This document shows, in pieces, positions 1 to 64,000 of a DNA stretch of 64,000 nucleotides. This DNA comes from Escherichia coli (GTDB taxonomy: Bacteria > Pseudomonadota > Gammaproteobacteria > Enterobacterales > Enterobacteriaceae), in the NCBI RefSeq assembly GCF_009931435.1, contig NZ_CP043414.1. One strand, written 5' to 3'. The position numbers were made by a program, and so were the translations under genes. The notes under the pieces were generated by a model. That model searched no databases and was not told the DNA's origin. It was given only the letters and a program-made list of their open reading frames with translations. Within the stretch, counting starts at the first letter, position 1, and every line of letters begins with the position of its first letter.

Positions 1-1197
1 TGGCGCAAGCTCCAGTTGCGGATCGTGAATCAAAATGGCGTTTTCCAGATCCAGACGCCAGGCGCGTGGGTTCAGGTTATTGCCGGTGAGCAACATCCAC
101 TTATCATCAACCCACATCCCTTTCAGGTGATAGGTGTTGTCGTCATCTTTCCATAACCGAACCACTAACTGGTCAGTGTTGACGTAATACTGCAAACGGC
201 TCAGGAAACGACGCAGATTGATCTCATAGAGATAAGGCAGTGCGCCAATTATCTTGAAAGGCTCATCTTCCGGAATGTAGAAGTCATTCGCAGTTTTATC
301 GCCAACAATAATTTCGACCTTTTTCCCTTCGCGCAGTAACTGGATGATATTACGCACAAGGATTGCTGGCAGGTTGAAATATGGTGTGCAAATGGTTAGT
401 TTCTGCTCGGCACAAGGCATAAGATGGAAAATGGTCTTGTTCAACAGACTCGATTTCCCCAGGCCCACCAATGGCGTAACAGAAAGCTGATCGTTATCAG
501 CATCACCCTGGAAATGATAAGCGGCATCACGCAGCTCCTGGCGGAACAGACGAATGTCATTCTTGATTTCCGGGCTTTTTGGGCGATTAACATCATCCAA
601 ACGATTAACGCCGCGACCATTCATTATATTCTGTGTAACCCATTCGAACATAATGTCTGACATCTTGCGGTTACGAATCAGATGATAACGGTCGTAGCGG
701 TATTTATCGTGCTGATGCAGATAAACATCGTTCAAGCTGGCACCGCTATAAAGAACGCTATCGTCGATGATAAAGCCTTTAAAGTGCAGAACACCAAGGG
801 CCTCACGGGTATTGATTGGAACGCCATAAACTGGAACATCTACGCCCGGATTTTCCTGCGCCATGCGGCAGTACCAGTCAGCGTTAGTGTTAGATGCCGC
901 AGCGCCAATGCGTCCACGTTGTGCACGATGCCAGTCGACCAGCACCCGCACATCCAGTTCCGGACGCTGCCGTTTAGCCTCATACAACGCGTTCAGAATG
1001 CCTTTGCCACCGTCATCCTGTTCGAGATACAGGGCGACAATGCAAATGCGCTGCTTCGCGCTGGCTATTTTTTCCAGCAGCGTCTCCCGGAAGTCGGCGG
1101 GAGCGTAAAAGAAATCGACATCATCAACTGATTGAGAAATCTTGGGTAGTTGGGCAAGGTGTTGTTGATGTTTATTACGCTTAAATTTTGACAACAT
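1..1197 (-). CDS. pssA: CDP-diacylglycerol--serine O-phosphatidyltransferase (phosphatidylserine synthase); partial, C-terminal part lies beyond window start
   Basis: Minus-strand frame open from ATG (revcomp at 1195-1197) to window edge; translation begins MLSKFKRNKHQQHLAQLPKISQSVDD and continues through two HKG-type phospholipase-D-like motifs; synteny downstream of patZ. Confidence 0.9.
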   Translation of the reverse strand, partial: MLSKFKRNKHQQHLAQLPKISQSVDDVDFFYAPADFRETLLEKIASAKQRICIVALYLEQDDGGKGILNALYEAKRQRPELDVRVLVDWHRAQRGRIGAAASNTNADWYCRMAQENPGVDVPVYGVPINTREALGVLHFKGFIIDDSVLYSGASLNDVYLHQHDKYRYDRYHLIRNRKMSDIMFEWVTQNIMNGRGVNRLDDVNRPKSPEIKNDIRLFRQELRDAAYHFQGDADNDQLSVTPLVGLGKSSLLNKTIFHLMPCAEQKLTICTPYFNLPAILVRNIIQLLREGKKVEIIVGDKTANDFYIPEDEPFKIIGALPYLYEINLRRFLSRLQYYVNTDQLVVRLWKDDDNTYHLKGMWVDDKWMLLTGNNLNPRAWRLDLENAILIHDPQLELAP

Positions 1198-1310
1198 CAC
1201 AGTGCATTTCTTCTCTGTTCATTGAAGGGTCCTCTGTGCAATGCAGACGACATAAGCGGGCAATAATAACACCAGTCCCGATTAAGTGGTCAACATTTCC
1301 AGTACCTTAC

Positions 1311-3971
1311 TCATGATTCCTCGCGCTGGGCAAGATTTAGCGTAAGCCCAACGATCCCCTCTTCGAGCTGGATATCAACGTTAAACCCGAGCTTGCGGGC
1401 CAGCGCCACCATGCCACGATTGTTTGGCATCGTAATACCATTCAGACGTTGCAGTCCGTGATCTCGCGTATAGGTAATCAACTTTTCCATTAAGCGTCGA
1501 CCTAAGCCTAACCCTTTGAGATCCGAGCGAACCAGCACGGCAAATTCGGCATCGATGTTATCAGGGTCGGAGATCGCACGCGTGACGCCGAGGATCTCTT
1601 CCGTTTGATCAATACGTCGTACCGCTACAAATGCCATTTCCCGATCGTAGTCGATCTGCGTCATGTTGGCTAAATCTTCATGGGTAAATTCGTTGATCTC
1701 GCTAAAGTAGCGGTAATAAAGATCTTCTTTGGTGACTCGCGAAATGAACTGCTGAAGTTGTGGCTCATCTTCTGGCAAAATCGGGCGGAACAAGCAGCGT
1801 TCACCGTTTTTCAATTCTACCCATTCTTCCAGCTGATGAGGATAAGGGCGGACTGCCAGGCGACTCTCGTTATCGCCTTCAAACGGAGCGATATCCAGCG
1901 TGACATCAAGCGCGGTAAATTCATTGCCGGAAGCCAGCAAAGGATGAATATCCAGCCTCTGAATCTCCGGACAATCGACAATCAAGTTAGAAACCTGCAC
2001 CAGTAACTGGCTTAATCCCGCCACATCCAGCGGGCGTAGCGCACTACGTGCACGAATCTTTTTACTTTTGATCCCCTGAATGACCAGATAACGTGCCAGG
2101 TTCATGTTCAGCGGCGGTAGTGCGACGACGGCTTGATCTTCAGGACGCCACTCCACACCGCCTTCGCCCAGCATGATCAACGGTCCGAAAACCGGATCGT
2201 GCTCAACCACTACTCGCAACTCCTGAGCGCCAGCACGGTTAGCCATACTTTGTACCAACAGGCCGTGGATACACGCCTGCGGCCAGGCCATTTTTACGCG
2301 ATCGAAAATAGCATTTGCGGCTTGCTGGACTTCATTGGCTGTACGCAAGTAGAGCATGACGCCCTGAACTTCTGATTTATGTGGAATATCCGGCGAGCGT
2401 AATTTTAGTGCCACCGGATAACCAATCTGTTCGGCAATATGCACAGCCTCGGTGCTGTCAGTGGCAATCCAGGTGGGAAGTGTGTTCATGCCGTACGCTT
2501 GCAGGATAGGCTGAACTTCATGGGTATCGAGCGACGTTGCCCCTTCGACAATGGCCTGTTGCAACAGAAGATGCGCTTCTGCGGTATTAGAGGTCAGATT
2601 GCTGGGCAACGCCGGCGTTTCGCGTAGTTGCTTCTGATTACGCCGGTACTCCACCATATGCATAAAAGCGGTGATGGTTCCTTCCGGGGTGCGGTAGGTC
2701 GGCAGCCCGGCTTCGCTGAATAAACGTCGTGCCTCTTGCGAGGAGTGCTCGCCGCACCAGTTCGTCAGCAGAGAAACATACTTGCTGCGGGGATGATGCT
2801 TTACCGCTTCAATTAATGCATGCGCGCTTTCTGTTGCGGGAGCTGCGGCGCTGGGCGAATGAATAACCATCAGCGCATCAAAATCCTGACTGTGGAGCAG
2901 AATATCCAGCGTTTTAATATAATGCTCACTGCTGGCGTCATCGCGAAGATCGAGTGGGTTAGAGATTGCCACATGTTCTGGCAGTGCATCGCGCAATTTC
3001 TGGCAGGTTTCTTCACTGAGCGTAGCCAGCTTGCCATTGCGTGACCATAAGGCATCCAGCGCCAGTGCGGCAGGTGCTGCACCGTTGCTGATAATCATCA
3101 GCCGCTCTCCACGTAGCGGGCGCATATGGCTAAGGGTTTCGACTGCCGAAAACAGCTCGTGGGTATCCTGCACTCGCAACAAACCGGCGCGCTGAATAGC
3201 TGCATCCCAAGCAGGATCCATTCCTGCCGTGGTGTTCAGTAGTCGTTGCGCCGCCGGGCTACGTCCGCTTTTAATCACCAGAATCGGTTTATTACGTGAG
3301 GCGCTACGTGCAGCCGAAACAAAACGTCGCGCATCACTTAATTGTTCGAGGTAGAGCAGGATTGCACTAGTTTTGCTGTCGCGCGCCAGATAATCGAGCA
3401 ATTCATCAACGTCGATATCCAGACTGTCGCCGAGAGCAATAAAGTAGGAAAAGCCCATTTCCCGCTGTTGTGCCCAGTCGAGGATGGTATTGGAGACGGC
3501 GGCAGACTGCGAAATAAACGCCAGTTTGCCGCGTTTAATCGGTACAGGCGAAAAGCTGGCATTCAGGCCTTGCCAGGGGGCCAGTAATCCCAGACTGTTT
3601 GGCCCCAGCAGACGCATGTTATGGCGCAGGGCGCAGGCGCGGAGATCTTCGTGTTGCGATGCCGGGGCGGAAAGAATAATGCAGGTTTTACAGCCTTTCT
3701 CGCCGAGCTCTTCCAGAAGAGTAAGATTGCGGCTGGCATTGGTACATAAAACCGCAAGATCGGGTGTAAAGGGCAGGCTGGCAATATCCGGCCAGGCCAA
3801 CACACCCAACACCGCTTTCCAGGCAGGCGTCACCGGGAGTACCGGCCCGTTAAATCCCCCCGCCAGCAGGTTACGCATCATCAGGTAACCTGCGCGATTG
3901 GGTTTCATCGATGCGCCAATTACCGCAATCGATTTTGGTCGCAGTAGTGCTTCCAGTCCTCGCTGACTCAT
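1311..3971 (-). CDS. patZ: Protein lysine acetyltransferase: NDP-forming acyl-CoA synthetase-like region fused to C-terminal GNAT domain
   Basis: 886-aa ORF; N-terminal CoA-binding/succinyl-CoA-synthetase-like segment, C-terminal GNAT motif KGLGLGRRLM; length and synteny match yfiQ/pka. Confidence 0.9.
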   Translation of the reverse strand: MSQRGLEALLRPKSIAVIGASMKPNRAGYLMMRNLLAGGFNGPVLPVTPAWKAVLGVLAWPDIASLPFTPDLAVLCTNASRNLTLLEELGEKGCKTCIILSAPASQHEDLRACALRHNMRLLGPNSLGLLAPWQGLNASFSPVPIKRGKLAFISQSAAVSNTILDWAQQREMGFSYFIALGDSLDIDVDELLDYLARDSKTSAILLYLEQLSDARRFVSAARSASRNKPILVIKSGRSPAAQRLLNTTAGMDPAWDAAIQRAGLLRVQDTHELFSAVETLSHMRPLRGERLMIISNGAAPAALALDALWSRNGKLATLSEETCQKLRDALPEHVAISNPLDLRDDASSEHYIKTLDILLHSQDFDALMVIHSPSAAAPATESAHALIEAVKHHPRSKYVSLLTNWCGEHSSQEARRLFSEAGLPTYRTPEGTITAFMHMVEYRRNQKQLRETPALPSNLTSNTAEAHLLLQQAIVEGATSLDTHEVQPILQAYGMNTLPTWIATDSTEAVHIAEQIGYPVALKLRSPDIPHKSEVQGVMLYLRTANEVQQAANAIFDRVKMAWPQACIHGLLVQSMANRAGAQELRVVVEHDPVFGPLIMLGEGGVEWRPEDQAVVALPPLNMNLARYLVIQGIKSKKIRARSALRPLDVAGLSQLLVQVSNLIVDCPEIQRLDIHPLLASGNEFTALDVTLDIAPFEGDNESRLAVRPYPHQLEEWVELKNGERCLFRPILPEDEPQLQQFISRVTKEDLYYRYFSEINEFTHEDLANMTQIDYDREMAFVAVRRIDQTEEILGVTRAISDPDNIDAEFAVLVRSDLKGLGLGRRLMEKLITYTRDHGLQRLNGITMPNNRGMVALARKLGFNVDIQLEEGIVGLTLNLAQREES

Positions 3972-4002
3972 ATCGGTCTCCCGCAGAAGTGACCGAATGA
4001 TT

Positions 4003-4701
4003 TTAAACGCTTTCTAACTGTTCTGCTGTGATGCTACCCAGATGTTGCGTTTTTCCTGCCAGATAGCGTGTTTTAAAGCGGGTGAAATACTCGCCTAGAC
4101 CTGCCGCCGCTCCGGTATCGCCGGCCATATCTAACAGTGCGATGGCAACTTCGGCAGTGCAGTATTGGCCTTCAGCCTGGGCTTCACGCAGGCGATAGGC
4201 AGAAAGCCGGGAAAGATCGACGGAAATGACGGGAAGATTATCCAGATACGGACTTTTACGAAACATCTTGCGAGCTTCCGGCCAGGTACCATCGAGCATG
4301 ATAAACAGCGGTGGCTTACCAGCAGGTGGTGTAAAAATCACTTCCCGTTGCTCATCAGCATACGAGGCGGGAAAGACCACCATTGGCTGATAATCCGGGT
4401 TTTGTACCAGAGCCAGCAAATCCTGCGAGGGTTCGGTACGGGACCATTGAAACGCGACGGTATTTGGCAAGATATCGGCAATCAGACGCCCGGTGTTACT
4501 GGGCTTCATTGGCTCGGTGTCGAACATCAGCAAACAAAAGCGACTTTTAGCTTCCGCTGGAGTAATTGTCGAACAGAGACATAATTTCTCTGGCAAAAGA
4601 CAGCGTTGGCAGCGACGAACGCGATTACCGCGGGCAAGAAAAGGACGTGTTGCGCGCGCAATACGCTCGGCGCGTAACTGGAGAACAGCGTTTTCGGTCA
4701 T
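4003..4701 (-). CDS. tapT: DTW-domain protein, tRNA-uridine aminocarboxypropyltransferase family
   Basis: ORF track gives 254 aa; start moved to ATG at 4699-4701 (MTENAVLQLRAERIA, 232 aa); DTW motif LDGTWPEA and CxxC pairs present. Confidence 0.8.
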   Translation of the reverse strand: MTENAVLQLRAERIARATRPFLARGNRVRRCQRCLLPEKLCLCSTITPAEAKSRFCLLMFDTEPMKPSNTGRLIADILPNTVAFQWSRTEPSQDLLALVQNPDYQPMVVFPASYADEQREVIFTPPAGKPPLFIMLDGTWPEARKMFRKSPYLDNLPVISVDLSRLSAYRLREAQAEGQYCTAEVAIALLDMAGDTGAAAGLGEYFTRFKTRYLAGKTQHLGSITAEQLESV

Positions 4702-4769
4702 AAGAGAGCGTCGAAAAAACGCCATTGTCGCAGAGGAGAAAACGGGGCACAAGATGCACCCCGACAAGA

Positions 4770-5189
4770 TTAAAGCGATTCGTTCAGCCAGCTATCGAAA
4801 GGTGCTTTTGGTACTGCGCCATTAAGCATGTCGACAACCTGACCGTTTTTGAAAATCATGATTGTCGGAATGCTACGAATACCAAAGCGGCTGCTTAATT
4901 CACGTTCAGCTTCGGTATTCACTTTCACAAAGCGCACTTTACCGCTACGTTCTTGCGCAACATCTTCAAAAATTGGTGCGAAATTACGGCAGGGGCCGCA
5001 CCACGGCGCCCAGAAGTCGATCACCACAGGCAGATCATCTTTCAGCAATTTATCGAGCGTTTCACCGGTCGCATTAATCACCTCTCCGTCAAATAAGTCG
5101 TGACCGCAGCGTCCGCATTTTGCCGCATCTTCGATCCGATCGTCGGGAATGCGATTGATGGCCTGACAATGGGTACAAACGGTATTCAT
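4770..5189 (-). CDS. trxC: Thioredoxin 2 with N-terminal zinc-finger extension
   Basis: 139 aa; N-terminal CTHCQ...CGRCGH double CxxC, WCGPC active site. Confidence 0.92.
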
Positions 5190-5395
5190 AACTAACCTCG
5201 GGATGAGTAAGGAGACTTATCGGCAACGACGCCGGTATGTTTCTAATATGTTACATATTATCGGGGACATTGTTCCAGACAACAATCTGTTTTATTCAAT
5301 AGGTATGATAGTCGCAGGCTTTGGTACGAAATCATGGCGAACCGCGCGCACTTCGGGTAATCTGCGCGCTTCGCGCAGCGCTGGTGGAGAAAAGC

Positions 5396-6433
5396 ATGAA
5401 CGATGAGATGAAAGGTAAAAGCGGCAAGGTCAAAGTGATGTATGTCCGCAGTGATGATGATTCTGATAAACGTACCCATAACCCGCGTACCGGGAAAGGG
5501 GGCGGGCGTCCAGGAAAATCTCGTGCCGACGGTGGCCGTCGCCCCGCCCGCGATGACAAACAAAGTCAGCCCCGTGACCGCAAGTGGGAAGAGTCTCCGT
5601 GGCGCACGGTTTCCCGCGCGCCGGGTGATGAGACGCCGGAAAAGGCCGATCACGGTGGCATCAGTGGTAAAAGTTTTATTGATCCGGAAGTGTTGCGTCG
5701 TCAGCGTGCGGAAGAAACCCGCGTCTACGGCGAAAACGCCTGTCAGGCACTGTTCCAGAGCCGCCCCGAAGCGATTGTTCGCGCCTGGTTTATTCAGAGC
5801 GTAACGCCACGTTTTAAAGAAGCATTGCGCTGGATGGCGGCAAACCGCAAAGCGTATCATGTGGTGGATGAAGCGGAACTGACCAAAGCGTCAGGCACGG
5901 AACATCACGGCGGCGTTTGCTTCCTGATCAAAAAGCGTAACGGTACAACCGTGCAGCAGTGGGTAAGTCAGGCAGGTGCGCAGGATTGTGTACTGGCACT
6001 GGAAAACGAATCTAACCCGCATAACCTGGGTGGCATGATGCGCAGTTGCGCGCACTTCGGCGTGAAAGGCGTCGTGGTGCAGGATGCGGCGTTGCTGGAA
6101 TCCGGTGCGGCTATCCGTACCGCAGAAGGCGGTGCAGAGCATGTTCAGCCGATTACTGGCGACAACATTGTTAACGTGCTGGATGACTTCCGCCAGGCGG
6201 GTTACACCGTAGTGACCACCTCCAGCGAGCAGGGTAAACCGCTGTTCAAAACCAGTCTGCCAGAGAAAATGGTGCTAGTGCTGGGTCAGGAATATGAAGG
6301 GTTACCGGATGCCGCACGCGATCCGAACGATTTGCGCGTGAAGATTGATGGTACGGGCAACGTTGCCGGGCTAAATATCTCTGTTGCAACCGGCGTTTTG
6401 CTTGGTGAATGGTGGCGTCAGAATAAAGCCTGA
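5396..6433 (+). CDS. yfiF: SpoU/TrmH-family RNA 2'-O-methyltransferase with basic low-complexity N-terminal extension
   Basis: ORF track 370 aa; start moved to ATG 5396 ([14 protein letters not shown], 345 aa); C-terminal SpoU-like region, N-terminal K/R/G/D-rich ~95 aa. Confidence 0.8.
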
Positions 6434-6480
6434 TAAATCAGCCGGGTGGCAACGCTGCCATCCGGCGTTTTCCTGCAAAT

Positions 6481-7170
6481 TTACTCACTTTCTGCCGGTA
6501 ATACTGGCATCCAGTCAATCGGTTTCTCGCCACGTTGTTCCAGCCACTGATTTGCCAGCACAAAATGGTTGCAGCCAAAGAACCCACGATGCGCCGAAAG
6601 CGGTGATGGATGCGGCGCTTTCAGTATGTGATGGCGTTGTTTATCAATAATCGCCCCTTTCTTCTGTGCATGTGATCCCCACAACAAAAACACCACGCCT
6701 TCGCGATGCTGGTTGATCAGGCTGATGACTTTATCGGTGAAGGTCTCCCAGCCGAGGCTAGCGTGGGAATGCGCCTGACCTGCGCGAACCGTCAACACAG
6801 TATTGAGTAGCAGAACGCCCTGACGCGCCCAGCTTTCAAGATAACCATGATTAGGGCGGGTGAAACCGGGAATAGTATTTTCCAGCTCTTTATACATATT
6901 CAGCAGTGACGGCGGTGTCGCAATGCCGGGGCGAACGGAAAATGCCAGACCATGCGCCTGTCCCGGTCCGTGATAAGGATCCTGGCCGAGAATCACCACT
7001 TTAACGTCACCCAACTCTGTAAAGCGGAACGCGTTAAAGACATCCTTTTGTGGCGGATAGATAGTGACGCCGGCCTGCCGCTCGCTGGCGACGGTCTGTA
7101 GGGTATTAAGAAAATAGGGTTGCTGCTTCTCTTCAGCCAGCACGTCATGCCAGGTTAATTCGTTTGCCAT
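6481..7170 (-). CDS. ung: Uracil-DNA glycosylase
   Basis: 229 aa; [18 protein letters not shown] and [14 protein letters not shown] motifs. Confidence 0.95.
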
Positions 7171-7300
7171 CTCGCTCTCCCGCGAATCTTCAATCCGCCT
7201 AGCTTAACTGCTTCTTTCTACAGAACAAAATCATGCTCATTTTTTAGACTTAAACGAGTGCAAAAAAATGTAAATTGGTAAAATTTCACACCTGCATAAG

Positions 7301-7314
7301 TTGATGTAAAACAA
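7301..7314 (+). promoter_or_regulatory. Distal FNR/CRP-family half-site pair (TTGATgtaaAACAA) upstream of grcA
   Basis: Partial match to TTGAT-N4-ATCAA, centred 53 bp upstream of the perfect site at 7354-7367. Confidence 0.45.
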
Positions 7315-7353
7315 TAAAATCCATTTGCGACCACACTTGATGTGTGGTTTTTA

Positions 7354-7367
7354 TTGATTTAAATCAA
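7354..7367 (+). promoter_or_regulatory. FNR binding site, perfect TTGAT-N4-ATCAA, grcA promoter
   Basis: Sequence TTGATTTAAATCAA about 108 bp upstream of grcA ATG. Confidence 0.65.
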
Positions 7368-7474
7368 AGAATCAAGGGTGTTTGAGGAGTATATATACAC
7401 TCAAGCAACAATGGTTTTACCAATTGGCCGCGACAGGCTAATCAAATCAAATAATTTTGCCGGGGAGGCATCAC

Positions 7475-7858
7475 ATGATTACAGGTATCCAGATTACTAA
7501 AGCTGCTAATGACGATCTGCTGAACTCTTTCTGGCTGCTGGACAGCGAAAAAGGCGAAGCGCGTTGCATCGTTGCGAAAGCAGGTTTTGCAGAAGACGAA
7601 GTGGTTGCAGTAAGCAAACTGGGTGACATTGAATACCGTGAAGTTCCAGTAGAAGTTAAACCAGAAGTTCGCGTTGAAGGTGGTCAGCACCTGAACGTAA
7701 ACGTTCTGCGTCGTGAAACTCTGGAAGATGCAGTTAAGCATCCGGAAAAATATCCGCAGCTGACCATCCGTGTATCCGGTTATGCAGTTCGCTTTAACTC
7801 TCTGACTCCGGAACAGCAGCGCGATGTTATCGCTCGTACCTTTACTGAAAGCCTGTAA
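7475..7858 (+). CDS. grcA: Autonomous glycyl radical cofactor (spare part for pyruvate formate-lyase)
   Basis: ORF track 133 aa; start at ATG 7475 ([13 protein letters not shown], 127 aa); C-terminal glycyl-radical motif RVSGYAVRF. Confidence 0.95.
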
Positions 7859-7880
7859 GGTTTAAGTAGCAAGTTACTAA

Positions 7881-7911
7881 GCGGAAGAGGGCGACCTCTT
7901 CCGCTTTTTTT
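7881..7911 (+). terminator. Intrinsic terminator after grcA
   Basis: GC-rich hairpin GCGGAAGAGG-gcga-CCTCTTCCGC followed by T7 run. Confidence 0.75.
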
Positions 7912-7913
7912 CA

Positions 7914-8501
7914 TTAACAGAAAATGCGCACCGCGCAATAGACCAGCAACAACGCCAGCACGATATTTAACTGGCGACCATACTGGCGAAACAATCGCTG
8001 AAACAGATGCCCCGCCAGCGCCCAGCACACATTGCCAAAGGTCCCAATCATTGCCAGCAAAACGCTGACGCCAATCACCCAGCTTAACGCCTGCGTTTGT
8101 GGCAGGATAAATGTCGACAGTGCTGTAATGCCGTACAAAATAATTTTGACGTTCACAAACTGCAAAGCAAAGCTGGCCCAGAAGCTGATCGGTTTGGCCT
8201 GAAGTCCGTCTTCCTTGGTTGGACTGGTAGCGATTTTCCACGCCAGCCAGACAATATATGCCGCTCCTGCCCAACTCAAAAGGTGCACCGCTGCTGGGTC
8301 AATAACAGCCAGTGAAAATGAAATTCCTGCACACAGTAACATCACAATCAAAAATCCCAGACTCATCCCTGCCAGCACGTGGGTACTCCGACGAAATCCA
8401 TGCGACGTGGCAGAGCTAAGAGCGAGTATATTGTTTGGTCCTGGCGTCAGGGCGGTAATCAGGGTGTAGGTCCAAAAAGCACTTAAAAGGGTCGGTGTCA
8501 C
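7914..8501 (-). CDS. eamB: LysE/RhtB-family cysteine/O-acetylserine exporter
   Basis: 195 aa, multi-pass hydrophobic protein; synteny between grcA and yfiE. Confidence 0.88.
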   Translation of the reverse strand: MTPTLLSAFWTYTLITALTPGPNNILALSSATSHGFRRSTHVLAGMSLGFLIVMLLCAGISFSLAVIDPAAVHLLSWAGAAYIVWLAWKIATSPTKEDGLQAKPISFWASFALQFVNVKIILYGITALSTFILPQTQALSWVIGVSVLLAMIGTFGNVCWALAGHLFQRLFRQYGRQLNIVLALLLVYCAVRIFC

Positions 8502-8603
8502 TTGTTATCTCCTCTGTTTTGGTAGACAGTACCCGACACAAAACATTTAAAAAAATGAATGTTTTCACATTCTAAATTCGATATTTTCGATAGGTTTGGA
8601 GTT

Positions 8604-9485
8604 ATGGATCTGCGCCGTTTTATTACGCTTAAAACCGTGGTGGAAGAGGGTTCCTTTTTGCGAGCTTCGCAAAAATTGTGTTGCACACAATCGACGGTGA
8701 CTTTTCATATTCAGCAGCTTGAACAGGAGTTCTCAGTACAATTGTTTGAGAAAATTGGCCGACGGATGTGCCTCACTCGCGAAGGCAAAAAGTTGCTGCC
8801 GCACATCTATGAACTCACCAGAGTGATGGATACGCTTCGTGAGGCTGCCAAAAAAGAGTCTGATCCGGACGGAGAACTGCGCGTTGTTTCAGGCGAAACG
8901 CTGCTCTCTTACCGAATGCCGCAGGTGTTGCAGCGTTTTCGGCAACGTGCACCAAAAGTGCGTTTATCACTGCAGTCGCTGAACTGTTACGTGATCCGTG
9001 ATGCTCTACTGAATGATGAGGCCGACGTCGGTGTTTTTTATCGCGTAGGAAATGATGATGCTCTGAATCGACGAGAATTGGGTGAACAATCGCTGGTGCT
9101 GGTGGCTTCACCGCAAATTGCAGATATCGATTTTACCCAGCCGGGAAGACATAACGCCTGTAGTTTTATTATCAACGAACCGCAATGTGTCTTCCGGCAG
9201 ATATTTGAGAGCACGCTGCGCCAGCGGCGGATCACGGTGGAAAATACCATTGAGCTTATAAGTATCGAAAGCATAAAGCGTTGTGTCGCGGCGAATATCG
9301 GAGTTAGCTATCTGCCGCGTTTTGCGGTGGCAAAAGAGTTGGAGTGCGGAGAATTAATCGAATTGCCTTTTGGCGAACAGTCGCAGACCATTACGGCAAT
9401 GTGCGCACACCATGCCGGGAAAGCGGTTAGCCCGGCGATGCACACTTTTATTCAGTGTGTTGAAGAGTGTTTTTTGCCGGGATAA
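8604..9485 (+). CDS. yfiE: LysR-family transcriptional regulator
   Basis: ORF track 308 aa; start at ATG 8604 (MDLRRFITLKTVVEEGSF, 293 aa); N-terminal wHTH, divergent from eamB. Confidence 0.85.
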   Translation: MDLRRFITLKTVVEEGSFLRASQKLCCTQSTVTFHIQQLEQEFSVQLFEKIGRRMCLTREGKKLLPHIYELTRVMDTLREAAKKESDPDGELRVVSGETLLSYRMPQVLQRFRQRAPKVRLSLQSLNCYVIRDALLNDEADVGVFYRVGNDDALNRRELGEQSLVLVASPQIADIDFTQPGRHNACSFIINEPQCVFRQIFESTLRQRRITVENTIELISIESIKRCVAANIGVSYLPRFAVAKELECGELIELPFGEQSQTITAMCAHHAGKAVSPAMHTFIQCVEECFLPG

Positions 9486-9543
9486 AAATAATGCCGGGCT
9501 TAAACCCGGCACCCAACTTGTCGACGAAGTGCGTTTTGTTCAT

Positions 9544-9641
9544 GCCGGATGCGGCGTGAACGCCTTATCCGGCCTACAAGATCGTGCAAATTCAATATAT
9601 TGCATGAGCCATGTAGGCCTGATAAGCGTAGCGCATCAGGC
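9544..9641. repeat. REP doublet (BIME): two inverted REP copies
   Basis: GCCGGATGCGGCGTGAACGCCTTATCCGGCCTAC (9544-9577) and inverted GTAGGCCTGATAAGCGTAGCGCATCAGGC (9613-9641). Confidence 0.85.
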
Positions 9642-9693
9642 AGTTTTGCGTTTGCCAGCACTTTTAATTCCGGGCTTAAACCCGGAATTAAGA

Positions 9694-11028
9694 TCACTCT
9701 TCTGTCGTTTGCGGTGGTACGCCTGTTCCGCTTGGTTTGCGTCGCTTACCAATATTTTTGGTATCGCGATGGCGTTTTTTCACCCGTGGCTTCTCTTTCT
9801 CTTTAGCCTTTTTCTTCTCGGCGCGTTTTGCCAGTACTTTCTTCGATGGCTTGCCGGTCTGCTTTTCGCTTGGCGCACGCGTTTTCGGGCGTAACTCATC
9901 AATAACGCGAGCTTTAATTGGCTCTTCAATATAGCGGCCTACTTTGCCCAGCAGCAGATGGTCATGAGCTTCAACCAGTGAAATCGCGGTTCCCTTACGA
10001 CCAGCGCGAGCAGTACGTCCGATACGGTGTAAATAAGTATCGCCACTGCGTGGCATATCGAAGTTAAAGACATGGCTGACATCCGGAATGTCGATACCGC
10101 GCGCGGCAACATCGGTGGCAACCAGTACGTTTACGCGACCTTCGGTCAGACGCTTGATCGCTTCGTTACGCTTGCCTTGTACCATCTCACCTTCGAGATA
10201 GCAGTTGTTGATGCCCGCTTCGCGCAACCAGTTTGCCAGTTCATGCACACGCTCACGCTTACGCACAAATACAATTGAGCGGGTCGCTTCCGGTTGTTTT
10301 AACAGATGCACCAGTAATGCGGTTTTATGTTCCAGGTCATCGGCGCGGTAATACCACTGATGAATTTTTTTGCGCTCACGGGTGGATGGATTCGCAGAAA
10401 CTTCCACCGGATCTTCAAGCAGACGCTCGGCAAAATCCTGAATGGCATCGCCTTCAAGCGTTGCCGAGAAGAGCAGGGTCTGTTTACGCCAGCGCGTTTC
10501 GCCCGCAATATGTTCGATATCCTGAGCAAAACCCATATCCAGCATTCGGTCTGCTTCGTCGAGGATCAGCGTTTCAACCGCGCGGCAATCGAAGTTCTCT
10601 TCTTTTATGTATTGCAGCAGACGTCCGGTCGTGGCAACCACGATATCCTGGTTTTCGCTGAATACTTCCGCGTGGTTCATATAGGCTACGCCGCCGGTGA
10701 TGGTGGCGATATCCAGATGCGTATGTTTCGCCAGTTCGCGGGCATGATCGGCCACCTGCATTGCCAGTTCTCGAGTCGGGGTGAGGATCAAAATACGCGG
10801 CGGACCGGATTTCTTTCGGGGGAAATCGAGCAGGTGCTGCAACGCTGGCAGCAGATACGCCGCCGTTTTACCGGTGCCTGTCGGCGCAGAACCGAGTACA
10901 TCACGGCCATCGAGCGCAGGCGGAATGGCGGCAGCCTGAATGGCGGTCGGGCGAGTGAAACCTTTATCCTGGAGGGCTTCCAGCAGGCTTTCGTCGAGTT
11001 CAAGTTCGGAAAAAGTCGTTACAGTCAT
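9694..11028 (-). CDS. srmB: ATP-dependent DEAD-box RNA helicase
   Basis: 444 aa; Q-motif, [10 protein letters not shown] Walker [19 protein letters not shown] box, lysine-rich C-terminal tail. Confidence 0.95.
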
Positions 11029-11159
11029 GTTCTACCTCTGTGTGGGGCGCTGATTATAGACGTTACGGCTGCAATCTTCATCTGTTTGTATGGATATCGC
11101 TTCTCGGGTATTGTTCTCACCCGGTGCTATCGCCGTTTTTCCTGCAAGGTTTTATTTTC

Positions 11160-13513
<2,354 letters not shown>

Positions 13514-13792
13514 TTAATTTACTAAACATGGTTTGGTCAGCATAGCATCATGTTGTGCAATTAAACACCTGCTATTTTAATTTTTGTTACAGAGGCTAAA
13601 CAGACCGAATCACGGCGACGAGAAAACGAGAAGTTACTGGCTGGCGAAGGATTAGGTGGTGAAATAAAAAGGCCGTTGGGTTACTCTTCAGGCAGTTAAA
13701 TGGGCATTTCTACACAGATAATGCGATGTTCAGATTCTGTAGACTTATAATGATAGATAATAATCCGTCTACAGCATGACAAACAAAAACAG

Positions 13793-13915
13793 ATGCGTTA
13801 CGGAACTTTACAAAAACGAGACACTCTAACCCTTTGCTTGCTCAAATTGCAGCTAATGGAGTGGCGTTTCGATAGCGCGTGGAAATTTGGTTTGGGGAGA
13901 CTTTACCTCGGATGA
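13793..13915 (+). CDS. rseD: rpoE leader peptide / upstream ORF, stop overlaps rpoE start (ATGA)
   Basis: Frame +1 relative to rpoE reads MRYGTLQKRDTLTLCLLKLQLMEWRFDSAWKFGLGRLYLG*; TGA at 13913-13915 overlaps rpoE ATG 13912-13914; true start uncertain (upstream in-frame extension lacks an ATG; internal ATG at 13856). Confidence 0.45.
   Translation: MRYGTLQKRDTLTLCLLKLQLMEWRFDSAWKFGLGRLYLG
13802..13829 (+). promoter_or_regulatory. SigmaE-type promoter (-35 GGAACTT, 16-bp spacer, -10 TCTAA) upstream of rpoE
   Basis: Match to the sigmaE consensus GGAACTT-N16-TCTRA; position fits the autoregulated rpoE promoter. Confidence 0.6.
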
Positions 13916-14487
13916 GCGAGCAGTTAACGGACCAGGTCCTGGTTGAACGGGTCCAGAAGGGAGATCAGAAATCCTTTAACTTACTGGTAGTGCGCTATCA
14001 GCATAAAGTGGCGAGTCTGGTTTCCCGCTATGTGCCGTCGGGTGATGTTCCCGATGTGGTACAAGAAGCTTTTATTAAAGCCTATCGTGCGCTGGATTCG
14101 TTCCGGGGAGATAGCGCTTTTTATACATGGCTGTATCGGATTGCTGTAAATACAGCGAAAAATTACCTGGTTGCTCAGGGACGCCGTCCACCTTCCAGTG
14201 ATGTGGATGCCATTGAAGCTGAAAACTTCGAAAGTGGCGGCGCGTTGAAAGAAATTTCGAACCCTGAGAACTTAATGTTGTCAGAAGAACTGAGACAGAT
14301 AGTTTTCCGAACTATTGAGTCCCTCCCGGAAGATTTACGCATGGCAATAACCTTGCGGGAGCTGGATGGCCTGAGCTATGAAGAGATAGCCGCTATCATG
14401 GATTGTCCGGTAGGTACGGTGCGTTCACGTATCTTCCGAGCGAGGGAAGCTATTGATAACAAAGTTCAACCGCTTATCAGGCGTTGA
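13912..14487 (+). CDS. rpoE: ECF sigma factor sigmaE (sigma-24)
   Basis: ORF track starts at GTG 13879; conserved N-terminus MSEQLTDQVLVERVQKGD starts at ATG 13912 (191 aa); sigma-70 region 2 and 4. Confidence 0.95.
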   Translation: MSEQLTDQVLVERVQKGDQKSFNLLVVRYQHKVASLVSRYVPSGDVPDVVQEAFIKAYRALDSFRGDSAFYTWLYRIAVNTAKNYLVAQGRRPPSSDVDAIEAENFESGGALKEISNPENLMLSEELRQIVFRTIESLPEDLRMAITLRELDGLSYEEIAAIMDCPVGTVRSRIFRAREAIDNKVQPLIRR

Positions 14488-14519
14488 CGATAGCGGGATA
14501 CTGGATAAGGGTATTAGGC

Positions 14520-15170
14520 ATGCAGAAAGAACAACTTTCCGCTTTAATGGATGGCGAAACGCTGGATAGTGAGCTGCTTAACGAACTGGCTCATAACCCA
14601 GAAATGCAGAAAACCTGGGAAAGCTATCACTTAATCCGTGACTCAATGCGGGGTGATACTCCCGAGGTGCTCCATTTCGATATCTCTTCACGCATAATGG
14701 CCGCCATTGAAGAAGAGCCAGTACGTCAACCGGCGACACTGATCCCAGAGGCCCAGCCTGCGCCGCATCAATGGCAGAAAATGCCATTCTGGCAGAAAGT
14801 ACGTCCATGGGCGGCACAGCTTACCCAAATGGGCGTAGCAGCATGCGTATCGCTTGCAGTTATCGTTGGCGTCCAGCACTATAATGGGCAATCTGAAACG
14901 TCCCAGCAGCCCGAAACGCCAGTATTTAATACACTGCCGATGATGGGTAAAGCCAGCCCGGTTAGCCTGGGAGTACCTTCTGAAGCGACTGCAAACAATG
15001 GTCAACAGCAGCAGGTACAGGAGCAGCGTCGTCGCATTAATGCAATGTTGCAGGATTACGAACTGCAACGTCGACTCCACTCTGAACAGCTTCAGTTTGA
15101 GCAGGCCCAAACACAGCAAGCCGCTGTACAGGTGCCAGGAATTCAAACTTTAGGAACGCAATCGCAGTAA
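14520..15170 (+). CDS. rseA: Anti-sigmaE factor, single-pass inner membrane protein
   Basis: Start at ATG 14520 (MQKEQLSALMDGETLD, 216 aa); central TM segment; Q-rich C-terminus. Confidence 0.93.
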   Translation: MQKEQLSALMDGETLDSELLNELAHNPEMQKTWESYHLIRDSMRGDTPEVLHFDISSRIMAAIEEEPVRQPATLIPEAQPAPHQWQKMPFWQKVRPWAAQLTQMGVAACVSLAVIVGVQHYNGQSETSQQPETPVFNTLPMMGKASPVSLGVPSEATANNGQQQQVQEQRRRINAMLQDYELQRRLHSEQLQFEQAQTQQAAVQVPGIQTLGTQSQ

Positions 15171-16126
15171 TGAAGCAACTTTGGTTTGCCATGTCATTAG
15201 TGACAGGTAGCCTGTTATTCTCTGCTAACGCCTCGGCCACTCCCGCGTCCGGGGCGTTATTACAGCAGATGAACCTGGCCAGTCAGTCACTGAATTACGA
15301 GCTGTCATTCATCAGCATCAATAAACAGGGTGTTGAGTCTCTGCGTTATCGACATGCACGCCTCGATAACCGTCCTCTTGCACAATTGTTGCAAATGGAT
15401 GGCCCGCGCCGGGAAGTGGTACAGCGCGGCAATGAAATCAGCTACTTTGAACCGGGCCTTGAACCGTTCACGCTTAATGGCGATTACATTGTTGATTCTC
15501 TGCCATCGCTCATCTATACCGATTTCAAACGCCTTTCTCCTTACTACGACTTTATCTCCGTGGGACGCACGCGTATTGCTGATCGTCTTTGCGAAGTCAT
15601 TCGCGTGGTGGCCCGTGATGGCACACGCTACAGCTACATCGTGTGGATGGACACCGAATCGAAATTACCGATGCGGGTTGATCTCCTTGATCGCGATGGT
15701 GAAACGCTGGAACAATTTCGCGTGATTGCTTTTAACGTTAATCAGGATATCAGCAGCAGTATGCAGACGCTGGCGAAAGCAAATCTGCCGCCGCTGCTTT
15801 CTGTTCCTGTAGGTGAAAAAGCTAAATTCAGCTGGACGCCAACCTGGTTGCCACAGGGGTTTAGTGAGGTTTCCAGCAGCCGACGTCCGTTACCGACGAT
15901 GGACAACATGCCTATCGAATCACGTCTCTATTCCGACGGATTATTCAGCTTCTCGGTAAACGTTAACCGCGCTACGCCATCGAGCACCGATCAGATGTTG
16001 CGTACCGGACGCAGAACCGTCAGTACAAGCGTACGTGATAACGCCGAAATCACCATTGTCGGCGAACTGCCGCCGCAAACGGCGAAACGCATTGCCGAGA
16101 ATATTAAGTTCGGGGCAGCGCAATGA
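15170..16126 (+). CDS. rseB: Periplasmic regulator of sigmaE, binds RseA
   Basis: 318 aa with signal peptide; start overlaps rseA stop (TAATG). Confidence 0.93.
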   Translation: MKQLWFAMSLVTGSLLFSANASATPASGALLQQMNLASQSLNYELSFISINKQGVESLRYRHARLDNRPLAQLLQMDGPRREVVQRGNEISYFEPGLEPFTLNGDYIVDSLPSLIYTDFKRLSPYYDFISVGRTRIADRLCEVIRVVARDGTRYSYIVWMDTESKLPMRVDLLDRDGETLEQFRVIAFNVNQDISSSMQTLAKANLPPLLSVPVGEKAKFSWTPTWLPQGFSEVSSSRRPLPTMDNMPIESRLYSDGLFSFSVNVNRATPSSTDQMLRTGRRTVSTSVRDNAEITIVGELPPQTAKRIAENIKFGAAQ

Positions 16127-16602
16127 TCAAAGAGTGGGCTACGGTCGTCTCCTGGCAAAACGGGCAGGCGCTGGTCAGTTGTGATGTTAAAGCCTCATGC
16201 AGCAGCTGTGCTTCCCGTGTCGGTTGCGGTAGCCGCGTGCTGAATAAACTTGGCCCACAAACCACGCATACCATTGTCGTACCCTGTGATGAACCGTTAG
16301 TGCCGGGGCAAAAAGTGGAATTAGGAATCACCGAAGGCAGCCTGCTTAGCTCCGCATTACTGGTTTATATGTCGCCGTTGGTGGGATTATTCCTCATCGC
16401 TTCGTTATTTCAGCTACTCTTTGCTTCAGATCTTGCAGCATTATGCGGTGCGATTCTCGGCGGCGTTGGTGGATTCCTGATTGCACGCGGCTACTCGCGA
16501 AAGTTTGCTGCCCGGGCGGAATGGCAACCGATCATCTTAAGCGTGGCATTGCCGCCAGGCCTTGTGCGATTTGAAACATCTTCGGAAGACGCGAGCCAGT
16601 GA
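16123..16602 (+). CDS. rseC: SoxR-reducing system / sigmaE regulatory membrane protein
   Basis: 159 aa; 4-nt overlap with rseB; cysteine cluster CDVKASCSSCASRVGCG then TM helices. Confidence 0.9.
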   Translation: MIKEWATVVSWQNGQALVSCDVKASCSSCASRVGCGSRVLNKLGPQTTHTIVVPCDEPLVPGQKVELGITEGSLLSSALLVYMSPLVGLFLIASLFQLLFASDLAALCGAILGGVGGFLIARGYSRKFAARAEWQPIILSVALPPGLVRFETSSEDASQ

Positions 16603-16799
16603 TTTCACTGGCTTTGTTGCATTTTGCATAACAAATGCGAGGACGTTTCCAGATACCACAATCCATACGGTATGAACATTTCCTCGCCTCAATGTTGTAG
16701 TGTAGAATGCGGCGTTTCTATTAATACAGACGTTAAGCTCAGAACAGCGACTTCTAAAAGCCTGGTTAACCGGGCATTAAGGCACAATAATCATACTTT

Positions 16800-18599
<1,800 letters not shown>

Positions 18600-18614
18600 C
18601 CCTTAGGAGTTGGC

Positions 18615-19589
18615 ATGGCGAATATGTTTGCCCTCATTCTGGTGATTGCCACACTGGTGACGGGCATTTTATGGTGCGTGGATAAATTCTTTTTCGCACC
18701 TAAGCGACGGGAACGTCAGGCAGCGGCTCAAGCGGCTGCTGGTGACTCACTGGATAAAGCAACGCTGAAAAAAGTTGCGCCGAAGCCTGGCTGGCTGGAA
18801 ACCGGGGCTTCTGTTTTTCCGGTACTGGCTATTGTATTGATTGTGCGTTCGTTTATTTATGAACCGTTCCAGATCCCGTCAGGTTCGATGATGCCGACTC
18901 TGTTAATCGGTGACTTTATTCTGGTAGAAAAGTTTGCTTACGGCATTAAAGATCCTATCTACCAGAAAACGCTGATCGAAACCGGTCATCCGAAACGTGG
19001 CGATATCGTGGTCTTTAAATACCCGGAAGATCCAAAGCTTGATTACATCAAGCGTGCGGTGGGTTTACCGGGCGATAAAGTCACTTACGATCCGGTTTCA
19101 AAAGAGCTGACGATTCAGCCGGGATGCAGTTCCGGTCAGGCGTGTGAAAACGCGCTGCCGGTCACCTACTCAAACGTGGAACCGAGCGATTTCGTTCAGA
19201 CCTTCTCGCGCCGTAATGGTGGGGAAGCAACCAGCGGATTCTTTGAAGTGCCGAAAAACGAAACCAAAGAAAATGGAATTCGTCTTTCCGAGCGTAAAGA
19301 GACTCTGGGTGATGTGACGCACCGTATTCTGACAGTGCCGATTGCGCAGGATCAGGTGGGGATGTATTACCAGCAGCCAGGGCAACAACTGGCAACCTGG
19401 ATTGTTCCACCGGGCCAATACTTCATGATGGGTGACAACCGTGACAACAGCGCGGACAGCCGTTACTGGGGCTTTGTGCCGGAAGCGAATTTGGTAGGTC
19501 GGGCAACGGCTATCTGGATGAGTTTCGATAAGCAAGAAGGCGAATGGCCGACTGGTGTGCGCTTAAGTCGTATTGGCGGCATCCATTAA
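18615..19589 (+). CDS. lepB: Signal peptidase I
   Basis: 324 aa; catalytic SGSMMPTL and GDNRDNSADSRYWGFVP boxes; 15 bp after lepA. Confidence 0.96.
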   Translation: MANMFALILVIATLVTGILWCVDKFFFAPKRRERQAAAQAAAGDSLDKATLKKVAPKPGWLETGASVFPVLAIVLIVRSFIYEPFQIPSGSMMPTLLIGDFILVEKFAYGIKDPIYQKTLIETGHPKRGDIVVFKYPEDPKLDYIKRAVGLPGDKVTYDPVSKELTIQPGCSSGQACENALPVTYSNVEPSDFVQTFSRRNGGEATSGFFEVPKNETKENGIRLSERKETLGDVTHRILTVPIAQDQVGMYYQQPGQQLATWIVPPGQYFMMGDNRDNSADSRYWGFVPEANLVGRATAIWMSFDKQEGEWPTGVRLSRIGGIH

Positions 19590-19734
19590 TAGCTTATCTT
19601 CGTTCACGTTGTCGCCGTTATGGCGACAACGTGAATTATTTATGAGATAAATCCCCCGTGGCTAACGACATCCCCCGTCGTTGTGTATAGAATATTCCCC
19701 CGAAGTTTAAGGTTGGCACCTCCAGGTTGCCACG

Positions 19735-19828
19735 GCACACGAAACAGCGTTGGTCCCCATATACCGGTAAACTGAAACTGCAGCGAAGCAGTTAGCAGAG
19801 CCATGTATATCAGGTCTGTTTCGTGTGC
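19735..19828 (+). promoter_or_regulatory. rnc 5' leader long-range stem-loop (candidate RNase III autoregulatory site)
   Basis: Perfect 13-nt inverted repeat GCACACGAAACAG (19735-19747) / CTGTTTCGTGTGC (19816-19828) enclosing smaller stems, ending 34 nt upstream of rnc ATG. Confidence 0.5.
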
Positions 19829-19831
19829 TGA

Positions 19832-21444
<1,613 letters not shown>

Positions 21445-21446
21445 TT

Positions 21447-21575
21447 AGCATACTCTATGACTTTCGAGGTGCAGGAAGGCGGCAAGACCGTGAATCCCTG
21501 GGAGCTTACTAAAGTAAGTGACCAGGGTGAACGGGTGCAGCCAAGGCACCTGCAACTTGAAAGGCGACGAGTATG
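21447..21575. repeat. ERIC (IRU) enterobacterial repetitive intergenic consensus element
   Basis: ~129-bp imperfect palindrome; core GTGAATCCCTGGGAGCTTACTAAAGTAAGTGACCAGGGTGAACG matches the ERIC1R/ERIC2 primer region; fills the whole era-recO spacer. Confidence 0.7.
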
Positions 21576-22304
21576 ATGGAAGGCTGGCAGCGCGCATTCG
21601 TATTGCATAGTCGCCCGTGGAGCGAAACCAGCCTGATGCTGGACGTCTTCACGGAGGAATCGGGTCGCGTGCGTCTGGTTGCCAAAGGCGCACGCTCTAA
21701 ACGCTCTACTCTGAAAGGTGCATTACAGCCCTTCACTCCTCTCTTGCTACGTTTTGGCGGGCGTGGCGAAGTCAAAACGCTGCGCAGTGCTGAAGCTGTC
21801 TCGCTGGCGCTGCCATTAAGCGGTATCACCCTTTACAGTGGTTTGTACATTAACGAACTTCTCTCCCGCGTGCTGGAATACGAGACGCGCTTCTCTGAAC
21901 TCTTTTTCGATTACTTGCACTGCATTCAGTCTCTTGCAGGTGCCACTGGTACGCCAGAACCCGCGCTGCGCCGCTTTGAACTGGCACTGCTCGGGCATCT
22001 GGGCTATGGCGTCAATTTTACCCATTGTGCGGGTAGCGGCGAGCCGGTAGATGACACCATGACGTATCGTTATCGCGAAGAAAAAGGGTTTATCGCAAGT
22101 GTCGTTATCGATAATAAAACGTTCACCGGAAGGCAGTTAAAAGCGTTAAACGCGCGGGAATTTCCTGACGCAGACACACTGCGCGCCGCGAAACGCTTTA
22201 CCCGCATGGCGCTAAAGCCGTATCTTGGCGGTAAACCATTAAAGAGCAGGGAACTGTTCCGGCAGTTTATGCCTAAGCGAACGGTGAAAACACATTATGA
22301 ATGA
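21576..22304 (+). CDS. recO: DNA repair protein RecO
   Basis: 242 aa from ATG 21576 ([20 protein letters not shown]); ORF track starts one codon earlier. Confidence 0.9.
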
Positions 22305-22315
22305 TGAGGATTGTC

Positions 22316-23047
22316 ATGGCTGAATTACTGTTAGGCGTCAACATTGACCATATTGCAACGCTGCGTAACGCACGTGGTACTGCTTACCCGGATCCGGTGC
22401 AGGCGGCGTTTATTGCTGAGCAGGCGGGGGCGGATGGCATTACCGTGCATCTACGTGAAGATCGTCGCCACATTACCGACCGCGACGTGCGCATCCTGCG
22501 TCAGACGCTGGATACCCGCATGAATCTGGAGATGGCGGTGACCGAAGAGATGCTGGCGATCGCCGTTGAAATAAAGCCGCATTTTTGCTGCCTGGTACCT
22601 GAAAAGCGCCAGGAAGTCACAACCGAAGGTGGCCTGGACGTCGCAGGGCAGCGTGACAAAATGCGCGATGCCTGTAAACGTCTGGCGGATGCCGGGATTC
22701 AGGTTTCTCTGTTTATCGACGCCGATGAAGAGCAGATCAAAGCCGCGGCAGAGGTTGGCGCACCGTTTATTGAGATCCACACCGGTTGCTATGCCGATGC
22801 CAAAACTGACGCCGAACAGGCGCAAGAGCTGGCGCGCATTACGAAAGCCGCGACCTTTGCGGCAAGCCTCGGTCTGAAAGTTAACGCCGGACACGGTCTG
22901 ACCTATCACAACGTGAAAGCCATTGCCGCCATTCCTGAGATGCACGAACTGAATATCGGTCATGCCATTATTGGTCGTGCAGTGATGACCGGACTGAAAG
23001 ATGCGGTGGCAGAAATGAAGCGTTTGATGCTGGAAGCGCGTGGCTAA
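22316..23047 (+). CDS. pdxJ: Pyridoxine 5'-phosphate synthase
   Basis: Start at ATG 22316 ([21 protein letters not shown], 243 aa); TIM-barrel PdxJ signature. Confidence 0.93.
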
Positions 23048-23427
23048 TGGCAATATTAGGTTTAGGCACGGATATCGTGGAGATCGCTCGCATAGAAGCG
23101 GTGATCGCCCGATCCGGTGAGCGCCTGGCACGTCGCGTATTAAGCGATAACGAATGGGAAATCTGGAAAACGCACCACCAGCCGGTGCGTTTTCTGGCGA
23201 AACGCTTTGCCGTAAAAGAAGCCGCAGCAAAAGCGTTTGGCACCGGGATCCGCAATGGTCTGGCGTTTAATCAGTTTGAAGTATTTAACGATGAGCTTGG
23301 TAAGCCACGGCTGCGACTGTGGGGCGAGGCATTAAAACTGGCGGAAAAGCTCGGCGTTGTAAATATGCATGTAACGCTGGCAGATGAGCGCCACTATGCT
23401 TGTGCCACGGTAATTATCGAAAGTTAA
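23047..23427 (+). CDS. acpS: Holo-[acyl-carrier-protein] synthase
   Basis: 126 aa; [18 protein letters not shown]-terminus; start overlaps pdxJ stop. Confidence 0.95.
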
Positions 23428-23452
23428 AATAATATCGTTCTCTTTAAAAAGT

Positions 23453-23490
23453 AAAACCCCCGAACTGGTAAGGAACGGGGGTTTTACTTT
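23453..23490 (+). terminator. Intrinsic terminator after acpS (palindromic, possibly bidirectional)
   Basis: AAAACCCCCGAACTGGTAAGGAACGGGGGTTTTACTTT: 5-bp G/C stem flanked by A-run and T-run. Confidence 0.65.
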
Positions 23491-23846
23491 ACAACTTTAA
23501 TTTTGTGCAGCACACGATTCCAACAAAAATGATTATGGATCAATTTAGTTATCCTGTACAAGCAACTTGCAATCTTTAGCATAAAAACTCGAGCCTTTAC
23601 GAAGAAATCGATATTGATGAAAAGATTAACGTGACCGCTTTTTGATAAGTACATTAGAATCGGCGTCGTTATTGGATATTTTGCTGTGTTCTACGCCATG
23701 CCACTGAATTCCCCCATTGAAACGAGTGGTGTCGTCAAAGCTCTGGTGTGGAGTGCGGCACTCGATTCCAATAACTCGCACGTTCAGTTTTGGGGAGATG
23801 TAAGGGCTAATCTGAACGGCTGCATTCCTTGTTTAAGGAAAAACGA

Positions 23847-23927
23847 ATGACTGATTGCCGATACCTGATTAAACGGGTCATTAAAGTCGTCATTGCTGTT
23901 TTACAGCTGATCCTTCTGTTCTTGTAA
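23847..23927 (+). CDS. shoB: Type I toxin-antitoxin small hydrophobic toxic peptide (26 aa)
   Basis: ATG 23847 to TAA 23925-23927 encodes MTDCRYLIKRVIKVVIAVLQLILLFL; SD-like AAGGAAAAA upstream; in the acpS-yfhL spacer where shoB/ohsC is known; below the ORF-track size cutoff. Confidence 0.85.
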   Translation: MTDCRYLIKRVIKVVIAVLQLILLFL

Positions 23928-23944
23928 CACCAGGAAACGTACTT

Positions 23945-23985
23945 AAGGCGCGTCAGGTTAACCAGCCAGGCGCGCCTTTAATAAT
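23945..23985 (+). terminator. Candidate terminator hairpin downstream of shoB
   Basis: AAGGCGCG ... CGCGCCTT inverted repeat followed by TTTAATAATT; U-tract weak. Confidence 0.4.
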
Positions 23986-24120
23986 TAGACGTAAGTGTCG
24001 GCGTATATATTATCGGAATTCATTTAATGAATATATTCATTAATGACATCATGGAAATGAATATGTAACTTTCGCTTTTATACGAGCAAATAAGCAATAT
24101 CCTGCTCATAGAGCAAAATA

Positions 24121-24417
<297 letters not shown>

Positions 24418-24436
24418 TTATACGCGCATTCTTTAC

Positions 24437-25285
24437 TCAAACCAGTTTTTTCACCAGCGCTTCACTATGACGAATACGTTCTGGTGCCAGTTCCAGATCC
24501 TGCTGAATCAGCGCAATGAACAGTAAATCCGTTAACATTCCCTGAGCGTGACAAGCAGAGATTGCAGCACTGTTTGTCGCTTGTTCTTCGGCAATGGTAT
24601 ACAGGCAGTGAGAAGCGCGTTGTTGCAGGGCATTGGGAGTAAAGCCGGTAATTGCCATCACTTTTCCGCCCACTCGCAGCATCTCATCTGCCGCCAGGTT
24701 TAACTCGCGTCGTACACCAGTGTAGGAAATGGCTAATAACAGATCGTCAGGGGACGACGCCTGGACTGTGGCGAGTAGCGCATGCATATCGCGCACTGCG
24801 GCGGCATTGAAGCCAATCTTCATCAGCTTCCAGGCAAAGTTTTGCGCCACCAGACCCGAAGCGCCAATACCGGTCAGAATTATCCGCCGCGCAGAGCGCA
24901 ACATTGCCACGCCTTCATGCAGTTTCTCTTCACTATTAACGTTTAGCGTTGCGTACATGGCGGCAGTATTTTCTTTAATCAGTTTTTCGCCGACCAGCCG
25001 TAACGGATCATCACCACGGATTTGGTTATGAATGGGCACAGAAGGGGATTCCGGCTGGCTTGCCAGCGCTTCACTCAACGCCAACTTCAATGCCGGAAAA
25101 CCTTTATAGCCGAGTTTTTGCGCGAACTTCACGACGCTGGACTGACTGACTCCGGCTTCGTTGGCCAGTTGCTGAGAGCTTAAATGGCGCGCCGTATCAG
25201 GTTGTAGTAGCAAATAGTCCGCCAGTTTTTTATCACTCTGGGCAAGCCCCTGGTAACGCTGACGGATACGAAGTAAGCCGTTCAT
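24437..25285 (-). CDS. yfhH: RpiR/MurR-family transcriptional regulator (HTH + SIS domain)
   Basis: Start at ATG 25285 (MNGLLRIRQRYQGLAQSDKKLADYLL, 282 aa); SIS domain in C-terminal half. Confidence 0.85.
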   Translation of the reverse strand: MNGLLRIRQRYQGLAQSDKKLADYLLLQPDTARHLSSQQLANEAGVSQSSVVKFAQKLGYKGFPALKLALSEALASQPESPSVPIHNQIRGDDPLRLVGEKLIKENTAAMYATLNVNSEEKLHEGVAMLRSARRIILTGIGASGLVAQNFAWKLMKIGFNAAAVRDMHALLATVQASSPDDLLLAISYTGVRRELNLAADEMLRVGGKVMAITGFTPNALQQRASHCLYTIAEEQATNSAAISACHAQGMLTDLLFIALIQQDLELAPERIRHSEALVKKLV

Positions 25286-25493
25286 ATCTTTCCTCGCGAT
25301 GAAATTATGGCGACAACAGGCAATATGAAACACACGCGAGTGAATTTTATATTCCATTGCTGCTAATTGCCATGAATTAAAAATTCCAGATAGCCATGAT
25401 GCAGTCGATTGTTGCCGGAAAAGTGATGATCTATCTGTTAGGCTATGTAGTAGCGAAGATTAATCAGGATGTTTCAGTCCAGAGGAGTATGGT

Positions 25494-26129
25494 TTGGCAA
25501 CTCACGAGCGTCGTGTGGTGTTTTTTGACTTAGATGGAACATTGCATCAGCAGGATATGTTCGGCAGTTTTATGCGTTATTTACTGCGTCGCCAACCGCT
25601 GAATGCATTACTTGTCCTGCCGTTGTTGCCGGTCATTGCCATCGCGTTATTGATAAAAGGTCGTGCAGCACGCTGGCCGATGAGTCTGCTTCTTTGGGGA
25701 TGCACTTTTGGTCACAGTGAAGCGCGTTTACAGGCGTTGCAGGCCGATTTTGTGCACTGGTTTCGCGACAATGTTACAGCTTTTCCGCTTGTCCAGGAGC
25801 GTTTGACTACCTACCTGTTAAGTTCCGATGCGGATATTTGGTTGATCACAGGCTCTCCGCAGCCGCTGGTTGAAGCGGTTTATTATGATACGCCCTGGTT
25901 GCCGCGGGTTAATCTTATTGCCAGTAAGATCCAGCGGGGTTATGGCGGTTGGATATTGACGATGCGTTGTCTGGGACATGAAAAGGTCGCACAACTGGAG
26001 CGCAAAATTGGCACGCCGCTGCGGCTGTACAGTGGCTATAGCGACAGTAATCAGGACAACCCGCTGCTTTATTTCTGCCAGCATCGCTGGCGGGTAACCC
26101 CGCGTGGTGAACTCCAGCAACTGGAATAG
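25494..26129 (+). CDS. pgpC: Phosphatidylglycerophosphatase C (HAD-like)
   Basis: 211 aa; HAD motif I FFDLDGTL; start codon in sequence is TTG. Confidence 0.88.
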   Translation: MATHERRVVFFDLDGTLHQQDMFGSFMRYLLRRQPLNALLVLPLLPVIAIALLIKGRAARWPMSLLLWGCTFGHSEARLQALQADFVHWFRDNVTAFPLVQERLTTYLLSSDADIWLITGSPQPLVEAVYYDTPWLPRVNLIASKIQRGYGGWILTMRCLGHEKVAQLERKIGTPLRLYSGYSDSNQDNPLLYFCQHRWRVTPRGELQQLE

Positions 26130-26141
26130 AGTAAAGCATAG

Positions 26142-28243
<2,102 letters not shown>

Positions 28244-28408
28244 TTAGTTAATTCTCTGTGTCGTGCGCATCCTAGCTTGAAAAAACGTAATAATAGTGAA
28301 AGGTTTACTCATAAATGAGCGGCATTTTGCGTAAACCAGCGCCAGTTGGCAACTTATTACAGCCATTGGCGGCACGCGTTGCTAATTCACGATGGTGATT
28401 TTATTTCC

Positions 28409-28424
28409 ACGCAAACGGTTTCGT
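28409..28424 (+). promoter_or_regulatory. PurR operator (PUR box) in purL promoter
   Basis: ACGCAAACGGTTTCGT palindrome 77 bp upstream of purL ATG. Confidence 0.6.
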
Positions 28425-28500
28425 CAGCGCATCAGATTCTTTATAATGACGCCCGTTTCCCCCCCTTGGGTACACCGAAAGCTTAGAAGACGAGAGACTT

Positions 28501-31500
28501 ATGATGGAAATTCTGCGTGGTTCGCCTGCATTGTCGGCATTCCGAATCAACAAACTGCTGGCACGTTTTCAGGCTGCCAGGCTCCCGGTTCACAATATTT
28601 ACGCCGAGTATGTCCATTTTGCTGACCTCAATGCGCCGTTAAACGATGATGAGCACGCACAACTTGAACGCCTGCTGAAATATGGCCCGGCACTCGCCAG
28701 CCACGCCCCGCAAGGCAAACTCCTGCTGGTGACTCCGCGTCCTGGTACCATCTCTCCCTGGTCTTCGAAAGCGACCGATATCGCCCATAACTGCGGGCTG
28801 CAACAGGTAAACCGCCTTGAGCGCGGCGTTGCTTACTATATAGAAGCCGGTACGCTGACCCATCAACAATGGCAGCAGGTGACCGCTGAACTGCACGACC
28901 GCATGATGGAAACAGTCTTTTCTGCTTTAGATGATGCAGAGCAGCTGTTTGCACACCATCAACCGACTCCGGTCACCAGCGTTGATTTGCTGGGGCAGGG
29001 CCGTCAGGCGCTAATCGACGCTAACCTGCGTCTTGGCCTGGCACTGGCGGAAGATGAAATTGACTATCTGCAGGATGCGTTCACAAAGCTGGGTCGTAAC
29101 CCGAACGACATCGAGCTGTATATGTTCGCCCAGGCGAATTCTGAGCACTGCCGCCACAAAATTTTTAACGCCGACTGGATTATCGACGGAGAACAACAGC
29201 CGAAATCGCTGTTCAAGATGATCAAAAACACCTTCGAAACCACGCCGGATCACGTTCTTTCTGCTTATAAAGATAACGCCGCCGTAATGGAAGGTTCTGA
29301 AGTGGGCCGCTACTTTGCTGACCACGAAACGGGCCGCTACGATTTCCATCAGGAACCGGCGCACATTCTGATGAAAGTCGAAACCCACAACCACCCAACG
29401 GCGATTTCTCCGTGGCCGGGCGCAGCTACCGGTTCCGGCGGTGAAATCCGCGATGAAGGTGCCACCGGCCGCGGCGCGAAGCCGAAAGCTGGCCTGGTCG
29501 GTTTCTCCGTATCCAACCTGCGTATTCCTGGCTTTGAACAACCGTGGGAAGAAGATTTCGGTAAGCCTGAGCGCATTGTCACCGCGCTGGACATCATGAC
29601 AGAAGGTCCGCTGGGCGGCGCGGCATTTAACAACGAATTTGGTCGTCCGGCACTGAACGGCTACTTCCGTACCTATGAAGAAAAAGTGAACAGCCACAAC
29701 GGCGAAGAGCTGCGCGGGTATCACAAACCGATCATGCTGGCGGGTGGGATCGGCAACATTCGCGCCGATCACGTACAAAAAGGTGAGATCAACGTCGGTG
29801 CGAAACTGGTCGTTCTCGGCGGCCCGGCAATGAACATCGGTCTTGGCGGCGGCGCGGCGTCTTCCATGGCGTCTGGTCAGTCTGATGCCGACCTCGACTT
29901 TGCTTCCGTACAGCGCGATAACCCGGAGATGGAGCGTCGCTGTCAGGAAGTGATCGACCGTTGCTGGCAGCTTGGTGATGCTAACCCAATTCTGTTTATC
30001 CACGACGTCGGCGCAGGCGGTCTTTCTAATGCCATGCCGGAGCTGGTGAGCGACGGCGGACGCGGCGGTAAATTCGAACTGCGCGATATTCTGAGCGACG
30101 AACCGGGCATGAGCCCGCTGGAAATCTGGTGTAACGAATCCCAGGAACGCTACGTGCTGGCGGTTGCTGCCGATCAGTTACCGCTGTTTGACGAACTGTG
30201 TAAGCGTGAACGCGCGCCCTACGCGGTGATTGGTGAAGCGACCGAAGAACTGCATCTTTCTCTGCACGATCGTCATTTTGATAATCAGCCGATCGATCTG
30301 CCGCTGGACGTCCTGCTTGGTAAAACGCCGAAGATGACCCGCGATGTGCAAACGCTGAAAGCGAAAGGCGACGCGCTGGCCCGTGAAGGGATCACCATTG
30401 CAGACGCGGTGAAACGTGTGCTGCATCTGCCGACTGTGGCGGAAAAAACCTTCCTGGTGACCATTGGCGACCGCAGCGTAACCGGTATGGTGGCGCGCGA
30501 TCAGATGGTGGGGCCGTGGCAGGTGCCGGTCGCTAACTGCGCGGTCACTACCGCCAGCCTCGACAGCTACTACGGCGAAGCGATGGCAATTGGCGAACGT
30601 GCGCCGGTTGCACTGCTGGATTTCGCCGCCTCTGCCCGTCTGGCGGTCGGTGAAGCGTTAACCAATATTGCCGCAACGCAGATTGGCGATATCAAACGCA
30701 TTAAACTTTCCGCCAACTGGATGGCGGCGGCAGGCCACCCTGGTGAAGATGCAGGCCTGTATGAAGCCGTTAAAGCGGTGGGCGAAGAGCTTTGTCCGGC
30801 GCTGGGCCTGACGATTCCGGTGGGTAAAGACTCCATGTCGATGAAAACCCGCTGGCAGGAAGGTAGCGAAGAGCGCGAAATGACCTCGCCGCTTTCGCTG
30901 GTGATTTCTGCATTTGCCCGCGTGGAAGATGTACGTCACACCATCACGCCGCAGCTTTCTACCGAAGATAACGCACTGCTGCTGATTGATTTAGGCAAAG
31001 GCAATAACGCGCTGGGCGCAACGGCGCTGGCGCAGGTTTATCGTCAGCTTGGCGACAAGCCTGCTGATGTGCGCGACTTCGCGCAACTGAAAGGTTTCTA
31101 TGACGCGATTCAGGCACTGGTTGCACAGCGTAAGCTGCTCGCGTACCACGACCGCTCTGACGGTGGCCTGCTGGTGACGCTGGCGGAAATGGCGTTTGCC
31201 GGTCATTGCGGTATTGAAGCGGATATCGCCACTCTGGGTGACGATCGCCTGGCGGCGTTGTTTAACGAAGAACTGGGTGCGGTGATTCAGGTTCGAGCCG
31301 CTGACCGTGAAGCAGTTGAAGCGGTACTGGCACAGCATGGGCTTGCTGATTGCGTCCATTATGTTGGGCAGGCGGTTTCCGGTGACCGTTTTGTAATTAC
31401 CGCCAACGGGCAGACTGTATTCAGCGAAAGCCGCACCACGTTGCGTGTCTGGTGGGCAGAAACTACCTGGCAGATGCAGCGCCTGCGTGACAATCCGGAG

Positions 31501-32388
31501 TGTGCCGATCAGGAACATCAGGCGAAATCTAACGACGCCGATCCGGGCCTGAATGTGAAACTGTCGTTTGATATCAACGAAGATGTGGCAGCACCGTATA
31601 TTGCCACCGGTGCGCGTCCGAAAGTTGCCGTGCTGCGTGAGCAGGGGGTGAACTCGCATGTTGAAATGGCGGCAGCTTTCCACCGTGCAGGCTTCGATGC
31701 AATCGATGTGCATATGAGCGACCTGCTGGCTGGACGCACGGGCCTGGAGGATTTCCACGCTCTGGTAGCGTGCGGCGGATTCTCCTACGGTGACGTGCTG
31801 GGGGCTGGTGAAGGTTGGGCGAAGTCTATCCTGTTCAATGACCGTGTACACGATGAGTTTGCAACCTTCTTCCACCGTCCGCAAACGCTGGCGCTGGGGG
31901 TATGTAACGGTTGCCAGATGATGTCTAACCTACGCGAACTGATCCCAGGTAGCGAGTTGTGGCCACGTTTCGTGCGTAACACCTCCGATCGCTTTGAAGC
32001 GCGTTTCAGCCTGGTAGAAGTGACCCAAAGCCCGTCTCTGCTGTTGCAAGGGATGGTGGGTTCGCAGATGCCGATTGCTGTCTCTCACGGCGAAGGGCGC
32101 GTGGAAGTGCGCGATGCGGCGCATCTGGCGGCACTGGAAAGCAAAGGGCTGGTGGCACTGCGCTATGTCGATAACTTTGGTAAAGTCACCGAAACCTACC
32201 CGGCTAACCCGAACGGTTCTCCGAATGGTATTACGGCGGTCACGACTGAAAGTGGTCGAGTCACCATTATGATGCCGCACCCGGAACGTGTTTTCCGTAC
32301 TGTCAGTAACTCCTGGTATCCGGAAAACTGGGGCGAGGATGGCCCATGGATGCGTATTTTCCGCAATGCGCGTAAGCAGTTGGGGTAA
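28501..32388 (+). CDS. purL: Phosphoribosylformylglycinamidine (FGAM) synthase, large single-chain form
   Basis: 1295 aa; [21 protein letters not shown]-terminus; C-terminal glutaminase domain GVCNGCQMM. Confidence 0.96.
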
Positions 32389-32411
32389 GTCGTAAAACTA
32401 TTGGTTTTGCT

Positions 32412-32452
32412 GCCCGGATGTGGCATTCACGCCGCATCCGGCATTAAACGCC
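32412..32452. repeat. REP-like palindrome downstream of purL
   Basis: GCCCGGATGTGGCATTCACGCCGCATCCGGC; resembles a degenerate single REP. Confidence 0.4.
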
Positions 32453-32465
32453 GACCACTATCATA

Positions 32466-32491
32466 AGCTCCCAGCTCCGGGAGCTTTTTTT
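32466..32491 (+). terminator. Intrinsic terminator of purL
   Basis: AGCTCCC-agctcc-GGGAGCT hairpin followed by TTTTTT. Confidence 0.75.
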
Positions 32492-32492
32492 G

Positions 32493-32510
32493 TGTCTGTA
32501 AATCACGACA
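32493..32510 (+). promoter_or_regulatory. GlrR-type activator binding site 1 (TGTC-N10-GACA)
   Basis: TGTCTGTAAATCACGACA upstream of the glmY sigma54 promoter. Confidence 0.55.
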
Positions 32511-32525
32511 ATGGGTGGTTTACCG

Positions 32526-32543
32526 TGTCGCTTTTTGGCGACA
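32526..32543 (+). promoter_or_regulatory. GlrR-type activator binding site 2 (TGTC-N10-GACA)
   Basis: TGTCGCTTTTTGGCGACA. Confidence 0.6.
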
Positions 32544-32588
32544 TTTAATTGATTGATTTTATTTGGATCTAATAAATTTATCTTAAGG

Positions 32589-32606
32589 TGTCTCTTTTTA
32601 GCGACA
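32589..32606 (+). promoter_or_regulatory. GlrR-type activator binding site 3 (TGTC-N10-GACA)
   Basis: TGTCTCTTTTTAGCGACA; three similarly spaced repeats are typical of a sigma54 enhancer. Confidence 0.6.
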
Positions 32607-32695
32607 CAATGGCTGATTTACAGCCAAATAGCGAAGAAGTCATAAATCCATCAAAACAACGTATAATCAGTACGTTACCAAACTATTTTATTTAT

Positions 32696-32711
32696 TGGCA
32701 CAGTTACTGCA
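32696..32711 (+). promoter_or_regulatory. Sigma54 promoter (-24 TGGCAC / -12 CTGCA) of glmY, overlapping a sigma70 -10-like CATAAT
   Basis: TGGCACagttaCTGCAT with correct GG-N10-GC spacing; predicted start about 32722-32724. Confidence 0.65.
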
Positions 32712-32722
32712 TAATAGTCATC

Positions 32723-32906
32723 AGTGGCTCATTCACCGACTTATGTCAGCCCCTTCGGGACGTGCTACATAAAATTCGAATGACGCACAACAAGGTGCCT
32801 GCCGTCCAACTTCTGATATCAGCTTAGCTATATCAACCCTCGGGCGAAACGTCGAGTTAGGCACCGCCTTATTCCATAACAAAGCCGGGTCATTCCCGGC
32901 TTTGTT
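32723..32906 (+). ncRNA. glmY: Small regulatory RNA GlmY (controls glmS via GlmZ/RapZ)
   Basis: Starts AGTGGCTCATTCACCGACTTATGTCAGCCCCTTCGGGACG 12 nt after the sigma54 -12 element; ends with terminator AAAGCCGGGTCATTCCCGGCTTTGTTGT; ~184 nt; upstream of glrK on the same strand. Confidence 0.8.
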
Positions 32907-32964
32907 GTATCTGAACTTCCCCTCGGTTAGCATCAGGCTATTCGCGTCTGACGAGAGTAACACC

Positions 32965-34392
32965 TTGAAACGCTGGCCCGTTTTTCCCCGCTCATTACGA
33001 CAACTGGTAATGCTGGCATTTTTGCTGATTCTGCTACCCCTGTTGGTGCTGGCATGGCAAGCCTGGCAAAGCCTGAATGCGCTTAGCGATCAGGCGGCGC
33101 TGGTTAACCGTACTACGCTTATTGATGCCCGGCGCAGTGAAGCGATGACCAACGCGGCGCTGGAGATGGAGCGTAGCTACCGTCAGTATTGCGTGCTGGA
33201 TGACCCAACCCTGGCGAAGGTTTATCAAAGCCAGCGCAAGCGTTATAGCGAAATGCTCGATGCCCACGCAGGCGTACTGCCGGACGATAAACTTTACCAG
33301 GCATTGCGTCAGGACTTGAACAATCTGGCTCAACTTCAGTGTAACAACAGCGGTCCCGATGCTGCCGCCGCCGCGCGTCTGGAAGCCTTTGCCAGCGCCA
33401 ATACCGAAATGGTACAGGCCACGCGCACAGTGGTGTTCTCTCGTGGGCAGCAGCTTCAGCGTGAAATCGCCGAACGTGGGCAATATTTTGGTTGGCAATC
33501 GCTGGTGTTATTTCTGGTAAGTCTGGTGATGGTACTGCTCTTCACGCGGATGATTATCGGCCCGGTAAAAAATATTGAACGGATGATCAACCGTCTGGGG
33601 GAAGGGCGTTCTCTGGGCAATAGCGTTTCGTTCAGTGGCCCGAGTGAGTTACGCTCGGTTGGGCAACGTATTCTTTGGTTAAGTGAGCGCCTGTCATGGC
33701 TGGAATCCCAGCGCCATCAATTCTTAAGACATTTATCTCATGAATTAAAAACCCCGCTGGCGAGTATGCGCGAGGGCACTGAATTACTGGCTGACCAGGT
33801 TGTCGGGCCGCTTACGCCCGAGCAAAAAGAGGTGGTGAGCATCCTTGATAGCAGCAGCCGCAATTTGCAAAAACTGATCGAACAACTGCTTGATTACAAC
33901 CGTAAACAGGCGGACGGCGCGGTGGAACTGGAGAGTGTAGAGTTGGCACCGCTGGTGGAAATGGTGGTTTCTGCTCATAGCCTGCCCGCACGGGCTAAAA
34001 TGATGCATACCGACGTCGATCTCAAAGCAACTGCTTGCCTGGCGGAGCCAATGCTGCTGATGAGCGTACTGGATAATCTTTACTCCAATGCGGTGCACTA
34101 CGGGGCTGAATCCGGTAACATTTGCCTTCGCAGCAGTTTACATGGCGCGCGGGTTTATATTGATGTCATCAATACAGGCACACCCATTCCGCAAGAGGAA
34201 CGCGCCATGATCTTCGAACCCTTTTTTCAGGGAAGCCACCAGCGAAAAGGGGCGGTGAAGGGCAGCGGTCTGGGATTAAGCATTGCCAGGGATTGTATTC
34301 GCCGTATGCAGGGGGAACTGTATCTGGTCGACGAGAGCGGGCAAGAGGTTTGCTTCCGCATTGAATTACCGTCGTCGAAAAACACGAAATAA
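32965..34392 (+). CDS. glrK: Sensor histidine kinase of the GlrK/GlrR (QseE/QseF) two-component system
   Basis: ORF track starts at TTG 32902 inside the glmY terminator; conserved N-terminus (M)KRWPVFPRSLRQLV begins at TTG 32965 (475 aa); HAMP, H-box HELKTPLASM, HATPase. Confidence 0.88.
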   Translation: MKRWPVFPRSLRQLVMLAFLLILLPLLVLAWQAWQSLNALSDQAALVNRTTLIDARRSEAMTNAALEMERSYRQYCVLDDPTLAKVYQSQRKRYSEMLDAHAGVLPDDKLYQALRQDLNNLAQLQCNNSGPDAAAAARLEAFASANTEMVQATRTVVFSRGQQLQREIAERGQYFGWQSLVLFLVSLVMVLLFTRMIIGPVKNIERMINRLGEGRSLGNSVSFSGPSELRSVGQRILWLSERLSWLESQRHQFLRHLSHELKTPLASMREGTELLADQVVGPLTPEQKEVVSILDSSSRNLQKLIEQLLDYNRKQADGAVELESVELAPLVEMVVSAHSLPARAKMMHTDVDLKATACLAEPMLLMSVLDNLYSNAVHYGAESGNICLRSSLHGARVYIDVINTGTPIPQEERAMIFEPFFQGSHQRKGAVKGSGLGLSIARDCIRRMQGELYLVDESGQEVCFRIELPSSKNTK

Positions 34393-34556
34393 TGTTAAGA
34401 GCCTATCCCATCAGGCTATTTTATTTGCCAGTTTGGCCTCGTGCAGTGCTCGAAATCCTTACGTACTACGTGTACGCTCCGGTTTCTCCGCGCTGTCCAT
34501 GTCCAAACTGCCTGCAACAATTACGCCCACTGGGATAGGTTTTAAGTCTGGTGAAT

Positions 34557-35270
34557 ATGCGACACATTTTTCAACGATTATTGCCCCGACGGCTATGGCT
34601 GGCAGGGCTGCCATGTCTGGCATTGCTGGGTTGCGTGCAGAGTCACAATAAGCCAGCTATTGATGCGCCAGCAGAAGAAAAAATTCCGGTTTATCAACTG
34701 GCTGACTATCTTTCTACTGAATGCAGCGACATCTGGGCACTGCAAGGTAAGTCAACCGAAACCAATCCGCTTTACTGGCTGCGGGCGATGGATTGTGCTG
34801 AACGTTTAATGCCTGCGCAGTCGCGTCAGCAAGCCCGCCAATATGACGACGGCAGCTGGCAAAATATCTTCAAACAAGGGATTTTGCTCGCTGACGCCAA
34901 AATTACGCCTTATGAGCGCCGCCAGCTGGTCGCGCGCATTGATGCGTTAAGTACCGAGATCCCGGCACAGGTTCGCCCACTGTATCAACTCTGGCGCGAA
35001 GGTCAGGCGCTGCAACTGCAACTGGCGGAAGAGCGCCAACGCTACAGCAAACTCCAGCAGTCCAGCGACAGCGAACTGGATACTTTACGCCAGCAACATC
35101 ACGTTCTACAGCAGCAACTGGAACTCACTACCCGCAAGCTGGAAAACCTGACCGATATTGAACGCCAGCTCTCGACTCGCAAACCGGCTGGCAATTTCTC
35201 GCCGGATACGCCGCACGAGAGTGAAAAGCCCGCGCCATCTACCCATGAGGTCACTCCTGATGAGCCATAA
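34557..35270 (+). CDS. qseG: Outer-membrane lipoprotein required for GlrK signalling
   Basis: Start at ATG 34557 (MRHIFQRLLPRRLWLAGLPCLALLGCVQ, 237 aa); lipobox LLGC; coiled-coil Q-rich C-terminus. Confidence 0.8.
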   Translation: MRHIFQRLLPRRLWLAGLPCLALLGCVQSHNKPAIDAPAEEKIPVYQLADYLSTECSDIWALQGKSTETNPLYWLRAMDCAERLMPAQSRQQARQYDDGSWQNIFKQGILLADAKITPYERRQLVARIDALSTEIPAQVRPLYQLWREGQALQLQLAEERQRYSKLQQSSDSELDTLRQQHHVLQQQLELTTRKLENLTDIERQLSTRKPAGNFSPDTPHESEKPAPSTHEVTPDEP

Positions 35271-36594
35271 ACCTGCGCATTTATTACTGGTCGATGACGA
35301 TCCAGGATTGCTGAAACTGCTTGGTCTGCGTCTGACCAGCGAAGGTTATAGCGTGGTTACGGCGGAAAGTGGAGCTGAAGGATTGCGGATACTGAATCGT
35401 GAAAAAGTAGATTTAGTCATCAGCGACCTGCGGATGGATGAAATGGATGGTATGCAACTGTTTGCTGAAATCCAGAAAGTGCAGCCAGGTATGCCAGTAA
35501 TCATCCTCACCGCGCATGGCTCCATTCCCGATGCGGTTGCCGCGACACAGCAGGGCGTGTTCAGTTTCCTCACCAAGCCCGTCGATAAAGACGCGCTGTA
35601 TCAGGCAATTGATGATGCGCTGGAACAATCCGCGCCAACCACCGACGAACGCTGGCGCGAGGCGATTGTCACCCGCAGCCCGCTGATGCTGCGTTTGCTG
35701 GAACAGGCGAGGCTGGTGGCGCAGTCAGATGTTAGCGTTTTGATTAACGGTCAGAGCGGTACCGGGAAAGAGATTTTTGCCCAGGCGATCCACAACGCCA
35801 GCCCGCGCAACAGCAAGCCGTTTATTGCTATTAACTGTGGCGCATTGCCCGAGCAATTACTGGAGTCCGAGCTGTTTGGTCATGCGCGCGGTGCGTTTAC
35901 TGGCGCTGTCAGCAATCGCGAAGGTTTATTCCAGGCGGCGGAAGGCGGTACGCTGTTTCTCGATGAGATTGGCGACATGCCCGCACCGTTGCAGGTCAAA
36001 CTGCTACGCGTGTTGCAGGAGCGCAAAGTGCGCCCGCTGGGCAGCAACCGCGATATTGATATCGACGTGCGGATTATTTCCGCCACTCACCGTGACCTGC
36101 CAAAGGCGATGGCGCGCGGGGAATTCCGTGAAGATCTCTACTATCGCCTCAACGTTGTCAGTCTGAAAATTCCGGCATTGGCGGAGCGCACAGAAGACAT
36201 TCCGCTACTGGCAAACCACTTATTGCGCCAGGCGGCAGAGCGACATAAACCGTTTGTCCGCGCATTCTCCACCGATGCAATGAAACGCCTGATGACCGCG
36301 AGCTGGCCGGGCAACGTGCGCCAGTTGGTCAACGTGATTGAACAGTGCGTGGCGCTAACATCATCTCCGGTGATTAGTGATGCGTTAGTCGAGCAGGCGC
36401 TGGAGGGCGAAAATACGGCTCTGCCAACCTTTGTTGAGGCGCGTAATCAGTTTGAACTCAACTACTTGCGTAAGCTGCTGCAAATCACCAAAGGTAATGT
36501 CACCCACGCGGCGAGAATGGCGGGGCGCAACCGGACAGAATTTTATAAACTGCTTTCCCGACACGAGCTGGATGCAAACGATTTCAAGGAATGA
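35260..36594 (+). CDS. glrR: Sigma54-dependent response regulator (NtrC family)
   Basis: Start at ATG 35260 ([18 protein letters not shown], 444 aa) overlapping qseG end by 11 nt; receiver domain, AAA+ sigma54-interaction domain ([14 protein letters not shown]), C-terminal HTH. Confidence 0.9.
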
Positions 36595-36618
36595 ATTGGC
36601 GTTATGTGTTACGTTTAG

Positions 36619-36993
<375 letters not shown>

Positions 36994-37004
36994 ACCGCGT
37001 CAGG

Positions 37005-37030
37005 GTTGCCGGATGTCTCCATCCGGCAAC
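37005..37030. terminator. Hairpin between convergent glnB and hmp (candidate bidirectional terminator)
   Basis: GTTGCCGGATG-tctc-CATCCGGCAAC perfect 11-bp stem; no clear U-tract on either strand. Confidence 0.4.
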
Positions 37031-37036
37031 CTCAAA

Positions 37037-38227
37037 TCACAGCACTTTATGCGGGCCAAAGCATTCGTAATGAATGTTTTCCTGTTTCACACCCAGGTCC
37101 ACTAACTGTTTCGCGGCAAACTGCATGAAGCCAACCGGGCCGCAGAGATAGAACTGCATTGTCGGATCGCTGAACGCACCTTCCAGTTTGCTCAAATCCA
37201 TCAGACCTTCACTATCAAACTGACCTTTAGCGCGATCGGCTTCGCTCGGCTGACGATACCAGGTGTGCGCGGTAAAGCGTGGCAGTGCTTGCCCCAGTTC
37301 CTTAACTTCATCGGCAAAGGCATGAACATCGCCATTTTCTGCCGCATGGAACCAGTTTACCTGAGCGCTATGACCTGCTTTTGCCAGCGTGTCGAGCATT
37401 GCCAGCATTGGTGTTTGACCGACACCGGCAGAGATTAACGTCACCGGCGTGTCATCTGCGATAGCCATAAAGAAATCACCTGCCGGAGCGACCAGTTTCA
37501 CGACATCGCCAACGTTGGCGTGATTGTGTAACCAGTTTGATACCTGCCCACCCTCTTCGCGTTTCACTGCAATACGATAGCCTTTGCCATCCGGTTTGCG
37601 CGTCAAAGAGTACTGACGAATTTCCTGATGTGGGAAACCTTCCGGTTTCAGCCAGACGCCGAGATATTGCCCTGGACGGTATTCCGCCACTGCGCCGCCG
37701 TCCACCGGCTCAAGTTCGAAACTGGTGATAAGCGTGCTGCGCGGTGTTTTAGCTACAATGCGGAAATCGCGAGTACCTTCCCAGCCACCGGCTTTGCTGG
37801 CGTTTTCGTTATAGATTTCCGCCTCGCGATTAATAAATACATTAGCCAGTACGCCATAGGCTTTACCCCACGCGTCCAGTACTTCCTGGCCCGGGCTGAA
37901 CATTTCGTCCAGCGTCGCCAACAGGTGTTCACCGACGATATTGTATTGTTCCGGTTTGATCTGGAAGCTGGTGTGTTTCTGAGCGATTTTTTCTACCGCT
38001 GGTAACAGCGCAGGCAGGTTTTCAATATTGCTGGCGTAGGCGGCAATAGCGTTAAACAGGGCTTCACGTTGATCGCCATTACGCTGGTTACTCATGTTAA
38101 AAATTTCTTTGAGTTCTGGGTTATGAGTAAACATACGGTCGTAGAAATGGGCGGTTAACTTTGGCCCTGTTTCCACCAGTAAAGGGATGGTGGCTTTTAC
38201 TGTAGCGATGGTTTGAGCGTCAAGCAT
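37037..38227 (-). CDS. hmp: Flavohemoglobin (nitric oxide dioxygenase)
   Basis: Start at ATG 38227 ([17 protein letters not shown], 396 aa); N-terminal globin, C-terminal FAD/NAD reductase module. Confidence 0.95.
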
Positions 38228-38244
38228 ATGGTCTTCCTTTTTTT

Positions 38245-38276
38245 GCATCTTAATTGATGTATCTCAAATGCATCTT
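38245..38276. promoter_or_regulatory. NsrR-type operator overlapping the hmp promoter
   Basis: Minus-strand reading AAGATGCATTTGAGATACATCAATTAAGATGC, an AAGATGC-containing imperfect palindrome 18-49 bp upstream of hmp ATG. Confidence 0.55.
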
Positions 38277-38554
38277 ATAAAAAATAGCCCTGCAATGTAA
38301 ATGGTTCTTTGGTGTTTTTCATGAAGAATGTGATGAAGTGAAAAATTTGCATCACAAACCTGAAAAGAAATCCGTTTACGGTTGCAAGCTCTTTATTCTC
38401 CAAAGCCTTGCGCAGACTGAAGGTAATCGTTTGCGTAAATTCCTTTGTCAAGACCTGTTATCGCACAATGATTCGGTTATACTGTTCGCCGTTGTCCAAC
38501 AGGACCGCCTATAAAGGCCGAAAATTTTATTGTTAGCTGAGTCAGGAGATGCGG

Positions 38555-39808
38555 ATGTTAAAGCGTGAAATGAACATTGCCGATTATGATGCCGAACTGT
38601 GGCAGGCTATGGAGCAGGAAAAAGTACGTCAGGAAGAGCACATCGAACTGATCGCCTCCGAAAACTACACTAGCCCGCGCGTAATGCAGGCGCAGGGTTC
38701 TCAGCTGACCAACAAATATGCTGAAGGTTATCCGGGCAAACGCTACTACGGCGGTTGCGAGTATGTTGATATCGTTGAACAACTGGCGATCGATCGCGCG
38801 AAAGAACTGTTCGGCGCTGACTACGCTAACGTCCAGCCGCACTCCGGCTCCCAGGCGAACTTTGCGGTCTACACCGCGCTGCTGGAACCCGGCGACACCG
38901 TTCTGGGTATGAACCTGGCGCATGGCGGTCACCTGACTCACGGTTCTCCGGTTAACTTCTCCGGTAAACTGTACAACATCGTTCCTTACGGTATCGATGC
39001 TACCGGTCATATCGACTACGCCGATCTGGAAAAACAAGCCAAAGAACACAAGCCGAAAATGATCATCGGTGGCTTCTCTGCATATTCCGGCGTGGTTGAC
39101 TGGGCGAAAATGCGTGAAATCGCTGACAGCATCGGTGCTTACCTGTTCGTTGATATGGCGCACGTTGCGGGACTGGTCGCTGCTGGCGTCTACCCGAACC
39201 CGGTTCCTCATGCTCACGTAGTGACTACCACCACTCACAAAACCCTGGCGGGTCCGCGCGGCGGCCTGATCCTGGCGAAAGGCGGTAGCGAAGAACTGTA
39301 CAAAAAACTGAACTCTGCCGTTTTCCCTGGTGGTCAGGGCGGCCCGTTGATGCACGTAATCGCTGGTAAAGCGGTTGCTCTGAAAGAAGCGATGGAGCCT
39401 GAGTTCAAAACTTACCAACAGCAGGTCGCGAAAAACGCTAAAGCGATGGTAGAAGTATTCCTGGAGCGCGGTTACAAAGTGGTTTCCGGCGGTACTGATA
39501 ACCACCTGTTCCTGGTTGATCTGGTTGATAAAAACCTGACCGGTAAAGAAGCTGACGCCGCTCTGGGCCGTGCTAACATCACCGTCAACAAAAACAGCGT
39601 ACCGAACGATCCGAAGAGCCCGTTTGTAACCTCCGGTATTCGCGTGGGTACTCCGGCGATTACACGTCGTGGCTTTAAAGAAGCCGAAGCGAAAGAACTG
39701 GCTGGCTGGATGTGTGACGTGCTGGACAGCATCAATGATGAAGCCGTTATCGAGCGCATCAAAGGTAAAGTTCTCGACATCTGCGCACGTTATCCGGTTT
39801 ACGCATAA
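38555..39808 (+). CDS. glyA: Serine hydroxymethyltransferase
   Basis: Start at ATG 38555 ([22 protein letters not shown], 417 aa); PLP-lysine motif [14 protein letters not shown]. Confidence 0.96.
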
Positions 39809-39847
39809 GCGAAACGGTGATTTGCTGACAATGTGCTCGTTGTTCAT

Positions 39848-39944
39848 GCCGAATGCGGCGTGAACGCCTTATCCGGCCTACAAATTATTGCAAATTCAAG
39901 ATATTGCAATCTCCGTGTAGACCTGATAAGCGTAGCGCATCAGG
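39848..39944. repeat. REP doublet (BIME) between convergent glyA and yphH
   Basis: GCCGAATGCGGCGTGAACGCCTTATCCGGCCTAC (39848-39891) and inverted GTAGACCTGATAAGCGTAGCGCATCAGG (39917-39944). Confidence 0.8.
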
Positions 39945-40005
39945 TAATTTTTCGTTTGTGATCATCAAGGCTTCCTTAGGGAAGCCTTGTTACGTTATCG
40001 CGTCA

Positions 40006-41199
40006 TCAAATCTGTCGTAACTGCGCCTCAACATACAAATAGCCAATCCCCAGCACCTGCTGTGCGCGGCTTAATTGCCCAAAGCCAATTTGCGTCGCTT
40101 TCACGCTCGGTCCTTCGTCACGGTCGAACGGGTTAAATCCTGTCTGGCGAATAATGGAATTAAGCCAGTTCTCACCAAAGGCGCAGCTGCGACCATACAG
40201 CCAAATCTGATTAATATTGAGGATATTGAGGAAGTTATACAGACTCAAACCAATGGCGTTGGCACTGCGGTCAACCCAGCTGGTGATCCACGGTTCTCCA
40301 CTCTGCCAGGCAGCGATTAACTGCGCGGTAGTCAGTTTTTCAGGATCAAGCTGAGTATTAACCGGTTGTGATTTTAGCCATACCCGCGCCTGTTTTTTTA
40401 ATGCGCTTAACGAGGCGACGGTTTCCAGGCAGCCATAACGTCCACAGTCGCAGGCGACGCCATCCGGATTAACGATGGTGTGACCAATCTGTCCGCTACC
40501 ATACAAACTGCCGCGATAAATTTGCTCGTTAATCACGAACGACGAGCCAATACCGTAATCAACGTTGATCACGCAGAAATCCCGTCCTTGCGAATTATTT
40601 TGCCATTTCTCCGCCAGCGCCAGCATCACGCAGTCATTATCGACCATCACCCGAATGCCCAGCTTCTCTTCCAGCAGATACTTCACCTCAACCGGTGTTG
40701 TCCACGGCGCTTGCGGCATGGTTTGCGACACGCCAGTCACTGGATCAACCTGACCGTGGATAGCCAGCGCCAGGTTGATGGTACGGTCTGACCACAGTTT
40801 ACGATGGCGATGCCAGCATTTTTCGATTTCGGACAACAGAGCCTGCGGTGTCGGTGCATCAATCTGAAAATACTCAAATTCGCCTTTCGGACTTAAACAG
40901 GCATTAGCGACCTGACACTCAATGCTGGTGGGCGTTACGTTCAGGCACAGCGTCCAGTCACCTTCCGGCGCGATCAGCCATGTACCGCTACTGTGCCCGC
41001 GCGTCTGGCTTTCATCGTCGATATTCACCACCCGCTTTTCGCTTTCCAGTTCCTGCAAAATATTACTGACTGCCGGAATTGAAATTTGCGCCAGCCGGGC
41101 CAGCGTTGATTTATTGGCGCGCTTTTGCCGGTACAGCAGTTCCAGAATCACGCATTTGTTATGGTGGCGGATCTGTTGATTGTTAATGCAGGCTCTCAT
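40006..41199 (-). CDS. yphH: ROK-family (NagC/Mlc-like) transcriptional regulator
   Basis: 397 aa from ATG at 41199 (MRACINNQQIRHHNKCVILELL); ORF track starts two codons upstream (41205); N-terminal wHTH, ROK sugar-kinase-like fold with CxCGxxGC zinc motif (CDCGRYGC). Confidence 0.8.
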   Translation of the reverse strand: MRACINNQQIRHHNKCVILELLYRQKRANKSTLARLAQISIPAVSNILQELESEKRVVNIDDESQTRGHSSGTWLIAPEGDWTLCLNVTPTSIECQVANACLSPKGEFEYFQIDAPTPQALLSEIEKCWHRHRKLWSDRTINLALAIHGQVDPVTGVSQTMPQAPWTTPVEVKYLLEEKLGIRVMVDNDCVMLALAEKWQNNSQGRDFCVINVDYGIGSSFVINEQIYRGSLYGSGQIGHTIVNPDGVACDCGRYGCLETVASLSALKKQARVWLKSQPVNTQLDPEKLTTAQLIAAWQSGEPWITSWVDRSANAIGLSLYNFLNILNINQIWLYGRSCAFGENWLNSIIRQTGFNPFDRDEGPSVKATQIGFGQLSRAQQVLGIGYLYVEAQLRQI

Positions 41200-41316
41200 A
41201 TTCACTAAACCTTGTTTAGTTAATTGCGTGATTATTCCGCGAAAACATTGCCAGATTGTTCAATACACTGCCACAAATCTTTTAATTCAGTATGTCTTGT
41301 TAATATTGAGGGCACC

Positions 41317-44300
41317 ATGACTCCAGTAAAAGTGTGGCAAGAGCGCGTTGAGATCCCGACTTATGAAACAGGTCCGCAGGATATACACCCTATGTTCCTG
41401 GAAAATCGCGTTTATCAGGGATCGTCCGGTGCGGTTTATCCCTACGGCGTGACCGATACGCTGAGCGAGCAGAAAGTCCTGAAATCCTGGCAAGCGGTGT
41501 GGCTGGCAAACGACTATATCAAAGTGATGATCCTGCCGGAGTTGGGCGGTCGGGTGCATCGCGCTTGGGATAAAGTGAAACAGCGCGATTTTGTCTATCA
41601 CAATGAGGTGATTAAACCGGCGCTGGTAGGGCTATTGGGGCCGTGGATTTCGGGCGGGATTGAGTTTAACTGGCCACAACACCATCGCCCGACTACCTTT
41701 ATGCCCGTTGATTTCACCATCGAAGCCCATGAAGACGGCGCACAAACTGTGTGGGTTGGCGAAACGGAGCCGATGCACGGTTTACAGGTGATGACCGGTT
41801 TCACACTACGCCCTGACCGGGCGGCGCTGGAGATTGCCAGCCGCGTCTATAACGGCAATGCCACGCCGCGTCATTTCTTGTGGTGGGCCAACCCGGCAGT
41901 GAAAGGTGGCGAAGGGCATCAGAGCGTTTTCCCGCCGGATGTAACGGCGGTGTTTGATCACGGCAAACGGGCTGTTTCAGCTTTCCCTATCGCTACCGGC
42001 ACTTACTACAAAGTGGACTACTCCGCCGGAGTGGATATTTCTCGCTATAAAAATGTGCCAGTGCCGACTTCGTATATGGCCGAAAAATCGCAGTACGATT
42101 TTGTTGGCGCATGGTGTCACGATGAAGATGGCGGTTTGCTACACGTTGCCAACCACCACATCGCGCCAGGTAAAAAACAGTGGAGCTGGGGACACAGTGA
42201 ATTCGGCCAGGCGTGGGATAAGAGCCTGACCGACAATAACGGCCCGTATATCGAACTGATGACGGGTATTTTTGCCGATAACCAGCCCGATTTTACCTGG
42301 CTTGATGCTTACGAAGAGAAGCGTTTCGAGCAGTATTTCCTGCCTTATCATTCTCTGGGCATGGTGCAAAACGCCTCCCGCGATGCGGTGATTAAACTCC
42401 AGCGTAGTGAGCGGGGGATTGAGTGGGGGCTGTATGCCATCTCCCCGTTGAACGGATACCGGCTGGCGATCCGCGAAATCGGCAGATGCAACGCGTTACT
42501 CGACGATGCCGTGGCTCTGACACCAGCGAACGCCATTCAGGGCGTGTTGCATGGTATCAATCCTGACAGACTAACCATTGAACTCTCCGATACTGACGGC
42601 AATATCGTACTGAGTTATCAGGAACATCAGCCACAAGAGTTGCCGTTGCCGGACGTCGCCAAAGCGCCACTGGCAGCACAAGACATTACTAGTACAGATG
42701 AAGCCTGGTTTATCGGTCAGCATCTGGAGCAATATCATCATGCCAGCCGTTCACCGTTCGATTACTACCTGCGCGGTGTGGCGCTGGATCAGCTGGATTA
42801 TCGCTGTAACCTGGCGTTGGCAATGCTGGAATATAACCGCGCCGATTACCCACAAGCGGTGTCGTATGCCACTCAGGCGCTGAAACGCGCACATGTGCTG
42901 AACAAAAACCCGCAGTGCGGACAGGCGAGTTTGATTCGCGCCAGTGCTTACGAACGTCAGGGGCAATATCAACAAGCCGAAGAGGATTTCTGGCGTGCGG
43001 TCTGGAGCGGAAACAGTAAAGCCGGTGGCTATTATGGTCTGGCACGGCTGGCGGCGCGTAATGGTCACTTCGACGCGGGTCTGGATTTTTGCCAACAAAG
43101 TCTTCGCGCCTGCCCAACCAATCAGGAAGTGCTTTGCCTGCATAACCTGCTGCTGGTGTTAAGTGGTCGTCAGGACAACGCGCGTTTACAGCGAGAGAAG
43201 TTGCTGCGCGATTATCCGCTGAACGCCACCTTTTGGTGGCTGAACTGGTTCGATGGTTGTAGCGAATCTGCCCTCGTACAGTGGCGAGGTCTGTGTCAGG
43301 GACGCGACGTTAACGCCCTGATGACCGCCGGGCAACTGATTAACTGGGGCATGCCCGCTCTGGCGGCAGAGATGCTGAACGCACTGGACTGTCAGCGCAC
43401 GCTACCGCTTTACCTGCAAGCCAGTTTGCTGCCAAAAGCTGAACGCGGAGAACTGGTCGCAAAAGCTATTGATGTCTTCCCGCAGTTTGTCCGTTTCCCT
43501 AATACGCTGGAAGAAGTGGCGGCGCTGGAGAGTATCGAAGAGTGCTGGTTTGCCCGGCATTTACTGGCCTGTTTCTACTACAACAAGCGCAGCTACGGCA
43601 AAGCAATTGCCTTATGGCAACGTTGCGTTGAGATGTCGCCGGAGTTTGCCGACGGCTGGCGTGGGCTGGCAATCCATGCATGGAATAAGCAGCATGATTA
43701 TGAACTGGCCGCGCGTTATCTTGATAGTGCTTATCAGCTTGCGCCGCAGGATGCTCGTCTGCTTTTTGAACGGGATTTGCTGGATAAGCTAACCGGAGCC
43801 GCACCGGAGAAACGACTGGCTCGTCTGGAAAATAATCTGGAAATTGCTCTGAAACGCGACGACATGACCGCAGAACTGCTCAATTTGTGGCATCTCACTG
43901 GTCAGGCAGACAAAGCGGCGGACATTCTCGCCAAGCGCAAATTCCACCCGTGGGAAGGTGGGGAAGGGAAGGTCACCAGCCAGTTTATCCTCAACCAGTT
44001 ATTACGCGCCTGGCAGCATCTTGATGCCAGAGAGCCGCAGCAGGCCAGCGAACTGCTTCATGCCGCGTTGCATTATCCGGAGAATTTAAGCGAAGGCCGT
44101 TTACCGGGGCAAACTGACAACGACATCTGGTTCTGGCAGGCGATATGCGCCAAGGCGCAGGGCGATGAAACTGAAGCGACGCGTTGTTTACGTCTGGCGG
44201 CGACCGGCGATCGCACCATTAACATCCACAGTTATTACAACGATCAGCCGGTTGATTATCTCTTCTGGCAAGGGATGGCGCTGCGATTACTGGGCGAACA

Positions 44301-44598
44301 ACAAACCGCACAGCAACTGTTTAGTGAAATGAAACAGTGGGCACAAGAGATGGCAAAAACCAGTATCGAAGCGGATTTCTTTGCCGTCTCGCAACCTGAC
44401 TTGTTATCGCTGTATGGCGATTTACAACAGCAACATAAAGAAAAATGTCTGATGGTGGCGATGCTGGCGGCTGCGGGATTAGGCGAGATTGCGCAATACG
44501 AATCTGCTCGCGCTGAATTGACGGCGATTAATCCAGCCTGGCCGAAAGCGGCATTATTCACCACCGTGATGCCTTTTATTTTTAGCTACGTTCACTAA
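41317..44598 (+). CDS. yphG: Large uncharacterised protein: N-terminal domain of unknown function plus C-terminal TPR-like repeat array
   Basis: ORF track 1124 aa; start at ATG 41317 (MTPVKVWQERVEIPTYETGPQ, 1093 aa); C-terminal half rich in A/L/W/Y helical repeats typical of TPR. Confidence 0.8.
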   Translation: MTPVKVWQERVEIPTYETGPQDIHPMFLENRVYQGSSGAVYPYGVTDTLSEQKVLKSWQAVWLANDYIKVMILPELGGRVHRAWDKVKQRDFVYHNEVIKPALVGLLGPWISGGIEFNWPQHHRPTTFMPVDFTIEAHEDGAQTVWVGETEPMHGLQVMTGFTLRPDRAALEIASRVYNGNATPRHFLWWANPAVKGGEGHQSVFPPDVTAVFDHGKRAVSAFPIATGTYYKVDYSAGVDISRYKNVPVPTSYMAEKSQYDFVGAWCHDEDGGLLHVANHHIAPGKKQWSWGHSEFGQAWDKSLTDNNGPYIELMTGIFADNQPDFTWLDAYEEKRFEQYFLPYHSLGMVQNASRDAVIKLQRSERGIEWGLYAISPLNGYRLAIREIGRCNALLDDAVALTPANAIQGVLHGINPDRLTIELSDTDGNIVLSYQEHQPQELPLPDVAKAPLAAQDITSTDEAWFIGQHLEQYHHASRSPFDYYLRGVALDQLDYRCNLALAMLEYNRADYPQAVSYATQALKRAHVLNKNPQCGQASLIRASAYERQGQYQQAEEDFWRAVWSGNSKAGGYYGLARLAARNGHFDAGLDFCQQSLRACPTNQEVLCLHNLLLVLSGRQDNARLQREKLLRDYPLNATFWWLNWFDGCSESALVQWRGLCQGRDVNALMTAGQLINWGMPALAAEMLNALDCQRTLPLYLQASLLPKAERGELVAKAIDVFPQFVRFPNTLEEVAALESIEECWFARHLLACFYYNKRSYGKAIALWQRCVEMSPEFADGWRGLAIHAWNKQHDYELAARYLDSAYQLAPQDARLLFERDLLDKLTGAAPEKRLARLENNLEIALKRDDMTAELLNLWHLTGQADKAADILAKRKFHPWEGGEGKVTSQFILNQLLRAWQHLDAREPQQASELLHAALHYPENLSEGRLPGQTDNDIWFWQAICAKAQGDETEATRCLRLAATGDRTINIHSYYNDQPVDYLFWQGMALRLLGEQQTAQQLFSEMKQWAQEMAKTSIEADFFAVSQPDLLSLYGDLQQQHKEKCLMVAMLAAAGLGEIAQYESARAELTAINPAWPKAALFTTVMPFIFSYVH

Positions 44599-44694
44599 AC
44601 ACTATTAACTGTAATATTTGAGCGGCACGCGCTGCCGCTCACGCTCAAATAATTAAAATAAGCCGTTGTAAATAAAAACCCTACAGGAGGCACT

Positions 44695-45678
44695 ATGCCT
44701 AAAAAAATGAGAACAACCCGTAATCTATTATTAATGGCTACGCTATTAGGTAGCACACTATTTGCCAACGCTGCGGAAAAAGAAATGACCATTGGTGCAA
44801 TATACCTTGATACCCAGGGATATTACGCCGGAGTGCGCCAGGGCGTTCAGGATGCGGCAAAAGATTCTTCAGTACAGGTACAGTTAATTGAAACTAACGC
44901 CCAGGGCGATATTTCGAAAGAAAGTACCTTTGTTGATACCCTCGTGGCGCGTAATGTCGATGCCATTATTTTGTCGGCAGTGTCCGAAAATGGCAGTAGC
45001 CGCACCGTTCGCCGCGCCAGTGAGGCGGGTATTCCGGTGATTTGCTACAACACCTGTATTAATCAAAAGGGTGTCGATAAATATGTCTCGGCATATCTGG
45101 TTGGCGATCCGCTGGAATTTGGTAAAAAACTGGGTAACGCTGCCGCAGATTATTTTATTGCCAACAAAATTGACCAGCCGAAAATTGCTGTCATCAATTG
45201 CGAAGCCTTTGAAGTTTGTGTGCAACGACGTAAAGGGTTTGAAGAAGTATTAAAAGCCCGCGTTCCCGGCGCGAAAATTGTCGCTAATCAGGAAGGGACT
45301 GTTTTAGATAAAGCGATTTCTGTTGGTGAAAAACTGATTATCTCCACGCCAGATCTCAACGCCATTATGGGGGAATCGGGTGGAGCGACACTCGGCGCGG
45401 TAAAAGCGGTACGTAATCAAAATCAGGCTGGAAAAATTGCCGTTTTCGGTTCAGATATGACCACTGAAATTGCTCAGGAACTGGAAAATAACCAGGTGCT
45501 GAAAGCGGTAGTGGATATTTCCGGTAAGAAAATGGGCAATGCTGTTTTCGCGCAAACATTGAAGGTTATCAATAAACAAGCCGACGGTGAAAAAGTGATT
45601 CAGGTACCAATCGATCTCTATACCAAAACGGAAGACGGTAAACAGTGGCTGGCAACGCACGTTGATGGTCTGCCCTAA
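44695..45678 (+). CDS. yphF: ABC transporter periplasmic sugar-binding protein (LacI/RbsB-type fold)
   Basis: 327 aa; signal peptide MPKKMRTTRNLLLMATLLGSTLFANA; periplasmic binding protein type I. Confidence 0.85.
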   Translation: MPKKMRTTRNLLLMATLLGSTLFANAAEKEMTIGAIYLDTQGYYAGVRQGVQDAAKDSSVQVQLIETNAQGDISKESTFVDTLVARNVDAIILSAVSENGSSRTVRRASEAGIPVICYNTCINQKGVDKYVSAYLVGDPLEFGKKLGNAAADYFIANKIDQPKIAVINCEAFEVCVQRRKGFEEVLKARVPGAKIVANQEGTVLDKAISVGEKLIISTPDLNAIMGESGGATLGAVKAVRNQNQAGKIAVFGSDMTTEIAQELENNQVLKAVVDISGKKMGNAVFAQTLKVINKQADGEKVIQVPIDLYTKTEDGKQWLATHVDGLP

Positions 45679-45700
45679 TCGCTGATTCGCAGAGGTCCCT

Positions 45701-47212
45701 ATGTTCACGGCAACAGAGGCAGTTCCGGTAGCAAAAGTGGTGGCAGGAAATAAGCGTTACCCCGGCGTCGTTGCGCTGGATAACGTTAACTTTACGCTCA
45801 ATAAAGGCGAAGTTCGCGCGCTGTTAGGCAAAAACGGTGCGGGAAAATCGACCCTCATTCGAATGCTTACCGGTAGCGAACGTCCGGATAGCGGTGATAT
45901 CTGGATTGGCGAGACGCGACTGGAAGGCGACGAAGCTACGCTGACTCGCCGTGCCGCTGAACTGGGGGTACGCGCGGTTTATCAGGAATTAAGTCTGGTG
46001 GAGGGGCTGACGGTGGCGGAAAATCTCTGCCTCGGTCAGTGGCCCCGCCGCAACGGCATGATTGATTACCTGCAAATGGCGCAGGATGCCCAACGTTGCT
46101 TACAGGCGCTGGGCGTCGATGTTAGCCCTGAACAACTTGTTTCGACACTAAGCCCGGCGCAAAAGCAACTGGTGGAAATTGCGCGGGTGATGAAAGGCGA
46201 GCCGCGCGTGGTCATTCTTGATGAACCTACCAGTTCGCTTGCCAGTACGGAAGTTGAACTGGTGATCAGCGCCGTGAAAAAGATGTCGGCACTGGGCGTG
46301 GCGGTGATTTATGTCAGCCACCGAATGGAAGAAATCCGCCGCATTGCCTCCTGTGCCACCGTCATGCGCGATGGTCAGGTGGCGGGCGATGTGATGCTCG
46401 AAAACACCTCAACCCGTCATATTGTGTCGCTGATGCTCGGGCGCGATCACGTTGATCTTGCACCGGTTGTAGCTCAGGAGATTGCGGACCAGACCGTACT
46501 GGAAGTTCGCGCGTTACGCCACAGACCAAAACTTACGGAGATCAGTTTTTCCCTGCGTCGTGGCGAAGTGCTCGGCATTGCTGGCCTGCTGGGGGCAGGG
46601 CGCAGTGAATTGCTGAAGGCGATTGTTGGACTGGAGACGTATGAACAGGGCGAAATTGTTATCAACGGCGAGAAAATCACGCGCCCCGATTACGGCGACA
46701 TGCTGAAACGCGGCATTGGCTATACGCCAGAAAACCGCAAAGAAGCGGGGATCATTCCCTGGCTGGGCGTTGACGAAAATACGGTACTGACCAATCGGCA
46801 AAAAATCAGCGCCAACGGTGTGCTGCAATGGTCCACCATCCGCCGCCTGACCGAAGAGGTGATGCAGCGGATGACGGTCAAGGCCGCCAGTAGCGAAACG
46901 CCCATCGGCACGCTTTCTGGCGGCAATCAGCAAAAAGTGGTGATCGGTCGTTGGGTCTATGCCGCCAGCCAGATTTTATTGCTCGACGAGCCAACGCGCG
47001 GCGTCGATATCGAAGCCAAACAGCAGATTTACCGTATTGTCCGCGAGCTGGCTGCCGAAGGGAAAAGCGTGGTGTTTATCTCCAGTGAAGTGGAGGAGTT
47101 GCCGCTGGTGTGCGACCGCATCCTGTTATTACAGCACGGTACGTTCTCGCAGGAGTTTCACTCGCCGGTCAATGTGGATGAGCTGATGTCCGCCATTCTG
47201 TCTGTGCACTGA
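45701..47212 (+). CDS. yphE: ABC transporter ATP-binding protein, tandem-duplicated ATPase (sugar importer type)
   Basis: 503 aa; two Walker A (GKNGAGKST; second degenerate), two LSGG signature regions. Confidence 0.9.
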   Translation: MFTATEAVPVAKVVAGNKRYPGVVALDNVNFTLNKGEVRALLGKNGAGKSTLIRMLTGSERPDSGDIWIGETRLEGDEATLTRRAAELGVRAVYQELSLVEGLTVAENLCLGQWPRRNGMIDYLQMAQDAQRCLQALGVDVSPEQLVSTLSPAQKQLVEIARVMKGEPRVVILDEPTSSLASTEVELVISAVKKMSALGVAVIYVSHRMEEIRRIASCATVMRDGQVAGDVMLENTSTRHIVSLMLGRDHVDLAPVVAQEIADQTVLEVRALRHRPKLTEISFSLRRGEVLGIAGLLGAGRSELLKAIVGLETYEQGEIVINGEKITRPDYGDMLKRGIGYTPENRKEAGIIPWLGVDENTVLTNRQKISANGVLQWSTIRRLTEEVMQRMTVKAASSETPIGTLSGGNQQKVVIGRWVYAASQILLLDEPTRGVDIEAKQQIYRIVRELAAEGKSVVFISSEVEELPLVCDRILLLQHGTFSQEFHSPVNVDELMSAILSVH

Positions 47213-47236
47213 TGAATTTTACCGAGGAACCTGAAG

Positions 47237-48235
47237 ATGTCTGCTTCGTCATTACCATTGCCGCAGGGCAAGAGCGTCTCGCTCAAACAATTTGTCAGTC
47301 GCCATATTAATGAGATCGGTTTGCTGGTGGTAATCGCCATTCTTTATCTGGTCTTCTCCCTGAATGCGCCTGGCTTTATCTCATTGAATAACCAAATGAA
47401 CGTGCTGCGCGATGCTGCCACCATCGGGATCGCCGCCTGGGCGATGACGCTGATTATTATCTCCGGTGAAATTGATGTCAGCGTTGGACCGATGGTGGCT
47501 TTTGTCTCGGTGTGCCTGGCATTTTTGCTGCAATTTGACGTTCCGCTGGCGATTGCTTGTCTGCTGGTGTTGCTGTTAGGCGCGCTGATGGGGACGCTGG
47601 CCGGCGTGCTGCGCGGCGTGTTTAACGTGCCCAGTTTCGTTGCCACGCTGGGGCTGTGGAGCGCCCTGCGCGGAATGGGGCTGTTTATGACTAACGCCCT
47701 GCCAGTGCCGATTGACGAAAACGAGGTACTGGACTGGCTGGGGGGACAATTTCTCGGTGTGCCAGTATCCGCGCTGATCATGATGGTGTTGTTTGCGCTG
47801 TTTGTGTTCATCAGCCGCAAAACCGCCTTCGGGCGCTCGGTTTTTGCTGTTGGCGGTAATGCGACGGCAGCGCAGTTGTGCGGTATCAACGTTCGTCGGG
47901 TGCGCATTCTTATTTTTACCCTTTCGGGATTATTAGCGGCGGTGACCGGCATTTTGCTGGCAGCTCGCCTCGGTTCTGGTAACGCAGGTGCGGCAAACGG
48001 TCTGGAGTTTGACGTCATCGCTGCGGTCGTGGTCGGCGGTACGGCACTTTCCGGCGGTCGCGGTTCCTTGTTCGGTACGTTGCTTGGTGTGCTGGTGATT
48101 ACGCTAATCGGTAACGGTCTGGTGTTGCTCGGGATTAACTCTTTTTTCCAGCAGGTGGTGCGCGGCGTCATCATCGTGGTGGCGGTTCTGGCGAATATCT
48201 TGCTGACCCAGCGAAGCAGTAAAGCGAAACGCTAA
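47237..48235 (+). CDS. yphD: ABC transporter permease (RbsC/AraH-like)
   Basis: 332 aa polytopic membrane protein. Confidence 0.9.
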   Translation: MSASSLPLPQGKSVSLKQFVSRHINEIGLLVVIAILYLVFSLNAPGFISLNNQMNVLRDAATIGIAAWAMTLIIISGEIDVSVGPMVAFVSVCLAFLLQFDVPLAIACLLVLLLGALMGTLAGVLRGVFNVPSFVATLGLWSALRGMGLFMTNALPVPIDENEVLDWLGGQFLGVPVSALIMMVLFALFVFISRKTAFGRSVFAVGGNATAAQLCGINVRRVRILIFTLSGLLAAVTGILLAARLGSGNAGAANGLEFDVIAAVVVGGTALSGGRGSLFGTLLGVLVITLIGNGLVLLGINSFFQQVVRGVIIVVAVLANILLTQRSSKAKR

Positions 48236-48300
48236 ACCTTAACGCCCCTGGCGCGGGTGCGGCAGGGATGAAAATTAATCGTATTGTTAATGAGGGAATT

Positions 48301-49362
48301 ATGAAAACGATGCTGGCAGCTTATTTACCAGGAAATTCGACCGTCGATCTGCGGGAAGTTGCGGTGCCGACACCGGGGATTAACCAGGTACTGATTAAAA
48401 TGAAATCCTCCGGGATTTGCGGAAGCGATGTCCACTATATCTATCATCAACACCGCGCCACAGCGGCGGCTCCCGATAAACCGTTATACCAGGGATTTAT
48501 CAACGGTCATGAACCGTGCGGGCAAATTGTGGCGATGGGGCAAGGTTGTCGCCATTTTAAAGAGGGCGACCGCGTGCTGGTGTATCACATTTCTGGCTGT
48601 GGTTTTTGCCCGAACTGCCGTCGCGGTTTTCCTATCTCTTGTACTGGCGAAGGAAAAGCTGCTTACGGCTGGCAGCGTGACGGCGGTCATGCTGAATATC
48701 TGCTGGCGGAAGAAAAAGATCTGATCCTCCTGCCGGATGCGTTGAGCTACGAAGATGGTGCGTTTATCAGTTGTGGCGTTGGCACAGCGTATGAAGGGAT
48801 TTTGCGTGGCGAAGTTTCCGGCAGTGATAACGTGCTGGTGGTCGGTCTGGGGCCGGTCGGCATGATGGCGATGATGCTGGCGAAAGGTCGCGGTGCAAAA
48901 AGGATCATCGGCGTTGATATGCTGCCGGAACGTCTGGCGATGGCGAAACAGTTAGGGGTGATGGATCATGGTTATTTAGCAACCACTGAAGGTCTGCCGC
49001 AGATTATCGCCGAACTTACCCACGGCGGCGCGGATGTTGCGCTCGATTGTTCCGGTAATGCCGCAGGTCGCTTACTGGCTTTGCAATCCACCGCTGACTG
49101 GGGACGCGTGGTTTACATCGGAGAAACCGGAAAAGTCGAGTTCGAGGTTAGCGCCGACCTGATGCACCATCAACGGCGGATTATTGGCTCCTGGGTGACC
49201 AGTTTGTTCCATATGGAAAAATGTGCCCATGATTTGACTGACTGGAAACTGTGGCCGCGTAACGCCATTACCCACCGCTTCACGCTGGAACAGGCAGGTG
49301 ATGCCTATGCGCTGATGGCGAGCGGCAAATGCGGGAAAGTTGTGATTAACTTCCCGGATTAA
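48301..49362 (+). CDS. yphC: Zinc-dependent medium-chain alcohol/polyol dehydrogenase
   Basis: Start at ATG 48301 (MKTMLAAYLPGNSTVDL, 353 aa); GICGSDVH and GHEPCG zinc ligand motifs, Rossmann GLGPVG. Confidence 0.85.
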   Translation: MKTMLAAYLPGNSTVDLREVAVPTPGINQVLIKMKSSGICGSDVHYIYHQHRATAAAPDKPLYQGFINGHEPCGQIVAMGQGCRHFKEGDRVLVYHISGCGFCPNCRRGFPISCTGEGKAAYGWQRDGGHAEYLLAEEKDLILLPDALSYEDGAFISCGVGTAYEGILRGEVSGSDNVLVVGLGPVGMMAMMLAKGRGAKRIIGVDMLPERLAMAKQLGVMDHGYLATTEGLPQIIAELTHGGADVALDCSGNAAGRLLALQSTADWGRVVYIGETGKVEFEVSADLMHHQRRIIGSWVTSLFHMEKCAHDLTDWKLWPRNAITHRFTLEQAGDAYALMASGKCGKVVINFPD

Positions 49363-49373
49363 GGAGTCAGCGG

Positions 49374-50246
49374 ATGACCATCTATACCTTATCTCACGGG
49401 CCGCTAAAGCTGGACGTTTCTGACCGGGGCGGCGTCATCGAAGGCTTCTGGCGTGACGTGACGCCGCTCTTACGTCTCGGTAAAAAAAGCGGTGTGGCAA
49501 CCGATGCCTCTTGTTTTCCGCTGGTGCCGTTTGCAAACCGGGTGAGCGGCAACCATTTTGTCTGGCAGGGGCGTGAGTATCAACTGCAACCGAATATTGA
49601 ATGGGATGCGCACTATCTGCACGGCGACGGCTGGCTGGGCGAGTGGCAATGTGTCTCGCGCAGCGATGATAGCTTGTGTCTGGTGTATGAACATCGCAGC
49701 GGTGTTTATCACTATCGGGTAAGTCAGGCGTTTCATTTAACGGCAGATACGCTGACGGTGACGCTCTCTGTCACCAACCAAGGGACAGAGACGCTGCCAT
49801 TTGGTACCGGCTGGCATCCTTATTTTCCGTTGTCACCACAAACGCGGATTCAGGCGCAGGCGAGCGGTTACTGGCTGGAGCGGGAGCAGTGGCTGGCGGG
49901 GGAGTTTTGCAAGCAGCTACCGCAGCAGCTGGATTTCAACCAGCTCGCGCCGTTGCCGCGCCAGTGGGTAAACAATGGCTTTGCCGGATGGAATGGTCAG
50001 GCCCGCATCGAGCAGCCGCAGGAGGGTTATGCCATCATCATGGAAACGACGCCGCCGGCACCGTGTTATTTCATCTTTGTTTCCGATCCGGCGTTTGATA
50101 AAGGATATGCGTTTGATTTCTTCTGTCTGGAACCGATGAGTCATGCGCCGGATGACCATCATCGCCCGGAAGGAGGTGACCTCATTGCGCTTGCGCCGGG
50201 GGAATCAACAACGTCAGAGATGTCGTTGCGGGTTGCGTTACTGTAA
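49374..50246 (+). CDS. yphB: Aldose 1-epimerase (mutarotase) family protein
   Basis: 290 aa; galactose mutarotase-like fold inferred from length and synteny. Confidence 0.8.
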   Translation: MTIYTLSHGPLKLDVSDRGGVIEGFWRDVTPLLRLGKKSGVATDASCFPLVPFANRVSGNHFVWQGREYQLQPNIEWDAHYLHGDGWLGEWQCVSRSDDSLCLVYEHRSGVYHYRVSQAFHLTADTLTVTLSVTNQGTETLPFGTGWHPYFPLSPQTRIQAQASGYWLEREQWLAGEFCKQLPQQLDFNQLAPLPRQWVNNGFAGWNGQARIEQPQEGYAIIMETTPPAPCYFIFVSDPAFDKGYAFDFFCLEPMSHAPDDHHRPEGGDLIALAPGESTTSEMSLRVALL

Positions 50247-50256
50247 TTTATAAAAT

Positions 50257-50286
50257 GCCGGATAAGGCGTTCACGCCGCATCCGGC
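50257..50286. repeat. Single REP element between convergent yphB and yphA
   Basis: GCCGGATAAGGCGTTCACGCCGCATCCGGC. Confidence 0.7.
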
Positions 50287-50293
50287 ATCTTTC

Positions 50294-50716
50294 CTAACGC
50301 CGATCGAGAGAAATTGCCCCCGGCCCGGTAATTGCCAACAGCAGGAATGCGCCAGCGATACTGACATTCTTCCAGAAATTAATCATATTTGGCCCAACCG
50401 CATCGCCGGTCATATCCCAGTAATGGTGACCAATCACCGCCGTACCCAGCGTGTAGAAAATAAACAGCACCGCCAGCGGACGGGTGAAAAAGCCAAGCAC
50501 GATTAAAATCGCGGCGGGCACTTCCATAACTACCGCAATAATCGCTGCCAGCATCGGCATTGGCGCGCCCAGCGAGGCCATATATTGGACCGTACCGTCA
50601 AAGCCCATCATTTTGGGAAAACCAAAAATAATGAAAATTAAGACCACGGCGATACGGGCAATTAATAACAAAACGGGGCGTGCAACACCAAAATCAAAAT
50701 AACGTAGTGAGTTCAT
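50294..50716 (-). CDS. yphA: DoxX-family inner membrane protein
   Basis: Start at ATG 50716 ([18 protein letters not shown], 140 aa); four predicted TM helices. Confidence 0.8.
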
Positions 50717-50812
50717 AACCAATCCCTTTGCAAGATAATGTGATTTAAACGTAATACACACTCTGGCACCTCGCCACGCCCCAGGAGTTGAGATATTCGC
50801 TAATTATCCTGG

Positions 50813-52024
<1,212 letters not shown>

Positions 52025-52837
52025 TTAAAGATCCAGCCCAGCCGCTACGTGGCGAATGCCGCGAATCGCTAAACCCGCATCAGCGTTGATCATCACACCG
52101 CTTAATGCGCGATTATTGCGCCGCGATGCCAACATCACATACGGACCCGTAAAATCCGCCGGTTGCGGGAAAAATTGCAGCGGTAATATGGCGGCAATTT
52201 TCTCCGGCGTCAGAGACTGCATTATCGAGGTTTCACTTTGCCCGAGCGCCTGTGGGCCGCGCAGGTCGCTGGCCATACCACACGGGCCGACGCCATTCAC
52301 CCGCACTTTCGGTGCCAGTTCATAAGCCAGTTGGCGAATAAGTCCGGTTGCGGCATGTTTACTGGCGGTGTACAGCGGGCCACCGCCGCCGGGATACCAG
52401 GCGGCATTTGACAGTGTGAAAATCATGCTGCCTTCACTGGCGATTAACGCCGGAGCGCTGGCTTTTGCGCCCAGCAGGTAACCGAGTACGTTGACGTTAA
52501 ACAGCTCGTGGAAGCCGGTTTCGAGCGTCTCTGCGGGAGTATTAACCAGTGAGGCATTGTGATCCCAGATGCCCGCATTGCCGATAAAACAATCCAGCTT
52601 GCCGGAACGAGTCAGGATCTGATCGATCGCGCGTTGATAATCGGCATAACAGGTCACGTTGCCTTCCACCGCCAGAATATGTTCACCAAATCGCTGACGC
52701 AGACTGGCGACTTTCGCCGCCGACAGTTCCAGCGTGGCAACCTGCGCGCCTTCTTCGATAAATCGCTCGACCAGCGCCAGGCCTAATCCCGATCCGCCGC
52801 CGGTAATAAAGATGGACTCGTTATGCAGATCGCTCAT
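52025..52837 (-). CDS. hcaB: cis-dihydrodiol dehydrogenase (SDR family)
   Basis: 270 aa; [10 protein letters not shown] cofactor motif, YTASK catalytic motif. Confidence 0.9.
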
Positions 52838-53153
52838 GGCTGCGCCTCCGGTAAGTCGATGAAGATGTCACCACCTTCAACGTGTACTGGATAAGTGGTT
52901 AGCGGATCGGTGGCGGGCAGGCATAATGCTTTCCCCGTTTTCAGGCAAAAACTGGCGGCGTGCAGCGGGCACTCCACCGTGGCGTCATCTTCCAGATACC
53001 CTTCTGACATCGACGCATTACCATGGCTGCAACGATCGTTAATGGCATAAAACTCGCCGCCCACGTTGAACAAGGCGATGACGGGCGAGGTATCTATCCG
53101 GAGAGCCTCACCCTCCGGCACATCCGCAACGGGACACGCATAAATTCGATTCA

Positions 53154-53154
<1 letters not shown>
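52834..53154 (-). CDS. hcaC: Rieske-type ferredoxin of 3-phenylpropionate dioxygenase
   Basis: 106 aa; CSHGN ... CPLHAASF Rieske ligands. Confidence 0.9.
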
Positions 53155-55066
<1,912 letters not shown>

Positions 55067-55165
55067 CTATTTTTGTGCCATAAGGATGTTGCTGGTTGGT
55101 TGCTGATATGTGAAATAGTTAATTTCTACCAACTGAGACGTTTTTTCGATAACAAGGGGAAGGTG

Positions 55166-56056
55166 ATGGAACTACGGCATTTACGCTATTTCGTCGCAGT
55201 GGCGCAGGCACTGAACTTTACCCGTGCGGCGGAAAAACTGCATACCTCACAGCCTTCGTTAAGCAGCCAGATCCGCGATCTCGAAAACTGTGTTGGTGTT
55301 CCGCTACTGGTACGTGATAAACGTAAAGTCGCGTTGACGGCGGCGGGAGAATGTTTTCTCCAGGACGCGCAGGCAATCCTGGAACAAGCGGAAAATGCCA
55401 AACAACGGGCGCGGAAAATTGTTCAGGAAGATAAGCATTTAATCATCGGTTTTGTGCCATCGGCGGAAGTGAATTTACTGCCAAAAGTATTGCCCATGTT
55501 CCGACTGAAACAGCCAGAAACTTTGATCGAATTGGTGAGTTTAATTACCACGGAACAGGAAGAAAAAATTCGCCGTGGTGAACTGGATGTCGGCTTAATG
55601 CGTCATCCTGTCTATAGCCCGGAGATTGATTATCTGGAACTTTTTGACGAACCATTAGTGGTGGTGTTGCCGGTTGATCATCCTTTAGCACAAGAAAAAG
55701 AGATCACCGCCGCGCAGCTGGATGGCGTGAATTTCGTTAGTACCGATCCGGCGTATTCCGGTTCGCTTGCGCCGATCGTTAAGGAGTGGTTTGCGCAAGA
55801 AAACAGCCAGCCGAATATCGTCCAGGTGGCAACCAATATTCTGGTAACGATGAATTTGGTGGGGATGGGGCTTGGCGTAACTTTGATACCCGGTTATATG
55901 AATAATTTTAATACCGGGCAGGTGGTATTTCGGCCAATTGCCGGAAATGTGCCTTCCATTGCCCTACTAATGGCGTGGAAGAAAGGCGAAATGAAACCGG
56001 CATTACGCGATTTCATCGCCATTGTGCAGGAACGTTTGGCAAGCGTAACGGCATAA
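55166..56056 (+). CDS. hcaR: LysR-family activator of the hca operon
   Basis: Start at ATG 55166 (MELRHLRYFVAVAQALNFTRAAEKL, 296 aa); divergent from hcaE. Confidence 0.9.
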   Translation: MELRHLRYFVAVAQALNFTRAAEKLHTSQPSLSSQIRDLENCVGVPLLVRDKRKVALTAAGECFLQDAQAILEQAENAKQRARKIVQEDKHLIIGFVPSAEVNLLPKVLPMFRLKQPETLIELVSLITTEQEEKIRRGELDVGLMRHPVYSPEIDYLELFDEPLVVVLPVDHPLAQEKEITAAQLDGVNFVSTDPAYSGSLAPIVKEWFAQENSQPNIVQVATNILVTMNLVGMGLGVTLIPGYMNNFNTGQVVFRPIAGNVPSIALLMAWKKGEMKPALRDFIAIVQERLASVTA

Positions 56057-56217
56057 ATACGCAATAATTTTGCAAGGTGCGTTGTGGGGCGCAGCTTTTT
56101 TAGTGCTTGCGAACAGGCGTTACAGACATCGGGAAGCAGGCTCGAATATTCTTATTTTTTCAACTTGCACCAACATTCGATTAACCCCAGACTAACGCCT
56201 CCTGACGGGAGGGACTC

Positions 56218-57357
56218 ATGGTTTTGCAATCCACGCGCTGGTTGGCGCTCGGTTATTTCACATACTTTTTTAGTTACGGCATTTTTCTACCTTTCTGGAG
56301 CGTCTGGCTTAAGGGGATTGGCTTAACGCCAGAAACTATCGGCCTGTTATTGGGGGCTGGTCTGGTTGCCCGTTTTCTCGGGAGTTTGCTCATCGCGCCA
56401 CGCGTTAGCGATCCTTCCCGCCTGATTTCCGCCTTGCGCGTACTGGCACTGTTGACACTTCTCTTTGCTGTCGCCTTCTGGGCGGGGGCGCATGTAGCGT
56501 GGTTGATGGTGGTGATGATTGGCTTTAACCTCTTTTTCTCACCGCTGGTACCGTTGACCGATGCACTGGCGAATACATGGCAAAAACAGTTCCCGCTTGA
56601 TTACGGCAAAGTGCGACTGTGGGGCTCGGTGGCGTTTGTCATTGGCTCGGCGCTGACAGGCAAACTGGTCAGTATGTTGGATTATCGGGTGATCCTCGCG
56701 CTGTTGACGTTGGGCGTGGCGTCCATGCTGCTCGGATTTCTCATTCGTCCAACGATTCAGCCACAAGGGGCTAGCCGTCAGCAGGAGAGCACGGGAGGGC
56801 CAGCCTGGCTGACACTGGTCCGCCAGAACTGGCGCTTTCTGGCCTGCGTTTGTTTATTACAGGGAGCGCATGCAGCCTATTACGGTTTTAGCGCTATTTA
56901 CTGGCAGGCAGCTGGGTATTCTGCTTCAGCGGTGGGCTATTTGTGGTCGCTGGGCGTGGTGGCAGAAGTCATTATTTTTGCGCTGAGTAATAAACTTTTC
57001 CGCCGTTGTAGTGCACGCGATATGCTGCTGATCTCGGCGATTAGCGGCGTAATGCGCTGGGGAATTATGGGAGCAACGACGGCGTTGTCGTGGTTGATAG
57101 TAGTGCAAATTCTGCATTGCGGCACCTTCACGGTCTGCCACCTGGCGGCCATGCGTTATATTGCCGCCCGCCAGGGTAGCGAAGTCATTCGTTTGCAGGC
57201 GGTTTACTCTGCCGTTGCAATGGGCGGTAGTATCGCCATCATGACCGTCTTCGCCGGTTTCCTGTATCAATATCTGGGCCACGGCGTGTTCTGGGTGATG
57301 GCGCTGGTGGCGCTTCCGGCAATGTTCTTGCGCCCGAAAGTTGTTCCCTCATGCTGA
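56218..57357 (+). CDS. hcaT: MFS transporter (putative 3-phenylpropionate permease)
   Basis: 379 aa, 12-TM MFS-like; 9-nt convergent overlap with csiE. Confidence 0.88.
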   Translation: MVLQSTRWLALGYFTYFFSYGIFLPFWSVWLKGIGLTPETIGLLLGAGLVARFLGSLLIAPRVSDPSRLISALRVLALLTLLFAVAFWAGAHVAWLMVVMIGFNLFFSPLVPLTDALANTWQKQFPLDYGKVRLWGSVAFVIGSALTGKLVSMLDYRVILALLTLGVASMLLGFLIRPTIQPQGASRQQESTGGPAWLTLVRQNWRFLACVCLLQGAHAAYYGFSAIYWQAAGYSASAVGYLWSLGVVAEVIIFALSNKLFRRCSARDMLLISAISGVMRWGIMGATTALSWLIVVQILHCGTFTVCHLAAMRYIAARQGSEVIRLQAVYSAVAMGGSIAIMTVFAGFLYQYLGHGVFWVMALVALPAMFLRPKVVPSC

Positions 57358-58629
57358 TTCGAGCATTTTGCGGATCTGATCCTGTTGGTGTGTTGTCAGC
57401 GTCAGATCTGTGTAGATCAGCGGTGGTGAAAAGAGCGGTAACGGCGTGGTGTAAGGCGCAATAATCAGTGCCGCGCCGCGTGGAGCACCTCTCTGCAAAA
57501 ATGCTTTTACCGACATATGCTTAATGTTGAGCGGCAGTAACGTTAGTTCACGTAACTGCTGCTCAATCTGCGCTTCACGCTCGCTATCATTCCCGGTCAG
57601 TAGAATAATCTGTTTTTCATGCAGGTCGTTTTCCTGCATTAGCCAGGCACCGAAAATCACCGCGACCAGACCGCTTTCCTCATCAGAAAGATGGACGCTG
57701 TATTCACTTTCAAATCCGGTCAGCGCCGCGCGGGTGGTGCGCACCAGGCGTGGGTACAGTCTGGAGAACTCTTCTGGCAGGGTGTTATCAATACCGATGG
57801 CAAACAAACTGCGATTTAACGCCTGGGCGAGGTGAGTATAAAGCTGATCGCATAACCCCTGTTCATCATAAAAACGAACATTTCCCAGCTCACGAAAATG
57901 GTTTACCAGATGTTTGATAGACTGACGCAATTGTCTATCCCGCTGATGCGCATCCCGAATTGGATCGGGAACTCGCAACATGGAAAAAAGTAATGCCATA
58001 AATAGTGGCTCATCAGGCGGTACAGGCTGAAGCGCCCGACGCTGCCAGTGGCGTCCAATTTCCTGCGCTACCTGAAATTCCAGGCAGGATTCTGCCCAGC
58101 GACGTTGGAGCGGATTAAACTGAGGCGTAATGCCAGCGTGGTGTTGCAGCAAGCAATATTGCAGATACAGACACAGGAAATGAATATCGCGCGATTCAAA
58201 GCGTTTTTGTAGCCGTCGAGAGCAGAGATTCACTAACGCTTGTAGATTGGTATCGTCGTAAAAGTTACGCGAAATTCCGCGCCGCTTTAGTTCACTCTTC
58301 AGAGCAGGTGTGAATTGGCTGGTAATAAATGACGGACACAGACGGAAACCACGTCGTAGCCAATGAAATAAACACAAACGTTGGTTAAGCACTGTGCCTT
58401 CAACCCGATAGCTACCGTCATAACCAGTAGTCAGTGTGAGTTGATGATAGCGCAGGATCTCCCGTCCTGTTTCGCTGATATCAAGACTGGCAATATCATC
58501 ATCCACACCATTAAGCTTGCTGAAGGTTGCCGTGGTGGCGGTCAACCCCGGCTGAAAGAGTGTCAGCAAGATCTGGCAGCGGCGCTGGGGAGCCGAAAGG
58601 ACAGATGGTGAAGCAAGCGTAGGCATCAT
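57349..58629 (-). CDS. csiE: Stationary-phase inducible protein CsiE
   Basis: Start at ATG 58629 (MMPTLASPSVLSAPQRRCQILL, 426 aa); ORF track extends 7 codons upstream. Confidence 0.85.
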   Translation of the reverse strand: MMPTLASPSVLSAPQRRCQILLTLFQPGLTATTATFSKLNGVDDDIASLDISETGREILRYHQLTLTTGYDGSYRVEGTVLNQRLCLFHWLRRGFRLCPSFITSQFTPALKSELKRRGISRNFYDDTNLQALVNLCSRRLQKRFESRDIHFLCLYLQYCLLQHHAGITPQFNPLQRRWAESCLEFQVAQEIGRHWQRRALQPVPPDEPLFMALLFSMLRVPDPIRDAHQRDRQLRQSIKHLVNHFRELGNVRFYDEQGLCDQLYTHLAQALNRSLFAIGIDNTLPEEFSRLYPRLVRTTRAALTGFESEYSVHLSDEESGLVAVIFGAWLMQENDLHEKQIILLTGNDSEREAQIEQQLRELTLLPLNIKHMSVKAFLQRGAPRGAALIIAPYTTPLPLFSPPLIYTDLTLTTHQQDQIRKMLESA

Positions 58630-58819
58630 CTGTAGATCTCCCATAAGCATAATTGATAAGAATAGCTAAAGTTTGCTCAGGGAAATGGCGAAGGGAATGC
58701 TAATCATCAGAAATGTTGGCAAGCGTCACAGAATTTTTCTCATCTTAAACTGTTCTGACCAGTGGATTAGCTCGTCTAAAGGTGGATTTGTGAATGATTA
58801 TCGCGCTAGCGATCATGGG

Positions 58820-59674
58820 TTAGTTCTGCGGATTCAACGCGCTAAGGATAAAATCCACTATTTGTTCGCGATAAACATCACCGTGACGATCGGAAAAAGC
58901 ATCAATGTGTTCGCCGTCAGGGATTAAGATTAAACGTTTTGGCTCTTTTGCCAGATCATACAACTTTTGGCTGTGCTGCCATGGGATAACGTGATCGGCC
59001 TTACCGTGAATGAGTAAAACTGGGATCGGGCTGACGCTGGCGATGTAATTTTCGCCGCTGTAACTCTCATCAAGTAAGTAGCCACTGCCGGGGATCATCT
59101 GGTTGGCAATGGTTGCATAAGAGGCAAATGTGGAGTCGAGGATCACTGCACGTATGCCCTCACGATCCCCCTGACCAACGACATCAAGAATATTCGCCCC
59201 GCCAATACTCTGCCCGAACAGCACCAGTCGTTGTTGGTTTACATCACTGCGATGGCGCACCACATTGATGGCACTTAGCGTATCGTCCAGCAATCCGGCC
59301 TGAGACGGTGTGCCTTTTGATTTACCAAACCCGCGATAATCAAACATAAAAACGTTGAAATTACGCTCGGGTAACCAACTGACCAGCGGCCAGTGGGCGG
59401 ACATATTTCCGGCATTGCCGTGAGCATGAATGATGGTTGCGATGGCGTTGTCAGCGGGGCCTGTCGAAGAAGGGATAAACCAGCCTTGCAGACGAGTACC
59501 GTCCTTAGCTGTAAATTCGACGGATTCCGCCGACCAGGGGTCGGGACCGTAAATTTTGTCGTCGGGATAATAGAAGAAGTTGATGGCAACGCGCGGCACT
59601 AAATAAACGCAGAAGACAACAACAAAGAGAATAAACAGAATTTTGAGAACGCGTGTGTTCACTGGCAGTGCCAT
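58820..59674 (-). CDS. yfhR: Alpha/beta-hydrolase (peptidase S9-like) membrane-anchored protein
   Basis: Start placed at ATG 59674 (MALPVNTRVLKILFILFVVVF, 284 aa; alternative 59701); N-terminal TM anchor, GQSIGG nucleophile elbow. Confidence 0.8.
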   Translation of the reverse strand: MALPVNTRVLKILFILFVVVFCVYLVPRVAINFFYYPDDKIYGPDPWSAESVEFTAKDGTRLQGWFIPSSTGPADNAIATIIHAHGNAGNMSAHWPLVSWLPERNFNVFMFDYRGFGKSKGTPSQAGLLDDTLSAINVVRHRSDVNQQRLVLFGQSIGGANILDVVGQGDREGIRAVILDSTFASYATIANQMIPGSGYLLDESYSGENYIASVSPIPVLLIHGKADHVIPWQHSQKLYDLAKEPKRLILIPDGEHIDAFSDRHGDVYREQIVDFILSALNPQN

Positions 59675-59818
59675 AACCTTTCCTTGCGACTTCTTTATCA
59701 TCCATTAATCGGGGAAAGATGGTGGGAGAGTGACGAAAGAAAGTAAAGCAGAGCGGAAGCATTTCGGAATAGCGCCTGAAAGGCGAGGGCGGGTGAGAGA
59801 AATCACCCGCCAGAGAAA

Positions 59819-60622
59819 TTAACGCTTCAGGGCGTCGCTTAACTCGTCACGCATGTTCGCCAGCATGGCTTTAACAACGCGCGGGTTACCGGCAACGATG
59901 TTACCGGTCAGCATGTAGTTATGACCACCGGTGAAGTCGCTGACGATACCGCCCGCTTCACGAACCAGCAGCTCACCTGCGGCGAAATCCCACGGACGCA
60001 GACCGATTTCAAAGAAACCGTCAACACGACCTGCGGCAACGTAAGCCAGATCCAGCGCCGCAGAACCAGTACGACGGAAGTCTGCACATTCGTTGAACAG
60101 TTTGCCGACGATGTTGATGTAAGTGGTAGCGTACTGTTTTGCTTTGAACGGGAAGCCGGTCGCCAGAATAGTACCGTCGAGATCGCGAGCGGTGCTGCCG
60201 CGCAGACGGTAGCCGTTCAGCTGTGCGCCCTGACCGCGAGTCGCGGTGAACAGTTCGTTACGCATAGGATCATAAACCACAGCAACTTCAGTGCGGCCTT
60301 TGATACGAACGGCAATAGATACCGCGAAGTGCGGCAGGCGTTTGATAAAGTTGGTAGTGCCATCCAGTGGATCGATAACCCATTGAACATCCTGATCGGT
60401 ACCTTCAAGTTCACCGCTTTCTTCGGTGATGATGGTGTGCTGTGGGTAAGATTTACGAATCGTGTCGATAATCACCGCTTCGGCAGCTTTATCTACGTTG
60501 GTCACGAAATCGTTACTGCCTTTCTGGCTCGCTTCTACAGCGTCCGGGGTTTCATAGTTTTTGGCAATTAAATTACCCGCCTTGCGCGCTGCGCGCACGG
60601 CGATGTTCAGCATCGGATGCAT
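59819..60622 (-). CDS. suhB: Inositol monophosphatase family protein SuhB
   Basis: 267 aa; DPLDGTTNF and WDFAAG motifs. Confidence 0.95.
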   Translation of the reverse strand: MHPMLNIAVRAARKAGNLIAKNYETPDAVEASQKGSNDFVTNVDKAAEAVIIDTIRKSYPQHTIITEESGELEGTDQDVQWVIDPLDGTTNFIKRLPHFAVSIAVRIKGRTEVAVVYDPMRNELFTATRGQGAQLNGYRLRGSTARDLDGTILATGFPFKAKQYATTYINIVGKLFNECADFRRTGSAALDLAYVAAGRVDGFFEIGLRPWDFAAGELLVREAGGIVSDFTGGHNYMLTGNIVAGNPRVVKAMLANMRDELSDALKR

Positions 60623-60740
60623 CGGTCTCTCTCACTGGATGTTAAAGAACGGGAAAACGGCGCAGAGTATAGCAGCGAGATCGGCATCTGTCTTCGTTTT
60701 ATGATAAGATGCGTGAATAATCTTTAGATGAAGAAAGACA

Positions 60741-61478
60741 ATGCTGCAAAATATTCGAATTGTGCTGGTGGAGACGTCACACACCGGTAATATGGGTTCT
60801 GTTGCCCGTGCCATGAAAACAATGGGCTTAACCAATCTGTGGCTGGTTAATCCACTAGTGAAACCTGACTCCCAGGCGATTGCTCTGGCAGCAGGGGCCA
60901 GCGATGTGATTGGTAATGCTCACATTGTCGATACACTCGACGAAGCGTTAGCCGGTTGTAGCCTGGTGGTTGGCACCAGTGCACGCTCGCGCACGCTGCC
61001 GTGGCCGATGCTCGACCCGCGCGAATGCGGTTTGAAAAGCGTCGCTGAAGCGGCAAATACGCCGGTGGCACTGGTTTTTGGTCGTGAGCGTGTCGGCTTG
61101 ACCAATGAAGAGTTGCAAAAGTGCCATTATCATGTCGCCATTGCCGCTAACCCGGAATACAGTTCGCTGAACCTGGCGATGGCTGTTCAGGTTATTGCCT
61201 ATGAAGTGCGCATGGCCTGGCTGGCGACTCAGGAGAACAGCGAGCAGGTTGAACATGACGAGACGCCGTATCCGCTGGTCGATGATCTGGAACGTTTTTA
61301 CGGTCATCTTGAACAAACGCTGCTGGCAACCGGTTTTATCCGTGAAAACCATCCGGGGCAGGTGATGAATAAGCTACGTCGTCTGTTTACCCGTGCGCGC
61401 CCGGAAAGCCAGGAGTTGAATATCCTGCGCGGGATTCTGGCTTCTATTGAGCAGCAGAATAAAGGTAATAAGGCCTGA
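60741..61478 (+). CDS. trmJ: tRNA (cytidine/uridine-2'-O)-methyltransferase
   Basis: 245 aa; SpoU/TrmH SPOUT fold; divergent from suhB. Confidence 0.92.
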
Positions 61479-61507
61479 GGGCTAAGCCAGATAAGTGCAC
61501 GGACGGT

Positions 61508-61545
61508 CCCCTCGCCCCTTCGGGGAGAGGGTTAGGGTGAGGGGA
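61508..61545. repeat. GC-rich palindromic intergenic repeat (Box C-like)
   Basis: CCCTCGCCCCTTCGGGGAGAGGGTTAGGGTGAGGGGAA; resembles the E. coli Box C dispersed repeat as recalled; 30 bp after trmJ stop. Confidence 0.45.
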
Positions 61546-61659
61546 ACAGGCCAGCGCTAATGCGAATAATTGCCCTCAACCCGCTCATGGTCTGGAAGGA
61601 CAACAGGTACAAACGCCACGATAAAAAAATGGCACTGAAGGTTAAATACCCGACTAAAT

Positions 61660-61778
61660 CAGTCAAGTAAATAGTTGACCAATTTACTCGGGAATGTCAG
61701 ACTTGACCCTGCTATGCAATACCCCCACTTTTACAATAAAAAACCCCGGGCAGGGGCGAGTTTGAGGTGAAGTAAGAC
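61660..61778 (+). promoter_or_regulatory. iscR promoter/operator region (expected IscR autoregulatory sites)
   Basis: AT-rich region with TTGACC hexamers (61675-61680, 61704-61709) and TACAAT (61732-61737) upstream of iscR ATG; individual IscR site boundaries not resolved. Confidence 0.45.
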
Positions 61779-62267
61779 ATGAGACTGACATCTAAAGGGC
61801 GCTATGCCGTGACCGCAATGCTTGACGTTGCGCTCAACTCTGAAGCGGGCCCGGTACCGTTGGCTGATATTTCCGAACGTCAGGGAATTTCCCTTTCTTA
61901 TCTGGAACAACTGTTTTCCCGTCTGCGTAAAAATGGTCTGGTTTCCAGCGTACGCGGGCCAGGCGGTGGTTATTTGTTAGGCAAAGATGCCAGCAGCATC
62001 GCCGTTGGCGAAGTAATTAGCGCCGTTGATGAATCTGTAGATGCTACCCGTTGTCAGGGTAAAGGCGGCTGCCAGGGGGGCGATAAATGCCTGACCCACG
62101 CGCTGTGGCGTGATTTGAGCGACCGTCTCACCGGTTTTCTCAACAACATTACTTTAGGCGAACTGGTTAATAACCAGGAAGTGCTGGATGTATCTGGTCG
62201 TCAGCATACTCACGACGCGCCACGCACCCGCACACAAGACGCGATCGACGTTAAGTTACGCGCTTAA
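61779..62267 (+). CDS. iscR: Fe-S cluster regulator IscR (Rrf2 family)
   Basis: 162 aa; [19 protein letters not shown] wHTH; cluster ligands in [13 protein letters not shown]. Confidence 0.96.
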
Positions 62268-62271
62268 TTTA

Positions 62272-62400
62272 ACCGTCCTGTTTCGTGTTGCATCTGCGTT
62301 GACTGCACATACTCACTCCGGTCACTTACTTATGTAAGCTCCCGGAGATTCGTAAGTTTGTCAACTTGCTGAAACCCGAAACAGTTAGGTTAAAGATAAC
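62272..62400. repeat. ERIC-like imperfect palindrome in the iscR-iscS spacer
   Basis: Core CACTCCGGTCACTTACTTATGTAAGCTCCCGGAGATTC aligns with the ERIC central region and with the reverse complement of the element at 21447-21575; flanking arms partly complementary. Confidence 0.6.
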
Positions 62401-62507
62401 AAGATATTAGAATCAGGCCGGGGCGTATCGCGCTCCGTAAACACGGTCGTACATCCAGCCGGTAGCCTGGTTCCTTGCATTGAGTGATGTACGGAGTTTA
62501 TAGAGCA

Positions 62508-63722
62508 ATGAAATTACCGATTTATCTCGACTACTCCGCAACCACGCCGGTGGACCCGCGTGTTGCCGAGAAAATGATGCAGTTTATGACGATGGACGGA
62601 ACCTTTGGTAACCCGGCCTCCCGTTCTCACCGTTTCGGCTGGCAGGCTGAAGAAGCGGTAGATATCGCTCGTAATCAGATTGCCGATCTGGTTGGCGCTG
62701 ATCCGCGTGAAATCGTCTTTACCTCTGGTGCTACCGAATCTGACAACCTGGCGATCAAAGGTGCTGCTAACTTTTATCAGAAAAAAGGCAAGCACATCAT
62801 CACCAGCAAAACCGAACACAAAGCGGTACTGGATACCTGCCGTCAGCTGGAGCGCGAAGGTTTTGAAGTCACTTACCTGGCACCGCAGCGTAACGGTATT
62901 ATCGACCTGAAAGAACTCGAAGCAGCGATGCGTGACGACACCATCCTTGTTTCCATCATGCACGTAAATAACGAAATCGGCGTGGTGCAGGATATCGCGG
63001 CTATCGGTGAAATGTGCCGTGCTCGTGGCATTATCTATCACGTTGATGCAACCCAGAGCGTGGGCAAACTGCCTATCGACCTGAGCCAGTTGAAAGTTGA
63101 CCTGATGTCTTTCTCCGGTCACAAAATCTACGGCCCGAAAGGTATCGGTGCGCTGTATGTGCGTCGTAAACCGCGCGTACGTATCGAAGCACAAATGCAC
63201 GGCGGCGGTCACGAGCGCGGTATGCGTTCCGGTACTCTGCCTGTTCACCAGATCGTCGGGATGGGCGAAGCCTATCGCATCGCAAAAGAAGAGATGGCGA
63301 CCGAGATGGAACGCCTGCGCGGCCTGCGTAACCGTCTGTGGAACGGCATCAAAGATATCGAAGAAGTTTACCTGAACGGTGACCTGGAACACGGTGCGCC
63401 GAACATTCTCAACGTCAGCTTTAACTACGTTGAAGGTGAGTCGCTGATTATGGCGCTGAAAGACCTTGCGGTTTCTTCCGGTTCTGCCTGTACGTCAGCA
63501 AGCCTCGAACCGTCCTACGTGCTGCGCGCGCTGGGGCTGAACGACGAGCTGGCACATAGCTCTATCCGTTTCTCTTTAGGTCGTTTTACTACTGAAGAAG
63601 AGATCGACTACACCATCGAGTTAGTTCGTAAATCCATCGGTCGTCTGCGTGACCTTTCTCCGCTGTGGGAAATGTACAAGCAGGGCGTGGATCTGAACAG
63701 CATCGAATGGGCACATCATTAA
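62508..63722 (+). CDS. iscS: Cysteine desulfurase IscS
   Basis: Start at ATG 62508 ([19 protein letters not shown], 404 aa); PLP-lysine [12 protein letters not shown], active-site loop SSGSACTS. Confidence 0.96.
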
Positions 63723-63750
63723 TCGGTATCGGAATCAGGAGAATTTATAA

Positions 63751-64000
63751 TGGCTTACAGCGAAAAAGTTATCGATCATTACGAGAATCCGCGTAACGTG
63801 GGTTCCTTCGACAACAACGACGAGAACGTGGGCAGTGGCATGGTGGGTGCACCGGCCTGTGGCGACGTGATGAAGTTGCAGATTAAAGTCAACGATGAAG
63901 GTATCATTGAAGACGCGCGTTTTAAAACTTACGGCTGCGGTTCCGCTATCGCTTCCAGCTCCCTGGTCACCGAATGGGTGAAAGGGAAGTCTCTCGACGA
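63751..64000 (+). CDS. iscU: Fe-S cluster scaffold protein IscU (partial, continues beyond window end)
   Basis: ATG 63751: MAYSEKVIDHYENPRNVGSF ... GAPACGDVMKLQIKV ... YGCGSAIASS; truncated by window end. Confidence 0.93.

Follow-up and report, generated by a model that had tools for sequence, protein, structure and literature searches.

Within the fold family to which YfiF belongs, the enzymes RlmP, RlmR, Tsr and AviRb each methylate a ribose in a hairpin loop of 23S rRNA [PMC9508554, PMC13232135], and RNA binding by other SPOUT enzymes is helped by positively charged extensions [PMC9508554]. YfiF itself is a gammaproteobacterial paralogue of RlmB, the 23S rRNA Gm2251 methyltransferase, a relationship that had already been stated [PMC1829167]. 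Its disordered, positively charged N-terminal extension is equally familiar, having been described by Tkaczuk et al. and in print since 2007. Few SPOUT methyltransferases of Escherichia coli still lack an assigned substrate; YfiF is among them, and the tail is a known open question rather than a discovery of ours. What is new here is the finding that short motifs inside this tail, as judged by comparing orthologous sequences, are kept more strictly than the catalytic domain. The mapped motifs offer handles to separate the targeting of RNA or partner proteins from catalysis, and a target for the enzyme, once found, would either round off the map of ribose methylation in E. coli, which is supposedly complete already, or require it to be revised.

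Gene, domain architecture and predicted fold

In the window, the 64-kb stretch of E. coli DNA analysed here, yfiF occupies positions 5396..6433 on the plus strand and encodes 345 amino acids plus a stop codon, as given by the list of open reading frames, the RefSeq annotation of a genome with 100% identity and an NCBIfam equivalog match. The N-terminal peptide quoted in an earlier note on this DNA is identical to the translation of this frame, and the range 5396-5700 discussed there corresponds to residues 1-101. The YfiF equivalog (NF008117 / PRK10864) aligns residues 1-345 with profile positions 1-344, tail included, and scores 666.7 bits (cut-off 267). The gene is apparently monocistronic and present in 5425 of 5426 complete E. 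coli genomes; RefSeq labels its product only as 'tRNA/rRNA methyltransferase'.

Pfam assigns residues 110-181 (5723..5938, plus strand) to an L30e-like substrate-binding domain (SpoU_sub_bind, PF08032, E 5.7e-15) and residues 199-336 (5990..6403, plus strand) to a SpoU/TrmH-type SPOUT methyltransferase domain (SpoU_methylase, PF00588, E 5.2e-32; 111.3 bits, gathering threshold 29.7), with no match within residues 1-109. The core (residues 106-345) has a pI of 5.9 and a hydrophobic fraction of 0.40, and falls on the folded side of the Uversky charge-hydropathy plot. AlphaFold2, when supplied with an alignment of 140 sequences, predicts residues 97-345 with a pLDDT above 90; a single-sequence run reached only 38.7, and the alignment-based run was used instead. 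Foldseek retrieved RlmB (1gz0, E 5e-20) as the top match for this model, together with RlmR, Tsr, AviRb and TrmH (E 5e-20 to 1e-9). The comparison concerns the overall alpha/beta fold, which is like that of the solved SPOUT enzymes. According to the model, the YfiF core is predicted to join an L30e-like RNA-binding domain to a SPOUT domain of the SAM-dependent ribose-2'-O-methyltransferase type. This agrees with the earlier proposal of a SPOUT-type domain behind a disordered, net-positive tail, for which both Pfam and AlphaFold2 speak.

The residues expected to carry out catalysis are well preserved. N210, R216 and N327 are invariant in the orthologues of 80 species and E299 is found in 75 of the 80, while across 140 homologues all four are nearly invariant. 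The serine of motif 3, present in 67 of the 80 species, is replaced by Gly325 in Escherichia. Judged by these residues the catalytic site is intact, and YfiF is probably an active 2'-O-methyltransferase.

The gene neighbourhood had also drawn attention. As the earlier note had it, yfiF is divergent from trxC (4770-5189, minus strand; annotated, and matching NCBIfam TrxC) and tapT (4003-4701, minus strand), the latter annotated as a tRNA-uridine aminocarboxypropyltransferase and hence indeed a tRNA-modification enzyme. The arrangement is kept across Enterobacterales loci (trxC in 79 of 80, tapT in 77 of 80) and is absent next to the yfiF homologues of Orbaceae, Pasteurellaceae and the other gammaproteobacterial homologues examined. 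Because this synteny ends at the Enterobacterales, it gives no functional hint, and a functional coupling of yfiF with tapT or trxC was rejected. Just past the yfiF stop codon, between the convergent genes yfiF and ung, a consensus scan located a terminator-like GC hairpin followed by a T-run (6441..6476, plus strand; 11-bp stem with eight GC pairs).

A disordered tail with conserved motifs

The tail comprises residues 1-92 (5396..5671, plus strand) and is best described as a net-positive polyampholyte. AlphaFold2, run with the same alignment, gives these residues a pLDDT of about 50 without secondary structure, and the charge-hydropathy plot places the tail on the disordered side (H 0.297, boundary 0.441). 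The disorder check proposed for the extension of about 95 residues has therefore been run, with both approaches in agreement on residues 1-92. Residues 1-95 contain 11 Lys, 12 Arg, 11 Asp, 5 Glu, 13 Gly, 7 Pro and 9 Ser, corresponding to 24% K/R and 17% D/E, a net charge of +7, a pI of 9.98, a charged fraction of 0.41 and a hydrophobic fraction of 0.18. Of the description as a highly basic, low-complexity segment, the net positive charge stands; 'highly' is overstated, since 17% of the tail is acidic, and low complexity holds for residues ~40-66 and 78-84, the rest containing embedded conserved motifs.

Such a composition is rare in its surroundings. Among 13,790 windows of 90 amino acids drawn from the 53 non-overlapping open reading frames of the 64-kb stretch, the YfiF tail is the sole one that combines a hydrophobic fraction of at most 0.22 with a charged fraction of at least 0.35, and as the single qualifier it lies beyond chance. 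Only two other proteins of the window have comparable basic, hydrophobic-poor segments: SrmB in its C-terminal tail and LepA at its C-terminus. Compared with PDB sequences, the tail gave no stretch above threshold and only compositional noise such as designed armadillo repeats. Similarly, homology searches with the tail alone returned just pieces of YfiF from Enterobacteriaceae, truncated or frameshifted, and no tail module in other proteins.

Comparing 79 distinct orthologues from 80 Enterobacterales species, with identities taken relative to E. coli, divides the tail into blocks of very different constraint. Block A (residues 1-39; 5396..5512, plus strand; dN/dS 0.11) contains the motif GKVKVMYVR (9-18) with 98% identity and a second motif at residues 29-39 with 93%. 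It is followed by block B (residues 40-66; 5513..5593, plus strand), a variable low-complexity spacer of Arg, Asp, Lys and Gly (49% identity, dN/dS 0.36), and by block C (residues 67-77; 5594..5626, plus strand), a conserved motif of 11 residues (93% identity, dN/dS 0.06) whose P68 does not vary in an alignment of 18 sequences with identities down to 32%. Block D (residues 78-84; 5627..5647, plus strand) is a short variable linker (42%, dN/dS 0.34). Block E (residues 85-108; 5648..5719, plus strand) is conserved again (90%, dN/dS 0.05) and ends in a predicted helix, residues 97-106, that joins the tail to the folded core and over which the pLDDT climbs above 90. The corresponding values are 92% and 0.04 for the L30e-like domain and 72% and 0.15 for the SPOUT domain, so that blocks A, C and E, at dN/dS 0.05-0.11, all lie below the catalytic domain.

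The spacer varies in length and keeps its charge. Between the NPRTG motif and SPW it spans 27-78 amino acids across species, the differences arising through RDDRK, DRPRS and RD repeats; in Enterobacter wuhouensis the repeats are tandem copies of 15 nt. Over 74 distinct sequences its net charge stays between +3 and +7, with a standard deviation of 1.1 compared to 4.9 in the null, and the numbers of positive and negative charges are closely coupled (r(+,-) = 0.97).

YfiF is confined to Proteobacteria. A scan of genome contigs yielded Enterobacterales alone, and the taxonomy of the more distant homologues is taken from a few named cluster members. In related gammaproteobacterial homologues the tail ranges from 0 to 365 amino acids. 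Among homologues with 33-68% core identity, 60 of the 62 N-terminal extensions of at least 60 amino acids are net positive, and many homologues that lack an N-terminal tail have a basic, repeat-rich C-terminal one instead. Tails that sit at either end and are nearly always net positive argue for a position-independent electrostatic role. The distant tails keep the charge and not the motifs; even so, K-x-V-F/M-Y and VKVVVK motifs related to block A are found in Orbaceae and Pasteurellaceae homologues, and PW...R.P variants of block C recur in distant homologues.

Start codon and 5' leader

Gene callers differ on the start of yfiF: public databases contain N-terminally longer calls of 408 and 417 amino acids, and the in-frame Met5 and Met15 are candidate downstream starts. 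An annotation artefact, with the true start downstream and the tail never made, is nevertheless rejected and retains practically no credence. Purifying selection acts from residue 1 of block A onwards, with D3 and E4 conserved, the frame stays intact through all the length variation of the spacer in the 80 species, and an invariant Shine-Dalgarno sequence, GGTGGAG at 5383-5389, lies 7 nt upstream of the ATG at 5396. These features of the orthologous genes indicate that the tail is translated. Against the longer calls, the upstream in-frame extension is disrupted by indels in other species.

The Shine-Dalgarno sequence forms part of a conserved leader block, CAC-TCGGGTAATCTGCGCGCTTCGCGCAGCGCTGGTGGAG (5349..5389, plus strand), which in 68 sequences is near-invariant from E. 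coli to Erwinia, Pantoea and Edaphovirga, the flanking intergenic DNA being variable. The block was considered as a structured RNA, an idea we rejected in favour of conserved sequence only: its folding energy is not better than that of shuffled sequence (z = +1.6), its GC hairpin has no covariation support and does no better than shuffles, and Rfam returned no match. A role as a mimic of an rRNA target was also rejected, as local alignments to 16S, 23S and 5S rRNA and to tRNA-Glu are no better than shuffles. A sigma-70 promoter scan of the intergenic region found no site, and by eye the block does not fit the sigma-70, sigma-E, sigma-32 or sigma-54 consensus.

The leader raises the possibility of an autoregulatory loop in which YfiF, through tail and leader, would bind its own mRNA near the Shine-Dalgarno sequence and repress translation. 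The near-invariance of 5349-5389 across Enterobacterales, despite the variable DNA around it, and an iCLIP signal of YfiF on its own mRNA [PMC11066096] are in its favour. Yet the iCLIP construct was plasmid-borne, so the native leader may be absent from it, and the own-mRNA signal may be an effect of overexpression. With neither hairpin support nor an Rfam match or rRNA similarity that would suggest target mimicry, and with a block that could instead act as DNA, in a promoter or operator, we regard such a loop as very unlikely.

RNA binding and the role of the tail

Published work connects YfiF, as a whole protein, to RNA in vivo. OOPS recovered it as an RNA-binding protein in 2024, iCLIP located it on rRNA, tRNA, csrB/C, arrS and chiX besides its own mRNA, and a yfiF knockout grows slowly [PMC11066096]. 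The iCLIP construct was arabinose-induced and carried an N-terminal epitope tag, which adjoins the conserved block A. The top iCLIP motif, AACCTTTACW, has one site in 23S rRNA, at nt 2071-2080 of the fetched copy, in domain V. YfiF has also been co-purified with ribosomal proteins and rRNA-modification enzymes [PMC3384335].

Where it would methylate is less evident. Four sites then lacking an assigned enzyme had been listed [PMC1829167]. In keeping with the earlier note's statement that the RNA target is unassigned, neither RefSeq nor NCBIfam (June 2026) nor the searchable literature mentioning YfiF gave a methylation site or substrate for the protein. The four sites of that list have since been assigned to enzymes other than YfiF. 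Each ribose methylation known from E. coli rRNA and tRNA has its enzyme (RlmB, RlmM, RlmE, RsmI, TrmH, TrmJ and TrmL), which leaves no obvious site for YfiF in either class of RNA.

On balance we lean towards a tail that serves as an RNA-capture and targeting appendage of an orphan 2'-O-methyltransferase or 50S-biogenesis factor. We infer that the tail itself binds RNA and that its motifs confer specificity. The charge-balanced Arg/Asp/Lys spacer would exert a long-range electrostatic pull of low specificity on large RNAs, candidates being 23S rRNA or pre-50S particles, tRNA and sRNAs. Once on a specific RNA or RNP surface, the three short conserved motifs may take on order and so place the L30e-like and SPOUT core on its substrate.

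Short, sharply bounded, conserved blocks within disorder are also typical of peptide docking motifs, and the tail could instead be mainly a module for protein-protein docking or partitioning into condensates, with RNA recognition left to the L30e-like and SPOUT core. The motifs would bind RNase E and the degradosome, RNase R, RluC, PhoL or a ribosomal protein, and the RD/RK-repeat spacer, with its strong polyampholyte character, would drive partitioning into RNP bodies. Physical interactors reported for YfiF include Rne, Rnr, RluC and PhoL [PMC11066096]; it is listed among those partners of RNase E in IntAct that a crosslinking SEC-MS study saw enriched in large particles [PMC13106914] and was pulled down with FkpB [PMC7353009]. 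These interactions come from high-throughput pull-downs, however, and may be bridged by RNA, and tails that keep charge rather than motifs and may shift to the C-terminus are easier to reconcile with a general attraction to RNA than with a fixed protein partner. We therefore consider docking a rather unlikely main role. RNA capture has difficulties of its own, namely the share of acidic residues, motifs that could equally be protein-docking sites, AlphaFold2 models that give no clue to how the motifs fold, and tail-only searches that yielded no related module pointing to a partner.

A further alternative sees YfiF mainly as a factor for ribosome assembly or as an RNA chaperone, acting independently of methylation. 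Selection would then favour binding by tail and L30e-like domain, and catalysis would play a secondary or conditional part. This alternative likens YfiF to yeast Mrm1/Pet56, as Mrm1p fulfils an essential function that does not depend on its methyltransferase activity [PMC1829167], and to SPOUT dimers that act as structural factors in assembly intermediates of the mitoribosomal large subunit, where the structural neighbours MRM3 and T. brucei SPOUT proteins are found. The stronger constraint on tail motifs and L30e-like domain (dN/dS 0.04-0.11) than on the SPOUT domain, Gly325 in place of the usual serine in Escherichia and the lack of a known unassigned ribose-methylation site in E. coli rRNA or tRNA fit this picture. 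But the complete or near invariance of N210, R216, E299, N327 and the SAM-pocket motifs speaks for catalysis having been kept, and the lower conservation of the SPOUT domain may merely reflect surface residues; the proposal strikes us as unlikely. Equally doubtful is a reading in which the tail, as a motif-bearing targeting module under more constraint than the catalytic domain rather than a generic basic tail, would direct conditional 2'-O-methylation outside the canonical rRNA and tRNA sites, for example of CsrB/C, ArrS or ChiX, or a methylation-independent 50S maturation step near 23S domain V; the invariant 5' leader might serve to tune YfiF expression.

Comparison with known systems

Basic tails are also found on proteins that act on pre-ribosomal RNA, and the RNA helicases of ribosome biogenesis offer an analogy. 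SrmB, a 50S-assembly helicase encoded in the same window (9694-11028, minus strand), resembles YfiF in having a hydrophobic-poor, K/R-rich terminal tail, in this case a C-terminus with a net charge of +17 over 40 amino acids. DeaD and RhlE carry basic disordered extensions as well, and the tail repeats of DeaD resemble the GERR/DRPR-type repeats of distant YfiF homologues. The YfiF tail differs in being N-terminal, far more acidic and equipped with sharply conserved motifs, and the likeness implies no homology.

Among enzymes of related fold, the mitochondrial MRM1/Pet56 and MRM3/RNMTL1 are clade-3 NTD-SPOUT 2'-O-methyltransferases, and MRM3, a structural neighbour of YfiF, has been seen on 39S assembly intermediates. 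Their N-termini show no motif similarity to the YfiF tail; the basic N-terminus of MRM1 and MRM3 includes an organelle-targeting presequence, for which bacteria have no need. RlmP/YsgA (Gm2553), RlmR/TTHA0275 (Um2552), Tsr/NHR (Am1067) and AviRb (Um2479) belong to the same fold family and have defined target sites, and none of their solved chains matches the tail. The best match in both sequence and structure is RlmB (YjfH; PDB 1GZ0). It aligns to YfiF residues 108-342 and is without a counterpart of the first ~107 residues; identity is only ~27%, and YfiF stays below the RlmB equivalog cut-offs (TIGR00186, 118.2 vs 160.15 bits; NF008386, 91.4 vs 366). What the two proteins share is the core, an L30e-like SpoU_sub_bind domain with a SPOUT domain (presumably knotted in YfiF too), and the residues of the catalytic motifs.

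Composition and disorder of the YfiF tail

The ORF at 5396..6433 (+; 345 aa) begins with the peptide quoted in the earlier note, and nearly all complete E. coli genomes (5425 of 5426) match region 5150-6480 by megablast. Their annotation names the gene yfiF, 'tRNA/rRNA methyltransferase', with trxC and tapT divergent, as had been proposed, and ung convergent. The assignment as a SPOUT-type methyltransferase agrees with this and with Pfam, which assigns residues 110-181 to SpoU_sub_bind (the L30e-like domain), residues 199-336 to SpoU_methylase, and no domain to residues 1-109. The NCBIfam equivalog PRK10864 spans the entire protein, tail included; scores for the RlmB, TrmH and TrmL equivalogs fall under their cut-offs.

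The charged residues of the stretch 1-95 are 11 K, 12 R, 11 D and 5 E, beside 13 G, 7 P and 9 S; its net charge is +7, its pI 9.98, its charged fraction 0.41 and its hydrophobic fraction 0.18. The remainder of YfiF has a pI of 5.9 and a hydrophobic fraction of 0.40. A charge-hydropathy plot puts the tail far into the disordered side of the boundary and the core on the folded side. In an AlphaFold2 model built with a 140-sequence alignment, residues 1-92 have a pLDDT of ~50 without secondary structure, and residues 97-345, which open with a helix (97-106), exceed 90. Of 13,790 segments of 90 aa drawn from 53 ORFs of the 64-kb window, only the tail combines a hydrophobic fraction of at most 0.22 with a charged fraction of at least 0.35. 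Together these results confirm the earlier observation of a disordered extension. Its description as highly basic and of low complexity needs amending: the charge is net positive, but the tail is a polyampholyte whose basic core lies at residues ~25-62, and complexity is low only in part. Apart from this tail, strongly basic 40-aa segments poor in hydrophobic residues occur in only two of the window's proteins, both ribosome-associated: in the C-terminal tail of SrmB (net +17; gene 9694-11028, -) and at the C-terminus of LepA/EF4 (net +13; gene 16800-18599, +).

Conserved motifs and a charge-balanced spacer

Alignment of yfiF and its flanks from 80 species-level Enterobacterales genomes, with E. 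coli as reference, divides the tail into alternating conserved and variable blocks. Block A (residues 1-39) is 98% identical to E. coli over 9-18 and 93% over 29-39 (dN/dS 0.11), block C (67-77) 93% (0.06) and block E (85-108) 90% (0.05). Between them lie the variable Arg/Asp/Lys/Gly stretch of block B (40-66; 49%, 0.36) and the variable linker of block D (78-84; 42%, 0.34). Corresponding figures are 92% (0.04) for the L30e-like domain and only 72% (0.15) for the SPOUT domain. Blocks A, C and E have lower dN/dS than the catalytic domain, which means that purifying selection acts more strongly on their short motifs.

Bounded by the NPRTG and SPW motifs, the variable spacer ranges from 27 to 78 aa among these orthologues, the differences arising via RDDRK, DRPRS and RD repeats. 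In Enterobacter wuhouensis yfiF (locus L014, 3176-3273) two overlapping 15-nt tandem-repeat arrays of 2.7 and 4.7 copies encode RDDRK/DRPRx pentapeptides; the corresponding E. coli region holds no tandem repeat. The numbers of basic and acidic residues increase in step (r = 0.97), so that net charge is kept at +3 to +7, with a standard deviation of 1.1 against 4.9 expected with random charge signs, the sequences being related and the samples not independent. A mis-called start was considered and is ruled out, because the reading frame is kept in all tail length variants of the 80 species and GGTGGAG, 7 nt upstream of the ATG, is invariant.

Appendages in distant homologues

HMMER, run exhaustively against cluster representatives at 50% identity, returned 12,303 hits, of which the best 150 all share more identity with the YfiF core (33-68%) than with E. 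coli RlmB (20-34%). Within these 150, N-terminal extensions measure 0 to 365 aa; of the 62 with a length of at least 60 aa, 60 are net positive. Named cluster members place homologues in Enterobacterales (Sodalis, Symbiopectobacterium), Orbaceae (Zophobihabitans) and Pasteurellaceae (Lonepinella, Spirabiliibacterium), besides a Corallincola relative and one gammaproteobacterial MAG, in line with the gammaproteobacterial duplication already described in print (PMC1829167). In the Orbaceae and Pasteurellaceae the tail motifs are recognisable as K-P-T-V-F-Y or G-x-VKVVVK, SPW or SPRAP, and RRQxxEE. Great lengthening of the spacer is possible: the metagenomic protein P0127 (607 aa) carries about nine tandem copies of the 32-aa unit RRDDRPRFERDGERKPRFNDDRRSEGRGEG before a core that shares 61% identity with E. 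coli YfiF; P0142, P0152 and P0164 are further extreme expansions.

Many homologues without an N-terminal tail have a basic DRPR/ERPR-repeat tail at the C-terminus instead, and in P0149, P0150, P0154, P0185, P0206, P0261 and P0270 such tails (DRPR/ERPR/RSDK) extend for 50-160 aa. The charged appendage thus appears position-independent. From extension charge, motif variants and C-terminal tails, a predicted disordered, net-positive appendage is near-constant in the subfamily, its position, length and motifs being lineage-specific. Separately, the 135-aa 'YfiF' fragments in many public assemblies (P0301-P0323) are +1 frameshifts at varied points of residues ~79-99, all ending at the stop of a long +1-frame ORF (window 5442-5804); they are possibly sequencing errors or sporadic pseudogenes.

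Leader and neighbourhood

Upstream of the start, a 41-nt leader that takes in the Shine-Dalgarno sequence (5349-5389, +) is near-invariant from E. coli to Erwinia, Pantoea and Edaphovirga (68 Enterobacterales sequences), while the intergenic DNA around it is variable. Nucleotides 5362-5378 could pair as a GC hairpin, with no covariation support and stability not above shuffled sequence; the leader matches no Rfam family and does not resemble rRNA. It may be an operator, a promoter element or a translational control site. Two more conserved blocks, with ATAG repeats, lie in the trxC-yfiF intergenic region (~5240-5315); these, ATGTTTCTAATATGTTACATATTATC and TGTTTTATTCAATnnGTAnnATAGTC, probably belong to the trxC promoter and an OxyR site. 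Dub-seq recorded an unexplained synergy of yfiF-trxC fragments on potassium acetate, for which the intergenic region was suspected (PMC6338753).

Within Enterobacterales, trxC accompanies yfiF at 79 of 80 loci and tapT at 77, and this synteny is absent at the Zophobihabitans, Lonepinella, MAG and Corallincola-like loci. The tRNA-modification neighbour highlighted earlier is therefore present but carries no functional information. In Lonepinella (L084, 2521-3879) the yfiF-like gene is divergent from a pssA-like PLDc_2 gene, and in E. coli pssA is found four genes away from yfiF, perhaps a relic of an older gene order.

A proposed role in RNA capture

The four ribose methylations listed as unassigned by Tkaczuk et al. 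have since been credited to other enzymes, leaving YfiF an orphan. Tkaczuk et al. class it as a paralogue of RlmB in which every 2'-O-methyltransferase residue is conserved (PMC1829167), and it is listed as co-purifying with ribosomal proteins and rRNA-modification enzymes (2012 data-mining study, PMC3384335). Among tested knockouts of unannotated RNA-binding proteins, that of yfiF had the strongest growth defect, and iCLIP located YfiF on rRNA, tRNA, csrB/C, arrS, chiX and the yfiF mRNA itself, the methylation target being explicitly deferred to future work (PMC11066096). The construct was arabinose-induced and N-terminally tagged, so that the tag falls on conserved block A. The top rRNA motif, AACCTTTACW (PMC11066096), has a single match in 23S rRNA (L082, the E. 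coli rrnG copy), in domain V at nt 2071-2080 and immediately 3' of the GAAAGACC segment, and was not found in 16S, 5S or the yfiF locus. Literature mentioning YfiF yielded no published substrate, in line with the unassigned target of the earlier note.

The tail is best read as an appendage that would capture RNA and target the enzyme. Its charge-tuned flexible spacer, flanked by short motifs, would take on order upon contact with a specific RNA or RNP surface and so deliver the L30e-like and SPOUT core to its site, probably 23S rRNA or a pre-50S particle. It is unlikely, though worth weighing given that YfiF is listed among RNase E partners, that the motifs instead serve as protein-docking sites or promote partitioning into RNP bodies. 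Somewhat less probable still is that binding rather than catalysis would be the selected function, for which Mrm1/Pet56 and mitoribosomal assembly SPOUTs offer precedent. Both can coexist with RNA capture. An autoregulatory loop through the leader seems improbable.

The tail is a real and correctly interpreted feature, known from a known orphan gene. What we add is its division into blocks, a constraint on its motifs that exceeds that on the catalytic domain, a repeat spacer with balanced charge, and the occurrence of equivalent tails at either terminus in homologues.

Comparison with RlmB and other SPOUT enzymes

The catalytic apparatus looks intact in the alignments: N210, R216 and N327 show no variation, and E299 shows almost none. 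Residue 325 (window 6368-6370) is the motif-3 Ser in 67 of 80 orthologues and Gly in Escherichia, Kluyvera and Entomohabitans (SLNVS to GLNIS), which may affect cofactor handling; RlmB, unlike E. coli YfiF, has Ser at this position. RlmB (1GZ0) is the closest solved structure, aligning over YfiF residues 108-342 only, and the top Foldseek neighbour of the model (E 5e-20). It is followed by RlmR, the thiostrepton- and nosiheptide-resistance methyltransferases, YsgA/RlmP and AviRb, and further by SPOUT dimers on mitoribosomal large-subunit assembly intermediates.

Follow-up and report, generated by a model that had tools for sequence, protein, structure and literature searches.

The divergent intergenic region between ung and grcA (also named yfiD) of Escherichia coli is the subject of this analysis. 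It occupies positions 7171-7474 of the window, i.e., the whole 64-kb stretch of DNA that was analyzed, in which the local gene order is yfiF (+), ung (-), grcA/yfiD (+), eamB (-) and yfiE (+). An earlier note on this DNA took the region to be the grcA promoter, which is borne out by the gene order and by the published architecture of the yfiD promoter. The accompanying remark that no plus-strand gene lies upstream is true for the intergenic region, with ung encoded on the minus strand (Table 1). The 304-bp region is found in 5,425 of the 5,426 complete E. coli genomes, with 100% identity to strain 2020CK-00188 and 98% identity to K-12. An identity of at least 99% to the present strain over 7171-7474 is reached by only 1 of these 5,425 genomes, most of them falling between 95 and 99%. 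The variation within E. coli is clustered in an ung-proximal stretch (7245-7262) and in an inverted repeat between two FNR sites (the dyad, 7327-7347), and the FNR sites, the -10 region and a PdhR-like box are invariant.

Some features at the edges of the region can be mentioned in passing. Between the convergent genes yfiF and ung, a hairpin composed of GCCGGGTGGCA-acgc-TGCCATCCGGC (6441-6466) and followed by GTTTTCC looks like a shared bidirectional terminator of both genes. On the ung-proximal side of the intergenic region, GCTCATTTTTTAGAC (7235-7249) matches a Fis-type consensus, GNNYAWWWWWTRNNC, with 0 mismatches. At the opposite end, an ACA triplet (7473-7477) directly adjoins the AUG of grcA (CACATG), and MazF reportedly cuts the yfiD mRNA at such an ACA site to yield a leaderless mRNA.

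Table 1. Coordinates of the genes, sites and candidate sites discussed in the text (window positions).
Feature	Position	Strand	Sequence or extent	Basis and remarks
yfiF	5321-6433	+		further upstream, convergent with ung
ung coding sequence	6481-7170	-		divergent from grcA
Upstream PdhR-like half-site	7273-7283		AATTGGTAAAA	perfect inverse of 7415-7425
FNR II	7301-7314		TTGATGTAAAACAA	1 mismatch; centred at -93.5; down-regulating upstream site (Myers 2013 supplement)
Candidate IscR type-2-like operator	7326-7352		27-mer with core CCACA-N7-TGTGG at 7331-7347	centred at 7339 (-62); motif from PMC4055776
Inverted repeat (hairpin)	7330-7348	+	ACCACAC-TTGAT-GTGTGGT	terminator scan, repeat search, RNA fold
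T-tract	7348-7353		TTTTTA	abuts FNR I; doubles as 'terminator U-run' and as WWWW flank of the IscR-like site
FNR I	7354-7367		TTGATTTAAATCAA	0 mismatches; centred at -40.5; class II activating site (Myers 2013 supplement)
Probable -10 hexamer	7390-7395	+	TATATA	7390-7393 invariant in 40/40; position relative to the start inferred
ArcA site	7391-7422			predicted under the ArcA ChIP peak (Park 2013 supplement)
grcA transcription start (+1)	7401	+		derived from the ArcA-site coordinates; agrees with FNR I at -40.5
PdhR-like box	7410-7424		AATGGTTTTACCAAT	just downstream of +1; 1 mismatch to the consensus ATTGGTNNNACCAAT
grcA (yfiD) coding sequence	7475-7858	+		

The FNR site pair and the core promoter

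The perfect site FNR I and the degenerate site FNR II had been described earlier as lying 53 bp apart. Both were recovered at the same coordinates and with the same spacing, their centres being located at 7360.5 and 7307.5, respectively. The sequence of FNR I is the sole perfect TTGATNNNNATCAA in the 64-kb window. With at most one mismatch allowed, five FNR-like sites occur in the whole window against 2.2 expected, so that a single site is unremarkable. What is remarkable is that two such sites lie just upstream of grcA at a distance of 53 bp. According to papers that cite the original studies, FNR bound at -40.5 activates yfiD and the site at -93.5 down-regulates this activation, and owing to this damping, expression peaks when oxygen is low (Green 1998 and Marshall 2001, cited in PMC10208419 and PMC3445967). 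An FNR ChIP peak is present at yfiD, with both sites predicted beneath it, 53 bp apart (Myers 2013 supplement). The expectation of a class II activating site downstream thereby stands, but the upstream site, which had been regarded as a further activator site, is the published down-regulating one.

ArcA and PdhR also act on the yfiD promoter, the latter as a repressor. In the Park 2013 supplement, a predicted ArcA site, TGGTAAAACCATTGTTGCTTGAGTGTATATAT, is placed at -10/+22, and its reverse complement corresponds to window positions 7391-7422. This sets the transcription start of grcA at 7401 and, as a result, the two FNR sites at -40.5 and -93.5. The yfiD promoter of K-12 represents the same locus with identical FNR sequences (TTGATTTAAATCAA, and TTGTTTTACATCAA on the other strand) and the same 53-bp spacing. 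While the FNR sites show no difference from K-12, position 7334 is a C here and a T in K-12, and it is this C that gives the inverted repeat a perfect stem in the present strain. The FNR architecture of the grcA promoter is already known. This part adds no novelty, being a textbook case of repression by an upstream-bound activator.

The conservation of the FNR pair was followed in 80 grcA loci fetched from other species, and the counts add the window and K-12. Two FNR-like sites at a distance of 52-53 bp are present in 62 of 81 Enterobacterales grcA loci, or in 62 of the 82 sequences when the window and K-12 are both counted, and the genera that keep the pair include Citrobacter, Enterobacter, Kosakonia, Cedecea, Yersinia, Serratia, Dickeya, Pectobacterium and Erwinia. 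Across 40 Enterobacteriaceae sequences, the half-sites of FNR I are invariant (40/40), and the non-consensus A at 7311 in FNR II is retained in 36. Such a conserved mismatch would fit selection for a weak site.

The promoter contains further repeats. A 23-nt inverted repeat (7301-7323 / 7345-7367) is 87% complementary, most of which follows trivially from the palindromic nature of the two FNR sites. The additional 9 nt consist of mirror-image A/T-rich flanks, TAAAATCCA and TGGTTTTTA, ending in CCA and TGG, and these could reflect either a need of FNR for extended flanks or an ancient inverted duplication. The PdhR-like box, which was scored against the PdhR consensus ATTGGTNNNACCAAT, has nearly invariant columns in the 40 Enterobacteriaceae sequences. 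In addition, a perfect 11-nt inverted repeat is formed by AATTGGTAAAA (7273-7283) and TTTTACCAATT (7415-7425), the arms of which are 131 nt apart. Each arm is a PdhR-type half-site, the downstream one belonging to the near-consensus PdhR-like box, and a pair that brackets the promoter in this manner would suit repression by looping.

The inverted repeat and intrinsic termination

An inverted repeat is indeed located between the FNR sites as noted earlier, though its loop had been parsed one base off ('ttga' followed by TGTGTGGT). Its arms, ACCACAC (7330-7336) and GTGTGGT (7342-7348), span 7 bp with 100% complementarity around the 5-nt loop TTGAT, and an outer G-T pair (7329/7349) brings the number of pairs to eight when folded as RNA. 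The hairpin RNA has a free energy of -12.1 kcal/mol (z = -3.9), and 1 out of 200 shuffled sequences folds equally well. A terminator pattern scan, in this strain only, matches the hairpin with eight pairs, four of them G-C, a 5-nt loop and five T. On shuffled sequence, the same scan returns 1.3 such patterns per 1.1 kb, so that the terminator-like look alone does not go beyond chance. The loop region also repeats TTGATGT of FNR II at 36 bp, as a direct repeat. A third FNR half-site, TTGAT in the loop, was considered and set down to coincidence: it is unconserved in other genera and altered in many E. coli strains (ATCGAT).

The T-run that follows the 3' arm runs on into the first bases of FNR I. 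Positions 7349-7351 are T in 39-40 of the 40 Enterobacteriaceae sequences, including those that have no dyad. As the run is invariant even where the dyad is missing, its conservation would stem from its role as a flank of FNR I, and its location beside the dyad would create the appearance of a terminator by coincidence.

The stem itself shows a different picture from one genome to another. To assess covariation, an ungapped alignment was made from 34 distinct Enterobacteriaceae sequences with the two FNR sites as anchors. No stem covariation is observed in these 34 sequences, with 69.7% of the cells paired versus 66.4% after shuffling and a covariation score that 109 of 500 shuffles attain; 24 of the 34 sequences have a broken 7335-7343 pair. 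Among E. coli strains, the free energy of the hairpin ranges from -14.2 to -3.6 kcal/mol (through values such as -7.8 and -6.5), the present strain being at the strong end, and the K-12 stem contains a G-U wobble. In E. albertii, the dyad and its stem are lost (-2.8 kcal/mol). Most other genera carry only CCAC/GTGG, i.e., a stem of 4-5 bp with a 9-nt loop. Finally, the Enterobacter cloacae group has an intact CCACA-N7-TGTGG that is located 6 bp further upstream and separated from the T-run, and a dyad 6 nt away from the T-run is incompatible with intrinsic termination.

Transcripts that could end at the hairpin were also considered. No promoter-like (sigma-70-like) site is predicted across 6900-8000, the upstream plus strand included, and an Rfam search of 6400-8600 in E-value mode gives no match, only chance-level eukaryotic hits. 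Upstream plus-strand transcription does exist: antisense to ung, the Adams 2021 supplement reports a 3' end at 2717222(-). Mapped through a coordinate offset, this end falls at about 6702 of the window, on the plus strand inside ung and about 650 nt upstream. It would be Rho-dependent if its table is the Rho (bicyclomycin) comparison that it appears to be, and it implies either that transcription reads through from yfiF or that ung contains an antisense promoter. Among the Adams 2021 entries listed, no 3' end lies near the hairpin (2,715,9xx-2,716,7xx), and the grcA terminator is likewise absent there, so that this Term-seq result weighs only lightly against termination.

Rho-independent terminators and the hairpin are alike in having a G+C-containing stem, a short loop and a T run directly after it. 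Unlike these terminators, the hairpin lies inside a promoter, has no predicted promoter upstream, and has a stem that is neither conserved nor covarying. The hairpin is real, but it is probably not a terminator. A role as intrinsic terminator or insulator would require plus-strand transcripts from the ung-antisense side to end in the U-run at about 7349-7357, thus shielding FNR I and the core promoter. The scan pattern and fold of this strain and the transcription inside ung speak for such a role, but the degraded, non-covarying stems of the relatives, the displaced dyad in Enterobacter and the lack of a predicted promoter or Rfam match make it very improbable. Hence, the terminator-like look that had been noted is confirmed by scan and fold, and the terminator or insulator function attached to it is not, given the lack of covariation, the polymorphic stem, the displaced dyad and the absence of a predicted promoter.

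A candidate IscR operator at -62

Considered as DNA, the dyad resembles the type-2 motif of the Fe-S regulator IscR, xxWWWWCCxYAxxxxxxxTRxGGWWWWxx (PMC4055776). The core CCACACTTGATGTGTGG (7331-7347) is the sole exact match to CCxYA-N7-TRxGG in the 64 kb, for which 2.6 matches are expected; the core together with a 3' WWWW flank has an expectation of 0.42 per 64 kb. The 3' flank of the IscR-like site is TTTT and meets WWWW. The 5' flank, GCGA, is not A/T-rich (1/4 A/T in this strain), and the flanks of other E. coli strains (GCAA, ACGA, GTGA) and of other genera (ATxA) fit WWWW better.

In the 40 Enterobacteriaceae sequences, the conserved columns are A 7327, CC 7331-7332, T 7343, GG 7346-7347 and the T-tract 7348-7352. 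A pyrimidine at 7334 and a purine at 7344 are each found in 39 of the 40, and the seven central positions of the dyad are mostly unconstrained. Judged from this alignment, conservation tracks the IscR type-2 motif and not the stem. The polymorphisms within E. coli are mostly neutral to the motif (7336, 7338, 7342 and the 5' flank) or preserve the base class (7334, C to T). No part of the core promoter is more polymorphic among E. coli strains than the dyad region, and two out of eight strains break a core base. The base that follows the Y is T in most genera, versus A in the structure-based motif, and most validated sites have T as well. Outside the Enterobacteriaceae (Yersinia, Serratia, Dickeya, Erwinia and Hafnia), the dyad is absent, though the FNR pair is present.

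A known site offers a direct comparison. The IscR site of hyaA (hydrogenase-1), which served as the reference for binding assays and motif definition, reads CCACAC-N6-TATTG-TTTT, and the grcA site reads CCACAC-N6-TGTGG-TTTT. Both share the half-site CCACAC, the CC-to-GG spacing and the T-rich 3' flank, both genes are expressed without oxygen, and the 3' half of grcA, TGTGG, is nearer to the consensus than TATTG of hyaA. Unlike hyaA, grcA has a G/C-rich 5' flank in this strain, and its candidate site is positioned at -62, upstream of an FNR class II site. By analogy with the anaerobic promoter context of hya, apo-IscR could add aerobic repression.

For scoring, a symmetrized position-specific matrix was derived from six validated E. 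coli sites (Table S4, PMC4055776) and the Yersinia lcrF site. The dyad of the window obtains 7.5-7.8 bits, ranking 26th among about 64,000 positions, and that of K-12 obtains 8.4 bits. The validated IscR sites score 9.4-18 bits under leave-one-out, all above the window dyad. Among the 34 distinct Enterobacteriaceae sequences, the best match in the spacer between the FNR sites coincides with the dyad position in 27, at 9-19 bits. The shuffle p-value is at most 0.02 in 26 of the 34, and omitting hyaA from the matrix does not alter the result. The DNA flanking these loci, 316 kb in total, contains one match of 12 bits or more per 23 kb and one of 15 bits or more per 316 kb. Of 41 promoters, 16 reach 12 bits and six reach 15 bits, counts that overstate the independent support as the orthologues are phylogenetically related.

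The fallback option of the earlier note, a DNA-level site for another regulator, is the one that the evidence favours. We propose that the inverted repeat is an unusually self-complementary local version of a conserved DNA dyad at -62 that would fit an IscR type-2 operator, a reading to which we assign a probability of roughly 0.4. The candidate IscR operator at -62 is the sole new element in this promoter, as proposed here from its sequence. A literature search returned no IscR binding and no IscR-dependent expression for grcA (yfiD), nor a relevant E. coli IscR ChIP-seq dataset, and the yfiD literature examined assigns no function to the spacer between the FNR sites. Note that IscR was chosen after the dyad had been compared with many regulator motifs, which entails a multiple-testing cost.

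Competing explanations and regulatory meaning

One possibility is that the dyad has no separate function. The spacer would then be conserved due to the constraints of FNR and RNA polymerase (A/T-rich inner flanks, docking of the alpha C-terminal domain, bendability for the interplay between -93.5 and -40.5), and the palindrome would have arisen by chance. The mirror-image inner flanks of the FNR sites within the 23-nt inverted repeat, a T-tract that persists in dyad-less genera, the high polymorphism of the dyad region in E. coli, the marginal IscR score of the window site and the chance frequency of terminator-like patterns are all consistent with this explanation. In particular, TGG and the T-tract, a mirror-image flank that is shared with FNR II, could be conserved for an FNR or polymerase reason and not for IscR. 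However, the conserved 5' half (A 7327, CC 7331-7332 and the pyrimidine at 7334), which is 15-25 bp away from the FNR sites, is left unexplained. Enterobacter, moreover, keeps the whole CCACA-N7-TGTGG after the 6-bp shift, and matches of 12-19 bits are obtained with an independently derived protein motif. We regard the absence of a separate function as rather unlikely.

The dyad might also be an operator to which some regulator different from IscR binds. This could be an uncharacterised transcription factor or a nucleoid protein with specificity for ACCAC-N9-GTGGT. Its conservation in both sequence and position would agree with this, IHF ChIP-chip enrichment overlaps both FNR sites (Myers 2013 supplement), and yfiD is also acid-regulated (Wyborn 2002). 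On the dyad itself, however, the consensus sequences of IHF, CRP, ArcA (as a direct repeat), PdhR and Fis give no acceptable match. The boxes of NrdR, RutR, NtrC and the LysR type (T-N11-A), as these motifs are generally described, do not fit its spacing or orientation. To our knowledge, the IscR motif is the only one that fits both half-sites as well as the spacing. An operator for another regulator is judged unlikely, and the IscR operator is kept as the preferred reading.

Published reporter constructs bear on both termination and repression. Three fragments of the yfiD promoter have been compared, namely yfiD-WT, yfiD-m and yfiD-P1 (PMC10208419). When their primers are mapped on the window, yfiD-WT covers -111 to +18, yfiD-m covers the same stretch with point mutations in FNR II and an intact dyad, and yfiD-P1 starts at TGTGTGG (7341, -60) without the 5' half-site of the dyad. 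In that study, yfiD-m gave a very low signal in air, and yfiD-P1, with its moderate or high aerobic basal expression, was set aside (PMC10208419). A rise in aerobic expression upon deletion of the 5' arm could be expected if a terminator were lost, but strong terminators flank the reporter inserts of these constructs (PMC10208419), so that a lost insulator is a poor explanation for the leak of yfiD-P1. The natural explanation is the loss of an aerobic repressor site, yet the deletion takes away 51 bp and not just the half-site.

If the dyad is an IscR operator, it may constitute a third input between the two FNR sites, by which the Fe-S status would limit oxygen-independent transcription of grcA and would help to shape the low-oxygen peak. 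This functional extension is tentative, and we hold it to be somewhat less probable than the operator itself. In the published part of the scheme, FNR at 7354-7367 activates transcription from +1 (7401), and FNR at the imperfect site 7301-7314 damps it, resulting in the low-oxygen peak. At class II promoters, the alpha C-terminal domain of RNA polymerase docks on the DNA next to the activator site. An IscR dimer, mainly in the form of cluster-less apo-IscR, which would be abundant in air or under Fe-S stress, may occupy about -75 to -49. The DNA covered in this way would adjoin FNR I, where the alpha C-terminal domain is expected to dock, and binding at this location might keep basal, oxygen-independent transcription low.

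If true, IscR would repress grcA in air, as it does a small number of other anaerobic genes (hya, hyb, nap). The candidate IscR input would tie the expression of its product, a PFL-repair protein, to the Fe-S status. It would also explain the aerobic leak of truncated yfiD promoters in metabolic engineering and define a sequence that could be retained or deleted in applications of the grcA promoter as an oxygen switch. More generally, a hairpin and T-run within a promoter is not necessarily a terminator and may be a protein operator beside an A/T-rich activator flank.

A second match to the IscR matrix is located at 7392-7418 (-10 to +18). With 10.3 bits it is the fifth best in the window, and it overlaps both the predicted ArcA site and the PdhR-like box. 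This match is probably driven by TGGTTTT.

What the first reader, a model, noticed from the sequence alone, without database searches (positions are those of the whole stretch)
9486..9693. REP doublet flanked by a 16-bp direct repeat that is itself a hairpin
The yfiE-srmB convergent spacer has a BIME (two inverted REPs, 9544-9641) bracketed by identical copies of CCGGGCTTAAACCCGG at 9494-9509 and 9670-9685. Each copy is a palindrome placed right after a stop codon (yfiE at 9485; srmB at 9694 on the other strand), so they may act as the two terminators. Identical 16-mers flanking a REP cluster also resemble a duplicated target or a composite repeat unit, which is not a classic REP/BIME feature.
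Basis: seen in the sequence. Interest (0 to 1): 0.35.

Follow-up and report, generated by a model that had tools for sequence, protein, structure and literature searches.

The report
BIME-1 insertion that duplicated a terminator hairpin
The two identical 16-mers are the two copies of one transcription-terminator hairpin that was duplicated when a REP-type repeat (a BIME-1) inserted between yfiE and srmB, and the same whole-hairpin duplication flanks about 40% of the BIME-1 copies I sampled, giving an insertion footprint for a repeat family whose way of spreading is still unsettled.

Summary
CCGGGCTTAAACCCGG occurs exactly at 9494-9509 and 9670-9685. The repeat is really 23 nt, and its only two differences form a compensating base pair.

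Between the copies lies a complete BIME-1: Y REP, an IHF-site linker, Z1 REP, and two outer arms that are imperfect terminal inverted repeats.

Among 5,426 E. coli genomes, 2,524 carry this filled allele. Another 2,459 carry a 176-bp-shorter allele with one hairpin, which is srmB's intrinsic terminator. A more distant relative is also empty. The 16-mer is specific to this locus and is not a repeat family.

The pattern is general:
- Of 66 complete BIME-1 copies from four Enterobacteriaceae genomes plus this window, 26 are flanked by a direct duplication of a locus-specific stem-loop (mismatched-flank null about 2%).
- In 17 of 19 clean cases the duplicated unit is exactly one whole stem-loop of 15-22 nt.
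- It abuts constant element ends and sits between an A-tract and a T-tract.
- Younger elements keep the duplication more often.
- At two other loci, different lineages carry BIME-1 in opposite orientations at the same hairpin.

So BIME-1 behaves like a MITE that targets terminator hairpins. The enzymology (RAYT, cuts at the hairpin feet) is inferred. I found no description of this footprint in the papers I could read, but key 1990s papers were not available.

The parts
8559..9485 (+). yfiE (LysR-family regulator) coding sequence, stop TAA at 9483-9485
   Evidence: ORF list; RefSeq annotation of matching genomes
9484..9491 (-). A-rich tract on the + strand, which is the U-tract (AUUAUUUUUAU) of srmB's intrinsic terminator on the - strand
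   Evidence: Terminator scan gives tail ATTTTTATCC after stem 9513..9490; the same site is found in the empty allele
9489..9511 (.). Left copy of the duplicated target, TAATGCCGGGCTTAAACCCGGCA. The stem is 9492-9498 paired with 9505-9511. Its sequence is identical to the single hairpin of empty-site alleles. Together with the U-tract it is the working srmB terminator
9512..9543 (+). Left outer arm of BIME-1 (the 'A' motif, left terminal inverted repeat): CCCAACTTGTCGACGAAGTGCGTTTTGTTCAT. It is a diverged copy of the consensus TCAGATTGCTGACAAAGTGCGCTTTGTTCAT
   Evidence: Alignment with other BIME-1 copies; terminal profiles
9544..9577 (+). Y-type REP (palindromic unit): GCCGGATGCGGCGTGAACGCCTTATCCGGCCTAC
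9578..9612 (+). L linker containing the IHF-site-like AATTCAATATATTGCA at 9589-9604. Rfam family ES036 (CssrF) matches 9578-9620
   Evidence: the L linker and its IHF site in BIME-1 are described in PMC3333891
9613..9642 (+). Z1-type REP in inverted orientation: GTAGGCCTGATAAGCGTAGCGCATCAGGCA
   Evidence: (inverted repeat I2)
9643..9664 (+). Right outer arm of BIME-1 (the 'B' motif, right terminal inverted repeat): GTTTTGCGTTTGCCAGCACTTT. The boundary with the right target copy is ambiguous by about 2 nt
9665..9691 (.). Right copy of the duplicated target. The repeat itself is 9665-9687, TAATTCCGGGCTTAAACCCGGAA. The full stem is 9664-9674 paired with 9681-9691, 11 bp. No U-tract follows on either strand. 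It carries a compensated G:C to T:A change
   Evidence: (inverted repeat I3)
9694..11028 (-). srmB (DEAD-box RNA helicase) coding sequence; the stop codon is 9694-9696 read on the minus strand

Best explanation
A complete BIME-1 of about 151 bp inserted at the stem-loop of srmB's intrinsic terminator in the 32-bp yfiE-srmB spacer. BIME-1 is also called a RIP or RIB element. It consists of a Y REP, an IHF-site linker and a Z1 REP, bracketed by two imperfect terminal inverted repeats. The insertion duplicated the whole stem-loop (about 23-25 bp), so one copy now lies on each side of the element.

The A-tract/U-tract stayed with the left copy, so srmB transcripts should now run through the right hairpin and the BIME-1 and terminate at the left hairpin.

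This is the normal footprint of BIME-1 insertion. The element behaves like a MITE whose target is a terminator stem-loop (A-tract, stem-loop, T-tract). Its 'target-site duplication' is set by the structure, being the whole hairpin of 15-22+ bp, rather than by a fixed number of bases.

Mechanism (inferred): the two target strands are cut at opposite feet of the hairpin, probably when it is extruded as a cruciform or exposed as single strands. The element is joined in, and gap filling copies the hairpin on both sides. The REP-associated Y1 transposase (TnpA_REP, also called RAYT) is the most likely enzyme, with IHF bending the linker, but neither was tested here.
For: SHOWN AT THIS LOCUS
- The filled allele equals the empty allele plus 176 bp, and empty alleles carry one hairpin, AAATAATGCCGGGCTTAAACCCGGCATTGAGATTA.
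- Of 5,426 E. coli genomes, 2,524 are filled and 2,459 are empty.
- A more distant relative (L150: srmB 91% and yfiE 86% identical) is empty, with the same 16-mer.
- The K-12 and window alleles share derived changes in the element arms (AACTTGTCGAC, GCCAGCACTTT), so they descend from one insertion.

SHOWN IN GENERAL
- Of 66 complete BIME-1 copies, 21 have flank-to-flank scores of at least 12-14, against a null of 0.6% and 0.14% from mismatched loci; 27 score at least 10, against a null of 2.2%.
- 26 are classed as flanked by a direct repeat, and 25 more have a hairpin abutting at least one end: 16 on the left only, 7 on the right only, and 2 with dissimilar hairpins on both sides.
- The copies abut the constant ends TCAGATTGCTGA... 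and ...CATCAGTCTCA with no gap.
- In 17 of 19 clean cases the duplicated unit is one complete stem-loop of 15-22 nt.
- The base before the left copy is A in 15 of 16 cases, and the base after the right copy is T in 13 of 16. The two element ends match at 13 of 16 positions as inverted repeats.
- The duplication is kept more often by elements close to the consensus: 6 of 10 at 93% identity or more, 0 of 14 below 80% (p = 2.4e-4).
- ymdF-rutG and gudD-barA also have empty alleles with one hairpin. At both, different lineages carry BIME-1 in opposite orientations at the same hairpin.

BACKGROUND
- TnpA_REP acts on single-stranded DNA, cuts at C|T, and can act on both strands of a BIME (PMC3333891). 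Both 3' ends of BIME-1 read TC|T(C/G)A.
Against: - No insertion event was observed. Everything is comparative.
- IS200/IS605-type Y1 transposases, the relatives of RAYT, make no target duplication (PMC3333891), so the footprint is not what the favoured enzyme family normally leaves.
- 40 of the 66 copies lack a recognisable duplication, including the second BIME-1 in this window downstream of glyA. Decay with age is a plausible cause but is unproven for each case.
- The window's lineage is divergent (glyA about 97.5% identical to most E. coli) yet shares the insertion with K-12, while 45% of E. coli lack it. The history therefore involves either later precise loss or exchange of alleles by recombination.
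- The opposite orientations at two loci could in principle come from inversion in place.
- The sample is four Enterobacteriaceae genomes plus this window, not a full census. It was selected through an exact 22-nt Z1 match.
Confidence: 0.85

Rival explanations
1. The filled arrangement (hairpin, BIME-1, hairpin) is ancestral. The empty alleles are precise deletions made by recombination or slippage between the two hairpin copies, and the duplication was not made by the insertion.
For: - Direct repeats of 23 bp do promote RecA-independent deletion.
- The insertion is shared by K-12 and by the divergent lineage of the window, which suggests it is old.
- By my recollection of its abstract, Bachellier et al. 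1997 (Genetics 145:551) described 'excisions of a whole BIME-1'. [quoted passage not shown]
Against: - This explains loss but not where the repeats came from. At every other site the repeat is a different, locus-specific hairpin abutting the same element ends, so the duplication must arise with the element.
- The more distant relative L150 is empty.
- All empty alleles carry the unmutated hairpin, whereas both K-12 copies have diverged. Recent deletion from a K-12-type allele would leave a chimera.
- Opposite orientations at ymdF-rutG and gudD-barA need separate insertions.
Confidence: 0.1
2. The duplication is real and tied to insertion, but it is not made by RAYT cutting at the hairpin feet. 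Alternatives are a polymerase that stalls at the terminator hairpin, copies a BIME-1 elsewhere and returns upstream of the hairpin, or an unidentified DDE-type transposase that recognises the terminal inverted repeats.
For: - BIME-1 has good terminal inverted repeats (13 of 16), a MITE hallmark usually linked to DDE transposases.
- Hairpins are known replication stall sites.
- Y1 transposases normally leave no duplication.
- No paper I could read shows RAYT inserting anything in vivo.
Against: - The junctions sit at the same element nucleotides in many loci and in four genomes, which points to site-specific cleavage of the donor rather than polymerase jumping.
- The duplication length varies from 15 to 22+ bp and tracks the size of the stem-loop, unlike the fixed stagger of DDE enzymes.
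- I know of no IS with these terminal repeats, but this was not searched.
Confidence: 0.3
3. The hairpin belongs to a larger composite repeat unit (hairpin plus BIME) that is copied around the genome as a block.
For: Hairpins to the right of BIME-1 downstream of rhlE and in mgtA-ridA look superficially alike (CCGGGC...GCCCGG), and BLAST extended the rhlE match through the hairpin. In E. albertii locus L045 the unit 'BIME-1 plus hairpin' is repeated in tandem with a 177-bp period.
Against: - The 16-mer occurs only at this locus.
- Flanking hairpins differ completely between loci.
- Empty alleles keep the hairpin without the BIME.
- The tandem arrays are local amplifications.
Confidence: 0.02
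4. The two hairpins are separate terminators, one per gene, that are alike by chance or by convergence.
For: Each lies within 2-6 nt of a stop codon, and both fold stably (-14 to -19 kcal/mol).
Against: - A 16-of-16 identity, or 21 of 23 with a compensated pair, is far beyond chance.
- Only one copy has a U-tract.
- The empty allele serves both genes with one hairpin.
Confidence: 0.01

Closest known systems
BIME-1 (also called RIP or RIB elements) of E. coli and relatives (Gilson 1991; Oppenheim 1993; Boccard and Prentki 1993; summarised in PMC3333891)
   Same: One Y and one Z1 REP in inverted orientation, a long L linker with an IHF site, single copy per site, extragenic, at the 3' ends of convergent genes, about 150 bp, and present or absent between strains. 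This locus is a textbook member.
   Different: None for the element itself. What is added here is that its outer arms act as terminal inverted repeats, and that a whole target stem-loop is duplicated on either side. The papers I could read do not mention this, and one review states that REPs 'do not display MITE signatures' (PMC3184786).
Bacterial MITEs (for example Correia elements of Neisseria, ERIC/IRU, RUP)
   Same: Small, non-coding, with terminal inverted repeats, a flanking direct duplication, many copies, and presence/absence polymorphism. Correia elements also carry a central IHF site.
   Different: MITE duplications are short and of fixed length (TA for Correia, 2-10 bp in general) and are set by a DDE transposase. 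Here the duplication is 15-25 bp, varies in length, and equals one stem-loop.
REPINs mobilised by RAYT / TnpA_REP (Bertels and Rainey 2011; Nunvar 2010; Ton-Hoang 2012)
   Same: An inverted REP doublet that folds into a long hairpin. It is proposed to be moved in trans by a single-copy Y1 HUH transposase that acts on single-stranded DNA hairpins and cuts at C|T.
   Different: The IS200/IS605-type chemistry predicts no target duplication, and none has been reported for REPINs in the papers read. The target preference was described as unknown or 'semi-random'.
CRISPR spacer integration by Cas1-Cas2 with IHF, and casposon integration
   Same: A formal analogy only. The insert becomes flanked by a duplicated, partly palindromic unit of 28-37 bp (CRISPR) or 14-15 bp (casposons), because the two strands are attacked at opposite ends of that unit. 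IHF bending assists in E. coli.
   Different: Unrelated sequences and enzymes. Nothing here implicates Cas1. This comparison rests on my own knowledge and was not tested.
'Insertion with long target duplication' in Helicobacter pylori (Nobusato et al., cited in PMC1643837), and group IIC introns that home next to terminator hairpins
   Same: Precedents for unusually long target duplications, and for mobile elements that recognise terminator stem-loops.
   Different: The H. pylori cases involve genes and much longer duplications. Group IIC introns insert after the hairpin without duplicating it (my own knowledge).

Membership tests
BIME-1 (RIP/RIB) | One Y and one Z1 palindromic unit in inverted orientation | tested here: met
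   Y is at 9544-9577 and Z1 at 9613-9642. The arms are complementary (inverted repeats I2 and I9) and align with other BIME-1 copies.
BIME-1 (RIP/RIB) | Long L linker carrying an IHF-site consensus | tested here: met
   AATTCAATATATTGCA at 9589-9604 is an exact match and is conserved in other copies. IHF binding itself is not testable here.
BIME-1 (RIP/RIB) | Conserved outer motifs (A and B) on both sides of the REP pair | tested here: met
   9512-9543 and 9643-9664 align with the flanks of BIME-1 copies at the rhlE, mgtA-ridA and fepA-entD loci and with the 66-copy consensus.
BIME-1 (RIP/RIB) | Extragenic, single unit per site, polymorphic between strains | tested here: met
   It lies in the convergent yfiE-srmB spacer: 2,524 filled against 2,459 empty genomes.
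MITE (miniature inverted-repeat transposable element) | Terminal inverted repeats | tested here: met
   TCAGATTGCTGACAAA against the reverse complement of the right end, TGAGACTGATGACAAA: 13 of 16, from profiles of 50 copies.
MITE (miniature inverted-repeat transposable element) | Short target-site duplication of fixed length | tested here: not met
   A duplication is present, but it is long (15-22 nt, about 23-25 here), variable, and equal to one stem-loop.
MITE (miniature inverted-repeat transposable element) | A related autonomous IS with matching terminal repeats | not tested
   No IS with these ends was searched for.
REPIN mobilised by RAYT | Inverted REP doublet able to fold into one long hairpin | tested here: met
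   The DNA fold of 9486-9693 is -53.7 kcal/mol, z = -8.3, and the REP arms pair.
REPIN mobilised by RAYT | Mobilisation by the genome's RAYT (tnpA_REP / yafM) | not testable with these tools
   This needs genetics or biochemistry. C|T sites are present at both 3' ends (PMC3333891), which is suggestive only.
REPIN mobilised by RAYT | IS200/IS605-style insertion without target duplication | tested here: not met
   A whole stem-loop is duplicated at 26 of 66 sites.
Rho-independent (intrinsic) terminator | G+C-rich stem-loop followed directly by a U-tract | tested here: met
   The left copy read on the minus strand has stem 9513..9490 followed by ATTTTTATCC. The same site is found in the empty allele.
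Rho-independent (intrinsic) terminator | The same criteria applied to the right copy, and to either copy read on the + strand | tested here: not met
   The scan reported no other terminator-like site in 9200-10000. The tails are GAUCAC..., AAAAGUG... and CCCAAC....
Rho-independent (intrinsic) terminator | Measured 3' ends of transcripts at the site | not testable with these tools
   This needs Term-seq or 3' RACE in filled and empty strains.

The most novel reading that the evidence does not exclude
BIME-1 (the E. coli REPIN) integrates by a structure-guided reaction. It picks terminator stem-loops, both strands are cut at opposite feet of the hairpin, and the whole hairpin is duplicated. Termination is thereby preserved for both convergent genes. 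This would be the first insertion footprint and target rule for REP-type elements. It would not have been described before, and it would be unexpected for a Y1/HUH (RAYT) transposase.
Probability: 0.4. Interest if true: 0.8.

Novelty: new variant of a known kind. Interest (0 to 1): 0.6.

Why it matters
REP and BIME repeats were discovered about 40 years ago and are the most abundant repeats in E. coli. How they spread is still called 'poorly understood' (PMC8266576) and their insertion 'semi-random' (2026 preprint).

A reproducible footprint gives that question a concrete handle. The footprint has three parts: constant element ends, a terminator stem-loop as target, and duplication of the whole hairpin. 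It predicts what a new insertion should look like, what an assay target should be, and what a candidate enzyme must do to both DNA strands.

It also explains two known features of BIME-1:
- They sit at the 3' ends of transcription units.
- They are tolerated there. The A-tract keeps a hairpin on one side and the T-tract keeps one on the other, so both convergent genes keep a terminator, while both transcripts should now extend across the element.

In practice it lets annotators predict empty-site sequences and date BIME-1 insertions from the decay of the duplicate.

Tried and rejected
- **K-12 annotation.** I looked for REP/RIP features at this locus in NC_000913.3. The copy available lists only coding sequences there.
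- **Metagenome scan for the 16-mer.** Of 120 loci, 111 were unrelated chance matches in environmental contigs. This was useful only to show that the 16-mer is not a family, and to recover eight more empty alleles, one filled allele and one more distant relative.
- **Rfam search.** It returned only repeat-derived families: ES036/CssrF on the L linker, and naRNA4 below threshold. There was no distinct RNA gene for the hairpins.
- **Literature.** Nine full-text searches and eleven papers read found no description of a stem-loop duplication flanking BIME-1. The papers most likely to hold one are not in the library: Bachellier 1997 (Genetics), Bachellier 1999 (Res Microbiol) and Gilson 1991 (NAR).
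- **Whether the terminal T and A belong to the element or to the duplicated target.** Individual junctions disagree, so this is left open.
- **Rejected readings.** Chance, two convergent terminators, and a composite repeat unit; see the rival explanations.
- **Not resolved.** Whether the K-12 and window alleles share the insertion by descent followed by loss elsewhere, or by recombination between lineages.

Full report
**1. The observation**

CCGGGCTTAAACCCGG occurs exactly at 9494-9509 and 9670-9685. With up to two mismatches it matches only at these two places (also on the opposite strand there, because it is near-palindromic), against 0.06 matches expected from shuffles. The spacing is 176 nt, and the repeat extends to 21 nt at 95% identity.

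Read directly, the repeat is 23 nt: TAATGCCGGGCTTAAACCCGGCA at 9489-9511 and TAATTCCGGGCTTAAACCCGGAA at 9665-9687. Its two differences are the two partners of one base pair in the stem (G:C to T:A).

yfiE ends at 9485 and srmB, on the minus strand, ends at 9694. RefSeq annotation of matching genomes confirms both gene names.

The window is not K-12. K-12 is 93% identical across this stretch. The window's yfiE and srmB are 93.9% and 95.5% identical to K-12's. Its glyA is 97.1-97.6% identical to nearly all of 5,425 E. coli genomes, and only 17 records reach 99%. It therefore comes from a rare, divergent lineage that is filed under E. coli.

**2. Anatomy**

Between the two copies lies a complete BIME-1:
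- a left outer arm, 9512-9543
- a Y REP, 9544-9577
- the L linker, 9578-9612, with the IHF-site-like AATTCAATATATTGCA at 9589-9604
- an inverted Z1 REP, 9613-9642
- a right outer arm, 9643-9664

The outer arms are conserved at other BIME-1 sites: downstream of rhlE, in mgtA-ridA and in fepA-entD. From memory, these are the 'A' and 'B' motifs of Gilson and Bachellier. PMC3333891 confirms that BIME-1 is defined as y plus z1 plus an L linker with an IHF site.

Across 50 full-length copies the two ends are imperfect terminal inverted repeats. The left end is TCAGATTGCTGACAAA and the reverse complement of the right end is TGAGACTGATGACAAA, matching at 13 of 16 positions. As single-stranded DNA the whole stretch folds far better than shuffles (-53.7 kcal/mol, z = -8.3), and the two flanking hairpins form on their own.

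**3.

Many E. coli genomes have a 176-bp-shorter allele. O157:H7 strain OK1 and strain 2014C-3075 have a 32-bp spacer with one hairpin...GGATAAAAATAATGCCGGGCTTAAACCCGGCATTGAGATTACTC.... All nine further empty alleles recovered have exactly 89 nt between the same anchors, with the same hairpin.

| Allele | Genomes (of 5,426) | Basis |
|---|---|---|
| Filled, intact | 2,524 | cover at least 80% of the filled query |
| Empty | 2,459 | cover at least 80% of the 89-nt empty-site query |
| Other | about 440 | not classified; examples include alleles with IS1397 or IS621 inside the BIME |

Filled genomes cover only 56% of the empty-site query, so the two classes do not overlap.

A more distant relative, metagenome contig L150, has srmB 91% and yfiE 86% identical. 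It is also empty and carries the same 16-mer. So filled equals empty plus one BIME-1 (about 151 bp) plus a second copy of the hairpin (about 23-25 bp; K-12 keeps the longer version TAAT...GGCATT on both sides).

The K-12 and window alleles share unusual derived bases in both arms (AACTTGTCGAC and GCCAGCACTTT, against the consensus AGATTGCTGAC and GTCATCAGTCT). They therefore descend from one insertion.

**4. The 16-mer is not a repeat family**

It is absent from the rest of the window. In about 1 Mb of enterobacterial loci it occurs only in copies of this same locus. A metagenome scan returned 120 loci:
- 9 are the yfiE-srmB locus: 8 empty, and 1 filled that is identical to the window.
- 111 are unrelated contexts with no REP within 300 bp, as expected for chance matches to a 16-mer in a very large database.

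**5. The pattern is general**

I scanned one genome per species for the Z1 REP. These came mainly from E. albertii, Pseudocitrobacter faecalis, a Pseudocitrobacter MAG and a divergent 'E. coli' (SCPM-O-B-8794). I then aligned each hit to a BIME-1 consensus.

Sixty-six copies, including the two in the window, have both ends intact. Comparing the 45 nt to the left of each with the 45 nt to its right gives:

| Flank-to-flank local score | Observed (of 66) | Null from mismatched loci |
|---|---|---|
| at least 12 | 21 | 0.6% |
| at least 14 | 21 | 0.14% |
| at least 10 | 27 | 2.2% |

The matches are direct duplications of a hairpin that differs from locus to locus. Each copy abuts the constant element ends with no gap. 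An example is AAAAA-ACGGCTCCTTACAGAGCCGTT|TCAGATTG...CAGTCTCA|ACGGCTCCTTACAGAGCCGTT-TTTTTTT.

Further properties of the duplication:
- The loops read the same way in both copies, so the duplication is direct and not inverted.
- In 17 of 19 clean cases the duplicated unit folds as one complete stem-loop with at most 2 unpaired end bases. Lengths run from 15 to 22 nt and follow the size of the stem-loop.
- The base before the left copy is A in 15 of 16 cases, and the base after the right copy is T in 13 of 16. The target is therefore an A-tract, stem-loop, T-tract, which is an intrinsic and often bidirectional terminator.
- By class: 26 copies are flanked by a direct repeat, 25 have a hairpin abutting at least one end (16 on the left only, 7 on the right only, 2 with dissimilar hairpins on both sides), and 15 have none.
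- Elements closer to the consensus keep the duplication more often: 6 of 10 at 93% identity or more, 0 of 14 below 80% (Mann-Whitney p = 2.4e-4). This fits a duplication made at insertion that later decays.

**6. Independent insertions**

I built predicted empty sites for two other loci and found them in E. coli genomes.

- **ymdF-rutG.** O157:H7 has one hairpin (CACCGCCGGTAACCCCGGCGG followed by TTTT). K-12 strain DH1 has hairpin, BIME-1, hairpin. The divergent strain SCPM-O-B-8794 also has hairpin, BIME-1, hairpin, but with the element in the opposite orientation.
- **gudD-barA.** The picture is the same: one empty allele, and two filled alleles of opposite orientation. One of the filled alleles has a half-decayed second copy.

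Separate insertions at the same hairpin are the simplest reading. Inversion in place cannot be excluded.

In mgtA-ridA the flanks CTGGGCACGATAGCCCCGATT and CCGGGCATGATAGCCCGGATT are a further example.

**7. What the hairpins do here**

The only terminator-like site in 9200-10000 is on the minus strand. Its stem is 9513..9490, followed by ATTTTTATCC. The empty allele has the same single site. The target was therefore srmB's terminator.

After insertion the U-tract stayed with the left copy. srmB transcripts should pass the right hairpin, which has no U-tract, and the BIME-1 before terminating. This is inferred and not measured. Neither copy scores as a terminator for yfiE.

Both copies still fold stably, at -14 to -19 kcal/mol. 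The stems have been kept through paired changes:
- In the window, and in an E. coli strain with IS1397 (L003), the right copy has G:C changed to T:A.
- In E. coli the right copy shows a stepwise path. It starts as CCGGG/CCCGG. In STEC308 and 2017.18.02CC it is CCAGG/CCCGG, with an A.C mismatch. In K-12 and AMSCJX03 it is CCAGG/CCTGG, with pairing restored.

This fits selection on the structure. It also fits templated correction within imperfect palindromes, which is a mutational and not a selective process (my own knowledge).

**8. Mechanism: what is shown and what is inferred**

Shown:
- BIME-1 arrival is coupled to duplication of a whole target stem-loop.
- The element ends are constant.
- The targets are terminator hairpins.
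- The length of the duplication is set by the structure.

Inferred:
- The two strands are cut at opposite feet of the hairpin. The feet are close together in space if the hairpin is extruded as a cruciform or exposed as single strands. The element is joined in, and repair synthesis copies the hairpin on both sides.
- TnpA_REP (RAYT) is the obvious candidate. It works on single-stranded hairpin DNA, cuts at C|T, and can act on both strands of a BIME (PMC3333891). Both 3' ends of BIME-1 read TC|T(C/G)A.
- Against this, its IS200/IS605 relatives leave no duplication.

I put about 0.85 on 'insertion with stem-loop target duplication' and about 0.4 on RAYT being the enzyme.

**9. Comparison with what is known**

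The element is an ordinary BIME-1, and all of its defining features tested here are met. It works like a MITE: terminal inverted repeats, a flanking duplication, non-coding, many copies, polymorphic. It fails the MITE criterion of a short duplication of fixed length. It fits the REPIN idea in structure but not in the expected lack of a duplication. The topology resembles CRISPR repeat duplication during spacer integration, which is an analogy only.

None of the papers I could read mentions the footprint:
- Ton-Hoang 2012 and Corneloup 2021 call the dissemination mechanism unknown.
- Bertels and Rainey 2011 do not describe it.
- Delihas 2011 states that REPs 'do not display MITE signatures'.
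- A 2026 preprint calls REP insertion 'semi-random'.

By my recollection of its abstract, Bachellier et al. 1997 reported 'excisions of a whole BIME-1'. It may have noted flanking repeats, and I could not read it.

**10. Verdict**

The finding is real. The locus is one clear instance of a general footprint of BIME-1 insertion that appears to be undescribed.

Caveats:
- The evidence is comparative only.
- The sample is modest and was selected through an exact Z1 match.
- 40 of the 66 copies have no recognisable duplication.
- The older literature is unchecked.

Noticed in passing
L003 (NZ_AP022173.1, strain WP7-S17-ESBL-01) and L005 (NZ_CP196308.1, strain ECE218), both at the yfiE-srmB spacer: In some E. 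coli strains this same BIME-1 is interrupted by an insertion sequence. One strain has IS1397 (IS3 family, frameshifted) and another has an IS621-family (IS110-like) element. From my own knowledge, both families are known to target REPs. The IS1397 strain carries the window-type right hairpin (TTCCGGG...CCCGGAA).
   Followed up: partly
window 39817-39962 (hairpin at 39967-39988): A second BIME-1 lies just downstream of glyA (stop at 39806-39808). It has a stem-loop (AAGGCTTCC...GGAAGCCTT) only on its right side, and only 10 nt separate the stop codon from the element on the left. No duplication is recognisable. E. albertii has the same arrangement (L028).
   Followed up: partly
window 9578-9620 (+): Rfam family ES036 (CssrF 'sRNA', RF02751) matches the BIME-1 L linker above its gathering score (48.1 against 37.6). 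naRNA4 (RF02564) matches the Y REP below threshold. ES036 therefore appears to model a piece of a dispersed repeat rather than a single gene.
   Followed up: no
L045 1528-1903 (E. albertii NBRC 107761); also L018 and L016: There are tandem arrays of BIME-1. In L045 three copies are spaced 177 bp apart, with the same hairpin (ACCGACACCTTTTAGCGTCGG) between and around them. This could come from repeated insertion into the duplicated hairpin or from unequal recombination between the hairpin copies.
   Followed up: no
L250/L251 (ymdF-rutG) and L252/L253 (gudD-barA), compared with L091 and L099: At two other convergent spacers, different Escherichia lineages carry BIME-1 in opposite orientations at the same terminator hairpin, while other strains have the empty site. 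This suggests recurrent use of the same targets.
   Followed up: yes
L012, L120, L126 (genome contigs): Contigs carrying enterobacterial BIME-1 sequence are filed in MAGs labelled Oscillospiraceae, Bacteroidales and Bacteroides. These are most likely mis-binned Enterobacteriaceae contigs.
   Followed up: no
whole window (for example glyA 38549-39808, srmB 9694-11028): The window comes from a rare, divergent Escherichia lineage filed as E. coli. glyA is about 97.5% and srmB about 95% identical to typical E. coli. The best match is strain 2020CK-00188 (NZ_ABACVG020000001.1): 100% identical over 9380-9800 and 99.8% over glyA.
   Followed up: partly
window 32430-32442 and 50274-50286 (- strand), 6079-6091 (+ strand), and others: Further REP-like matches to GCCGGATGCGGCG are scattered through the window (17 with up to 2 mismatches, against 3.5 expected). 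I did not examine them for type or flanking structure.
   Followed up: no

What the first reader, a model, noticed from the sequence alone, without database searches (positions are those of the whole stretch)
13793..13915. rseD leader ORF translationally coupled to rpoE, with a sigmaE-type promoter inside it
A +1-frame ORF ends with TGA overlapping the rpoE ATG (ATGA at 13912-13915), the classic arrangement for translational coupling. A sigmaE-consensus promoter (GGAACTT-N16-TCTAA, 13802-13829) lies inside this ORF downstream of its first ATG (13793), so transcripts from it could only translate the leader from the internal ATG at 13856. Different promoters would then yield different leader-peptide lengths and possibly different coupling efficiency.
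Basis: partly seen in the sequence, partly recalled or inferred. Interest (0 to 1): 0.35.

Follow-up and report, generated by a model that had tools for sequence, protein, structure and literature searches.

The report
Known rseD leader before rpoE
This is the already described E. coli rseD leader reading frame, which ends on the start codon of the envelope-stress sigma factor gene rpoE and contains that gene's self-activated promoter; the only unusual thing here is a rare G-to-A change that destroys rseD's annotated start codon.

Summary
An open frame ends in ATGA on the rpoE start (13912-13915). An exact sigmaE promoter (GGAACTT-N16-TCTAA, 13802-13829) lies inside it.

It is not new. RefSeq annotates this as rseD (b4725, NCBIfam NF033697) in essentially all complete E. 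coli genomes. Held papers describe the rseD-rpoE-rseABC operon and an autoregulated promoter within rseD.

The annotated gene is 51 codons and starts at 13760, not 13793. Only 1 of 5425 complete genomes shares that allele.

Comparisons across 80 gammaproteobacterial loci show:
- The ATGA overlap follows from RpoE starting Met-Ser or Met-Asn (72/78 loci).
- The RseD peptide is under no detectable protein-level constraint.
- The family is confined to Escherichia, Shigella and Citrobacter.
- What is conserved is cis-regulatory DNA and RNA.

SigmaE-driven transcripts (predicted +1 at G13836) cannot encode full RseD. Their only in-frame AUG (13856) has no Shine-Dalgarno sequence and is not enriched across lineages, so the promoter-specific leader idea remains geometric and untested.

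One side lead: the 5' end of the sigmaE transcript is predicted to pair with the rpoE start codon through a 9-bp helix conserved in Enterobacterales.

The parts
13746..13751 (+). Perfect sigma70-type -10 hexamer TATAAT inside the conserved block ACTTATAATGA. It ends 8 nt before the annotated rseD start codon.
   Evidence: Sequence. The block is conserved across most of the Enterobacteriaceae genera sampled. No published start site could be checked here.
13760..13915 (+). rseD as annotated in RefSeq (51 codons plus stop; b4725 in K-12). In this window the start codon is ATA, not ATG.
   Evidence: Coordinates mapped from N96 and K-12 annotation. Translations. NCBIfam NF033697: 104 bits against a cut-off of 35.
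13760..13762 (+). ATA at the position of the annotated rseD ATG. The G>A at 13762 is the only difference from K-12 between 13648 and 13959.
   Evidence: The 61-mer carrying ATA is found in 1 of 5425 complete E. coli genomes (STLEFF_47), on a different upstream haplotype.
13779..13791 (+). A-rich tract ACAAACAAAAACA directly upstream of the -35 element. Candidate UP element of the sigmaE promoter.
   Evidence: Conserved in Enterobacteriaceae. Rhodius et al. describe A/T-rich UP sequences upstream of sigmaE -35 motifs (PMC1312014). The assignment is an inference.
13793..13915 (+). 40-codon ORF from the first ATG present in this window.
   Evidence: The 40-aa form scores 92.7 bits on NF033697. 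Citrobacter amalonaticus RseD is annotated from this Met (P0012).
13802..13829 (+). SigmaE-dependent rpoE promoter: -35 GGAACTT (13802-13808), 16-nt spacer, -10 TCTAA (13825-13829).
   Evidence: Position and motifs conserved with a free spacer. Matches the Rhodius motif and spacing. The literature calls it the autoregulated P6, formerly P2 (PMC6358824).
13836..13844 (+). Predicted +1 (G13836) of the sigmaE transcript, and its 5'-terminal element GCUUGCUCA. This is the 5' strand of the predicted long-range helix.
   Evidence: TSS inferred from the 5/6-nt discriminator, purine +1 and 26/27-nt -35-to-+1 distance. Element nearly invariant in 32 Enterobacterales. Helix.
13856..13915 (+). 19-codon ORF from the internal ATG (Met33 of RseD). 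It is the only AUG on the predicted sigmaE transcript leader.
   Evidence: No Shine-Dalgarno sequence (dG +1.6).
13864..13883 (+). Small hairpin GCGUU/AGCGC followed by GUGGA. The GGA at 13881-13883 is a candidate for the first CsrA site.
   Evidence: Fold. Block conserved. CsrA binds three sites in rpoE mRNA (PMC7652899). Mapping to this GGA is an inference.
13890..13913 (+). rpoE translation initiation region. SD GGGGAG (13894-13899) is paired with CCUC in a U-rich bulged stem that reaches the AUG. GGA motifs lie at 13896-13898 and 13910-13912.
   Evidence: Fold. SD dG -8.5. A bulged U-rich stem linking SD and AUG is described for the polyamine modulon (PMC4191411, PMC4951125). CsrA sites overlap the SD and start codon.
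13912..14487 (+). rpoE (sigmaE). Its ATG overlaps the rseD TGA as ATGA at 13912-13915.
   Evidence: WP_001295364.1 in the near-identical genome.
13913..13921 (+). UGAGCGAGC: the U and G of the rpoE start codon plus codons 2-3 and the first base of codon 4. This is the 3' strand of the predicted long-range helix.
   Evidence: Codons 2-5 are nearly invariant at synonymous sites in 32 species, while later codons vary.

Best explanation
Window 13760-13915 is the E. coli rseD leader reading frame of the rseD-rpoE-rseA-rseB-rseC operon. Its UGA overlaps the rpoE AUG (AUGA).

Proposed mechanism:
1. On transcripts from the upstream promoters, ribosomes that translate rseD terminate on the rpoE start codon and re-initiate there.
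2. As they pass, they may also melt the structured, CsrA-bound rpoE initiation region, adding to initiation from rpoE's own Shine-Dalgarno sequence.
3. The sigmaE-dependent autoregulated promoter lies inside rseD and starts transcription at about G13836. SigmaE-driven transcripts therefore lack the rseD start, and rpoE is translated from them mainly through its own ribosome-binding site.
4. The ORF acts in cis. Its peptide sequence is not what selection preserves.

In this strain the annotated start codon is ATA. Full-length RseD initiation should therefore be reduced to a few percent, and any remaining coupling should come from AUG 13793 (Met12).

Status of each step:
- Shown here: the anatomy, the annotation match, promoter conservation, the rarity of the allele, and the lack of protein-level constraint.
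- Taken from the literature: that rseD is translated, and that CsrA binds the leader.
- From my memory of Yakhnin et al. 2017, which could not be read here: that rpoE is translationally coupled to rseD.
- Inferred: re-initiation, structure melting, and the effect of ATA.
For: Annotation and family:
- rseD and rpoE are annotated under the match in every listed row of a search that hit 5425 of 5426 complete E. coli genomes.
- K-12 b4725 and N96 map to window 13760-13915.
- NF033697 leader_RseD, an equivalog model, scores 104 bits.

Literature:
- Operon and promoter layout: PMC8595263.
- Six promoters, with P6 being EsigmaE-autoregulated: PMC6358824.
- CsrA binds three sites, two over the SD and the AUG: PMC7652899.
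- rseD expression detected by PIRT-Seq; the same paper says it was validated earlier by a lacZ fusion: PMC12350097.

Promoter: exact motif. It is conserved at about -110 in about 30 species with a variable spacer. Its geometry fits Rhodius et al..

Cis action rather than a functional peptide:
- E. coli versus Citrobacter differences in the rseD frame fall 5/6/5 by codon position, with 10 nonsynonymous and 1 synonymous codon changes. In rpoE they fall 4/1/33, with 4 nonsynonymous and 33 synonymous.
- Homologues occur only in Escherichia, Shigella and Citrobacter, with varying N-termini.
- Conserved residues coincide with DNA/RNA blocks that are also conserved in species lacking the ORF.

Some selection for an ORF in this frame: it is the longest open frame in 17 of 28 genus-level lineages (p = 0.003, not corrected for phylogeny). 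It carries an ATG at least 15 codons upstream in 14 lineages, versus 1 and 7 for the other frames.

Start-codon allele. AUA initiates at 1-2% of AUG (bioRxiv 10.1101/063800).
Against: - None of the three candidate starts (13760, 13793, 13856) has any Shine-Dalgarno complementarity, so how rseD is initiated is unclear.
- The primary paper on coupling (Yakhnin et al. 2017, PMC5686586) is not held. Its design and effect size (I recall a loss of more than 50%) could not be checked.
- Close relatives such as Pseudocitrobacter, Kluyvera and RIT691 have an in-frame stop only 8 codons before the rpoE AUG and still keep the whole leader. The ORF is therefore dispensable for rpoE expression in those lineages.
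- Natural E. coli alleles with a premature stop (W41*, 20 contigs) or frameshifts exist.
- This strain and STLEFF_47 have lost the annotated ATG, which argues for weak selection on the ORF.
Confidence: 0.8

Rival explanations
1. Promoter-specific leaders. Upstream-promoter transcripts translate the long leader (51 aa normally, 40 aa in this strain). SigmaE-driven transcripts translate a 19-aa leader from AUG 13856. Coupling strength to rpoE would then differ with promoter choice.
For: - The geometry is right. Predicted +1 is G13836, and AUG 13856 is the only AUG in the 76-nt leader. It lies in the coupling frame, 20 nt from the 5' end.
- An AUG 19-22 codons before the AUGA, in the same frame, recurs in Serratia, Yersinia, Rahnella, Pectobacterium, Photorhabdus and Enterobacter cloacae. 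In Serratia, Yersinia, Rahnella and Photorhabdus it is preceded by AGGA (dG -4.3 to -4.4).
- Folding predicts that the two transcript classes present the rpoE start very differently.
Against: - There is no SD before AUG 13856 in E. coli (dG +1.6).
- In other Enterobacteriaceae genera the aligned triplet is not ATG (for example ACG, ATA or GTG).
- ATGs inside the sigmaE leader are spread evenly over the three frames (8, about 7 and about 7 lineages; my tally).
- No experimental evidence was found in the held papers.
Confidence: 0.15
2. By-product ORF. The open frame is an unselected consequence of stop-free regulatory DNA plus the unavoidable ATGA (Met-Ser). rpoE translation in this strain runs essentially through its own SD under CsrA, polyamine and RNA-structure control. 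rseD contributes nothing of consequence.
For: - ATGA occurs in 72 of 78 loci regardless of any upstream ORF.
- There is no protein-level constraint.
- Taxonomic range is narrow and annotated starts are inconsistent.
- Disrupted natural alleles exist, including this window's ATA.
- rpoE has a strong SD of its own.
- The major stress-induced transcript starts inside the ORF.
Against: - Translation of rseD in K-12 is reported by two methods (PMC12350097). Coupling is reported too, but I know that only from memory of Yakhnin 2017, which was not readable here.
- The coupling frame is open more often than the other two frames in Enterobacterales (17/28; 47 stops versus 76-80 in 152 nt).
- The ATG is retained in 5424 of 5425 complete genomes (inferred from the single mismatch).
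Confidence: 0.2
3. RseD is a trans-acting small protein of the envelope stress response, a fifth Rse regulator whose sequence matters.
For: It carries a gene name and an equivalog model. It is expressed in K-12. As I recall, the original authors raised this possibility; I could not verify that here.
Against: - 10 nonsynonymous versus 1 synonymous codon change between E. coli and Citrobacter, with substitutions spread evenly over codon positions.
- Conserved residues map onto promoter and RNA elements.
- The ORF is absent from most Enterobacteriaceae genera sampled.
- Truncated and frameshifted alleles circulate.
Confidence: 0.04

Closest known systems
rseD (ORF51, b4725) - rpoE translational coupling in E. 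coli K-12 (Yakhnin et al. 2017, J Bacteriol; NCBIfam NF033697)
   Same: Same locus, same frame and same AUGA overlap. The sequence from 13648 to 13959 is identical to K-12 except for one base. The sigmaE promoter lies inside the ORF, as the literature states.
   Different: The annotated start codon ATG is ATA here (G>A at 13762). The first ATG is Met12. Only 1 of 5425 complete genomes shares this allele.
SigmaE-dependent autoregulated rpoE promoter (rpoE P2 of the 1995 papers; P6 of Klein et al. 2016; sigmaE promoter model of Rhodius et al. 2006)
   Same: GGAACTT, a 16-nt spacer, TCTAA, a 6-nt discriminator, a purine +1 and an A-rich upstream tract all fit the published model.
   Different: Nothing differs. 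The -10 is TCTAA rather than the consensus TCAAA, as in K-12.
CsrA-controlled uORF coupling at iraD (Park et al. 2017), and uORF-gene coupling in general, such as uof-fur
   Same: A short upstream ORF whose translation feeds the downstream regulator, on a leader with CsrA GGA sites.
   Different: At rpoE the reported CsrA sites lie over rpoE's own SD and AUG rather than over the uORF start. rpoE also has a strong SD of its own. The uof-fur comparison rests on my own knowledge and was not checked here.
Polyamine-modulon structure in the rpoE initiation region (Terui et al. 2009)
   Same: The U-rich bulged stem joining the distant SD to the AUG is reproduced by the folds.
   Different: The additional 9-bp helix between the 5' end of the sigmaE transcript and the start codon is not mentioned in any held paper I could read.

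Membership tests
RseD leader peptide (NCBIfam NF033697, equivalog) | Profile score above the curated cut-off (35 bits) | tested here: met
   The 51-codon translation scores 104.2 bits and the 40-aa form 92.7 bits.
RseD leader peptide (NCBIfam NF033697, equivalog) | Located directly upstream of rpoE on the same strand, with its stop codon overlapping the rpoE start | tested here: met
   ATGA at 13912-13915. Same coordinates as annotated rseD in N96 and K-12.
RseD leader peptide (NCBIfam NF033697, equivalog) | Canonical start codon at the annotated 51-aa start | tested here: not met
   ATA at 13760-13762, where K-12 and N96 read ATG. PGAP nevertheless annotates the same ATA allele in STLEFF_47 as WP_001303621.1. 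ATG 13793 gives a 40-aa form like that of C. amalonaticus.
RseD leader peptide (NCBIfam NF033697, equivalog) | The ORF is translated | not testable with these tools
   Reported for K-12 and BW25113 only (PMC12350097). No data exist for the ATA allele.
SigmaE (RpoE, ECF) dependent promoter | -35 GGAACTT, spacer 15-19 nt (16 preferred), -10 TCNAA, 5/6-nt discriminator, purine +1 | tested here: met
   13802-13808, 16 nt, 13825-13829, then CCCTTT, then G13836.
SigmaE (RpoE, ECF) dependent promoter | Phylogenetic footprint: motifs conserved, spacer free | tested here: met
   GAACTT...TC(T/C/A)AA at -108 to -113 in 24 of 33 Enterobacterales loci, and displaced (-94 to -105) in five more. The spacer sequence is unconstrained.
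SigmaE (RpoE, ECF) dependent promoter | Transcription depends on EsigmaE | not testable with these tools
   Stated in the literature for E. coli (PMC6358824; PMC8595263).
Translational coupling by termination-reinitiation | Overlapping or adjacent stop and start codons | tested here: met
   AUGA. However, it is also present in 72 of 78 loci irrespective of any uORF.
Translational coupling by termination-reinitiation | The downstream initiation region is occluded unless the upstream ORF is translated | tested here: inconclusive
   The SD-AUG stem is predicted in both transcript classes. The long-range helix over the AUG is predicted only for the sigmaE transcript (P = 0.91 versus 0.02 or less). 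The fold z-scores are not significant (-1.18 and -0.76).
Translational coupling by termination-reinitiation | Blocking upstream translation lowers downstream expression | not testable with these tools
   Recalled from Yakhnin et al. 2017 (loss of more than 50%). The paper is not held.

The most novel reading that the evidence does not exclude
rpoE translation is set by which promoter made the mRNA. The sigmaE-driven transcript begins exactly with GCUUGCUCA. This element pairs with UGAGCGAGC (the U and G of the start codon plus codons 2-4) in a 9-bp helix that is near-invariant across Enterobacterales. The helix would act as a translational brake, or as a 5'-end stabiliser, on the positive-feedback transcript. 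Longer transcripts do not form the helix; instead they carry lineage-variable, sequence-unconstrained uORFs (rseD being the Escherichia/Citrobacter version) that end on the start codon. The rare ATA allele in this window would then be a natural partial loss of the uORF arm only.
Probability: 0.3. Interest if true: 0.5.

Novelty: already known. Interest (0 to 1): 0.2.

Why it matters
SigmaE is essential in E. coli and controls envelope homeostasis and virulence traits, so every layer of its dosage control is of interest. The feature flagged here is already annotated and published, so it adds nothing new in itself.

What this check adds:
1. The strain carries a very rare natural start-codon knock-down of rseD. 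It could serve as a ready-made allele for testing how much the leader ORF really contributes.
2. The RseD peptide shows no protein-level constraint. The gene is best viewed as a cis-acting uORF, and its 51-aa annotation as a convention.
3. A conserved pairing between the 5' end of the sigmaE transcript and the rpoE start codon is a testable candidate for promoter-dependent translation of an autoregulated sigma factor.

Tried and rejected
- Primary papers. Yakhnin 2017 (DOI and PMC5686586) and Klein 2016 (PMC5087721) are not held. The coupling experiment and the P1-P5 start sites could therefore not be checked. My recollection that a start site lies near -153 is unverified and was not used as evidence.
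- Start-site data sets. The Cappable-seq supplement is truncated and has no hits. Kim 2012 supplements gave no hits. Conway 2014 has no supplements held. PIRT-Seq supplements do not mention rseD. Weaver 2019 does not mention rseD or rpoE in its main text.
- Rfam. No family reaches significance over 13480-14100 (best E = 1.4).
- Generic sigma70 and terminator scan of 13480-13960: nothing found. The scan requires a -35 match, so it misses the TATAAT at 13746.
- RseD as a conserved protein: rejected on codon-position statistics and distribution.
- The 19-codon uORF as a conserved feature: not supported. In-frame ATGs in the leader are not enriched.
- ATGA as evidence of coupling: rejected as uninformative on its own.
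- Whole-leader fold stability: z-scores of -1.18 and -0.76 are not significant. Support for the long-range helix comes from conservation and compatible substitutions only, with one compensatory pair.

Full report
**What is in the sequence.** The window holds nadB on the minus strand (11882-13504). On the plus strand it holds rpoE (13912-14487), rseA, rseB and rseC, followed by lepA.

- The rpoE ATG is at 13912.
- TGA at 13913-13915 closes an ORF in the frame of ATG 13793 and ATG 13856.
- GGAACTT (13802-13808), a 16-nt spacer and TCTAA (13825-13829) lie inside that frame.

The exact promoter pattern occurs once in the 64-kb window. With one mismatch allowed, 0.22 matches are expected by chance.

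**It is an annotated, published gene.** A 456-nt query over the region matches 5425 of 5426 complete E. coli genomes, and every listed row carries "rseD: rpoE leader peptide RseD" next to rpoE.

Mapping the annotation of the closest genome (N96) and of K-12 (b4725) onto the window puts rseD at 13760-13915, which is 51 codons. The translation hits NCBIfam NF033697 (leader_RseD, equivalog) at 104 bits against a cut-off of 35.

Held papers support the same picture:
- The operon is described as rseD-rpoE-rseA-rseB-rseC, with all promoters "upstream of, or within" rseD (PMC8595263).
- Six promoters are described, of which P6 (formerly P2) is the EsigmaE-autoregulated one (PMC6358824).
- CsrA binds three sites in the rpoE mRNA, two of them over the SD and the start codon (PMC7652899).
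- rseD expression was detected by PIRT-Seq, and the same paper says it was validated earlier by a lacZ fusion (PMC12350097).

The primary coupling paper (Yakhnin et al. 2017) is not held. Its claim that rpoE is translationally coupled to rseD, and that losing the coupling costs more than half of rpoE translation, is from my memory only.

K-12 and N96 read gataATGatccg at the annotated start. The window reads gataATAatccg.

From 13648 to 13959 the window is identical to K-12 except for this G>A at 13762. Against its closest relative N96 there are only two differences in 456 nt, and this is one of them.

A 61-mer centred on the site is 100% identical in only one complete genome, STLEFF_47. All the others differ, and every listed row differs by exactly one base. 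STLEFF_47 carries the same A on a different upstream haplotype, with 16 differences. The change has therefore arisen or been transferred at least twice.

PGAP still calls rseD from the ATA in that genome. AUA initiates at about 1-2% of AUG in E. coli reporters (bioRxiv 10.1101/063800). I infer that full-length RseD initiation is strongly reduced here. A sequencing error in the window cannot be excluded.

**The promoter is real; the peptide is not what is conserved.** I fetched 80 rpoE loci spanning Enterobacterales, Vibrionales, Pasteurellales, Alteromonadales and Aeromonadales. In Enterobacterales the -35 GGAACTT and -10 TC(T/C/A)AA sit at the same distance from the rpoE ATG, while the spacer is free to vary.

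The geometry fits the sigmaE model of Rhodius et al.: a 16-nt spacer preferred, a 5/6-nt discriminator, a purine at +1, 26/27 nt from -35 to +1, and an A/T-rich UP region (PMC1312014). This predicts +1 at G13836.

Other conserved blocks are:
- ACTTATAATGA, a perfect TATAAT at 13746-13751.
- An A-rich tract upstream of the -35.
- GCTTGCTC at the predicted +1.
- A small hairpin followed by GTGGA.
- TTTGGGGAGAC(A/T)TTACCTCGGATGAGCGAG.

The ORF, by contrast, is not conserved:
- RseD homologues are found only in Escherichia, Shigella and Citrobacter, with N-termini of 40, 51 or 54 aa.
- A 1-nt indel shifts the Citrobacter start onto the ATG inside TATAATG.
- Pseudocitrobacter, Kluyvera and RIT691 have an in-frame stop 8 codons before the rpoE AUG.
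- Between E. coli and Citrobacter sp. FP75, substitutions in the rseD frame fall 5/6/5 over codon positions, with 10 nonsynonymous and 1 synonymous codon changes. In rpoE they fall 4/1/33, with 4 nonsynonymous and 33 synonymous.
- Natural E. coli alleles with W41-stop (20 contigs), frameshifts and a 3-aa deletion exist.

**The ATGA overlap and the open frame.** ATGA is present in 72 of 78 loci because RpoE begins Met-Ser (AGC/AGT) or Met-Asn (AAC/AAT). Outside Enterobacterales the overlapping frame is open for a median of 6 codons, so the overlap alone says nothing.

Within Enterobacterales, however, the frame is open for a median of 38 codons. It is the longest open frame in 17 of 28 genus-level lineages (binomial p = 0.003 against 1/3, not corrected for phylogeny). 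It carries an ATG at least 15 codons upstream in 14 lineages, against 1 and 7 for the other frames. Stop counts over 152 nt are 47, against 80 and 76. This is suggestive evidence that an ORF ending on the rpoE start, of arbitrary sequence, is favoured. That pattern is typical of cis-acting uORFs.

**The promoter-specific leader idea.** A sigmaE transcript starting at 13836 lacks 13760 and 13793. AUG 13856 is its only AUG, 20 nt from the 5' end, and it lies in the coupling frame.

Evidence against its use:
- It has no SD (dG +1.6 versus -8.5 kcal/mol for rpoE). Positions 13760 and 13793 have none either.
- In other Enterobacteriaceae genera the aligned triplet is not ATG, for example ACG, ATA or GTG.
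- ATGs in the leader are spread evenly over the three frames (8, about 7 and about 7 lineages; my tally).

Evidence in favour: Serratia, Yersinia, Rahnella, Pectobacterium, Photorhabdus and Enterobacter cloacae have an AUG 19-22 codons upstream in the same frame. In Serratia, Yersinia, Rahnella and Photorhabdus it is preceded by AGGA.

The idea is geometrically sound and untested. I give it about 0.15.

**A structural lead on mechanism.** Folding 13836-13945 pairs the 5'-terminal GCUUGCUC with GAGCGAGC (codons 2-4). It also pairs the SD with CCUC in a U-rich stem reaching the AUG. The latter corresponds to the bulged stem described for the polyamine modulon.

For the long-range helix:
- It is the only consensus helix RNAalifold returns on 32 Enterobacterales leaders.
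- As a 9-bp helix (13836-13844 with 13913-21), 98.2% of cells are paired, against 25-45% for slid controls.
- It shows one compensatory change, 16 one-sided compatible changes and 5 unpaired cells. Covariation is therefore weak, and the support is mostly conservation.
- rpoE codons 2-5 are nearly invariant at synonymous sites, while later codons vary.

Partition-function folding gives P(helix) = 0.91 and P(AUG paired) = 0.91 for the sigmaE transcript, and P(helix) of at least 0.79 in 17 of 23 species. For transcripts starting at 13759, 13694 or 13585 it gives P(helix) of 0.02 or less and P(AUG paired) of 0.05-0.13.

Whole-leader fold z-scores are not significant, and Rfam has no family here. 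This remains a prediction. If it holds, the accessibility of the rpoE start depends on the promoter used.

**Verdict.**
- The finding is a correct recognition of a known feature, so novelty is "already known" and interest is low.
- The most likely mechanism is cis-acting coupling on upstream-promoter transcripts, plus SD-driven, CsrA- and structure-modulated initiation on sigmaE transcripts.
- Two things are worth a follow-up experiment: the ATA allele as a natural test of rseD's contribution, and the helix between the transcript's 5' end and the rpoE start codon.

Noticed in passing
window 13760-13762 (G>A at 13762): The annotated rseD start codon ATG is ATA in this strain. The same allele occurs in only 1 of 5425 complete E. 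coli genomes (STLEFF_47), on a different upstream haplotype, and PGAP still annotates rseD from it.
   Followed up: yes
window 13836-13844 with 13913-13921: A predicted 9-bp helix joins the exact 5' end of the sigmaE-dependent transcript (GCUUGCUCA) to the rpoE start codon and codons 2-4 (UGAGCGAGC). It is the only RNAalifold consensus helix in 32 Enterobacterales leaders. Synonymous sites of codons 2-5 are nearly invariant. The helix is predicted to form in the sigmaE transcript (P = 0.91) but not in longer transcripts (P of 0.02 or less). It is not mentioned in any paper I could read.
   Followed up: partly
window 13746-13751 (TATAAT) and 13750-13779: A perfect -10 hexamer lies in a block (ACTTATAATGA) conserved across most Enterobacteriaceae genera sampled, and ends 8 nt before the annotated rseD start. 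A transcript from it would begin at or next to that codon and could be leaderless. The ATG inside TATAATG opens a 9-codon ORF here. In Citrobacter a 1-nt indel makes that ATG the annotated RseD start.
   Followed up: partly
L025, L028 (Serratia), L030 (Yersinia), L019, L027 (Rahnella), L031, L032 (Pectobacterium), L035 (Photorhabdus): about 1135-1204 in each locus: These genera carry unannotated 19-22-codon uORFs on the predicted sigmaE leader. The uORFs end in the same ATGA on rpoE. Except in Pectobacterium they are preceded by AGGA. Their sequences are unrelated to RseD.
   Followed up: partly
proteins P0006, P0003, P0007, P0011, P0004: Natural E. coli and Shigella rseD alleles exist with a premature stop 11 codons before rpoE (W41*, 7 member sequences, 20 contigs), frameshifts, or a 3-aa deletion. 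These are ready-made uncoupled alleles.
   Followed up: no
L036-L083, positions about 1190-1215: In Vibrionaceae, Alteromonadales and others, the rpoE start is flanked by GCTCG(A/G)-ATG-A(G/A)CGAGC. This is a local 5-bp inverted repeat with the AUG in the loop. Many Alteromonadales also keep GCTTGC just after the sigmaE -10 element. The start-codon pairing theme may therefore be older than Enterobacterales.
   Followed up: no
window 13530-13647: The distal part of the nadB-rpoE intergenic region, where upstream rpoE promoters are reported to lie, is polymorphic. There are 16 differences from STLEFF_47 and three from K-12 in the part compared. The region from 13648 to rpoE is invariant apart from the start-codon SNP.
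   Followed up: no

Follow-up and report, generated by a model that had tools for sequence, protein, structure and literature searches.

The window analysed here is a stretch of 64,000 nt of Escherichia coli DNA (contig NZ_CP043414.1 of assembly GCF_009931435.1). According to its ORF list and the annotation, the genes lepB-rnc-era-recO-pdxJ-acpS lie on the + strand. The era gene, an ORF that encodes the GTPase Era and is named era in an identical source record, extends from 20539 to 21444 (+) and ends with a TAA stop codon (21442-21444). The recO gene (21576-22304, +) was taken to start at 21576, following the annotation of the identical RefSeq record E. coli 2020CK-00188 (NZ_ABACVG020000001.1), and the resulting N-terminus, MEGWQ, was found in all 80 species among the matches listed in the interspecies survey described below. 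The two genes are separated by a spacer of 131 nt (21445-21575). The K-12-type spacer has 11 nt, GAGTAACTCCG; the original prediction on this DNA had given about 11 bp, which was correct. The autoregulatory RNase III leader of the rnc operon, rncO, is intact at 19702-19916 (Rfam, 255.6 bits), and no promoter-like or terminator-like site was predicted within 21200-21800. Two further features are found downstream of this gene cluster. The antitoxin sRNA ohsC (101.7 bits) is encoded at 23448-23524 on the - strand, adjacent to the type I toxin gene shoB, both downstream of acpS. From about position 24600 onward (6652-7131 in locus L001), the source genome has a tyrosine recombinase/integrase gene after yfhL, in the place of the yfhH of K-12-like genomes; this gene may mark the edge of an integrated element.

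ERIC elements, also named IRU, were reportedly described by Sharples and Lloyd in 1990, by Hulton et al. in 1991, and by Wilson and Sharp in 2006. Their presence or absence is well known to vary from strain to strain, which underlies ERIC-PCR typing. As a reference, the 127-nt E. coli ERIC consensus of Delihas 2007 was used (PMC2759123, Table 1a, citing Wilson & Sharp 2006), where the name RU-1 is used for ERIC. Positions 21449-21575 on the + strand aligned without any gap, including the central core, with the reverse complement of the entire consensus, with 96 of 127 positions identical, and 98 of 127 positions matched the Salmonella SeRU-1 copy. The + strand, i.e. the sense strand of the mRNA, is thus in reverse complement orientation to the published consensus, and the element also aligns with paralogous ERIC copies. 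The inverted repeat formed by the ERIC1R and ERIC2 primer regions is present as GTGAATCCCTGGGAGCTTAC..AAGTAAGTGACCAGGGTGAAC and departs from the consensus by paired changes. As in other members of the family, the unit is an imperfect palindrome, for which a single long stem-loop is predicted; it lies between genes, namely era and recO of the rnc operon, and is presumably co-transcribed; its presence depends on the strain; and it belongs to a multicopy family, the era-recO query having 11 matching places in the median E. coli genome and 16 in that of the source. It differs from typical family members in three respects: its divergence from the E. coli consensus amounts to 24%, it directly adjoins a start codon such that its right arm is the entire leader of the downstream gene, and it has been kept at a single locus across many genera. 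The element at 21449-21575 is, with near certainty, a full-length ERIC, as had been claimed from the sequence alone. One detail of that claim had to be adjusted: the palindrome is indeed imperfect, but its length is 127 nt instead of about 129 nt. The element fills the spacer, as claimed, with 127 of the 131 nt; TTAG at 21445-21448 (+) does not belong to the ERIC. These four bases are the sole non-ERIC bases of the spacer, and their columns have a mean pairwise identity of 0.38 across species.

A strict search with a 44-nt ERIC core, allowing up to three mismatches, yielded no match, because the era-recO copy is too diverged and has more than three mismatches to that query. Rfam contains no ERIC model, and none of its families scored at or above the gathering threshold on the element; the single match was to V_AS5, with 23 bits against a threshold of 96. 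This sub-threshold match to a Vibrio antisense RNA covers 21453-21571 and spans the whole Rfam model, and the V_AS5 family itself may be a transcribed ERIC-like repeat of Vibrio. Inside the iscRSUA operon, the iscR-iscS spacer (62268-62483) contains a second full-length ERIC of the window (62268-62394), which immediately follows the stop codon of iscR. It matches the consensus at 92 of 127 positions without gaps and has the published orientation on the + strand. This copy is polymorphic as well: a query coverage of 80% or more was obtained for 490 of 5,424 E. coli genomes, and the others lack about 127 nt.

The era-recO element contains two pairs of inverted arms, 21449-21475 with 21549-21575 and 21496-21510 with 21513-21527, all given for the + strand. 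The left outer arm (21449-21475), located by an inverted-repeat search and by folding, begins with the basal helix strand CAUACUC (21449-21455), which starts 4 nt past the era stop codon. The inner pair, CCCTGGGAGCTTACT and AGTAAGTGACCAGGG, forms the central ERIC core together with the apical loop (21496-21527), and its differences from the consensus CCCCAGG/CTGGGG are paired, compensating changes. The right outer arm (21549-21575), CCTGCAACTTGAAAGGCGACGAGTATG, is the most conserved part of the element. It runs up to the recO start codon, the final ERIC base directly adjoining the ATG at 21576, and thus constitutes the recO 5' leader, as the original prediction had stated. The best Shine-Dalgarno-like match in this leader is the weak GAAAGG at 21559-21564 (-4.2 kcal/mol to the anti-SD), 11 nt before the ATG at 21576. 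The terminal TATG of the ERIC contributes an additional in-frame ATG (21573-21575), which was the recO start chosen by the ORF caller. As this codon is missing in some species, it is probably not the main start.

The folding free energy of the spacer RNA was calculated to be -63.7 kcal/mol, compared to -38.4 +/- 3.5 kcal/mol for 200 dinucleotide shuffles (z = -7.2), none of which was as stable. In the mRNA, the element is predicted to form a single long hairpin of about 50 base pairs, in line with the long transcript hairpin that had been anticipated. It lacks the GC-rich stem followed by a U-run that is typical of an intrinsic terminator, the next bases being GAUGGAAGG.

Next, we analyzed the distribution of the element within the species. 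Of 5,426 complete E. coli genomes, 5,425 had a match to a query of 1,131 nt with the element in its middle; the sampled matches covered 89% of the query in two pieces, i.e. these genomes are devoid of the element. The 131-nt spacer itself was found with at least 99% identity in exactly 15 of the 5,426 genomes, and 99.7% do not contain it, so that K-12 and most strains indeed lack the element, as the original prediction had it. In all other E. coli genomes the best match to the spacer was a paralogue with at most 90% identity, and the top paralogues were 81-83% identical. In all seven carriers inspected, including the source of the window, the element lies between era and recO. Positions 1-7000 of the window, 15-21 kb away, were used to characterize the genomic background. 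At this locus, 13 of the 14 other carriers were among the 16 nearest genomes, with 98.0-98.5% identity, compared to about 96% for most E. coli. Because the carriers cluster together at a distant locus, 14 of the 15 are assigned to a small divergent group of E. coli. The exceptional carrier is strain 06-00048, which has a mainstream-like background and a patch with the long allele of less than about 350 bp. Conversely, of the three non-carriers in the group, the two that were checked, 2017-02-2CC and MFDS1022581, contain the short allele. The flanks of era-recO in the carriers are mosaic. Three synonymous changes in codons 8-10 of recO (positions 21599, 21602, and 21603, +) are linked to the long allele within E. 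coli, these codons reading TTC GTA TTG instead of TTT GTC CTG; N96 is an exception to this linkage among the checked carriers. None of E. whittamii, E. albertii, and Escherichia sp. MOD1-EC7003 has these linked variants (C..AT).

The two spacers cannot be converted into one another in a simple way. TTAG plus the ERIC is not obtainable from GAGTAACTCCG by insertion, neither with nor without duplication of a TA. The termini of the element are CA-TAC...GTA-TG instead of TA-TAC...GTA-TA as in the consensus, and in a test for TA target duplication no empty site fitted the flanks of the long allele. The opposite direction was also considered, but neither precise excision at either TA nor deletion between short repeats yielded the 11-nt spacer under any scheme. 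As judged by their sequences, the long and the short spacer are two diverged alleles, which are apparently exchanged between backgrounds by homologous recombination. Mainstream E. coli has the 11-nt short allele, and the long allele survives in a small divergent group.

To extend the comparison beyond E. coli, one genome per species was searched with RecO as query, and the spacers were measured at the 80 Enterobacteriaceae loci (L012-L091) among the matches listed, a sample without E. fergusonii, E. marmotae, and E. ruysiae. The same element, with unchanged position and orientation, was found in E. whittamii (130 of 131 nt identical to the window), E. albertii (126 of 131), and Escherichia sp. 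MOD1-EC7003 (125 of 131). In 52 of the 80 species among the matches listed, which represent most of the Enterobacteriaceae genera sampled, the spacer contains the element as a full copy, with internal alterations, or as a remnant. These comprise 21 species with a full-length forward copy, five with a long copy, among them the 198-nt form that carries an internal insertion, three with an internally deleted copy, 19 with a right-arm remnant of 14-36 nt, typically ..AAGACGACGAGTATG directly before the ATG, two with a left-end remnant, and two with a copy in the opposite orientation. The remaining 28 species have short spacers of 6-12 nt without similarity to ERIC. Variants specific to a clade, such as GACGGCGGGTATG in the Citrobacter freundii group, occur in full copies and remnants alike, which indicates that the remnants are deletion products of full copies. 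In a rough gene tree the spacer states are interleaved within genera: 198 nt in K. michiganensis versus 11 nt in K. grimontii, 131 nt in Kluyvera intermedia versus 11 nt in K. cryocrescens, and 132 nt in C. braakii versus 11 nt in C. werkmanii. Motifs specific for the locus were considered as a proof of orthology and discarded, as the ends TATGG.TTTC / GAAAGACGACGAGTAT recur in paralogous ERICs, e.g. between ydiJ and ydiK and in a plasmid copy between ilvC and ilvY. Orthology between genera is thus not provable from sequence signatures; it would rest on position, orientation, and the remnants.

The survey led to several additional observations. Two loci, L044 (Enterobacteriaceae UBA3516) and L073 (RIT714), contain an ERIC in the reverse orientation with a different junction: the element directly follows the era stop codon, and 7-9 nt (AAGCATTA / AAGTATTG) are left before the ATG. 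If the TA is counted as a duplicated target, the spacer before insertion would have been 11 nt. These copies look like an independent insertion and indicate that repeated insertion into the era-recO spacer does occur. The 198-nt ERICs of Klebsiella oxytoca and K. michiganensis (L031, L048) and of Leclercia adecarboxylata (L082) have the same internal insertion of about 70 nt (GGACAAAACACAA.GTGTTTTGAACAGCGCTT...), in spite of the different genera; insertions within ERICs are said to have been described before, by Sharp in 1997. An identical 11-nt short spacer, GAATAACCCCG, was found in Citrobacter werkmanii (L021) and Kluyvera georgiana (L032), while the closest relatives of C. werkmanii carry ERICs or ERIC remnants; short alleles may be old, or may have been exchanged between genera. 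Lastly, among the matches listed, recO starts with GTG in nine of the 28 species with short spacers and in both species with left-end remnants, and with ATG in all 48 species with a forward ERIC right-arm leader and in both species with reverse copies. This pattern, with counts that ignore phylogeny, hints at different requirements for initiation.

Taken together, the spacer of the window is very probably an old, widely shared long allele and not a new insertion. The original prediction had proposed a lineage-specific insertion, and this part of it did not hold: the same element occupies the same site in E. albertii, E. whittamii, and MOD1-EC7003, it is represented in 52 of the 80 species listed, insertion or excision does not interconvert the alleles, and in E. 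coli changes in recO codons 8-10 accompany the long one. A recent transposition of an ERIC into the 11-nt E. coli spacer, uncoupling recO from era, would fit the restriction of the element to just 15 of 5,426 E. coli genomes, mostly of one divergent group, the view that ERICs are MITEs that insert at TA (PMC3184786), and the opposite-orientation copies in L044 and L073, which show that the spacer can be struck independently; yet it is highly improbable, because three other Escherichia species have the element in the identical position with 95-99% identity, with differences in the flanking genes of 5-8% overall and 18-27% at fourfold-degenerate sites, because the Escherichia copies share their junctions, because TTAG plus ERIC is not derivable from GAGTAACTCCG and travels with three linked synonymous recO differences, and because E. 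coli contains no close donor copy, the best paralogue being 81-83% identical.

The spacer could also have been gained recently by homologous recombination from a donor similar to E. whittamii or to a cryptic clade, instead of by vertical inheritance. The identity of 130 of 131 nt to E. whittamii would be in accord with such an introgression, and patches obviously move, as is seen from the mosaic flanks of the carriers, from strain 06-00048 with its small long-allele patch in a mainstream-like background, and from the short allele in the relatives 2017-02-2CC and MFDS1022581. However, the flanks of the window resemble E. coli as far as the borders of the element, which speaks against a simple introgression with E. 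whittamii-like flanks, and the adjacent 150-nt bins contain 9 and 6 differences to E. whittamii. Furthermore, the linked recO variants are missing in E. whittamii, E. albertii, and MOD1-EC7003, and the carriers cluster together at the distant locus, as vertical descent predicts. We regard a recent introgression as improbable, and the reading as an old long allele was retained.

How could a spacer of 131 nt influence the expression of recO? The Shine-Dalgarno match of recO is weak in both alleles: in the short K-12 allele it is AAGAG, which overlaps the era stop codon (-2.4 kcal/mol), and in the long allele it is the GAAAGG mentioned above (-4.2 kcal/mol). Weak motifs in both alleles fit a dependence of recO on era translation. 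In the free mRNA of the long allele, GAAAGG was predicted to be 83% paired and the ATG at 21573 to be 98% paired. A ribosome on the era stop codon was mimicked by masking 21427-21455 in the fold, an assumed footprint. Under these circumstances, the ATG at 21573 was predicted to be 94-98% unpaired and GACGAG to be 78% unpaired, while the SD-like GAAAGG was still paired in the model. Based on these predictions, the following mechanism can be envisaged. Initiation at recO would depend on translation of era in both alleles. In the long allele, the base of the hairpin would place the era stop codon, 4 nt before the helix, beside the recO start codon, directly after the helix, such that 127 nt are looped out and stop and start remain close. 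On terminating at the end of era, a ribosome would open the basal helix and thereby make the recO start region accessible. Because stop and start would be close in the folded RNA, coupling is expected to be preserved through the RNA structure and not abolished. The constrained folding thus argues against an uncoupling of recO from era, although it is a model, and structure-mediated coupling of the two genes is a tentative proposal that we consider possible, but not probable. Whatever the function is, it would seem dispensable or replaceable, because 28 of the 80 species listed and 99.7% of the E. coli genomes do not have the element.

The proposed arrangement resembles three known systems. In phage MS2-type coupling, long-range pairing masks a downstream start as long as the upstream cistron is not translated; similarly, the recO start region is predicted to pair with a sequence that the upstream ribosome would have to pass or cover, with the differences that the era-recO case is a prediction and that the masked segment is the basal 7-bp helix. 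REP/BIME stem-loops, which stabilize upstream mRNA, are likewise repeated palindromes between the cistrons of an operon and may allow for differential expression of the flanking genes; they belong to an unrelated sequence family, and the era-recO hairpin is far longer (127 nt versus about 35 nt). RNA hairpins of Yersinia ERICs alter the expression of neighbouring genes, as summarized in two articles (PMC3184786, PMC2267715, citing De Gregorio 2005). Both cases have an ERIC beside a stop codon inside an operon, a predicted hairpin, and ribosomes that can disturb its folding when they finish the upstream gene; the era-recO case differs in that the focus is on the downstream start codon and not on decay of the upstream mRNA, and in that its effect is solely predicted.

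In addition to a role in coupling, the hairpin might act as a barrier that slows 3'-5' decay or as a nuclease target, and in this way set the ratio of era to recO. In a more specific version, the hairpin would be cut by RNase III, which is encoded in the same operon, or would expose a site for RNase E; by such cleavage, the recO mRNA would be detached from that of rnc-era, and the operon would gain a second point of autoregulation. The long predicted helix and the existing autoregulation of the operon by RNase III at rncO (19702-19916) would be in agreement with this version, as would two points from one article (PMC3184786, citing De Gregorio 2002 and 2005), namely that transcripts of Neisseria MITEs are RNase III substrates and that Yersinia ERICs have been proposed to expose an RNase E site. 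However, with 8 + 6 bp and a mismatch, the longest unbroken stretch of the helix is short for a substrate of E. coli RNase III, and a nuclease target is about as improbable as the introgression discussed above.

Conservation of the spacer was compared with that of fourfold-degenerate sites in era and recO. Relative to the window, spacer identity and identity at fourfold-degenerate sites were 99.2% and 73% for E. whittamii, 96.2% and 74% for E. albertii, and 95.4% and 82% for MOD1-EC7003; for other genera, the values were 78-87% (Kosakonia 63-70%) and 47-54%. In every comparison, the element was far more conserved than the fourfold-degenerate sites of the flanking genes. The right outer arm had a conservation of 0.85-0.86, the left of 0.79. 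Short-patch gene flow between Escherichia species could add to the very high identities, and homogenization by paralogues does not explain the conservation, because the best E. coli paralogue is just 81-83% identical. The consensus hairpin was paired in 94% of the cells of 18 orthologous copies. Nine of 32 pairs were changed on both sides, a number reached by none of 500 shuffles, and slid controls were much lower. From these patterns, the helix appears to be maintained by compensatory base-pair changes.

Two opposing interpretations of this conservation have to be weighed. The element could be a neutral relic, i.e. tolerated junk, with its conservation due to gene flow or to a low mutation rate of hairpins and its right arm kept solely as the recO leader. 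Many lineages show its loss or erosion (28 short spacers and 24 partial ones among the 80 species listed), the Shine-Dalgarno match is weak in either allele, and RecO is generally known as a low-abundance, non-essential protein, all of which would be compatible with neutrality. We nevertheless consider neutrality somewhat unlikely, because the spacer is well above the conservation of fourfold-degenerate sites in every comparison and because the helix is apparently kept by compensatory changes. The excess of G-U over A-C cells on the sense strand, 65:16, points in the same direction but can only be taken as a hint, since this was the strand used for the structure prediction and the comparison is biased accordingly. 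At the other extreme, the ERIC could be a domesticated RNA element that has been under selection since before the genera of the Enterobacteriaceae split. Its right arm would have been exapted as the translation initiation region of recO, the hairpin would fold 127 nt aside for era ribosomes restarting at recO, processing by RNase III would be possible, and the long and short alleles would be a recombining trans-species polymorphism. This far-reaching version is unlikely, and slightly more so than neutrality. Between these extremes, the overall reading that we favour and regard as likely is that of an old ERIC long allele, swapped between backgrounds by homologous recombination, which would form a hairpin in the rnc-era-recO mRNA and allow coupling via structure.

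In a literature search, outside which the primary ERIC papers (De Gregorio 2005, Wilson & Sharp 2006) lay, no link of ERIC to recO or rnc was found. The era-recO element is an additional copy of a known repeat family, and for the biology of E. coli its importance is minor, as it is one more strain-variable ERIC copy. It is, however, part of a natural pair of alleles, with 11 nt versus 131 nt in front of a downstream gene that has almost no Shine-Dalgarno sequence, and this pair can be used to test the effect of a large hairpin between stop and start codon on translational coupling. For the ERIC family, the persistence of the element across genera, its conservation above the synonymous level, and the selective survival of its right arm bear on the old question of whether ERICs are selfish relics or have been recruited by their hosts.

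What the first reader, a model, noticed from the sequence alone, without database searches (positions are those of the whole stretch)
23428..24120. Type I toxin-antitoxin locus shoB/ohsC in the acpS-yfhL spacer; toxin ORF invisible to the ORF track
The 693-bp spacer contains a 26-codon ORF (23847-23927) encoding MTDCRYLIKRVIKVVIAVLQLILLFL, a single hydrophobic helix preceded by an SD-like AAGGAAAAA, matching the ShoB toxin. From established knowledge the antitoxin sRNA OhsC is divergently transcribed just upstream of the shoB transcription start and pairs with the long shoB 5' UTR. I could not fix its ends from sequence; it is expected on the minus strand roughly within 23540-23700.
Basis: partly seen in the sequence, partly recalled or inferred. 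Interest (0 to 1): 0.5.

Follow-up and report, generated by a model that had tools for sequence, protein, structure and literature searches.

The report
Known shoB/ohsC toxin-antitoxin locus

Summary
A 26-codon ORF (23847-23927, +) encodes MTDCRYLIKRVIKVVIAVLQLILLFL. It matches K-12 ShoB at 24 of 26 residues and has an AAGGAA Shine-Dalgarno. It lies in the 693-bp acpS-yfhL spacer, as in K-12. A 100%-identical RefSeq E. coli genome annotates it as shoB.

OhsC is at 23446-23524 (minus strand; Rfam RF02495, 101.7 bits against a gathering score of 50), next to acpS. The stretch 23540-23700 instead holds the two divergent promoters and the start of the shoB mRNA.

OhsC nt 1-20 pair with shoB 5'-UTR positions 23753-23772. 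Nineteen of 20 positions pair, with a central U·U mismatch, at -33.5 kcal/mol. Shuffled controls give -18.0 ± 2.4.

The pairing block differs from K-12 at both sites in a compensating way. This "B" allele (also in O157:H7) is in 1694 (shoB site) and 1692 (ohsC site) of 5426 complete E. coli genomes. The K-12 "A" allele is in 3718. Predicted cross-allele duplexes fall to near background. This supports a pairing that a 2024 survey left unvalidated.

Verdict: an already known system, correctly named, with one coordinate error. Low interest.

The parts
23446..23524 (-). ohsC antitoxin sRNA gene (79 nt). The 5' end at 23524 carries the pairing region; the 3' terminator hairpin is at 23448-23490.
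   Evidence: Rfam RF02495 covers 23448-23524 (-), 101.7 bits against a gathering score of 50, full model 1-77. The K-12 ohsC annotation (b4608) maps to 23446-23524 through alignment A1.
23448..23490 (.). Near-palindromic 15-bp-stem hairpin: the OhsC terminator. Read on the + strand it lies just after acpS and is a likely acpS terminator.
   Evidence: Structure line of the Rfam hit and a weak + strand hit at 23423-23490 (36.9 bits). MFE fold of OhsC. The palindromic ohsC 3' end is also noted in PMC11264685.
23505..23524 (-). OhsC nt 1-20, the target-recognition region (GUUGGAAUCGUGUGCUGCAC), allele B.
   Evidence: RNAduplex gives -33.5 kcal/mol with shoB 23753-23772. 98.8% of cells pair and 5 pairs are compensatory across 13 haplotypes.
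23532..23561 (-). ohsC promoter: -10 CATAAT (23537-23532) and -35 TTGTAC (23561-23556).
   Evidence: Consensus scan hit TGTACA-17-CATAAT. The elements are named in Table 2 of PMC11264685. Consensus match only; function is taken from the literature.
23631..23660 (+). shoB promoter: -35 GTGACC (23631-23636), 18-nt spacer, -10 TAGAAT (23655-23660). K-12 and 99.6% of surveyed strains have TAAAAT.
   Evidence: Consensus scan. Elements from PMC11264685 Table 2. Alignment to K-12.
23668..23982 (+). shoB mRNA, about 315 nt. The start is inferred (about 7-8 nt after the -10 box) and the end is after the terminator hairpin.
   Evidence: Inferred from the promoter position and the hairpin. The length agrees with the ~320-nt full-length transcript reported for K-12 (PMC5397157). 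The transcription start was not mapped here.
23753..23772 (+). OhsC target site in the shoB 5' UTR (GUGCGGCACUCGAUUCCAAU), 75 nt upstream of the start codon.
   Evidence: Apart from OhsC's own gene, this is the best duplex partner of the OhsC 5' end in the whole 64-kb window (-33.5 against the next best -26.7).
23825..23840 (+). Predicted hairpin that sequesters the Shine-Dalgarno: UUCCUU (23825-23830), loop GUUU, AAGGAA (23835-23840).
   Evidence: Perfect 6-bp inverted repeat visible in the sequence. Present in the MFE folds of both the full-length and the 5'-shortened mRNA. No variable site between 23828 and 23847 in the sampled loci.
23847..23927 (+). shoB coding sequence, 26 aa plus stop, encoding a single hydrophobic helix.
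   Evidence: Annotated as shoB (WP_000128779.1) in a 100%-identical genome.
23945..23978 (+). shoB terminator hairpin (GC-rich stem GGCGCG...CGCGCC) followed by UUUAAUAAUU.
   Evidence: MFE fold. The consensus terminator scan did not report it because the T-run is short.

Best explanation

shoB is transcribed rightward from about 23668 as a ~315-nt mRNA. It has a ~179-nt structured 5' UTR and ends at a hairpin at 23945-23978. It encodes the 26-aa membrane-depolarising peptide ShoB.

ohsC is transcribed leftward from 23524 as a 79-nt sRNA. Its first 20 nt pair with positions 23753-23772 of the shoB 5' UTR, far upstream of the ribosome-binding site, and this pairing prevents ShoB synthesis.

Three further steps are inferred by analogy with tisB/istR-1, zorO/orzO and dinQ/agrB and from folds here. 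(1) In the full-length mRNA the Shine-Dalgarno sits in a UUCCUU/AAGGAA hairpin. (2) Fourteen of the 20 target nucleotides are buried in two long-range helices formed with the first ~30 nt of the mRNA. (3) Removing ~41 nt from the 5' end gives the translatable form, whose exposed target or standby region OhsC then blocks, with RNase III cutting the duplex.

Shown here: gene identities, positions, complementarity and its compensatory conservation. Taken from the literature: toxicity, repression, processing and RNase III cleavage. Inferred: the standby-type mechanism and the transcription start.

The window carries pairing allele B, found in about 31% of complete E. coli genomes, in a rare sub-variant seen in 12 genomes. 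That sub-variant also has a TAGAAT -10 box and Val-Val instead of Ile-Ile in ShoB.
For: - Sequence and ORF.
- The spacer matches 5425 of 5426 complete E. coli genomes, always on the chromosome, with shoB annotated. One genome is 100% identical.
- K-12 has the same order acpS - ohsC - shoB - yfhL. Pairwise alignment shows a mean column identity of 92%.
- OhsC: Rfam RF02495, 101.7 bits, and the only copy in the window.
- Both promoters were found by the consensus scan at the positions of the elements listed in PMC11264685.
- Duplex energies: cognate B/B -33.5 and A/A -41.4 kcal/mol; cross-allele -21.5 and -22.3; 1000 shuffles mean -18.0, sd 2.4, minimum -27.8.
- Covariation: 98.8% of cells paired against 25-52% when slid by 1-3 columns, and 5 consecutive pairs changed on both sides.
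- Allele B counts are 1694 (shoB site) and 1692 (ohsC site) of 5426 genomes. Allele A at the shoB site is in 3718.
- Predicted intramolecular helices 23668-23676:23767-23775 and 23682-23698:23744-23760 are 95.6% paired, with only wobble-compatible changes.
- Literature: the 5' end of OhsC has 19 nt of complementarity to the shoB 5' UTR (PMC3919570). The ~320-nt form is inactive and the ~280-nt 5'-processed form is active (PMC5397157 and PMC5066626). An RNase III site lies in the duplex (PMC6212723). Depolarisation on overexpression is reported in PMC8309996.
Against: - Nothing here tests expression, toxicity or repression for this allele.
- Allele B has a central U·U mismatch and a duplex 8 kcal/mol weaker than K-12's, so repression could be less tight.
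- The -10 box is TAGAAT rather than the TAAAAT found in 99.6% of surveyed strains.
- NCBIfam has no model that matches the 26-aa peptide, so protein membership rests on direct identity and annotation.
- The intramolecular helices show no double-sided covariation, and shuffle controls do not distinguish them.
- The A-to-B difference is probably one evolutionary event inherited by many genomes, so the 5 compensatory pairs are not independent.
- The primary paper (Fozo et al. 2008) could not be read here, so the transcription start is inferred.
Confidence: 0.92

Rival explanations
1. One reading: OhsC is encoded on the minus strand within 23540-23700, immediately next to the shoB transcription start.
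For: The arrangement is divergent, and type I antitoxins of this class do start close to the toxin promoter.
Against: The Rfam hit and the K-12 annotation transfer put OhsC at 23446-23524. No RNA family hit falls in 23540-23700 even at E<=1. That stretch holds the -35 of ohsC and the shoB promoter. The sequence complementary to the shoB UTR is at 23505-23524.
Confidence: 0.02
2. The locus is a decaying or silent remnant in this lineage: the rare -10 variant, the mismatched duplex and the altered peptide indicate loss of function.
For: The -10 box TAGAAT is a minority form. There is a U·U mismatch in the duplex. Two Ile-to-Val changes are present.
Against: - TAGAAT keeps the key T1, A2 and T6 positions of the -10 consensus.
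- The ORF, the Shine-Dalgarno, the SD hairpin and both terminators are intact.
- The U·U mismatch is shared by all sampled B-allele loci, including O157:H7, and B is carried by ~31% of genomes.
- Val-Val is also the state in E. whittamii and other outgroup Escherichia.
- The four changes specific to this sub-variant in helix 23682-23698:23744-23760 all keep pairing through wobble.
Confidence: 0.04
3. shoB translation is coupled to an upstream leader ORF, as in hok/mok. A reading frame is open from the inferred transcription start to a TGA that overlaps the shoB ATG (AUGA, 23847-23850), and OhsC would block the leader's translation.
For: The frame is open in all sampled haplotypes and in the sampled Escherichia species (E. 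albertii, E. whittamii and the unnamed Escherichia spp.) except one low-coverage metagenome contig. The stop/start overlap is the classic coupling arrangement.
Against: - Variable sites in that frame fall 13, 7 and 13 on codon positions 1, 2 and 3, so there is no third-position excess.
- Many changes alter the amino acid, including the whole A/B block.
- No Shine-Dalgarno precedes the internal ATG or GTG.
- By my estimate, a 60-codon open frame has about a 5% chance per frame.
- The conservation is equally explained by RNA structure.
Confidence: 0.04

Closest known systems
shoB/ohsC (ryfB/ryfC) of E. coli K-12 MG1655 (b4687 / b4608)
   Same: Same genomic site (acpS-yfhL spacer), same divergent layout and the same spacing. 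The peptide is 26 aa with 24/26 identity. The OhsC scaffold and terminator are essentially identical. The SD, the SD hairpin and most of the 5' UTR are identical.
   Different: Seven of the 8 positions in the core of the pairing block differ in ohsC and in the shoB target, 6 of them identically in both copies (allele B against allele A). The duplex has a central U·U mismatch in place of 19 contiguous pairs. The -10 box is TAGAAT, not TAAAAT. The ohsC -35 is TTGTAC, not TTGTAA. ShoB has V14 V15 instead of I14 I15. The 3' spacer 23985-24120 is largely unrelated in sequence.
shoB/ohsC of E. coli O157:H7 (sampled here from strain 2159) and other allele-B strains
   Same: Same B pairing block at both sites, with the same U·U mismatch (loci L055-L059).
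   Different: The window belongs to a rare sub-variant: 12 genomes are identical over both short queries. It has G instead of A at 23757, A instead of G at 23525, TAGAAT, three changes in 23689-23695 and the Val-Val peptide.
tisB/istR-1, zorO/orzO and dinQ/agrB (divergent type I loci of E. coli)
   Same: Divergently encoded sRNA whose 5' end pairs over ~18-21 nt with a long toxin 5' UTR, far from the RBS. The full-length mRNA is inactive and a 5'-processed form is active. RNase III cleaves the duplex (PMC4147584, PMC5397157, PMC5066626).
   Different: The peptide and RNA sequences are unrelated. A standby-site mechanism has been demonstrated for tisB and zorO but only proposed for shoB.

Membership tests
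ShoB/OhsC type I toxin-antitoxin | 26-aa hydrophobic ShoB peptide homologous to K-12 ShoB | tested here: met
   24/26 identity to K-12 ShoB. The exact protein, WP_000128779.1, is annotated as ShoB in a 100%-identical genome.
ShoB/OhsC type I toxin-antitoxin | OhsC sRNA matching the curated RNA family | tested here: met
   RF02495, 101.7 bits against a gathering score of 50, full-length match at 23448-23524 (-).
ShoB/OhsC type I toxin-antitoxin | Divergent toxin and antitoxin genes in the acpS-yfhL spacer | tested here: met
   Same order and orientation as the K-12 annotation.
ShoB/OhsC type I toxin-antitoxin | The 5' end of OhsC is complementary (~19 nt) to the shoB 5' UTR | tested here: met
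   19 of 20 positions pair (17 Watson-Crick, 2 G·U, 1 U·U) at -33.5 kcal/mol against shuffles of -18.0 ± 2.4. Pairing is kept by compensatory change across alleles.
ShoB/OhsC type I toxin-antitoxin | Promoters and terminators allowing expression of both RNAs | tested here: inconclusive
   Consensus matches lie at the published positions and hairpins are predicted. Consensus matches do not prove activity, and the -10 of shoB is a rare variant.
ShoB/OhsC type I toxin-antitoxin | ShoB is toxic on overproduction and OhsC represses it | not testable with these tools
   Known for K-12 from the literature (PMC8309996 and PMC5397157). Not tested for this allele.
ShoB/OhsC type I toxin-antitoxin | Match to a curated protein HMM | tested here: inconclusive
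   NCBIfam returned no family at E<=1 for the 26-aa peptide. Pfam scanning needs at least 30 aa. This more likely reflects the lack of a usable model for so short a peptide than non-membership.
Standby-site type regulation (tisB/istR-1-like) | sRNA target far upstream of a structurally sequestered RBS, with activation by 5' processing | tested here: inconclusive
   The target lies 75 nt upstream of the ATG. The SD is predicted in a 6-bp hairpin. The target is 14/20 paired in the full-length fold. These are predictions only. Processing is taken from the literature, and no standby site has been demonstrated for shoB.

The most novel reading that the evidence does not exclude
E. coli carries two mutually incompatible specificity alleles of shoB/ohsC, A and B. 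They differ by a block of 6-8 adjacent nucleotides changed at both pairing sites, 248 bp apart, with no intermediates among ~5400 genomes. This points to concerted change of the two short direct repeats, for example gene conversion between them, rather than stepwise compensation. Allele B keeps a fixed central U·U mismatch that may set a different repression threshold. If so, recombination between A and B strains within the 248-bp interval would create a self-poisoning, unrepressed toxin.
Probability: 0.4. Interest if true: 0.35.

Novelty: already known. Interest (0 to 1): 0.15.

Why it matters
The locus adds nothing new: shoB/ohsC has been described since 2005-2008, is annotated in K-12 and is present in nearly every E. 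coli. There are two modest gains. Second, a 2024 survey (PMC11264685) left open whether the highly variable pairing regions of shoB and ohsC still match each other. Here they do. The two major alleles differ by compensating changes at both sites and are co-inherited (1694 against 1692 genomes). This is phylogenetic support for the proposed OhsC-shoB duplex, and it suggests the two alleles would not cross-repress.

Tried and rejected
- The NCBIfam scan of the peptide found no family.
- The primary paper (Fozo 2008, PMC2597788), the 2012 RNA Biology review and the 2008 MMBR review are not held. The mapped shoB transcription start could therefore not be transferred and is inferred from the promoter.
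- A search of the mSystems 2024 supplement for the pairing-block sequences found nothing.
- The CpxR box consensus GTAAA-N5-GTAAA with up to 2 mismatches gave no site between the two promoters. The only hit near the locus is a 2-mismatch site at 23680-23694. Window-wide hits are only modestly above the chance expectation: 69 against 47.8 ± 7.9, matched or exceeded by 1 of 100 shuffles. The published CB1/CB2 sites could not be located here.
- The leader-ORF idea was tested by codon-position counts and rejected as unsupported.
- The minus-strand 56-aa ORF (23484-23654) and the 29-aa ORF (24020-24109) were judged spurious. They overlap the ohsC gene, its promoter and the start of the shoB -35 box, or the yfhL terminator hairpin, and lack a Shine-Dalgarno.
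- The genome-contig scan with a degenerate ShoB N-terminus pattern found only 6 loci, all Escherichia. This agrees with the narrow distribution reported in PMC2887945. Two of them (E. albertii, E. whittamii) were cut short of ohsC.
- The metagenome scan returned only A-type loci. Its exact-match anchor is probably not shared by the common B haplotypes (inference, not checked), so that sample is biased. Allele frequencies were taken from the complete-genome searches instead.

Full report
**1. What is in the sequence**

The interval 23428-24120 is the 693-bp spacer between acpS and yfhL. acpS runs 23047-23427 on the + strand. yfhL is on the minus strand with its stop codon at 24121. AAGGAA lies at 23835-23840, six bases before the ATG.

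A 26-codon ORF alone means little: 41 ORFs of at least 20 aa overlap this 2.5-kb stretch. The comparison is what identifies it.
- The spacer matches 5425 of 5426 complete E. coli genomes, always on the chromosome and with shoB annotated under the match.
- One genome (strain 2020CK-00188) is 100% identical and annotates the same peptide, WP_000128779.1, as "type I toxin-antitoxin system toxin ShoB".
- K-12 MG1655 has the same order: acpS, ohsC (b4608), shoB (b4687), yfhL.
- The two spacers align with a mean column identity of 92%.
- The peptide differs from K-12 ShoB only by Ile14/Ile15 to Val/Val.
- A lepA-rnc stretch of the window is 95-99.5% identical to all E. coli genomes, so the source is E. 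coli.

**2. Where OhsC is**

Rfam family RF02495 (ohsC_RNA) matches 23448-23524 on the minus strand, full length, at 101.7 bits against a gathering score of 50. It is the only copy in the 64-kb window. Transfer of the K-12 annotation through the alignment gives 23446-23524.

The sRNA therefore lies directly beside acpS. Its 15-bp terminator stem (23448-23490) is nearly palindromic and also scores weakly on the + strand. Read on that strand it sits just after the acpS stop and probably terminates acpS too (inference).
- ohsC -10 CATAAT at 23537-23532 and -35 TTGTAC at 23561-23556, on the minus strand.
- shoB -35 GTGACC at 23631-23636 and -10 TAGAAT at 23655-23660.

These come from the consensus scan and from the elements named in PMC11264685 Table 2. 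I infer the shoB transcription start near 23668. Together with the hairpin at 23945-23978, this gives an mRNA of about 315 nt, consistent with the ~320 nt reported for K-12 (PMC5397157).

**3. The pairing**

OhsC nt 1-20 (complement of 23524..23505) pair with shoB 23753-23772, which lies 75 nt upstream of the start codon. Nineteen of the 20 positions pair: 17 Watson-Crick and 2 G·U, with one central U·U mismatch.

The duplex energy is -33.5 kcal/mol. One thousand shuffles of the OhsC 5' end give -18.0 ± 2.4, with a minimum of -27.8. Apart from the trivial antisense of its own gene, this is the best partner anywhere in the window; the next best is -26.7.

**4. A compensating variant**

The alignment to K-12 shows that the core of the pairing block differs at both sites.
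- K-12 has GCATGCACCCTCAA in both copies.
- The window has GCACACGATTCCAA in the ohsC copy and GCACTCGATTCCAA in the shoB copy.

I sampled 62 loci: 45 from metagenomes, 6 from Escherichia species and 11 from complete genomes. They fall into an A class (K-12-like) and a B class (the window, O157:H7 and others).

On 13 distinct haplotypes the intermolecular helix is 98.8% paired, against 25-52% when the partner is slid by 1-3 columns. Five consecutive pairs are changed on both sides, and a sixth shows three pair types.

Short diagnostic queries gave allele counts among the 5426 complete genomes.
- Allele B at the shoB site: 1694 genomes.
- Allele B at the ohsC site: 1692 genomes.
- Allele A at the shoB site: 3718 genomes.

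A plus B at the shoB site therefore accounts for 5412 of the 5425 genomes that hold the locus. The B counts at the two sites agree to within two genomes, as expected for co-inheritance. Only marginal counts were available, so joint haplotypes were not tabulated.

Predicted cross-allele duplexes drop to -21.5 and -22.3 kcal/mol, close to the shuffle background. The cognate A/A duplex is -41.4.

All sampled non-coli Escherichia (E. albertii, E. whittamii and unnamed species) carry A-like targets. B is therefore probably derived within E. coli.

One caveat applies. The A/B difference is most likely a single event inherited by many genomes, so the five compensatory pairs are not independent observations.

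[quoted passage not shown] It stated that sufficient pairing potential could not yet be affirmed (PMC11264685). The present counts answer that point in the affirmative.

**5. The window's sub-variant**

Only 12 genomes are identical to the window over both short queries. This sub-variant has:
- G at 23757 and A at 23525;
- TAGAAT as the shoB -10 box, where TAAAAT is found in 99.6% of surveyed strains;
- changes at 23689, 23691 and 23695;
- the Val-Val peptide, which is also the state in several outgroup Escherichia.

**6. Structure of the shoB leader (prediction)**

In the MFE fold of the full-length RNA, the SD pairs with UUCCUU (23825-23830) in a perfect 6-bp hairpin. The extreme 5' end (23668-23676) pairs with 23767-23775, and 23682-23698 pairs with 23744-23760. 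Fourteen of the 20 target nucleotides are thus buried.

Across haplotypes these helices are 95.6% paired, and all changes are one-sided and wobble-compatible. That includes the four changes specific to this sub-variant. However, there is no double-sided covariation, and the shuffle control does not discriminate. The helices are therefore consistent with the data but not proven.

This fits three published findings. The longest shoB transcript is translationally silent, while a form shortened by 41 nt at the 5' end is active (PMC5066626 and PMC5397157). The locus may work like tisB/istR-1 (PMC4147584). An RNase III site was found in the shoB/OhsC duplex region (PMC6212723).

**7. Alternatives**

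- A decaying locus is unlikely because every element is intact.
- A leader ORF is suggested by a frame open from the inferred start to a TGA overlapping the shoB ATG, in all haplotypes. Its variable sites show no codon-position bias (13, 7 and 13), and no SD precedes its possible starts. I regard it as a by-product of RNA-level conservation.

**8. Verdict**

The compensatory A/B allele structure is a small addition to what is published. Novelty: already known. Interest: low.

Noticed in passing
window 23668-23850 (+): A reading frame stays open from the inferred shoB transcription start to a TGA that overlaps the shoB ATG (AUGA). This holds in every sampled haplotype and Escherichia species except one low-coverage contig. 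Variable sites show no third-position bias (13, 7 and 13), so it is probably not a coding leader.
   Followed up: partly
window 23985-24120: The 3' part of the spacer, between the convergent shoB and yfhL ends, is hypervariable among E. coli: 12-19 variable sites per 20 nt, and many genomes match the query only up to position 570 or 637. In this window it contains overlapping AT-rich palindromes (ATTCATTTAATGAAT, ATGAATATATTCAT) of unknown meaning. A yfhL terminator-like hairpin lies at 24123-24095 (-).
   Followed up: no
window 23655-23660: The shoB -10 box is TAGAAT here, whereas a survey of >2000 strains found TAAAAT in 99.6%. The effect on shoB transcription is unknown.
   Followed up: no
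window 23886-23891 (ShoB codons 14-15): ShoB has Val-Val where most E. coli have Ile-Ile. Val-Val is also found in E. whittamii and in divergent Escherichia loci L005, L020 and L042. This rare B sub-variant therefore combines a derived pairing block with an outgroup-like peptide, which suggests a mosaic history.
   Followed up: partly
L001 2445-3693 (E. coli 2020CK-00188) against window 24372 onward: The genome that is 100% identical over the spacer diverges from the window inside the 5' end of yfhL and carries a tyrosine recombinase/integrase gene there. The window continues with a yfhH-like regulator (24437-25357, -). This is a likely island insertion point in that relative.
   Followed up: no
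L062 955-1163; H75 (strain EC96); L015: Occasional disruptions of the locus occur in other strains. An IS1 lies just downstream of shoB in strain AH02. Strain EC96 matches only the first 85 nt of the spacer. A 1.65x-coverage metagenome contig has a one-base deletion in the target and a frameshifted shoB, probably an assembly error.
   Followed up: no
window 9578-9620, 16087-16918, 19702-19916, 32723-32870, 62397-62506: Other Rfam matches above gathering score in the window: ES036 sRNA, AsrC antisense RNA, the rncO leader, GlmY sRNA and the iscRS element. All are known E. coli RNAs and are consistent with an E. coli chromosome segment.
   Followed up: no
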